Origin: a virus
Lineage: Duplodnaviria; Caudoviricetes
Virus record (IMG/VR): IMGVR_UViG_3300009164_000029
Span: 1-29,196 of that record
DNA: 29,196 bases
Strand: one strand, 5' to 3'
Shown here piece by piece: positions 1 through 29,196 of the stretch. Every line of letters starts with the position of its first letter. The stretch's first letter is position 1. Below the pieces are notes generated by a model. It was not told the DNA's origin, did not search any database, and was given only the letters and a program-made list of their open reading frames with translations. Made by a program: the position numbers and the translations under genes.

Positions 1-123
1 AAAGATTGGAGCAGAAAATTAGTAAAGGATAAACCTCATGTTATTGCATTCCTTCCAGAGGTCACGAGTAAAACACTTACTTTGACATACGGTCAAGATA
101 AAGACCCAATTAACACAGGTTAT
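1..123 (+). repeat. Direct terminal repeat, copy 1 (123 bp, identical to 29074-29196)
   Basis: AAAGATTGGAGC...ACAGGTTAT is identical at both window ends and lies inside a coding frame, as expected for the overlap of a circular assembly (unit length 29,073 bp). Confidence 0.97.
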
Positions 124-1146
124 TTACAAAATGTCTCTGAGACTTACGGACAAGTCAAGTATATTTTTGATAACGAGTACATCAAAAACGATGACAAAAA
201 GACTTTAATTTTTGGAGCATCTCCGTTTGTTGATACTCCATTCGGTGCGGTTGTTATGGGTATAAATGGTGCAGAGCCTAAGACACTACCAAGAATAGTG
301 TACGATGGCGGGATGCATTCTTGTGGCACGTTCTACATCTACGACTATGGAACAACGGGTGAAACTTGTAACAGTTACCCATACACAACACACTTTGATA
401 GACCTACAAATCCAGACTTAGATTTTAACTTCGGAATCTGTGACTACTACTTTAGTCAATCGTACCAAAACACGACTCTAAACAATCTTAGTACGTTGTA
501 TTGGAGAAGAACAATGTCACAGATAAATAGCGGTAAATTGTACATCGTATACTTAGATTTGACACCGCACGACATCGCAAACTTAAAGTTAAACGACAAG
601 ATTTATTTAGATAGAGCGTATTGGAACATTAACAAAGTCATTGACTATGATGCAAACTCAAACGATACTACAAAGGTCGAACTTTTAAGTATTGACGATG
701 AGTTGATTTTGCCAAGAATAGTTTCAAGACCAAACAACAATCCTAACAATGCGAGTAGTCTAGTCAAGCCTTTTATCGGTGAAGTGCTAAGTAACATAAA
801 CGGAAGTTTAACAATCAATGCTTCAAATGGTAACGTTGTTTTAAATGGTAAGGGAAACCTTATAGACCAACAAGTACGTAATGCGGTAGTAATTGGTGAC
901 AATCAACAAGTAACAAAGAACGGAATCAACTCTACTACTAGCATAATAGCTACTACGGATGGAGATGTTCCTGCAATTGATGTCTCAAACTTTCAAGATA
1001 CAAAGGTTGCTTTAGATGTTTCTAACGGGCAGACGAAAATGGCTACTATTCAAATCGCAACTGATGAAGCGCAAGCAATTACTTTAGGATTTGAAACAGG
1101 TACTTTATACGCAACACCTACAGGAGAGATAAGAATCAAACTTTAA
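1..1146 (+). CDS. 3' part of a large tail-tip/hub structural protein (starts at 27676, ~847 aa in total)
   Basis: Frame 1 is open from base 1 (KDWSRKLVKDK...) and in frame with the ORF starting at ATG 27676 across the terminal repeat. It lies next to the tape measure gene. The C-terminal 'LKLNDKIYLD..YWNINKVIDYD....TKVELL' resembles Bacteroidota siphophage tail proteins. Confidence 0.75.
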   Translation, partial: KDWSRKLVKDKPHVIAFLPEVTSKTLTLTYGQDKDPINTGYLQNVSETYGQVKYIFDNEYIKNDDKKTLIFGASPFVDTPFGAVVMGINGAEPKTLPRIVYDGGMHSCGTFYIYDYGTTGETCNSYPYTTHFDRPTNPDLDFNFGICDYYFSQSYQNTTLNNLSTLYWRRTMSQINSGKLYIVYLDLTPHDIANLKLNDKIYLDRAYWNINKVIDYDANSNDTTKVELLSIDDELILPRIVSRPNNNPNNASSLVKPFIGEVLSNINGSLTINASNGNVVLNGKGNLIDQQVRNAVVIGDNQQVTKNGINSTTSIIATTDGDVPAIDVSNFQDTKVALDVSNGQTKMATIQIATDEAQAITLGFETGTLYATPTGEIRIKL

Positions 1147-1147
1147 G

Positions 1148-1178
1148 AAACAACAATGTTTAAAATGACATTATAGTT
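1148..1178 (+). promoter_or_regulatory. Putative late promoter AAACA-N16-CATTATAGTT abutting ATG 1179
   Basis: One of four copies with identical spacing (31 nt from motif start to ATG). Confidence 0.75.
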
Positions 1179-3158
1179 ATGGCAACAAATCCCGTAGAGA
1201 TACCAATAAAGTTAAACGGACTCGCTCAAATCAAAGCAGAGTTGCGTGCGTTAAAAGGTGAGTTAGCAAATGCTACCGACCCTAAGCAAATGGCAGACCT
1301 TGCTGAAAAAGCGGGTGCTTTGTCTGACCAACTTAAAGATGCTAATGACCAAGTAAAAGTATTTGCTACGGGGTCAAAATTCGAACAAGTATCAAATGGC
1401 TTTGCTGGTATCAAAGACTCGTTGATGTCAATGGACTTTGAAGAAGCAGCGCAGAAATCTAAGATGTTTGCCACTTCGCTTACGTCAATCTCTCCAAAGG
1501 TAATAGGTCAACAATTGAAAGGTCTAGTTTCTGTAGTTGGAACATTGGGTAAAGCGTTCATGGCATTTGGAGCTCAATTACTTTTAAATCCTATTTTCTT
1601 GCTTGTTATTGTTATCACTGCAATAGTTGCTGCGGTCATTTGGTTTGCCAATAAAATGGGATGGTTAGGTAAAATCTTTGACGCAGTTAAACAAGCATTA
1701 CAACCTTTGATTGATGCTATTAAATTTCTTTTAGACCTTATAGGACTTACGAACTTTGCAAATCAAGAAAGAGCAGATAAAATGTTGGCTACGATGAAAG
1801 CTGAAAGAGAAGCTCTTGATGCGGTTGCTCATCAGATGGATAACAAGATTTTGTTATTAGAAGCGGAAGGAAAGTCTACTATTGCTCTACGCATGGAGAA
1901 AAACAAGTTGTATTTAGCAGATGCAAAGCAAAGCGCACAGATGACTAAAATGACTGCCGACATGATTGATAAGAACACAGTCTTCGGAAAGTCGTTCAAC
2001 GATTTAGCGGTAACTGCGGAAGACACATCTATCAAACTACAAGCGGAAGAGATTCGACTTACTCAAGAGTTAAAAGCTGAAAATAAAAAACGAGCAGACG
2101 ATAATAAAGCCTATCAAAAAGACAGATTAGATGCTGCTAGATTAGTGCAAGATTTAACCATTGCACAGATGGAAGAAGGCATAACTAAAGAGTTGGAGTT
2201 AAACAAAGTCAAATATCAGCGTTTAATTGAAGACACAAAAAAGAATGAGAAATATAGAGCAGAGGAGAGGGCTAAAATTGTGGCTTTGTATGCTGACCAA
2301 CAACGAATAGAAGAATTAAAATTATGGCAAAAGCAAGCAGATGAAATAAGAGCAAGTTTTAAAGCACATGATGAAAAAGTAATTGAAGATAAAAAGAAAG
2401 CTGAGGAAACAGAGAAAGCACGATTAGCAGAGCAACAAAAACTAGCACTTGAAACTTTAGGAACAGAGCAAGAAAAAGAACTTGCCAAATTGAAAGAAGA
2501 TTATAAAGCAAAGTTATTACTTGCAAAAGACAACGCTGCTTTAATGTATGTATTACTTGAAGAGGAGAAAAATAAACGAGCAGAAATTAACGAGCGTTAT
2601 AGACTTGCTGAGATTGAAAAAGAAAAACAACTAAGAGATGCTAAAATATCTTTTGTTGGAGATACCGTTCAAGGAATTGCGGAACTAGGAAAGTTGTTTA
2701 TTAATGACCAAAAGAAACTAGAGAAAATTAACAAAGCAATGGCATTAGTGCAAATAGGAATTGATACCGCTACGGCTATTTCTGCATTGGTTGCTAACTC
2801 ACAAGCTAACCCATTAAATGCGGTTACGTTTGGCTCTGCTGGTCTCGCTCAGTATGCTAGTGGAATCATTCAGATTGTAACAAACATCGCTAAGGCAAAA
2901 GCATTATTATCAAATCCTGGTTCTTCTCCAAGCGGTGGAAGTTCTGGTGGTGGTGGTGGTGCTAGTGGTGGCGGTGCATCAGCGTCTGCGGTTACTCCGC
3001 AATTTAATATGTTCGGAAGTGCTGGCAACGCAAACACTATTAACGCTAGTGGACAACCTAACGGGCAAAACATTACGGTTACTGCGGTAGTTTCTGAGAC
3101 TGAGATAACAAGCACGCAAAACAACATAAACAAAATTAAAGAATCAGCATCTCTATAA
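1179..3158 (+). CDS. Tail tape measure protein
   Basis: 659 aa, Ala/Lys/Glu-rich helical/coiled-coil character, central hydrophobic segment (LLLNPIFLLVIVITAIVAAVIWF), Gly/Ser-rich C-terminal linker; among tail genes. Confidence 0.8.
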   Translation: MATNPVEIPIKLNGLAQIKAELRALKGELANATDPKQMADLAEKAGALSDQLKDANDQVKVFATGSKFEQVSNGFAGIKDSLMSMDFEEAAQKSKMFATSLTSISPKVIGQQLKGLVSVVGTLGKAFMAFGAQLLLNPIFLLVIVITAIVAAVIWFANKMGWLGKIFDAVKQALQPLIDAIKFLLDLIGLTNFANQERADKMLATMKAEREALDAVAHQMDNKILLLEAEGKSTIALRMEKNKLYLADAKQSAQMTKMTADMIDKNTVFGKSFNDLAVTAEDTSIKLQAEEIRLTQELKAENKKRADDNKAYQKDRLDAARLVQDLTIAQMEEGITKELELNKVKYQRLIEDTKKNEKYRAEERAKIVALYADQQRIEELKLWQKQADEIRASFKAHDEKVIEDKKKAEETEKARLAEQQKLALETLGTEQEKELAKLKEDYKAKLLLAKDNAALMYVLLEEEKNKRAEINERYRLAEIEKEKQLRDAKISFVGDTVQGIAELGKLFINDQKKLEKINKAMALVQIGIDTATAISALVANSQANPLNAVTFGSAGLAQYASGIIQIVTNIAKAKALLSNPGSSPSGGSSGGGGGASGGGASASAVTPQFNMFGSAGNANTINASGQPNGQNITVTAVVSETEITSTQNNINKIKESASL

Positions 3159-3583
3159 TGGCTACATTCAAAGTAAAATATCCGACACGTAACAAATTAG
3201 CACGAGCGTTACAACAGGAGATTCGTAAATTAGGACTAATTGATACGGGTGCGTTATACGATAGCGTCAGAATCTCCGCAATGACAGGAGACGAACTTAA
3301 TCGAATCAATATAACGGTAAACGTTCTTTACTATTATTTCTTTTTAGATGAAGGTACTATTTACATTGCACCTCAAAACATCACAGATAAATGGCTTGCA
3401 TCTTCACGTGTTCAAGCTATTATCGGCGAGGTAGTTCAAGAGTATATTGCATGGCAATTTGAGAAATATCCGTTACTTGAAATGGCTAGAATCTTAAATA
3501 ATCCTACTGCATTTGTAAACTTTAATTGGATTGATGAACAAGAGTTAGACTTTCAGATTCCAGAAAGAAACGTTCAGATTTAA
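3158..3583 (+). CDS. Putative neck/tail-completion protein (HK97 gp10-like)
   Basis: 141 aa with 'IDTGALYDSV', resembling the DTGxLxxS motif of HK97 gp10-like proteins; translationally coupled to the tape measure gene (TAATG). Confidence 0.5.
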   Translation: MATFKVKYPTRNKLARALQQEIRKLGLIDTGALYDSVRISAMTGDELNRINITVNVLYYYFFLDEGTIYIAPQNITDKWLASSRVQAIIGEVVQEYIAWQFEKYPLLEMARILNNPTAFVNFNWIDEQELDFQIPERNVQI

Positions 3584-4305
3584 GTCTCTGTGTCTCTTTT
3601 CATAGACAACATATTAAAGGCAAAGATAATATTCATTCCTAAGACCTTTTCCATTTTGGTTATGTCTTCATTTGCTAGGATGTAGATTGTCTTTTCCCAA
3701 GCCCATTTTGACATCTTCTTTTCGGCTTCTAATTCTTTTCTGTCTTCAGGAGAAACATCTTCTAGTTCGTCTTCTGTAATTGGCTCATCGAATAGATTTG
3801 AGTAAGTATTCAAGAAGTTTTCCCGCCATTGTAAATAGGACGTAATTACACCGTATACAGAATTGATTGATATGTCTAGAAACTCTTTAGAGCGTTCTTC
3901 TAAATCGTACTCGTGTGGCTCGTAAGTTAAATGATTCCATTCATCTACTCGTGTTTGCTTGTAAAGAATAGCGCAAATAATAGGTAGATTTTGTATGTAG
4001 TCTTTGGTTATGTAATACTCTAAATCTAAAAATTCTTCGACCTTTATTTTGTCAAGTGGCTTTAATTGATAGTCACCTATTTTAAGTGCATTTCTTTTAT
4101 TAGGCTCAGATTGGACAAATGAAATCTTAGCAATCAGCGCGCTAAATTCATCTAGTTCTAAATCTTCAAGGTCTTCGGTAGGTACATCAGCAAGAACCCC
4201 TAAGAGTTCAAGCTGAGTTTCAAAGTTAGAATCTAATTGAATTGATTTTATTACTTCGATGTACTGACCTACTGAGACATCACTCCACGACTTCGGTAAC
4301 TTCAT
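3580..4305 (-). CDS. Acidic hypothetical protein, possible tail assembly chaperone; paralogue of 4280-4822
   Basis: 241-aa ORF, ATG preceded by A-rich CAAA; no competing long + strand ORF; visible similarity to the neighbouring gene. Confidence 0.7.
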   Translation of the reverse strand: MKLPKSWSDVSVGQYIEVIKSIQLDSNFETQLELLGVLADVPTEDLEDLELDEFSALIAKISFVQSEPNKRNALKIGDYQLKPLDKIKVEEFLDLEYYITKDYIQNLPIICAILYKQTRVDEWNHLTYEPHEYDLEERSKEFLDISINSVYGVITSYLQWRENFLNTYSNLFDEPITEDELEDVSPEDRKELEAEKKMSKWAWEKTIYILANEDITKMEKVLGMNIIFAFNMLSMKRDTET

Positions 4306-4822
4306 TTTGAGTAATTAATTTACGAGAAACGGCAACGATGTAAGGCACTACAATAGTAGCATTCAAATCTTTAAACAATTTTTCTTTGTGCTTAAGGTGT
4401 GCATTCTCGTAGTGTTCTGCATTTGTTAAATCAGTACGTTTAAAAATAATTGATAGCAATTTTGCAAAGTAATTTTTATTGTCTTTTCCCATTGCTTTCT
4501 CAATCATCTTTAAATCACGAACACGCAACTTGAACTCATCTTCATACGCTCGGTAGGTATAACCATCCAACTCAAATTCTTGAATCATTTCTAAATCGGT
4601 GTTTGATTCTACCGAGTTAAAGTCTTTCACGTAGTGTATGAACTCGTCAAAATCCATGTCATTCACTTCATCAATAGGAACACCTAGTAAGATAAAAACA
4701 TCTGCCCATTTTTCAAACTTATCAAGTTCTTCATCGTTCAGAATTTTACTTACCTTCTCAAATTGGTCTATTGTCAACTCCGAAACTTGGTTGTTGATTT
4801 GATACCCTCTAATTTCTACCAT
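4280..4822 (-). CDS. Acidic hypothetical protein, possible tail assembly chaperone; paralogue of 3580-4305
   Basis: 180-aa ORF with A-rich leader and an upstream TATATTTG promoter element. Confidence 0.7.
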   Translation of the reverse strand: MVEIRGYQINNQVSELTIDQFEKVSKILNDEELDKFEKWADVFILLGVPIDEVNDMDFDEFIHYVKDFNSVESNTDLEMIQEFELDGYTYRAYEDEFKLRVRDLKMIEKAMGKDNKNYFAKLLSIIFKRTDLTNAEHYENAHLKHKEKLFKDLNATIVVPYIVAVSRKLITQNEVTEVVE

Positions 4823-4835
4823 ACTATTTTTTTTT

Positions 4836-4866
4836 CAAATATACTAATTTTTGAACACTTTACAAT
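4836..4866 (-). promoter_or_regulatory. Bacteroidota housekeeping-type promoter for the minus-strand gene pair
   Basis: Minus-strand TATATTTG (4843-4836) matches the -7 consensus TAnnTTTG; ATTG 19 nt upstream is a 3/4 match to the -33 TTTG. Confidence 0.6.
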
Positions 4867-4883
4867 TACTTTTCATTATTGTT
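4853..4883 (+). promoter_or_regulatory. Putative late promoter GAACA-N16-CATTATTGTT abutting ATG 4884
   Basis: Second copy of the exactly spaced motif. Confidence 0.7.
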
Positions 4884-5852
4884 ATGGCAAATGACATTCC
4901 TACTTATAAAATCACGATAGATGAGGAGTATTCTGAAGGTAATGCTTTAGGTATTGAACAAGTAGCATTCACTGCTAAGCCCGCTATCATGGTGAAAGGT
5001 ATGGCATTTTCTAGCACGAAATCTTTTGAGTTTAAGGATGAGCCTAAAATGAGAATTGTTGCACCTGCAATGATTCCAATGGACATCTATAGAAACGATG
5101 AAGGCGAAGAGTACTACGTGCAATTTTCAGAAGCTGAGATTGAAAATATCTTCTCAGACTTTATGCAGAACCTAAACAATAAAAACCTTTTCAATTTAGA
5201 GCATGACACTACTGAAACAGTACCAGCGTACATTCTTGAAGCATGGCTAGTTGAGAATCCAAAAGCAGACAAAGCATTCACTTCGTATGGAATAGATGTG
5301 CCAAAAGGGACGCTTATGTTAACGGCTCAAGTGACAGATAAAGAATACTACAACACCTTAGTAGAAAAAGGGCAAGTAGGATTTAGTATTGAAGGTTTCT
5401 TGGGTCTCAAGTTATCGGAATTAATAAACAAATATAGTATGAAGTTACCTGATGGAGAACATCTGATTGAAGGCAAAATCTACGTTGTAACAAACGGAGA
5501 AGTTGTTGAGATTAAAGATGCACCTGTTGAGGAAGTAATGGCAACGGACACCGTAATAGAGGAAGAAGTGGCAATGGCAACCGAAACAGAAGGAGAGGTA
5601 GTAACAGAAGAAGAAGTTGTAGAAGAAGAAGTGGCAATGGCAGTTGATGCTACCGCAGACGCTGAAGCAGTTTTGGCTATCGTTACACCAATCTTAGATG
5701 AGCGAATCAACGAAGTGTTGCAGTTGATTGCAGAATTAAAAAACATGATGCCTGTTGTAGAAGAGGTGAAAGTAGAAGAAGAAGTTGCAATGCAAAAACT
5801 AACAGTAAATGAGCGTTTTGCAGCGTTCAGAGAAACATTTAAAAAACAATAA
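4884..5852 (+). CDS. Prohead protease (XkdF-like) fused to an acidic scaffold domain
   Basis: 'IVAPAMIP..DIYR', 'NLEH', 'ILEAWLV', 'PKGT', 'GFSIEG' resemble XkdF-type phage serine proteases; acidic C-terminal third; directly upstream of the capsid gene. Start moved from TTG 4851 to ATG 4884. Confidence 0.8.
   Translation: MANDIPTYKITIDEEYSEGNALGIEQVAFTAKPAIMVKGMAFSSTKSFEFKDEPKMRIVAPAMIPMDIYRNDEGEEYYVQFSEAEIENIFSDFMQNLNNKNLFNLEHDTTETVPAYILEAWLVENPKADKAFTSYGIDVPKGTLMLTAQVTDKEYYNTLVEKGQVGFSIEGFLGLKLSELINKYSMKLPDGEHLIEGKIYVVTNGEVVEIKDAPVEEVMATDTVIEEEVAMATETEGEVVTEEEVVEEEVAMAVDATADAEAVLAIVTPILDERINEVLQLIAELKNMMPVVEEVKVEEEVAMQKLTVNERFAAFRETFKKQ
5439..5852 (+). CDS. Possible nested in-frame scaffolding protein (MKLPDGEH...)
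   Basis: In-frame ATG just after the protease domain, preceded by an A-rich leader (AATAAACAAATATAGT); analogous to lambda C/Nu3. Confidence 0.5.
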   Translation: MKLPDGEHLIEGKIYVVTNGEVVEIKDAPVEEVMATDTVIEEEVAMATETEGEVVTEEEVVEEEVAMAVDATADAEAVLAIVTPILDERINEVLQLIAELKNMMPVVEEVKVEEEVAMQKLTVNERFAAFRETFKKQ

Positions 5853-5856
5853 AAAA

Positions 5857-6774
5857 ATGGAAAGAAATTTAAAATTCAATTTGGACATTGAGACGAATGC
5901 GTTGTTATGTCCTAACCCTAACGAGTTCTATTCTCGTGCGTATTTAACAGAAGATTTAGTAGACAACTACCGAACTTTGCCTGGTATCAAATCAGAAACG
6001 AAATTGGCAAACGTTGCTTTTGGAAACATTCTACAACCTTCTACTTGTAACTTCTCAGCACCAACAGATTTGTTAGATGCTATTGACATTTCTGTTTGTC
6101 CTTTATCAGCAATGGCTCAATTATGTCAGTTCGATTTAGAGCAGTCATTCTTATCTTTGCAAATGGCTCAAGGTTCAAACGGAGACTTCACGGTTCCAGC
6201 TTTCATGAACTACTATTGGAATGAGATGTCAATGAAGATTCAAGAAGATTTAGAATTGATTCGTTGGCAAGGTGACACAAATAGCGAAGACCCTACTTTA
6301 TCTTTGTGTGATGGTTACATTGTTAAGTTGTTAGCTGATGGTGATGTTATCGATGTTGCAAATGTTGCTATTACTGCTTCAAACGTTATTGCACAATTGA
6401 CTGCAATTCTTAACGCTGCTCCAGCTTCAATCAAAAGAAAGAAAGCAGATTTAAGATTCTATGTTTCTTCTAACATTGCAACTGCTTATGAACTAGCTGC
6501 TGCTACAGGTAACACTCAAACATATGTTACTCTTCCATTAGCGTTGACTTTCTTAGGAATTAAAATTGTAGTTGCTGAAGGATTGCCTAACGATACTGCG
6601 GTGTTGACTTTGAAGAACAATATGATTTATGCATTCGATGCTGAAGGAGATTCTAAAGCATTAAAAGCAGTTAACCTTGCTGATTCAGTTGCTGAGCCAT
6701 ATTTAAGAACTCGTGCTAACTTGAAAGTTGGTTTTGCTTACACGAATCCTTCTGAAATCGTTCTTTATTCATAA
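5857..6774 (+). CDS. Major capsid protein
   Basis: 305 aa from ATG 5857 (poly-A leader); follows protease/scaffold; biased codon use typical of high expression; followed by a terminator. Confidence 0.8.
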   Translation: MERNLKFNLDIETNALLCPNPNEFYSRAYLTEDLVDNYRTLPGIKSETKLANVAFGNILQPSTCNFSAPTDLLDAIDISVCPLSAMAQLCQFDLEQSFLSLQMAQGSNGDFTVPAFMNYYWNEMSMKIQEDLELIRWQGDTNSEDPTLSLCDGYIVKLLADGDVIDVANVAITASNVIAQLTAILNAAPASIKRKKADLRFYVSSNIATAYELAAATGNTQTYVTLPLALTFLGIKIVVAEGLPNDTAVLTLKNNMIYAFDAEGDSKALKAVNLADSVAEPYLRTRANLKVGFAYTNPSEIVLYS

Positions 6775-6798
6775 GAATTAAATTGATTAATTAACTAG

Positions 6799-6828
6799 AA
6801 AGGGGAGGTAAATTGCCTTCCCTTTTTT
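6799..6828 (+). terminator. Intrinsic terminator after the capsid gene
   Basis: AAAGGGGAGGTA-aat-TGCCTTCCCTTT hairpin followed by a T tract. Confidence 0.8.
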
Positions 6829-6840
6829 AATATAAAAAAT

Positions 6841-7353
6841 ATGGCTTGTACAACATTAGAAAATATAGCAAAAGGATGCGATGGTAATCTTGGCGGTATA
6901 GTAGCGTTATACATTAATGACCAAGCAAATGTGACTGCTATTACAGAAACAGATGCTACTTGGACAATTGATGCTATTACTGCTTCTGCTGATTATGAAG
7001 TTTTTGAGTTCCGTAGAAATACGGGTAACTACACAGAAGAAAGTGCAATTGATTTAGTGAACGGTAGTTCATTTGTAACTGGAACAATCAACTTGATGTT
7101 CTCACGCAGAGAAGCTGTAGTATCTCGTGCGATTAAAATCTTAGGCGAAGGGCAACGCGATTTATCTGTAATCGTTAAAGATGCAAATGGTAAGTATTGG
7201 TACTTTCCTTATGCGCAAGTAAGTGCAACGGGTGAAGGTTCTGGAACCATGAAAGCAGATGGAAGTAAGTACTCCGTTACATTGATTGCTGAGAATCCAT
7301 ACTTAGCAAAAGAAGTTGATGCTGATATTATTCCCGCGTTAATCGGAGCATAA
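6841..7353 (+). CDS. Putative major tail (tube) protein
   Basis: 170 aa, beta-rich, N-terminal MAC...C...GGI pattern, flanked by terminators, high-expression codon bias. Confidence 0.6.
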   Translation: MACTTLENIAKGCDGNLGGIVALYINDQANVTAITETDATWTIDAITASADYEVFEFRRNTGNYTEESAIDLVNGSSFVTGTINLMFSRREAVVSRAIKILGEGQRDLSVIVKDANGKYWYFPYAQVSATGEGSGTMKADGSKYSVTLIAENPYLAKEVDADIIPALIGA

Positions 7354-7375
7354 AAAAACACTTTTGTAAATCAAG

Positions 7376-7410
7376 AAGCCCTCATCTTAATTGGTGGGGG
7401 TTTTCTTTTT
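7376..7410 (+). terminator. Intrinsic terminator
   Basis: AAGCCCTCATC-ttaatt-GGTGGGGGTTT hairpin with G-U pairs, followed by TCTTTTT. Confidence 0.75.
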
Positions 7411-7441
7411 AAACAACTTTGTATTTTTTGTCATTATAGTT
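7411..7441 (+). promoter_or_regulatory. Putative late promoter AAACA-N16-CATTATAGTT abutting ATG 7442
   Basis: Third copy; begins immediately after a terminator, where a new promoter is needed. Confidence 0.78.
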
Positions 7442-7783
7442 ATGATTTACATTGAGAAAGATAAAAGAAATAGAATTGTGTTGACTTTAACAGAAGACAC
7501 AACCATTTCAAATCCATATTATTTATTTGTTTTTCAAAATGAATTTAACAAAGAAAGCGCACCATTTTATTGGGTAGGCACAGATACAAGTGAATACAAA
7601 GAACGGTACAATTTTTTTACATTTATAGAAGGAATAGGAAATGATGGTGTTTTAATTAAGGGTCAGTATACCTATTCTGTATACGAAAGCGAAGTACCGC
7701 CCGAAACAGAAGAAGGTTTAAGACTTGTAGAAGAAGGTCGGTTAGTAGTAGCGGGTGAAGATATTAATTCAATTTATGACTGA
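7442..7783 (+). CDS. Small virion protein (putative head completion)
   Basis: 113 aa from ATG 7442 (the TTG 7391 start lies inside the terminator); coupled to the portal gene by TGATG. Confidence 0.55.
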   Translation: MIYIEKDKRNRIVLTLTEDTTISNPYYLFVFQNEFNKESAPFYWVGTDTSEYKERYNFFTFIEGIGNDGVLIKGQYTYSVYESEVPPETEEGLRLVEEGRLVVAGEDINSIYD

Positions 7784-9105
7784 TGAAATTATTTGGTTTT
7801 AACATAACAAGCAACAAGTCTATCGAATCGGTAGAGACAAGTGGCTATCAAGCCTTTTCTACTCCATTCATGAGAGTTGGTAGTGGCAATCTATCGTTGC
7901 CTTACATTAACGGTAGACAAACAGTCAACGGAAGAATTAGATTTGGAGATGATGATTTATATCCTCAAATGATTAACCAACTTTATTATACTTCACCGTT
8001 ACATAGTTCAATCGTTGACTTCAAAACTAACGCTACTATTGGAGGAGGTTATGACATCAAGATTAAAGACTTGAGTGCAGTTGATAAAGTAGATGTTTAT
8101 GCATTTGAAAAACGATTTGATTTAAAGAAATCTATCAACAAAATAACAAAAGACGTTATTCTACACAATCGTGTTTACTTTCATTTACGATTTAACCAAA
8201 GCGGTGACTTAGTAAAGGTAAAACATATAGGTGCAGAGAAAGTAAGACGTGATAAATTAGGAGAAAATTACTACTTGTGTGACGATTGGTCTAGTCAAAT
8301 CAACATTTTTACGATAGCACCTTATCACAGAACGTGCAAAGACTTGGAACAGTTGTATGTATGGGAAAACTTGCAAGTTGGTCAAGACATTTACCCGTTA
8401 CCAAGCTACACGAGTGCATTCAATTGGGCTTTCTTAGATGGTGAAATGAGTTACTTACAGAAGTCGAACATCTTAAATAGTATCTTTCCTTCATTTGCTA
8501 TGATGTTCCCTAAGAAGCCACAAAGTGAGGAAGAGAAAAGAGCAATTAAGGATACGATGGAGCGTGCAAAGGGAGCGCACAATGCTGGGAAAGGTGTTGC
8601 ATTCTTTGCTAATAACAAAGAGAGTCTACCAACTATAGAAAGTATACCTACAAACAACCTAGATAACGTCTTTCAAGTAACTACTGAATCGATTGATTCT
8701 AAGATTTGTCAAGCGCATACAATCGACCCTATATTAATGGGTATTCGTGTAAGTGGTAAACTAGGAAGCGGTAGCGACATTAAACAAGCCTATATCATTT
8801 TTGAGAAAAACACGATTATTCCATTGCGTGAAACAATCGCAGACATAGTAAATGACATTTTCAACATTGCTAACGTCAAAGCAAAAGTTGAAATCAACAA
8901 CTATCAAATCGTTAACGAGACAATCGTAGAAATAGAAGGAGATGCAAGTATGACATCTGACGCACTTAACGCTATGTCTCCATTGGTTGCTAACAAAGTA
9001 CTAGAATCTATGACAGACAACGAGATTCGTGCATTGGCTTCACTTCCTCCTGTTGAGGGTGGGGATGTAGTTAAATCACAACAATCAAACACAACTGCAC
9101 TATGA
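7783..9105 (+). CDS. Portal protein
   Basis: 440 aa; 'SPLHSSIVDFK...IGGG', 'GAHNAGK', 'ICQAHTI.P.LMGI...GKLG', 'MTDNEIRAL..LPPVEGGD' resemble HK97/PBSX-type portals. Confidence 0.85.
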   Translation: MKLFGFNITSNKSIESVETSGYQAFSTPFMRVGSGNLSLPYINGRQTVNGRIRFGDDDLYPQMINQLYYTSPLHSSIVDFKTNATIGGGYDIKIKDLSAVDKVDVYAFEKRFDLKKSINKITKDVILHNRVYFHLRFNQSGDLVKVKHIGAEKVRRDKLGENYYLCDDWSSQINIFTIAPYHRTCKDLEQLYVWENLQVGQDIYPLPSYTSAFNWAFLDGEMSYLQKSNILNSIFPSFAMMFPKKPQSEEEKRAIKDTMERAKGAHNAGKGVAFFANNKESLPTIESIPTNNLDNVFQVTTESIDSKICQAHTIDPILMGIRVSGKLGSGSDIKQAYIIFEKNTIIPLRETIADIVNDIFNIANVKAKVEINNYQIVNETIVEIEGDASMTSDALNAMSPLVANKVLESMTDNEIRALASLPPVEGGDVVKSQQSNTTAL

Positions 9106-9611
9106 TTTATTTTATCACAGAGACATATTTAAAGACACAAACACCGATAACGGCTAACGTTGACGTAAACGATGTCACTCCGTTCATTCGTACACAGACA
9201 GAAATGCGTATACAACCAATTCTTGGGACTTATTTTTATAACGATATCTTAGCAAAATACAATGCTCAAACATTGAACGCTGACGAAGAGATTCTAGTTA
9301 CTTACATCCAGCCTGTTGTTGCTTGGAGAAGTGCTGAAGATGCGGTATTCGGTCTAAGCTACCAACTTAAAAACAAAGGATTACAGACACAATTCGGAGA
9401 CAACTCAAATTCTGTAAGTATTCAAGAGGTCAACTTTGGACAAGACCATTACGCTCAAAAAGCAAGTTTCTACGAAGCACGTTTATCTAATTATTTACGA
9501 GATAATAGAGCTTTATTTCCTGAGTTTACAAGTGCCTTAAATAGAGATAGTGATTTACGACCTCTTAGGACTTTAGATAGTGGTTACACTGATTCAATAA
9601 TGTTCTTCTAA
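9102..9611 (+). CDS. Putative head-tail adaptor
   Basis: 169 aa, helical, directly after the portal gene with ATGA overlap; 'IQPILGT.FY..I' pattern. Confidence 0.55.
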   Translation: MIYFITETYLKTQTPITANVDVNDVTPFIRTQTEMRIQPILGTYFYNDILAKYNAQTLNADEEILVTYIQPVVAWRSAEDAVFGLSYQLKNKGLQTQFGDNSNSVSIQEVNFGQDHYAQKASFYEARLSNYLRDNRALFPEFTSALNRDSDLRPLRTLDSGYTDSIMFF

Positions 9612-10333
9612 TGACAAGCTATAAAGGACTATTAAATAAAATTGAGGCATTTTGTGCTGCTCATTTTCAAATCAAGAAATATGGTGGAGAGTTCAAAGAG
9701 CAGATGCCGAACTTCAGTACCGAAGATGAGCGTTATCCAATAGTGTATGTTGTTCCTTCAAGTGATTTGAGTGACTTAAATACGAATCAATTTACGCTTG
9801 ATGTTTATTGTGTTGATATCATTCAGAAAGACAGAGCAAACATAAACACGATTGTAAGCGACTGCAACTTGATTGTAAATGACCTTTATCTATATTTCTT
9901 GGATGGCAATGATTTAAGCATTGATGTAATTGGAGCAACTTCGGGAACACCTATAAACAACTTTGACCTTGATTATTCTGCGGGATGGATGAAGACAATA
10001 ACTTTTGAGGTAGGAGCGTATAGTGTTTGTGCAATTCCAATGTCTCCAATAGAGCCAAATCCTCCGTTTGAATGTGCAGATGCTGACTATGAAGTGTACA
10101 ATCTTGACGAAGTTTTATTATACTCTGGACAGATTCCAAGCGGTGAACTAGGACAAATAACAATAGGAAATTCAGCAGTATTTAATTCTGATGAAAGTTA
10201 TTACGAAGAAGTTTTTGCAGAACAATCTTTGATTCTTCCTGACACAACAATAGACTTTGTAGTTAACGGTATAACAACATCAACTACTTTCCCAACATTA
10301 AGCGACCAAACAATAAATATAGTATGGCAATAA
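9611..10333 (+). CDS. Putative tail terminator/completion protein with C-terminal extension
   Basis: N-terminal ~140 aa (YPIVYVVP...FTLDVYCVD...AGW..TITFEV) resemble tail-terminator proteins; extra ~95-aa acidic beta-rich tail. Confidence 0.5.
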   Translation: MTSYKGLLNKIEAFCAAHFQIKKYGGEFKEQMPNFSTEDERYPIVYVVPSSDLSDLNTNQFTLDVYCVDIIQKDRANINTIVSDCNLIVNDLYLYFLDGNDLSIDVIGATSGTPINNFDLDYSAGWMKTITFEVGAYSVCAIPMSPIEPNPPFECADADYEVYNLDEVLLYSGQIPSGELGQITIGNSAVFNSDESYYEEVFAEQSLILPDTTIDFVVNGITTSTTFPTLSDQTINIVWQ

Positions 10334-11883
10334 CAGTTAACATTCCAAGTGAAGTAACGCAAACGATAACAGAAGGTGTTACTACAACTGCACCATCTGA
10401 AAATGCAGTATTTGATGCATTAGCAACTAAAGCAGATACAACTGATTTAAATGACTTAGTTCCCTATACAGGTGCTATTGGTGACGTTGATTTAGGAACA
10501 AATGACATCTACACAAACAAAGTTTGGTTATACGATGCTCCAAATGATGCACATGGTAGTATTCATTTAACAGATAATGATTTTCATATTGAAGATTCAG
10601 ATGGTCATAAAATGCTTGTGATTGAAGATGGGTTTATGCAAATACACTTAACAGACACGATTCAATCAAATTTATTTACAAGTGATTTAACTGCAACACG
10701 TGACCATTACTTACCCGATGCTAGCGGAACTATAGCGTTGACTTCTGACATTCCTACGACATTAAATCAATTAACAGATGTTGAGCAACCTCCTTTACCA
10801 AATGGGTACTTGATTTGGAACGATGACGCTGCTATATGGCAGACAAATCAGTTAAGTTTTAAAACAATCAATTCTCAATCTATTTTAGGTAGTGGTAACA
10901 TTGAAGTAGGTGGTATAGCAGTAGGTACAACGGCAGTAACTAGCGGAACTATTGGTCGTGTATTCTTTCAAGGCACAGGAAATGTAGTTCAGCAATCTGC
11001 TTCTTTATTTTGGGATAACACAAACTCAAGGTTAGGAGTAGGAGCAACACCATCTACAAGTGTTAGACTTGATGTTAGAGCGCAAGGTGCTTTAAGTACT
11101 GATTTAGCTTTAAGAATAAGAAACTCAGCAGACACGCAAAACTTATTATCTGTTTCTGGAGATGGTAGAATAGCAATTGGACTTAACGCTCAGATTTTAG
11201 GAACTACAGATGCATTTAAAAATGTCGTTATCGGTGGTGGTGCTAAAGACATCTCTGCTGCGGGTGTTAGTGAAAATTCTGTAGCACTTGGTTATAACGC
11301 AGTTTCAAACAATTCAGGAACGGCAATAGGAGCAAATACGCAAGTTACGGCAGTTTCGGGTGTAGCAGTTGGTGCTTCTGCATATGGAGGTTATGAATCA
11401 ATTGCAATCGGTGCTGGAGCCAGAGCGGATGGTACATCTGGATATCAATCATTAGCAATTGGTAAAGGAGCAAGAGCGAGTGCATTATTAAGCGGAATCA
11501 TTGCAGTAGGTCAGTCATCTTATACAAATGCATTAGGTCAAACTTTAGCTTTTTGTGTTGACCCATCTGGAGCAAATAGTCAAACAATGCTATTAACAAA
11601 CAAAGCAAATCTTGTCTTTAAAAATAGCACACAATTGACATCAGGCACACATTGGAACACAACGGCAACAAACACTTTAACAATTCACAACGGAACAGTT
11701 CCGAATGGTAATATTGTTGACGCTGCTCAATTCTATGTAGCTGACATTGTAGCTGGCAACGCAGCACCTCACTTTAGAACTGAAAATGGAAACATAATCA
11801 AATTATATCAGCAATCATCCGCAGGAATCTTAACCGTAGGACAATTGGTAACGGTGTTGCAGAATCTAGGTCTTTTATCTTAA
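10324..11883 (+). CDS. Tail fibre / receptor-binding protein with YadA-head-like repeats
   Basis: 519 aa, G/T/S/N-rich; repeats SVALGYNA, GTAIGANT, GVAVGASA, SIAIGAGA, SLAIGKGA at ~13-18 aa spacing; 'LPDASGTIALTSDIP' and 'KTINSQSILGSGNI' linkers. Confidence 0.8.
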   Translation: MAITVNIPSEVTQTITEGVTTTAPSENAVFDALATKADTTDLNDLVPYTGAIGDVDLGTNDIYTNKVWLYDAPNDAHGSIHLTDNDFHIEDSDGHKMLVIEDGFMQIHLTDTIQSNLFTSDLTATRDHYLPDASGTIALTSDIPTTLNQLTDVEQPPLPNGYLIWNDDAAIWQTNQLSFKTINSQSILGSGNIEVGGIAVGTTAVTSGTIGRVFFQGTGNVVQQSASLFWDNTNSRLGVGATPSTSVRLDVRAQGALSTDLALRIRNSADTQNLLSVSGDGRIAIGLNAQILGTTDAFKNVVIGGGAKDISAAGVSENSVALGYNAVSNNSGTAIGANTQVTAVSGVAVGASAYGGYESIAIGAGARADGTSGYQSLAIGKGARASALLSGIIAVGQSSYTNALGQTLAFCVDPSGANSQTMLLTNKANLVFKNSTQLTSGTHWNTTATNTLTIHNGTVPNGNIVDAAQFYVADIVAGNAAPHFRTENGNIIKLYQQSSAGILTVGQLVTVLQNLGLLS

Positions 11884-11893
11884 ATAAAAAAAT

Positions 11894-12199
11894 ATGGCAG
11901 TTTTAATCAAATCAAACAAAACAAAAAGTATCACAATTTTAGGTACTACTTTAAACGTGGAAAATGTCTACGGAAGACTTGAATTTGCTGGTCGTGCAGA
12001 TGGTAAAACGTTAGAAATAGCGGTTACTACTTATGCTAGCTACGAAACTTTTTTAAGCAATCAACCTATCTTCACAGATGTTCAACAAGGTAGTTTCAAC
12101 GTTGAAATCTTACCTACTGAGACACAAAGCATAGATACTGCTAACAAGTACGCAAAATTAGCATTTGAGCAATTAGGTTACACCGTTGACGTTATCTAA
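11894..12199 (+). CDS. Small tail-fibre-associated protein
   Basis: 101 aa, A-rich leader, directly after the fibre gene. Confidence 0.5.
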   Translation: MAVLIKSNKTKSITILGTTLNVENVYGRLEFAGRADGKTLEIAVTTYASYETFLSNQPIFTDVQQGSFNVEILPTETQSIDTANKYAKLAFEQLGYTVDVI

Positions 12200-12200
12200 G

Positions 12201-12431
12201 ATGAGTCTAGAAACTACTTTAAAAGCCATTAAAGACTACGGGATAACAGGTGTTTTAGTAGTTTGGTTATTTATCACGAATAATCGGCTATCGGTAGTAG
12301 AAAATAAGTTGTTTGACTGCTACATGACCAAGCACGCAGAAGTAAAAACAACGGAAAACTTTATTTTGATTCCTGAATTTTTGGCTATTATTCCAAGTAA
12401 CCCAGTAGGGGAAATAGAACATTATATGTAA
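12201..12431 (+). CDS. Single-TM membrane protein (holin/antiholin-like)
   Basis: ATG 12201; TM segment YGITGVLVVWLFIT; at the start of the lysis cluster. Confidence 0.45.
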   Translation: MSLETTLKAIKDYGITGVLVVWLFITNNRLSVVENKLFDCYMTKHAEVKTTENFILIPEFLAIIPSNPVGEIEHYM

Positions 12432-12465
12432 TTACGTAGAAAAACACTTAAATTTGTGATATTAT

Positions 12466-12702
12466 ATGGCAAAACGGTTAATTAAAGAAATATTAAACGA
12501 CACTTTAAAGCGTGATGGCAAATGGTCAAGAACGTCTTTAACGATGTTTACTTCTTGGTTTGTGGCTTTAATGATGGCTATCTTAGACTTCTTTTTTAAC
12601 GGCATTAGATTTGACATTTGGCTTGGTTTAATAAGCGTTTCAATTGGTAGTAAAATAAGTGATTCACTAAGTAAAAAAATACACAATGATACAGGAAGAT
12701 AG
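12466..12702 (+). CDS. Putative holin (2 TM)
   Basis: 78 aa, two hydrophobic segments, basic termini, upstream of spanin and endolysin. Confidence 0.55.
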   Translation: MAKRLIKEILNDTLKRDGKWSRTSLTMFTSWFVALMMAILDFFFNGIRFDIWLGLISVSIGSKISDSLSKKIHNDTGR

Positions 12703-13129
12703 AGAGATAAGAATATTAATAATTTGCGCCTTACTTTGTGCGTTTTGGATTGGCTTTTTGTCTAGTTGTTCTGCTAATTATCACATGGCTAAGTTCATAA
12801 AGAAAGGTGGAATAATTAAGAATGACACTACTTTAATAACGGTTAACGACACTATTCGTATTAACGGCAAAGATTCTATAGTTGTTAGAACAATCAGCGC
12901 AGTATGTCCAGAGATGAAATCCCCAAAAACACGATATGAAACGAGAATTGAGTATCGATACAAAACAAAAGTAGAAAAGGCTCAAATAAAATGGCGCACA
13001 AAATACCAAACGAAGTACATTAAACAACAAAAAAAGATTGAAACAAAGAATAACAAAACGTTAAATTTGCTTTTAATTGTCATTGGTCTTATAACTATCA
13101 CTATATTAGCGTTTAAATTTTCTAAATAA
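12686..13129 (+). CDS. Putative unimolecular spanin (lipoprotein with C-terminal TM)
   Basis: Hydrophobic signal ending in a lipobox-like LSS-C; C-terminal TM LLLIVIGLITITILAF; in the lysis cluster. Confidence 0.6.
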   Translation: MIQEDREIRILIICALLCAFWIGFLSSCSANYHMAKFIKKGGIIKNDTTLITVNDTIRINGKDSIVVRTISAVCPEMKSPKTRYETRIEYRYKTKVEKAQIKWRTKYQTKYIKQQKKIETKNNKTLNLLLIVIGLITITILAFKFSK

Positions 13130-13135
13130 CAACAA

Positions 13136-13708
13136 ATGAACTTAGAAACTTACATTAATTTTACGAAGAAGTGGGAAGGCGGTCTATCTCGTGACACTTC
13201 TGATTCAGCAAGTTCTTATCCATGTCCAACGATGCATAAAGGTATCAAAGGATATCATACAAATGTAGGGATTACTTATAAAGTTTGGGTTTCAGTTTTT
13301 GGAAAAGAAAACGATACACGATTCTTTATTATGTCTGGTGAAGATTGGTTTAAAGTATTCAAATCATTGTATTGGGATAGCGTAAAAGGAGACGATTACA
13401 AGTGTTTTTCTATTGCGGTAATAGTAACAGGTATGGCTTGGGGTTCGGGCGCATCTAGAGCGGGTAAAACGCTACAAAAAGCAATCAATAATTTAGGACT
13501 TCAAGTTGCAATTGATGGCAACATCGGTAATAAGACAATCGCAGCTGCAAATGCTTTAAATGACACTCAACTATTCGATGAAATCATGAGACTTAGAATT
13601 GAATTTTTTAAAGCAATATCTGAGGAAGGAAGTAAAAACGCTAAATTTAGAAACGGTTGGTTAAATAGAGCCAAAGACTACATAAAGACCTTTAGACCTA
13701 CTAACTAA
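13136..13708 (+). CDS. Endolysin, glycoside hydrolase family 108-like
   Basis: N-terminal 'WEGG' catalytic motif, 'TNVGIT', 'DGNIGNKT', C-terminal 'KFRNGWLNR' peptidoglycan-binding motif. Confidence 0.88.
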   Translation: MNLETYINFTKKWEGGLSRDTSDSASSYPCPTMHKGIKGYHTNVGITYKVWVSVFGKENDTRFFIMSGEDWFKVFKSLYWDSVKGDDYKCFSIAVIVTGMAWGSGASRAGKTLQKAINNLGLQVAIDGNIGNKTIAAANALNDTQLFDEIMRLRIEFFKAISEEGSKNAKFRNGWLNRAKDYIKTFRPTN

Positions 13709-13720
13709 GTAGGTTTTTTT
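13695..13720 (+). terminator. Intrinsic terminator at the end of the lysis operon
   Basis: GACCTACT-aacta-AGTAGGTT followed by a T tract, overlapping the endolysin stop codon. Confidence 0.75.
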
Positions 13721-13726
13721 ATTGCA

Positions 13727-13822
13727 AAATGTCCCGTATTTTAATTAAAAAACTAGACATTTGTCAAGCTATAGCCTTATATTTTACTAGAAAAGTAAGG
13801 TTATCACCTTATAAATTATAAG
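13727..13822. repeat. Three consecutive inverted repeats
   Basis: 13727-13762 (AAATGTC..TTTTAATTAAAA..GACATTT), 13771-13804 (ATAGCCTTAT..GTAAGGTTAT), 13808-13822 (CTTATAA-A-TTATAAG). Confidence 0.7.
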
Positions 13823-13831
13823 TAAATAAGT

Positions 13832-14602
13832 ATGAAAAAAAGAATGTTTTTCGATATTGAGACTTCCTTTAACATCGGTATCTTTTGGAGAAGTGGCTAC
13901 AATCTAACTATTCAACCAGATGACATCATAAAAGAGCGTGCAATTATTTGCGTTAGTTGGAAGTGGGAAGGAAAAGACCAAGTACATAATTTAACGTGGG
14001 ACTCAAACCAATGCGATAAGAAACTGCTTAAAGCCTTTATTAAAGAACTCAATAAAGCAGATGAAATAATCGCACACAACGGAGATAGATTTGATATCAA
14101 ATGGCTTCGTACACGTTGCTTGTTTCATGGCTTGGAAATGTTTCCTCAGTACCAAAGTATTGACACTCTTAAACACGCTAAAAGTCAGTTTAATTTTAAC
14201 TCTAATAAACTAGATTACATAGCTAAATTTCTTGGTGTTGGTGCAAAGCTGAAACATGAAGGTATGGATATGTGGAAGTCAATTATTTTTAACAAAGATG
14301 CAGATTCTCTTAAAAGAATGGTGGAATATTGTGACCAAGATGTAGTTATCCTAGAAAAAGTATACGAGAAGCTACAACCGTACACAAAGCCAAAAGTAAA
14401 CTATTCTGTTCTAAGAGGTGGAGAAAAGTTTGGATGTCCAAATTGCCAAAGCTACGAGATACGATTAAGAAAAACATACACTACTCCAGCTGGAACTATT
14501 CAGCACTACATGAGTTGTAATTCATGCAATAAATCAAGCTACAAAATAAACAACAAAACATTTATAGACTATTTACAATGGAAAATGAAGAATAATTTGT
14601 AA
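13832..14602 (+). CDS. RNase H-fold (DnaQ/YprB-like) 3'-5' exonuclease with C-terminal zinc ribbon
   Basis: ExoI 'FDIET', ExoII 'HNGDRFD', ExoIII 'YCDQDV'; CPNC...CNSC. Confidence 0.85.
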   Translation: MKKRMFFDIETSFNIGIFWRSGYNLTIQPDDIIKERAIICVSWKWEGKDQVHNLTWDSNQCDKKLLKAFIKELNKADEIIAHNGDRFDIKWLRTRCLFHGLEMFPQYQSIDTLKHAKSQFNFNSNKLDYIAKFLGVGAKLKHEGMDMWKSIIFNKDADSLKRMVEYCDQDVVILEKVYEKLQPYTKPKVNYSVLRGGEKFGCPNCQSYEIRLRKTYTTPAGTIQHYMSCNSCNKSSYKINNKTFIDYLQWKMKNNL

Positions 14603-14610
14603 ATTTGCGA

Positions 14611-14671
14611 GAATCATAGTTCATAATTTTGTTTGTGTTAGGTTAAGCCCTCGCTTCGGTGGGGGTTTTTT
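14611..14671 (+). ncRNA. Candidate small antisense RNA complementary to early-gene start-codon regions
   Basis: Lies between TAAATTTG (14600-14607, -7 consensus) and a terminator. The reverse complement of 14614-14637 (CACAAACAAAATTATGAACTATGA) matches the start regions at 14821 (14/14), 17193 (16/17), 18939 (10/10) and others. The 5' end is approximate. Confidence 0.5.
14645..14671 (+). terminator. Intrinsic terminator with C(UUCG)G tetraloop
   Basis: AAGCCCTCGC-TTCG-GTGGGGGTTT followed by T; three G-U pairs mean it folds well only on the + strand. Confidence 0.85.
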
Positions 14672-14677
14672 AGTTTA

Positions 14678-14719
14678 TCTACGTAGTTTTACGTATATTC
14701 TTCTACGTAGTTTTACGTA
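14678..14719. repeat. Two 18-bp direct repeats TCTACGTAGTTTTACGTA
   Basis: Exact copies at 14678-14695 and 14702-14719, each with two TACGTA palindromes 10 bp apart. Confidence 0.9.
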
Positions 14720-14755
14720 ATTTACCCTTATTTTGCACTTTTATTAACAAAAATG

Positions 14756-14785
14756 TTTGTAAGTTAAATAATTGTAGTATGTTTG
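14756..14785 (+). promoter_or_regulatory. Early promoter, Bacteroidota housekeeping-type
   Basis: TTTG (14756-14759), 18-nt spacer, TATGTTTG (14778-14785); upstream of the small early ORF cluster. Confidence 0.7.
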
Positions 14786-14820
14786 TAAGGTCAATAAGGC
14801 ACAAACAAAAAAACAAAATT

Positions 14821-14973
14821 ATGACAACTCAAGAAGTTTTAAAATTAAAAAGAAAATCAGTAGTAAGTAAAATAAATTCAACTCCTGAAACACCATCTTT
14901 CACTTCTGAATTAAGAAAATTATGGAAAGAATTAAGAGTAATTGATGAGCAAATTAAAACATTAAACAAATAA
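14821..14973 (+). CDS. Small early hypothetical protein (50 aa)
   Basis: ATG 14821 with A-rich leader; the ATG at 14779 lies inside the promoter. Confidence 0.65.
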   Translation: MTTQEVLKLKRKSVVSKINSTPETPSFTSELRKLWKELRVIDEQIKTLNK

Positions 14974-14975
14974 TT

Positions 14976-15188
14976 ATGACAATCACAGAAGCAAGAATCA
15001 CAAGAGGAAATGGTTACGGTCAGTACATCGTATCAGGAATTGTTAACGGAGAATCAATTAAAGTAAGAACTACTAATTCAGAGGCATTTGATTGGTTCAA
15101 CGATGATTCAAATCTAGAGAAACATGAGGAAGCGATTGAATACGTTCAATCTGTTTTGGAAAATCGTTACGAATTATTAAACAATTAA
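14976..15188 (+). CDS. Hypothetical protein
   Basis: 70 aa, 2-nt gaps to both neighbours. Confidence 0.7.
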   Translation: MTITEARITRGNGYGQYIVSGIVNGESIKVRTTNSEAFDWFNDDSNLEKHEEAIEYVQSVLENRYELLNN

Positions 15189-15190
15189 TT

Positions 15191-15418
15191 ATGAAATCAA
15201 TAACAATTAAAAAGGAAGTAGATAATTTCAATAACGTTTCTAACGTTATTTATGTTAATGGTATTCAAGTGTGCAGATTATCAAAATTAGATAAATGTCA
15301 TGGCTGGGATTCACGCTCTAAATTTATAGTTAGAAACTATTCCAATGAATTAGGATTGAAATTTACATTTGAAACAGCAAGAACAATTAAACAAGTAATG
15401 CAAGAATTATCTAAATAA
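15191..15418 (+). CDS. Hypothetical protein
   Basis: 75 aa, tightly packed in the operon. Confidence 0.7.
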   Translation: MKSITIKKEVDNFNNVSNVIYVNGIQVCRLSKLDKCHGWDSRSKFIVRNYSNELGLKFTFETARTIKQVMQELSK

Positions 15419-15426
15419 TATAAACT

Positions 15427-15654
15427 ATGAAAAGTAGAGTAATTGAATTACAAGAAAAAGCTAACAAAATTTTGCAGATGGCTCAAGATATGGATAAGCG
15501 TATTGAGTTGGTTAAATCATGGACAGAACTTACATATATGCCAAAATGGTATATTGAAAAAAAAGAGAACGAGTTATATTGTTGTCAACGTGGAAGTAAA
15601 AGATTATGGTCAGCATACCTTCAAGTATTAACACAAATAAAATTAGAATTATGA
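15427..15654 (+). CDS. Hypothetical protein
   Basis: 75 aa, helical character, A-rich leader. Confidence 0.7.
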   Translation: MKSRVIELQEKANKILQMAQDMDKRIELVKSWTELTYMPKWYIEKKENELYCCQRGSKRLWSAYLQVLTQIKLEL

Positions 15655-15887
15655 TTATTATAGAACTAACAGAAGACTTTGCAAAGGTCTTAATTAACGG
15701 AAAAGAATTTGATATTTCAATTCACCAACCTTCACAAGAAATCATTTTAGACATCAGCTTCCTTCGTGAGTTTAAAAACTTCAACGAAATGAATGAGTGT
15801 GAAGATTGTGAGCAAGGATGGGTAGACGATGGCGAAGGAGATGAAAGCCATTTTGTACGATGTGAATGTCAACCTAAAATAAAATAA
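15651..15887 (+). CDS. Hypothetical protein with C-terminal CxxC...CxC
   Basis: ATG 15651 overlaps the previous stop (ATGA); CEDC...CEC. Confidence 0.65.
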   Translation: MIIIELTEDFAKVLINGKEFDISIHQPSQEIILDISFLREFKNFNEMNECEDCEQGWVDDGEGDESHFVRCECQPKIK

Positions 15888-15888
15888 G

Positions 15889-16065
15889 ATGAATATGAAA
15901 TCAATAAGCAATTGGCTAAATAAAGACGTAAAGCCACAAGAAGTAGAGAATGTTTACATTCCTAAAGCTAAAGTAAGAGTACAATCAACAGTTGACTACG
16001 GTCAAGGAATGACATTCAACGAAAAAGCGGAGCATATTTTTAAACAAATAAAAAAAATAAAATGA
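15889..16065 (+). CDS. Hypothetical protein (58 aa, below the ORF-track cutoff)
   Basis: MNMKSISNWLNKDVKPQ...KQIKKIK*; fills the gap exactly and overlaps the next gene by ATGA. Confidence 0.65.
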   Translation: MNMKSISNWLNKDVKPQEVENVYIPKAKVRVQSTVDYGQGMTFNEKAEHIFKQIKKIK

Positions 16066-16499
16066 AAGTGAGAATAAAAAACATAGCATTTTATAGTCTT
16101 GACACAAAAGTAGGAGACATTGTAGAGGCACGCGTAAAAACGCACATTGCCTATGAATGTCTGTGTAGTTACTCAGGAAAAGAAAGTTGGTTATTTTTTA
16201 CACATGACGAAGTAGAAATAATTGAAGAAGAACAATTTAGAACGATTAAAACAAGAATTGAAATAAGACCGAAAGAAAAAGCAAAAGATTTAGTTTACGC
16301 ATTTCAATACTTAGTGACTATTTGGGATTGTTATAATGACGAACCTTTAAAACTAAAATATACATTACCTTATATGAAAAAATGTGCATTGATTGTAGTT
16401 GATGAGTTAATAAAACAATGCTGGGATTATAGAGCTATTGACTTACAAGCATCTTATGATTATTGGCAAGAAGTTAAACAAGAAATACAAGCACTATGA
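16062..16499 (+). CDS. Hypothetical protein
   Basis: 145 aa with ATGA couplings at both ends; C-terminal 'PKEKAKDLV...CALIVVDE...YWQEVKQEI'. Confidence 0.7.
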   Translation: MKVRIKNIAFYSLDTKVGDIVEARVKTHIAYECLCSYSGKESWLFFTHDEVEIIEEEQFRTIKTRIEIRPKEKAKDLVYAFQYLVTIWDCYNDEPLKLKYTLPYMKKCALIVVDELIKQCWDYRAIDLQASYDYWQEVKQEIQAL

Positions 16500-16750
16500 C
16501 ACCAGCACACAAACTAATTATTTCAACGGCACTCCTTCCTGTACTAGCAGACTTCTTAGAAGACGTTCCAATGAATAGACTAGCTAAGATGAGACGTGAA
16601 ACAGTAGTCAATTCAATCAGAGCATTTGACAGAATGTACACGAATACCGAAAAAACGGAAGACTACAACGAAGCAATGGAGCAACAAAATAAAATTCAAC
16701 TAGCATTTAGAAATTGGTTAGCTGAATCACTTAAACAAATAGAATCATGA
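16496..16750 (+). CDS. Hypothetical protein
   Basis: 84 aa with ATGA couplings. Confidence 0.7.
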   Translation: MTPAHKLIISTALLPVLADFLEDVPMNRLAKMRRETVVNSIRAFDRMYTNTEKTEDYNEAMEQQNKIQLAFRNWLAESLKQIES

Positions 16751-17148
16751 CAATAGAAGAACTAATTGAGGAGTACGATTTAAAATCCAATTGTAGAAAG
16801 AGAGAACTAGTATACGCAAGAAATGTGCTTTACAAGTATCTCCGAAATCAAGGAATGAGCCTTATCAGAATAGGCAAGATGTTTAATCGTGACCATGCAA
16901 CCGTATTATTTGCATTGAATCAATATGACAAGCTAAGCAAGTACGAAGATTTTAAAATCATAAAGCTAGATGTCACCGAGAAACTAGGTCTTACAAAAAA
17001 ACTGAATAAAAGAGTTGAAGTCAGTTATTTAGAGCAAAAAGTAATTGATTGCAAAACTTATTTAGACCTTAGAAACATCCAGCAAGAACTACAAAAAGTT
17101 ATTTTAGAACGTGAAGAAGTAGAAATTTTTACAACGTTTAATATTTAA
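16747..17148 (+). CDS. DnaA C-terminal-like HTH DNA-binding protein
   Basis: 'R.RELVYAR....YLR...MSLIRIGKMFNRDHATVLFA' matches the DnaA domain IV signature (SL..IG..F.RDHTTV). Confidence 0.8.
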   Translation: MTIEELIEEYDLKSNCRKRELVYARNVLYKYLRNQGMSLIRIGKMFNRDHATVLFALNQYDKLSKYEDFKIIKLDVTEKLGLTKKLNKRVEVSYLEQKVIDCKTYLDLRNIQQELQKVILEREEVEIFTTFNI

Positions 17149-17192
17149 TTAACAAAATTGTTTATATTTACAAAAAACAAAAATTAAGAACT

Positions 17193-17756
17193 ATGAAAAA
17201 AGAAGAATTTGAGGATTTGATTCCTAAGCCACAAACACTTTGGTTTAAATTGTGGAAGGCTAAACAAGAAATTGGCAAAGTATCTAAAGGAAAAGACAAT
17301 CCTTTCTTTAAATCAAAATACGCTGATTTAAACGCACTTCTAGAAGCGACTGAACCAATCCTACTAAAATACGATTTGATACTATTACAACCGATTGTGA
17401 ACGGTTATGTATGCACTAGAATAATTGATATCGAAAGCGGAGAATTTGTAGAAAGTAGTTTATTGCTGCCTGTGGTTAATGACCCTCAAAAACAAATCGC
17501 TGGCGTTACCTACTTCCGTAGAGCGACCATACAATCGTTGTTAAGTCTTCAAGCAATTGATGACGATGGAAACGAAATTGCAAAGACAGTTAAAAACACG
17601 AAGCCTGCAATCACGCTTGAACGATTTGAAAAAGCACTAAAAGCAGTTGAAAATGGAGATGCTACAAAAGAAGATGTTTTAAAATTTGATTTAACTCCAG
17701 AACAAATAATTGAATTAAAAAACGTTAGATTAAAAGGTGTCGTATATGAAAAATAA
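17193..17756 (+). CDS. erf: Erf-family single-strand annealing protein
   Basis: 'K...NPFFKSKYADL', 'DPQ......TYFRR', 'DDDGN' motifs. Confidence 0.85.
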   Translation: MKKEEFEDLIPKPQTLWFKLWKAKQEIGKVSKGKDNPFFKSKYADLNALLEATEPILLKYDLILLQPIVNGYVCTRIIDIESGEFVESSLLLPVVNDPQKQIAGVTYFRRATIQSLLSLQAIDDDGNEIAKTVKNTKPAITLERFEKALKAVENGDATKEDVLKFDLTPEQIIELKNVRLKGVVYEK

Positions 17757-18432
17757 AATCTTATTTAGAGCATCGTCTCTAGGAAAGCTGATGACAGAGC
17801 CTCGTACAAAAAGCGAGGTTTTGTCTGAAACTGCAAAAACTTATATTCAAGACTTATTCAAAGAACGTGAATTGGGCATCTACAAGGAGTTTTCAAGCCG
17901 TTATACCGACAAAGGAATAGAAAATGAAGACATTGCTATTAACATGGCGTCAGAGGTCTTAAATTGGGATTTTGTAGTAAAGAACGAAACTAGATTTAAC
18001 AACGATTGGTTAACGGGAGAGCCAGACTTATTAACTGATACTCTTTTAGCTGACATCAAATGTTCTTGGAGTGGTGCAACCTTTCCTTTATTCGATAAAG
18101 AATTGAAAAATAAAGACTATTTTTGGCAGATGCAAGCATACATGATGCTAACAGGACACGAAGAAGCTGAGTTAGTATATTGCTTGACAAATACACCGCA
18201 CCAAATTGTAGAAGACGAAGTAAGACGAGCGCATTGGAAGTTGAATCTAATTGATGAAGATTTAGATGTAAGAGAGGCAGTTCAAGCATTGCATAACTTC
18301 GACCATATTCAGAATGAACTACGAGTAAAACGTTTTATTATTAAACGTGACAATGAAGCAATAGAAAAAGTAAAGCAACGTGTAGAGGTAGCGCGTGAAT
18401 ACTACCTAAGTTTAAAATCAATATTTAATTAA
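17746..18432 (+). CDS. YqaJ/lambda-exonuclease-like recombination nuclease
   Basis: 'RASSLGKLM', 'KGIENED.A', 'GEPD', 'DIKCSW', 'YFWQMQAYM'; next to erf. Confidence 0.85.
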   Translation: MKNKILFRASSLGKLMTEPRTKSEVLSETAKTYIQDLFKERELGIYKEFSSRYTDKGIENEDIAINMASEVLNWDFVVKNETRFNNDWLTGEPDLLTDTLLADIKCSWSGATFPLFDKELKNKDYFWQMQAYMMLTGHEEAELVYCLTNTPHQIVEDEVRRAHWKLNLIDEDLDVREAVQALHNFDHIQNELRVKRFIIKRDNEAIEKVKQRVEVAREYYLSLKSIFN

Positions 18433-18433
18433 A

Positions 18434-18688
18434 ATGGAAGAAAAAAAGACCTTTGTAGGTAACGGAAAAAAGAAGTTTGATAACCTACGCTCAGTATCAA
18501 TATGCTTAACTGATTTAGCACAAGAACACATCTTTGAGTACAACGGAAAAAAGTACATTAAGTTAAACGTACACGACAAGAAGGAAGCTGACCAATACGG
18601 AAAAGATGTGAACGTTTCAATTGATACTTGGAAGCCATCAGCACCATCTGCACCGATTGAGCAAGTAGTTAACGATTTACCTTTCTGA
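18434..18688 (+). CDS. Putative single-stranded DNA-binding protein
   Basis: 84 aa, beta-rich, SSB-type C-terminus 'NDLPF'; follows the recombination genes. Confidence 0.6.
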   Translation: MEEKKTFVGNGKKKFDNLRSVSICLTDLAQEHIFEYNGKKYIKLNVHDKKEADQYGKDVNVSIDTWKPSAPSAPIEQVVNDLPF

Positions 18689-18694
18689 TTTAAC

Positions 18695-18717
18695 GAGGGT
18701 GTAAAAGCCCTCTTTTT
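18695..18717 (+). terminator. Intrinsic terminator
   Basis: GAGGGT-gtaaaa-GCCCTC followed by TTTTT. Confidence 0.7.
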
Positions 18718-18727
18718 ACTTTTGACT

Positions 18728-18922
18728 ATGGAATGTTATAAACTAATTGTATACAAGAACGGAAAGCCTATTTTTTATGTATTTTCAGCAAAAGACGAAG
18801 CAGAAAAACAATTAAAATTAAAGGCTTGGAAGTTGGAAAACATTACACCTTATGATAAAGTAGAACTTTTATTTTTAGGCACGATTGAAGAACACGAACA
18901 ACTGATTAAAAAAAGTAATTAA
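18728..18922 (+). CDS. Hypothetical protein
   Basis: 64 aa from ATG 18728. Confidence 0.55.
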   Translation: MECYKLIVYKNGKPIFYVFSAKDEAEKQLKLKAWKLENITPYDKVELLFLGTIEEHEQLIKKSN

Positions 18923-18938
18923 ACAAACAGAATGAACT

Positions 18939-19367
18939 ATGGCACAAAACAAAAAGTCTTTTGTCCTGTATGCTGACCTTATAAAAAGCATTGAACATCT
19001 GACAAATGAAGAGAAAGGTATTTTGTTTAATCACTTGCTGGAATACGTCAACGACATGAATCCAATTCTTACAGATAGACTTGTTCTAACTGCATGGAAA
19101 CCAATCGAAATACAACTCAAAAGGGACTTAATAAAGTTTGAGGAAGTGAAGCATAGCAGAAGCATTTCGGGTAAGGCTGGAGCAGAGAAAAGATGGCAAA
19201 AAATGGCAAACGATAGCAAAGGCATACAAGCTATAGCAAAAATAGCTGATAATGATAATGATAATGTAAATGTAATAAATAGCAAAGCGGATGTAATCAG
19301 CACCGACCAATGGGGTAATCAAATTGATATTAACGGCTTTCACATAAAAACAAAAAATAAAAGATGA
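18939..19367 (+). CDS. Putative replication initiator (DUF6291-like N-terminus)
   Basis: 'KKSFVLY.D.....HLTNEEKG.LF..LLEY', '...SGKAGAEKRW', 'DNDNDNVNV' pattern of phage replisome organisers; upstream of the helicase; contains iteron-like repeats. Confidence 0.65.
   Translation: MAQNKKSFVLYADLIKSIEHLTNEEKGILFNHLLEYVNDMNPILTDRLVLTAWKPIEIQLKRDLIKFEEVKHSRSISGKAGAEKRWQKMANDSKGIQAIAKIADNDNDNVNVINSKADVISTDQWGNQIDINGFHIKTKNKR
19153..19286 (+). repeat. Iteron-like ATRGCAAA repeats plus AT-rich (GATAAT)3; candidate replication origin
   Basis: ATRGCAAA at 19193, 19203, 19213, 19233 (10-bp phase), 7/8 match at 19153, another copy at 19279; GATAAT x3 at 19248-19265. Confidence 0.65.
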
Positions 19368-19975
19368 TGACAATAACAAACGAGGATAACATGGAACTCA
19401 TGAAGCGTTATCCTGATAAATATTTTGATTTAGCTATAGTCGACCCTCCCTATGGCATTGGTGCTGGAAAAATGACAATGGGAAGCGGAAAGCATAAATT
19501 TAAACAAGGTAAAGATTGGGATTTTGCAATTCCGAATGATGAATATTTTAAAGAATTATTTAGAGTTTCTAAAAATCAAATCATTTGGGGTGGAAATTAC
19601 TTTACACTTCCATTAAATAATAATTGGGTTATTTGGGATAAGTTAAATCCTAACCTTAGTTTTAGCGAAGCAGAGTTAGCTTGGTCATCTATTAACAAAA
19701 ATGTTCGTATATTCAAAAGATACTCTGCAATGGAAGACGATGATGGAAAGAAGCAACACCCAACTCAAAAACCAATTCAGCTATATAAATACTGCTTAGA
19801 AAAATACGCAAAAGAAGGAGATAAAATACTTGACACACATTTAGGTTCAGGGAGTATTGCGATTGCTTGCCATGATTATGGATTTGATTTGACTGCTTGC
19901 GAGTTGGATAAAGAGTACTTTGACAAAGCAATGGAAAGAATAAATAATCACACATCGCAACAAAAATTATTTTAA
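19364..19975 (+). CDS. DNA methyltransferase, N6-adenine/N4-cytosine, beta class
   Basis: Motif IV 'DPPY' precedes 'HPTQKP' and motif I 'ILDTHLGSGS'. Confidence 0.92.
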   Translation: MMTITNEDNMELMKRYPDKYFDLAIVDPPYGIGAGKMTMGSGKHKFKQGKDWDFAIPNDEYFKELFRVSKNQIIWGGNYFTLPLNNNWVIWDKLNPNLSFSEAELAWSSINKNVRIFKRYSAMEDDDGKKQHPTQKPIQLYKYCLEKYAKEGDKILDTHLGSGSIAIACHDYGFDLTACELDKEYFDKAMERINNHTSQQKLF

Positions 19976-19976
19976 T

Positions 19977-20870
19977 ATGATAGTTAACCACAGAAGTAGT
20001 GACGAGTTTCTTGAGTTATCTCGCCAGGATAAAATACCTCTTGGATTAGGACTAGGAATTGACTTAGATATTAACCTAAGATTCAAGCGAGCATCGTTTA
20101 ACATTGTTTTAGGTCACGCAAATGTTGGTAAAACTTATTGGGTCTTGTGGTATCTTTTAGCGTTAGCACACAAGCACAATCTTAAACATCTTATCTACTC
20201 AGCTGAGAACTCTGTAAATGGATTAAAAAGAAATCTTATCGAATTGTACGCTGGGTGCAAAATAAAAGACATGAAGCCTAAGCAGTTGGATAATTGCAAA
20301 GTTTTTATAGAGGCTCATTTTGATTTTATTGATGCTCAAAAGGCATGGACAATTGAGGATTTTATGAAAGAGGTTCAGGTACTTGGTAGTTATGACACGT
20401 TGATGATAGACCCACACAACTCATTTTTAAAGCCTAAATTTGCAAATGCTCACGAACTTGACTATGAGATGGCAACGAAGCTAAGATTATTTGCCAAAAA
20501 GACGAACACATCCATTTATATGTGTACACACGCAGCAACAGAAGCACTACGTAAGACTCATAAAGATGGAGAGTTTAACGGTATGCCACAAGCACCGAAC
20601 ATGGCAGATGCTGAGGGCGGTGGTAAATGGGGAAATAGAGCAGATGATTTCATTGTCATTCATCGTTACCCAATGCACTCAACGATGTGGATGTACACAG
20701 AGGTTCACATGAAGAAAGTAAAGGAGACAGAAACAGGAGGAAAGCCAACAATCTTGACAGAACCAATTTTATTTAAGTTGGAAAATGGAACGGGATTTAG
20801 TTGTGCTGGTAAGAATCCATTGAAAGACGAAATACAAGCAATTAAAAATTTTGATAATTTACCTTTTTGA
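19977..20870 (+). CDS. DnaB/RecA-like (SF4) replicative helicase domain
   Basis: Walker A 'GHANVGKT', 'YSAEN', Walker B 'LMIDP', 'NRADDFIVIHR', 'KVK'; C-terminal 'DNLPF'. Confidence 0.8.
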   Translation: MIVNHRSSDEFLELSRQDKIPLGLGLGIDLDINLRFKRASFNIVLGHANVGKTYWVLWYLLALAHKHNLKHLIYSAENSVNGLKRNLIELYAGCKIKDMKPKQLDNCKVFIEAHFDFIDAQKAWTIEDFMKEVQVLGSYDTLMIDPHNSFLKPKFANAHELDYEMATKLRLFAKKTNTSIYMCTHAATEALRKTHKDGEFNGMPQAPNMADAEGGGKWGNRADDFIVIHRYPMHSTMWMYTEVHMKKVKETETGGKPTILTEPILFKLENGTGFSCAGKNPLKDEIQAIKNFDNLPF

Positions 20871-20871
20871 T

Positions 20872-21225
20872 ATGGAATTTAACTCAGATTTTAGATATGA
20901 TTTACAAGTTGGTCAAGTATACGAGAAACAGTTTAGTGATTTATTAGGTAGTAAGATTGAAATCAAGCGAGATTTTAAATGCTTGGAAACGGGTAACATC
21001 TATGTCGAATATGAATCAAGAGGTAAACGAAGTGGAATATCAACGAGCGAGGCAGAGTATTGGTGCTATTGGTTAAGTGATAAGCATTGCATATTTATAC
21101 AAACTGAAACGCTAAAAGAACTTTGTAGAAAGTACATAAACACGAATAGAGATAAATTAGGAGGGGATTCAAACACGAGCAAAGGAATTTTACTACCTTT
21201 AACCGACTTTATAAACAAACTATGA
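20872..21225 (+). CDS. Putative PD-(D/E)XK-fold nuclease
   Basis: 'G...E', 'IEIKRD', 'TGNIYVEYESRGK.SGI.TSEA.YW'; ATG 20872. Confidence 0.55.
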   Translation: MEFNSDFRYDLQVGQVYEKQFSDLLGSKIEIKRDFKCLETGNIYVEYESRGKRSGISTSEAEYWCYWLSDKHCIFIQTETLKELCRKYINTNRDKLGGDSNTSKGILLPLTDFINKL

Positions 21226-21500
21226 AACATAAAAGCAGTGCATTAAGTCTAACACTAGCACGAATAAACATCGGATTGGTAATTAACAAACTTATCTTAC
21301 GTCAAAAACACGCTTCTACAAGCGATTTACAACGTGAAGGTATACAAACTATGCTTGAAGACCTAGAAAGTGCGTTAGAAGTGCTAAAAAGCGTGTCTAA
21401 AGAGAACGAGGAGATGTATAGATTAAACTATTCTTTGCATATTGAGAACATGAAGTTAAAAAAAGAGTTATATGAAGCAACAAAGACAGAAGAAATGTAA
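21222..21500 (+). CDS. Hypothetical coiled-coil protein
   Basis: 92 aa with ATGA coupling. Confidence 0.65.
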   Translation: MKHKSSALSLTLARINIGLVINKLILRQKHASTSDLQREGIQTMLEDLESALEVLKSVSKENEEMYRLNYSLHIENMKLKKELYEATKTEEM

Positions 21501-22011
21501 GAATTGTAAAAAACCATTTACTCCTATTCGTTCAACGCTTGAAAAGTACTGTAAAGAATCAGAATGTGTTCGTGTTTGGGTAGCGATTGAAAAAGAAAAG
21601 GCTTGGAAAAAGACGAAAGCAGTTAAAAAAGCTGAGTTGATGACCGTACAAGACTACATTAAAATAGCACAAGTAACTTTTAATAAATACATTCGATTAC
21701 GAGATACTAATCAAGTTTGTATTAGTTGCCAAAAGCAAGCAAAAAAAGAGAACGCTGGGCATTTTTTCAACGCTAACAATCATTGGAATGTACGTTTTGA
21801 TGAAGACAATGTGCATCTACAATGCGAGCATTGCAATACTTTCTTGAGTGGTAATTTAATTGAGTATCAAGGTAATCTAATTAACAAGCTAGGACAAGAA
21901 AAATACGATGCACTTGTAGAGCGAGCGAGAAAAACACGTAAATTTACAATTGAGGAACTAAAAAAAATAATTGAAACCTATAAACAAAAGATAAAACAAT
22001 GGGAAAAATAA
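21472..22011 (+). CDS. ninG: NinG/Rap-like recombination endonuclease
   Basis: CKNC..., 'AQVTFNKYIRLRD', 'CISC', 'AGHF', 'RFDEDNVHLQCEHCN...SGN'. Confidence 0.9.
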   Translation: MKQQRQKKCKNCKKPFTPIRSTLEKYCKESECVRVWVAIEKEKAWKKTKAVKKAELMTVQDYIKIAQVTFNKYIRLRDTNQVCISCQKQAKKENAGHFFNANNHWNVRFDEDNVHLQCEHCNTFLSGNLIEYQGNLINKLGQEKYDALVERARKTRKFTIEELKKIIETYKQKIKQWEK

Positions 22012-22232
22012 TATTAGAGTTTGATAGCATTGAAGAAAAAGACGAAGCTAGATTTGCAATTGAAGGTGCGAATTGGTATACAGTCGTTTGGGACTTTGAC
22101 CAATATTTAAGAGCAATCACAAAATACGGAGTATTTGAAAATAAAGCAACAACTGATAAAGAAATAAATATGGCTGAAAAAATACGTGAAAAGTTAAGAG
22201 AAATAGTAAATGATTATGATTTGACTGTATGA
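21999..22232 (+). CDS. Hypothetical protein
   Basis: 77 aa, overlapping neighbours in the operon. Confidence 0.7.
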   Translation: MGKIILEFDSIEEKDEARFAIEGANWYTVVWDFDQYLRAITKYGVFENKATTDKEINMAEKIREKLREIVNDYDLTV

Positions 22233-22432
22233 AACAAAAAACATCAATTACTTTCTTGATTGAAACATTAGCCAGTCAAGGCATATTATTTTCCTCTGAT
22301 ATCAGAAAAGCAAAAGAGATGCATAACGAGGAAGTTAAAATGGCATACGTTGAAGGAATCACAAAGCCAATGAGTTGCAATAGAACAAAAGCAGCGGAAA
22401 AGTATTATATCGATAAATTTAAACTAGAATAA
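22229..22432 (+). CDS. Hypothetical protein, paralogue of 22434-22628
   Basis: Shared pattern MKQ-T....L.E...AK.M..E.....G.....A..YY...FK.E. Confidence 0.7.
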   Translation: MKQKTSITFLIETLASQGILFSSDIRKAKEMHNEEVKMAYVEGITKPMSCNRTKAAEKYYIDKFKLE

Positions 22433-22433
22433 T

Positions 22434-22628
22434 ATGAAACAAACAGCAGTAGAATGGTTAGAGGACAATATACAATCAGATATGGATTATTTACAAATTT
22501 TATATTTAATTGAACAAGCTAAAAAAATGGAGAAAGAGCAGATAATGAAATCCTTTGCAAATGGTAAAATAAATGGTAATAAAAATTGGGCTAATAGATA
22601 TTACAATCAAACATTTAAATCAGAATAA
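22434..22628 (+). CDS. Hypothetical protein (MKQTAVEWL type)
   Basis: 64 aa; similar to the preceding ORF. Confidence 0.7.
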   Translation: MKQTAVEWLEDNIQSDMDYLQILYLIEQAKKMEKEQIMKSFANGKINGNKNWANRYYNQTFKSE

Positions 22629-22629
22629 C

Positions 22630-22839
22630 ATGAAGAAAGAAATTTTAATTTTTTCAGAACTAATAAAGTTAATTGAAAAATGGCAAAAAGAACAATGGGC
22701 CTATGAAGAAATGGTAGAGATATATGAAAATAGAGAAAATTTTGAAACTGCAAGAAAATATGTATACAAAGCACAAGCTACAAGAGATTGTTGGAAAGAA
22801 TTACATAACTTGATAAATGCTCAAAACACTAATAAATGA
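22630..22839 (+). CDS. Hypothetical protein
   Basis: 69 aa from ATG 22630, 1 nt after the previous stop. Confidence 0.65.
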   Translation: MKKEILIFSELIKLIEKWQKEQWAYEEMVEIYENRENFETARKYVYKAQATRDCWKELHNLINAQNTNK

Positions 22840-22964
22840 AAGCAACACTAGAACGAAGAGCAAAGAAGTTGATTAAGCAGGCTTGGATGGAACGCAATAA
22901 CACCAATAAACACAATTGCAGCTTATGGAAAATATACCAAAAAAACAATGAAGAGGGAGGTTAA
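22836..22964 (+). CDS. Small basic hypothetical protein (42 aa)
   Basis: ATGA overlap; MKATLERRAKKLIKQAW...EEGG*. Confidence 0.5.
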   Translation: MKATLERRAKKLIKQAWMERNNTNKHNCSLWKIYQKNNEEGG

Positions 22965-22966
22965 AA

Positions 22967-22997
22967 TTTGGTTGATTAGAATTTAATTGTATATTTG
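22967..22997 (+). promoter_or_regulatory. Bacteroidota housekeeping-type promoter for the sigma/terminase block
   Basis: TTTG (22967-22970)-N19-TATATTTG (22990-22997), a full match to the -33/-7 consensus. Confidence 0.75.
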
Positions 22998-23011
22998 ACT
23001 AAAATTTAATC

Positions 23012-23260
23012 ATGGAATTACTCTTACTCGTATCTTTTGCTTGGTGGTTTACTAACTTTGAACCACTTCAAAACGCTTTAGATTACATATTTGCACGATT
23101 GCATTTTAACTATGTCACAAACGCATTACATAGTTATTTAGGTTGCATTAAATGCGTTGCATTTTGGTCTTCATTACTTGTTAGTGGAGACTTTTTTCTT
23201 TCATGCCTTGTTTCTTTAACCGCTTACATTTTACAACTATGTTTGGACAAGATGAACTGA
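23012..23260 (+). CDS. Small membrane protein with CxxC
   Basis: 82 aa, hydrophobic, 'LGCIKCVAFW'. Confidence 0.65.
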   Translation: MELLLLVSFAWWFTNFEPLQNALDYIFARLHFNYVTNALHSYLGCIKCVAFWSSLLVSGDFFLSCLVSLTAYILQLCLDKMN

Positions 23261-23442
23261 TATTTATCGAAAGTTTGCGAGATGCGGATGAGGTGACACG
23301 TACGGCAAAGGTGACATTGAATAGGCTCAAGGCTATAAAAACACGAATCACAAACGAAGTAGACAAAGAATGCTTCTGTTCAAGTGTTAGAAGAAAGATT
23401 TGGTACAAGAACTTTATTGAATGGTATGAAAGCACTACTTGA
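23239..23442 (+). CDS. Hypothetical protein with CxC
   Basis: 67 aa from ATG 23239; 'KECFCSSVRRK'. Confidence 0.6.
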   Translation: MFGQDELIFIESLRDADEVTRTAKVTLNRLKAIKTRITNEVDKECFCSSVRRKIWYKNFIEWYESTT

Positions 23443-23959
23443 CAACTACATCCAACGAAACTACAAAGAGGTAAACAGGTACACTAACTACTTCTTACAT
23501 CGTTTAAAGTCAAAGCTAAATGCTGACACAGTTATAAACAATGCCTATCTAAGAACACTTCAATACAAAGGAGTAATAATCGAGGAGTATGAAGCAAAAG
23601 CATTATTATTTGAATCAATAAAAGCGGAGGTACTTTGGAATAGTGAGAGCAAGAAAGAATTGATTAACTCAGTTGAAAGTGATTATATTCCAGAAGTGGA
23701 AGATACCGACCTAGCAGAAAAGATTTTACTTGAACTAAAATACAACGAGCAAAAGAACATAATAGAATTATATCGCAGTCAAATCAACGATAGAGTAAAA
23801 CTATATTTCTTCCAAGCGTACTACGATAAAGGCATCTGCACAACAAGACGAATAGCTGAACACTTCAACATCAGCACCGCGTCTGCTCATTTGTTGATAG
23901 TAGAAATGAAAGAGGAAATAAGAAACTACGAAAACACGAATAAAATAAATACAATATAA
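23426..23959 (+). CDS. Putative ECF-like RNA polymerase sigma factor
   Basis: 177 aa. Region-2-like 'Y.EV.RY...FL......ADTVINNAYL', acidic linker, region-4-like HTH 'FQAYY.KG..TTRRIAEHFNISTASAHLLI..MKEEI'. Confidence 0.65.
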   Translation: MKALLDNYIQRNYKEVNRYTNYFLHRLKSKLNADTVINNAYLRTLQYKGVIIEEYEAKALLFESIKAEVLWNSESKKELINSVESDYIPEVEDTDLAEKILLELKYNEQKNIIELYRSQINDRVKLYFFQAYYDKGICTTRRIAEHFNISTASAHLLIVEMKEEIRNYENTNKINTI

Positions 23960-23961
23960 TT

Positions 23962-24138
23962 ATGAGCAAATACATTTTAACATTAGCGTACATACTGTTT
24001 TTAGGATATGCAATGGGACTAATATACGACTACTTACACACTAACAAGATTCTCGGTGTAGGAATAATTCTCTACTTAACAGGAAGTGTAGTGCAACAAT
24101 TAGAAATAAACCAAGAATATGACGAATATGAAGATTAA
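23962..24138 (+). CDS. Small 2-TM membrane protein (58 aa, below the ORF-track cutoff)
   Basis: MSKYILTLAYILFLGYAMGLIY...ILGVGIILYLTGSVV...EYDEYED*; fills the gap after the sigma-like gene. Confidence 0.65.
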   Translation: MSKYILTLAYILFLGYAMGLIYDYLHTNKILGVGIILYLTGSVVQQLEINQEYDEYED

Positions 24139-24364
24139 AGAACAATGGAAAGGAAAGACTTTAATTAGTTATGACCCAATACTCGGAGAGCGCAGAATCG
24201 AAGTAGATAAAATTCAAGCAAAGGATATCGCACGTCTCAAAAAGATGGGTTACTCTTACATCTTTGAAGAGGTAGAAATCAAACCAATCGCATTTGAAGG
24301 AATAGAGCAAGAAGCACCAATCAAGAAACCTAGAAAAAAACGAACTATAAATGCCAAAGATTAG
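24128..24364 (+). CDS. Hypothetical protein
   Basis: 78 aa (alternative start 24119), basic C-terminus. Confidence 0.65.
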   Translation: MKIKEQWKGKTLISYDPILGERRIEVDKIQAKDIARLKKMGYSYIFEEVEIKPIAFEGIEQEAPIKKPRKKRTINAKD

Positions 24365-24641
24365 CTTTGATTACGATGGAGTATTAAGCACTTCAAAAGG
24401 AACTGAACTAGCAAAAAGTCTAGTTGATTCTAAAGACTTATACATTATATCTGCAAGAAGTTCTAAAGATGGAATGGTATCTAAAGCTGAAGAGATAGGC
24501 ATACCTTTAAGCAAAGTGTATGCAATGGGTTCAAACAATGACAAGATTCGAAAGATAAAAGAACTAGGAATAAGTGAACACTACGATAACAATCCAAAGG
24601 TAATTGAAAATCTAGGAAAAGTGGGTAGATTGTTTAAATGA
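24351..24641 (+). CDS. Minimal HAD-superfamily-like protein
   Basis: Motif I 'SFDYDGVL', motif II 'IISAR', Lys in 'DKI', motif IV-like 'HYDNN'; 96 aa. Confidence 0.65.
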   Translation: MPKISFDYDGVLSTSKGTELAKSLVDSKDLYIISARSSKDGMVSKAEEIGIPLSKVYAMGSNNDKIRKIKELGISEHYDNNPKVIENLGKVGRLFK

Positions 24642-25096
24642 CAAAAAGACGAACTATGGGAAAAAATAAATACATAGAGACACCCGAGAAACTATGGGAA
24701 CTATTCGAAGCATACAAGAAGACAATAGCAAATAACCCAATCTTAATACAAGACTATGTAGGCAAAGATGGTCAAATGGTATACAGAGAGAGACAACGAC
24801 CTTTGACGATGGAAGGCTTTGAGAATTACTGCGAGGAGAATATTTGTTTTGTACATCAGTATTTCGTTAATCAAGATAATGCATATAACGATTATCTGAA
24901 CATCTGCTCACGCATTAAGAGAGTAATTCGACAAGACCAAATAGAAGGTGGAATGGCGTCAATTTACAATCCAAGCATCACACAACGATTAAACAACCTA
25001 ACCGAAAAAACGGATGTAACAACAAACGGTAAGGAGATAAACAAAATCGAAATAGAAATAGTACGAAGTGAAAATAAGAGCGACTCAAGTATTTGA
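24638..25096 (+). CDS. terS: Terminase small subunit (P22 gp3-like)
   Basis: 'ETPEKLWELFEAY', 'RPLTMEGF', 'YNPSITQRL..L.EK'; overlaps terL. The start could be 24656. Confidence 0.8.
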   Translation: MTKRRTMGKNKYIETPEKLWELFEAYKKTIANNPILIQDYVGKDGQMVYRERQRPLTMEGFENYCEENICFVHQYFVNQDNAYNDYLNICSRIKRVIRQDQIEGGMASIYNPSITQRLNNLTEKTDVTTNGKEINKIEIEIVRSENKSDSSI

Positions 25097-26216
25097 TTGG
25101 AACTTCAACGCTCTGAACTCTGATAAACGATTTATTATAAATCAAGGAGGTTCAAGGTCATCTAAGACTTACTCGCTTTGTCAGTTGATTATTGTTTGGT
25201 GTTTGCAAAATCCTCAAAAGGTTGTGTCCATCGTACGTAAGACATTTCCAGCTTTGCGTGCTACTGTTATGCGTGACTTCTTCGAGGTGCTTAAAGACTT
25301 GGAGTTATACGAGAAATCTAATCATAACATGAGCGAGAACATCTACCGATTCGACAACGGTAGTATCGTTGAGTTCTTCTCAGTAGACGATGAACAAAAG
25401 ATAAGAGGTCGCAAGCGTGACATCGGTTGGTGCAATGAAGCTAATGAACTTTGGTTCGATGACTTTCAGCAGTTGAATATGAGAACTGAGTCAAAGTTAA
25501 TATTTGACTATAATCCCTCAGAAAGTAGTGGATGGCTTTATGAACTACCAAAAGACGAAAGTATATTAATCAAGTCAACCTATAAAGATAATCCTTTTTT
25601 AGCTGAGTCAATCAAGCGACAGATAGAAGATTTAAAGAGAACAGATGAAGCATTGTATCAGATTTATGCATTAGGTGAAACGGCAATAAGCAAATCAAAC
25701 ATCTATAGCAATTGGACATTTGTACAACACCGCCCTTCTAAGTTCACGCAGCACGTATACGGGCTTGATTTTGGATTTAACCACCCTACCGCATTGATAC
25801 GTGTCTATTGGCATGAGAAGGACATTTACATCGAACCCGTTATTTACGAGTCTTACTTAACAACTACCGACCTCATTGAACGATTCAACAATTTAGGCAT
25901 TGACAAGAGCATTGACATTTTAGCTGATTACTCAAGACCTGAGATAATAGCAGAGATGCAGATAGCTGGCTACAACGTCAACAACGCAAACAAGGTAGTT
26001 AAAAAAGGAATTGACAATGTCAAGTCATTTGGTGTGATGTGTCAGGACGACCCTAGACTAAAGAAAGAGTTTGATAACTATAAGTGGAAGAAGATTGGCG
26101 ACACAATAACAGACGAACCTGTAAAGCTATTTGACGATGCTATGGATGCGATACGCTACGCAACAACGTTTATTAAGGAAATGTATTTTAGTGACGATGG
26201 CTATCTTGCCTTCTAA
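25068..26216 (+). CDS. terL: Terminase large subunit (PBSX/SPP1-like)
   Basis: GTG start; Walker A 'GGSRSSKT', Walker B 'WCNEANE', 'DYNP', 'STYKDNPFL', nuclease 'GLDFGF', 'DDAMDAIRY'. Confidence 0.93.
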   Translation: MKIRATQVFDWNFNALNSDKRFIINQGGSRSSKTYSLCQLIIVWCLQNPQKVVSIVRKTFPALRATVMRDFFEVLKDLELYEKSNHNMSENIYRFDNGSIVEFFSVDDEQKIRGRKRDIGWCNEANELWFDDFQQLNMRTESKLIFDYNPSESSGWLYELPKDESILIKSTYKDNPFLAESIKRQIEDLKRTDEALYQIYALGETAISKSNIYSNWTFVQHRPSKFTQHVYGLDFGFNHPTALIRVYWHEKDIYIEPVIYESYLTTTDLIERFNNLGIDKSIDILADYSRPEIIAEMQIAGYNVNNANKVVKKGIDNVKSFGVMCQDDPRLKKEFDNYKWKKIGDTITDEPVKLFDDAMDAIRYATTFIKEMYFSDDGYLAF

Positions 26217-26245
26217 ACATTGACGAGTTTTTAATCATTATAGTT
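26215..26245 (+). promoter_or_regulatory. Putative late promoter AAACA-N16-CATTATAGTT abutting ATG 26246
   Basis: Fourth copy; fills the whole gap between terL and the tail gene. Confidence 0.78.
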
Positions 26246-27679
26246 ATGGCAATTACAATTGAAGGACAACCACAAGTACTGACACCAGGATACAATCCTA
26301 TGATGTACTACTTGAGCAGCACAAACGTTAACGAGTTAGGCTTCCGTTACATTGTTGAAGTATACATTGCAGGAACTGGCACAAAGTTATTCGAAAAGAG
26401 ATACGCACCAAGACCTGTAGATGGCTTTGCAGAGATAAATATTTCACGAGACATTCAAAGTTACTTAAGTGCCAACGAGCCTTTTGGATTAGAATCGTTG
26501 AATGCTACAAATCACTACTTAAAGTTTGATATCAAGTTTGGTGAGGAGTATCGAGTAGCGTGGGACTTCACAGATTTTATCTTCAACAACGGACAAACGG
26601 GATTTTGGCAAGTACCTAATATTACACCGCATCCTTTTGTATTAGGTGACCAAATCAGCGTAGTATTAGATTCTCCTCCTGGAGATTTCAGAGATGCGCT
26701 TGAAGGTCAGTTCTCAGTCATTGAAGTAGTAGATGCATACAACATAACAACCTCTTTGGCTTGGATTGGAAGTGGCTTAGCATTAACAGGCAAGATATAT
26801 TATTCTGATAATCGAAAGTCACGCTTTACAAATCTAGCAAATATATCAACTCAGACTGCTTTTAACGGTGCTTTGGATATGCGACAATTCAAAGACTACG
26901 ATTATACGTTCTACTCTCTTGATGGAGATGGTCAGTTTTTGACAACTCAACCTAGAGATTTTAGAGTGACGTTAACACAAGACATTTGGACTGCTTACTT
27001 TCACAACTACTTGCCATTTGGTCGTAGAATGTATTTTGAAACTAGCACAGGAAATATTGGTTATAAATCGATTTCTTCGTCTAATACGGTTGGGGTAGGT
27101 CTAGCAAATGTCGGAGGAAGTGGACTAGATTACTTGACGATGGTAGTCGGTACTTTGCCTTTGATTGATGATGATGTTGAGTGGTACGAGTATTATTTAT
27201 GTGATACGGCAGCAACTGAATTAAGCATTAGAAAAAGAGTGTACATTAATCGTACTTGTTCAATTGAATATTATGAGATTCTATTCTTGGATAGACTAGG
27301 TTCGTTCAGTTCTTTCCCATTTCAGTTACGTTCGATTGATAAAGGAAACGTACAACGGATGAGTTACAACAAGAAGTTTGGAGATGTCAACACTACTACC
27401 AACACTTTTGATTTTAACACTTGGGATAGCGGAAGAACTACTTACCACATAGACCTAAGCAAAGACTTAACACTTAACACTAATTGGTTGACTGATTCTG
27501 AAAGCGTTTACTTCGAAGAGTTAATAACGAGCGGTTTTACATACGTTAAGATTGAAGACAGATACTACGCTTGTCAAGTGCAAGAAACTAGCTTTGAAGT
27601 GCAGAGACAGAAGAACAAGAATTTGATTAGAAAGACTATTAACGTAAGGCTATCAGTTGACACACCAATAAACGTATGA
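26246..27679 (+). CDS. Virion tail protein (distal-tail/baseplate-like)
   Basis: 477 aa, beta-rich; C-terminal 'FLDRLG....F.F', 'LNTNWL.......EELITS'; first gene of the tail operon. Confidence 0.6.
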   Translation: MAITIEGQPQVLTPGYNPMMYYLSSTNVNELGFRYIVEVYIAGTGTKLFEKRYAPRPVDGFAEINISRDIQSYLSANEPFGLESLNATNHYLKFDIKFGEEYRVAWDFTDFIFNNGQTGFWQVPNITPHPFVLGDQISVVLDSPPGDFRDALEGQFSVIEVVDAYNITTSLAWIGSGLALTGKIYYSDNRKSRFTNLANISTQTAFNGALDMRQFKDYDYTFYSLDGDGQFLTTQPRDFRVTLTQDIWTAYFHNYLPFGRRMYFETSTGNIGYKSISSSNTVGVGLANVGGSGLDYLTMVVGTLPLIDDDVEWYEYYLCDTAATELSIRKRVYINRTCSIEYYEILFLDRLGSFSSFPFQLRSIDKGNVQRMSYNKKFGDVNTTTNTFDFNTWDSGRTTYHIDLSKDLTLNTNWLTDSESVYFEELITSGFTYVKIEDRYYACQVQETSFEVQRQKNKNLIRKTINVRLSVDTPINV

Positions 27680-29196
27680 CACTAACACGAATCATTTTAT
27701 TAGGAATAGACAACTACTTAGAGGTAAGTGAAGATGTAGTAGTTCCTATCAACTTTTCAATAGCTGACATTCGAGATGTTCAAGCAAAGAGCGGTAGTTA
27801 TTCAAAGTCAATCAAGGTAATCGGCACGAAGCATAATAACGAGGTTTTAAACAGTCTTTTTGATGTCAATGCGGTAACGTTAACTTATAATCTAAATCAA
27901 AAGCAACCTTGTCAAATCTTACAAAATGACGAACTGATATTGGACAACGCTATCCTTCAATTGGTAAATGTTGAGAAGATATCTAACGGCATGAACGATG
28001 ATGAGCAGATAGTCTACACCGTAACGGTCAAAGATACGGTAGGTGATTTGTTCACAGACATCGGTAACGCTATGTTGACAGATTTAGACTTCAGCGATTT
28101 AAACCATTCTTACACGAGTGCTAACGTTGTAGCAAGTTGGGCGCATGACGTGACAGATGGCTACAAGTACATCTTGCCTATGTCATCTGATAATGTATAT
28201 CAGTTGCCTGAGATGAAGCCAGCTATTTATTTACAGACGTATTTTGATAGAATCTTTGCTAATGCTGGCTACCAATACCAATTTGATGAGGCGGTGACTA
28301 TTGGCTTTGACAAGTTGCTGATGCCGTATAACGGAGATAAGGTTAAGTTATCAGAAGGCTATATTGAAGAGGTAAAAATAATTGCAGAAAATACTATTTC
28401 TACCGAATATTTTTTAGGAGACCAATTAATTATAGACACCGAGATACAAGACCCTAATTCGGCTTACAATCCAGCAACTTCTACTTACACATCTGAGTAT
28501 GCGTTAAATGTACCTAACACGATTCAATTTAAATTTATTTTAGATTATGATGTAATACTAGTTAATTCATCTGCTATAGTAGGTATATGTAGTTCTAATG
28601 GAACATACGCACCTAGCATATTTACAGAAGCTATCGGTGTTGGAAGTACTACAACAAGTACATCTGCAATAGATTCTATAACTTATGAAATTGGGGATTT
28701 ATTACCGATTGGTTCTAATGTTATTTCAAGTTCTGTAAAAACTATTTATAGTCTTACAACGAATGTAGATATTGGAGATACTGTTACTTTTGATTTTATT
28801 AATACAGATATACCTCCCATATTTAACAACATTCCAAGTGCAACATTAAAACTTAGAATTAACTCGGTAAGATTAGAAATATTCCCTACTGCTGACACGT
28901 TAGGTTACTTATTTCCTGTAGTTATGAATCAACACGTCCCCGTTCAAATCAAGCAGTCTGATTTTATAAAGTCGGTATTTACGATGTTCAACATATTTTG
29001 TCAGCCTGACGATACTGACACCACAAAGATTGTGTTAAAAACACGTGACTCTTTTTATGATAGTGGAATAGTAAAAGATTGGAGCAGAAAATTAGTAAAG
29101 GATAAACCTCATGTTATTGCATTCCTTCCAGAGGTCACGAGTAAAACACTTACTTTGACATACGGTCAAGATAAAGACCCAATTAACACAGGTTAT
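27676..29196 (+). CDS. 5' part of the large tail-tip/hub protein (continues at 124-1146 after circularisation); missing from the ORF track
   Basis: ATG 27676 (ATGA overlap), MTLTRIILLGIDNYLEVSEDVVVPINFSIADIRD...SYSKSI...; 29074-27676 = 1398 is divisible by 3, so it is in frame with base 1. Confidence 0.8.
   Translation, partial: MTLTRIILLGIDNYLEVSEDVVVPINFSIADIRDVQAKSGSYSKSIKVIGTKHNNEVLNSLFDVNAVTLTYNLNQKQPCQILQNDELILDNAILQLVNVEKISNGMNDDEQIVYTVTVKDTVGDLFTDIGNAMLTDLDFSDLNHSYTSANVVASWAHDVTDGYKYILPMSSDNVYQLPEMKPAIYLQTYFDRIFANAGYQYQFDEAVTIGFDKLLMPYNGDKVKLSEGYIEEVKIIAENTISTEYFLGDQLIIDTEIQDPNSAYNPATSTYTSEYALNVPNTIQFKFILDYDVILVNSSAIVGICSSNGTYAPSIFTEAIGVGSTTTSTSAIDSITYEIGDLLPIGSNVISSSVKTIYSLTTNVDIGDTVTFDFINTDIPPIFNNIPSATLKLRINSVRLEIFPTADTLGYLFPVVMNQHVPVQIKQSDFIKSVFTMFNIFCQPDDTDTTKIVLKTRDSFYDSGIVKDWSRKLVKDKPHVIAFLPEVTSKTLTLTYGQDKDPINTGY
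29074..29196 (+). repeat. Direct terminal repeat, copy 2
   Basis: Identical to 1-123. Confidence 0.97.

Follow-up and report, generated by a model that had tools for sequence, protein, structure and literature searches.

Introduction

The closest described relatives of the element reported here are the FopS small RNAs of B. thetaiotaomicron. In the accessible part of the source, these consist of a single-stranded 5' stretch and a terminator, are transcribed from sigma-ABfr promoters, and pair near start codons with translation being blocked (PMC11697453). Their consensus includes CAUAG and AGGUUAA, FopS-14 is derived from a 3' UTR, one FopS copy is located in a Caudovirales phage, and FopS both represses SusC transporter mRNAs and binds RbpB; pairing near start codons is shared in Bacteroides by GibS, MasB and BatR (same partial text, PMC11697453). 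Initiation in Bacteroidota is described, in the available sections of two further reports, as relying on A-rich leaders with A at -3 that replace Shine-Dalgarno pairing (PMC6847099, PMC7366714). Because such leaders are shared among genes, one short RNA can address many of them, for which the action of FopS on host transporters provides a precedent.

C4 of phages P1 and P7 is a structured, processed RNA of temperate phages with one target operon, and the immunity specificity of P1 and P7 is set by a few matched changes in this RNA and its target. The present element resembles C4, as far as the accessible text describes it, in being a predicted phage-encoded, trans-acting antisense RNA directed at the phage's own genes (ant in the case of C4; PMC8201110). 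It differs in its simple layout of arm plus terminator and in having several predicted targets, and since Rfam finds no match to the C4 family in the window, C4 is a functional analogue only.

Here we describe a conserved element in the window, which is the whole stretch of viral DNA analysed (29,196 nucleotides, IMG/VR record IMGVR_UViG_3300009164_000029). A sequence-only reading had proposed that it encodes a small RNA which silences early genes by pairing across their start codons, and knew of no description of it. RNAs of this kind have in fact been described: FopS and GibS of Bacteroides share its anatomy and bind start-codon regions (PMC11697453, available text). Since this kind of RNA is already known, the gain lies in self-targeting and in the evidence from co-variation; our literature search, which subscription papers mostly fell outside, found no paper on an RNA with which a Bacteroidota phage targets early starts of its own.

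Anatomy and genome setting of the element

The window comprises a complete phage genome of 29 kb, which is circularly permuted and has a 123-nt terminal overlap and direct terminal repeats. It belongs to a freshwater or lake-type Bacteroidota phage, the TAnnTTTG boxes before its genes and its A-rich leaders pointing to a Bacteroidota host. No relatives of its 3'-5' exonuclease were found in GTDB genomes, and consequently no host or prophage was identified. The RNA element sits between the exonuclease gene, which a terminator at 13694-13716 sets apart as its own unit, and the early region (Table 1). The latter comprises small genes without an assigned role and genes for an Erf-like annealing protein, a recombination exonuclease, a DUF6291 protein, a methyltransferase, a DnaB-like helicase and NinG. 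For the first six proteins encoded there, neither Pfam nor PHROG gave a significant family, and no integrase was noticed among the annotated proteins (23 of the ORFs were scanned).

Table 1 Positions of the RNA element, its flanking features and its leading predicted targets in the window (energies in kcal/mol)
Feature	Position	Strand	Basis
3'-5' exonuclease gene (RNase H-like fold)	13832-14602	+	PHROG 403, E 6e-64; Pfam RNase_H_2; ORF list
Bacteroidota -7 box TAAATTTG, predicted promoter	14600-14607	+	Sequence; contains the only invariant columns of a 19-sequence alignment
U/G-rich 5' arm with CAU at 14615-17 and 14622-24 and FopS-like AGGUUAA at 14640-46	14611-14646	+	Sequence; FopS consensus
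Intrinsic terminator: 10-pair hairpin, UUCG loop, U tail	14645-14671	+	Terminator scan; layout constant, stem sequence varies in relatives
Predicted promoter at the head of the early region (TTTG, 18-nt spacer, TATGTTTG)	14756-14785	+	Sequence; position shared by relatives
Predicted target: leader and start of first early gene, -19.9	14800-14824	+	Duplex energy; recurrent top target in relatives
Top-scoring predicted target, -30.3 (-22.1 once opening is paid for): gene 15651 start, which overlaps the end of gene 15427	15629-15656	+	Weaker in relatives
Predicted target: leader and start (17193) of Erf-like annealing protein gene, -19.5 (net -14.1)	17175-17196	+	Recurrent, co-varying in relatives
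Predicted target: start (18939) of DUF6291 gene, -21.5 (net -16.1)	18922-18941	+	Duplex energy

Both the -7 box and the + strand UUCG terminator that the sequence-only reading had noticed are present, the TA of the box being supplied by the TAA stop of the exonuclease gene. Judging from the position of the box, the RNA would start near 14611. The supposed weak -33 box fared less well: there is no TTTG at -33 spacing upstream of the -7 box. The arm had been described as unstructured, and it does fold little, although it is better called weakly folded, with about 3.5 kcal/mol required to open it. Arm plus terminator form a single-copy unit in the phage genome, whose other terminators are without such an arm.

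Predicted pairing with gene starts

The arm (14612-14644) was scored by duplex energy against windows of -25 to +12 around starts; six genes at 23012-24351 and the exonuclease gene were scored and set aside from the early/late comparison. Early starts gave a mean of -13.1 kcal/mol (n = 23) versus -9.2 kcal/mol for late starts (n = 21, p = 0.007), and internal ATGs averaged -9.9 kcal/mol (n = 489, p = 0.005 versus early starts). When the arm was subjected to dinucleotide shuffling, none of 1000 shuffles matched the early mean, the mean of the top eight sites, the best site or the early-late gap. The late mean was matched by 240 of the 1000, and shuffles that retained two CAT triplets likewise failed to match the early mean (0/167). 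The enrichment at start codons and the bias for early over late genes proposed from the sequence are thus borne out.

The exact matches listed at early starts by the sequence-only reading are all present, the site at 17180-17196 matches at 16/17, and AA(T/C)T-ATG-A is indeed how each of the first five early genes begins. This octamer has eight + strand copies, every one of them at a gene start and seven at early genes. The 15651 start, given as an 8/8 match, in fact extends across 28 nt, with 26 identities, two G-U pairs and a single bulge, and is the best of 9628 genome windows. At 18932-18941 the 10/10 match exists as described; the gene, which had been put forward as a putative replication initiator, is the DUF6291 gene. 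The start at 9102 had been singled out as the only comparable one among the structural and lysis starts that the sequence-only reading had checked, and it does pair comparably (-15.7 kcal/mol), but the structural start at 27676 equals it (-16.8 kcal/mol).

Once opening costs are deducted, the leading sites are the starts at 15651, 18939 and 17193, in that order (Table 1); opening of the 14821 site would cost about 3.2 kcal/mol if its mRNA starts at the predicted promoter. Many early starts pair at background level and several non-start windows score near -20 kcal/mol; coverage of every early gene by the RNA is thus not expected.

Conservation in related phages

Exonuclease relatives were present at 138 loci, of which 86 distinct stretches were retained after removal of 45 duplicates and seven that were too short. 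Box, arm and terminator lie just after the stop in 76 of the 86, which bears out the conservation of position and layout that the sequence-only reading had named as a check; the element is real and conserved, and its observation is confirmed. A canonical TTTG box is found in 49 of the 76 elements (the other 27 boxes being non-canonical), CAT in 56 and an AGGU/GGUUA-like motif in 67. The ten misses comprise L308, L329 and L332, which are probably parsing misses, and seven that differ or are without the element, which is absent from L313, L342-344, L347, L011 and L064. Other non-coding elements, with different hairpins and no CAU arm, follow the exonuclease in L342-L344, L347, L009 and L064.

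The sole invariant columns of a 19-sequence alignment fall within the -7 box. Types B and E have the box 45-85 nt beyond the exonuclease stop. In L222, L217 and L248 a TATATTTG box and the element are retained behind a different upstream gene, which favours a promoter belonging to the element itself. In these three loci the exonuclease is replaced by a gene of 242-344 aa while the RNA element stays; the GDLH motif of the L248 gene is presumably metallophosphoesterase-like.

Two tandem CAU triplets had been put forward as the seed. Both are present in the window, but a tandem double seed is unsupported, as close relatives keep one CAU and 20 of the 76 elements have none. With CGU in type D and no CAU in types M and N, the double seed was rejected as a defining feature.

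Lineage-specific co-variation of arms and early leaders

For the co-variation matrix, 34 loci were picked by hand and 13 arm groups set by eye; L308 was dropped, leaving 33 loci, and L009 and the lineages without the element were left out. Each arm was scored against the downstream starts of each locus, with normalisation to internal ATGs; the arm groups are mutually related, and a simple rule served to call start codons. The top-3 z was -2.37 for own arms versus -1.38 for foreign arms (13 arm types, 33 loci). All 13 groups had a negative centred diagonal, the own arm was best in 9/13 by top-3 score and in 8/13 by all starts, and the own-arm effect was reached by none of 20000 permutations. 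This agrees with the earlier expectation that the arm would co-vary with start contexts in relatives. Internal ATGs showed no own-arm effect (p 0.40, 0.46), nor did the starts of late, lysis and exonuclease genes lying upstream (p 0.20, 0.25), and these null results indicate that the effect does not stem from genome composition. G-U compatible transitions made up 46/55 in own versus 1447/2105 in foreign alignments (p 0.01, the loci not being independent). Type D places CGU opposite AUG, and type M is without CAU yet mirrors its own ACTAACCAA leaders. This lineage-specific match between arms and their own early leaders, obtained with null controls, is new evidence in sequence comparisons for self-targeting.

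The recurrent targets in relatives are the leaders of erf and of the first early gene. In a comparison of five arm groups, four had their own arm as the best partner of erf (the exception being E, and one D sub-type tying with A2), and four had it as the best partner of the first early gene (the exception being B). The 15651 site was rejected as a conserved main target because it reaches only -19.9 kcal/mol in L063, whose arm is nearly identical to that of the window. In several lineages the best own starts attain just -14 to -19 kcal/mol with internal ATGs ranking equally high, and the arm of the window pairs on average almost equally well with the starts of some foreign lineages. Repeated inverted copying of a leader could be an alternative source of the co-variation.

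Comparison with FopS and with host genes

The element shares with FopS (RF04319) and GibS, as they appear in the accessible descriptions, a -7 box of the sigma-ABfr type, a single-stranded CAU arm, a downstream AGGUUAA, a terminator and predicted start-codon pairing. It is single-copy, whereas FopS forms multicopy paralogues, and where FopS is described with a constant seed and host PUL targets, the phage arm is variable between lineages and tracks the phage's own early leaders. Of the FopS R1/R1' seed the window has UCAUAGU and AGGUUAA but not the U-run before CAU or the consensus middle; types B and C come closer to the consensus. With regard to the sigma-ABfr promoter, the -7 box is present and conserved and the -33 TTTG is absent, a motif likewise absent from Flavobacterium RNA-seq results in the available part of that study (PMC7366714). 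RF04319 gave no match in the window at E<=10, the gathering threshold being 56 bits, and the syntenic loci L026 and L017 scored 29.9 and 28.7 bits against this cut-off. An Rfam scan of the whole window returned no matches at E<=1, and a local scan returned weak, terminator-driven matches alone. By prediction the element is FopS-like, and by the Rfam test it is outside the FopS family.

A FopS-like DNA pattern matched 121 GTDB stretches, 104 of them titled Bacteroidota, and 88 viral ones. As a census of the family this pattern was rejected as unreliable, since few matches had both box and terminator (18/121 genome, 30/88 viral). Sub-threshold RF04319 matches occurred in six of 20 pattern stretches, and none exceeded the cut-off in five genomes. 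The pattern coincides with reverse-strand ORF starts in 41/88 viral and 41/121 genome matches: in sequence terms, a FopS-type arm mirrors a type of leader that is common in Bacteroidota. Natural leaders often carry a TTAACC-type motif 10-20 nt ahead of their ATG (pattern matches L072-L280). One Flavobacteriales genome holds a FopS-like unit, complete with -7 box and terminator, that scores 30.9 bits (L348, G002:C11:53084-53162), which suggests that FopS-type RNAs exist outside Bacteroidaceae.

The sequence-only reading had further suggested that host mRNAs with the same start context might perhaps be silenced. This was assessed on 13 stretches (about 216 kb) from four stand-in Bacteroidota genomes. 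None of 157 stand-in host starts reached <= -19 kcal/mol versus 4/23 own early starts, and three of 157 versus 8/23 reached <= -15 kcal/mol; stand-in host starts paired no better than internal ATGs. Broad host silencing is thus unsupported, and a universal anti-start RNA was rejected on these stand-ins.

Proposed function and alternative explanations

The explanation that we consider probable is that the phage carries a FopS-like sRNA gene whose predicted transcript of ~60 nt would pair with several of its own early leaders and starts and lower their translation. Host sigma-ABfr polymerase would start near 14611 and stop at the hairpin, and a stable ~60-nt RNA would accumulate during infection. 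Its arm would cover the A-rich leader and AUG, used by Bacteroidota ribosomes in place of a Shine-Dalgarno site. The first early gene, the Erf recombinase and DUF6291 genes and a few others would be damped as the phage shifts to late expression. The original proposal of a trans-acting sRNA blocking early genes is thus partly supported, by enrichment, early bias, conservation and co-variation, whereas the tandem seed and the broad silencing of the host are not.

This proposal has to be weighed against other readings of the locus. The same pairing could be exerted by the exonuclease mRNA, intact or after processing, through its 3' end, with the -7 box being no working promoter. The overlap of the box TA with the stop codon, the missing -33 TTTG, the isolation of the exonuclease gene by the terminator at 13694-13716 and the 3' UTR origin of FopS-14 (PMC11697453, partial text) are in its favour. 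We nevertheless consider it unlikely, given that the box columns alone are invariant, that the box of types B and E stands well beyond the stop, that a box persists behind a different gene in L222, L217 and L248, and that the -33 motif is also missing in the accessible Flavobacterium RNA-seq results (PMC7366714). If the locus were just a plain terminator preceded by a U-rich tract, or an inverted leader copy that does nothing, the complementarity would be a by-product of shared leader motifs and copying. The genome's other terminators lack such an arm, which keeps a fixed place between box and hairpin in 76/86 stretches while arms diverge, and the effect is confined to early starts with a G-U compatible bias. 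This account is therefore quite improbable, even though the sequence is A/T-rich and the arm, viewed from the opposite strand, looks like a natural leader of Bacteroidota, 41/88 viral and 41/121 genome matches to the FopS-like pattern being reverse-strand ORF starts.

That the arms follow phage leaders lineage by lineage also speaks against an RNA directed mainly at the host, be it a FopS mimic repressing host mRNAs (transporters or receptors) or an RbpB-type decoy. We regard this as a distinctly doubtful option, the stand-in starts at <= -19 kcal/mol numbering 0/157 in a sample of ~216 kb, although a few specific host targets may exist. Its support comes from the SusC repression and RbpB binding reported for FopS in the accessible text (PMC11697453), from the Flavobacteriales unit of L348 and from the AGGU/GGUUA-type motif before the terminator that is retained in 67/76 elements. 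Finally, the sequence-only reading had itself raised the leader of a translated minus-strand mini-ORF. The minus strand does offer a good leader, with ATGs that open 14- and 20-codon ORFs, and a TAATTTTG box at 14821. However, the ORFs from the CAT triplets span 2-38 codons, are unrelated between groups and are absent in types D, J, M and N, and the box on this strand arises incidentally from the leader of the first gene and is lost in A2 relatives. No conserved ORF was found, and this candidate, which we consider extremely improbable, was rejected.

If the favoured self-targeting sRNA is correct, these phages would possess a protein-free early shut-off (or kin exclusion) on a FopS scaffold, and FopS-type RNAs would extend well beyond gut Bacteroidaceae. 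A more speculative extension, which we think rather unlikely, is that in widespread small Bacteroidota phages a FopS-type RNA would be a self-aimed master switch, turning many early genes off through a leader code of the lineage. Because arm and leaders co-evolve, such a switch would also silence close kin and give RNA-coded superinfection immunity groups without a repressor protein. The 13 lineages would supply natural matched arm/leader pairs for specificity tests.

Further sequence features of the locus

An AACA-N4-TGTT palindrome occurs at 14746-14757 and 17151-17162, just upstream of both predicted early promoters (those of the first early gene and of erf), and also at 1149 and 19694. The copy before erf is retained in type A, A2 and several C relatives, and the palindrome is a candidate operator. 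Two 24-nt tandem units built on TACGTA palindromes lie 3' of the terminator (14677-14722); these are found in the closest relatives, and other relatives have replacements. The first early gene (14778-14824 region) varies among close relatives while its promoter and leader are nearly identical, which suggests cassette exchange at shared leaders. In types M/J (L328, L331, L337, L317 and L327) the terminator loop contains the anti-leader motif in a GGUUAGU-rich copy, which may be a second, loop-borne seed.
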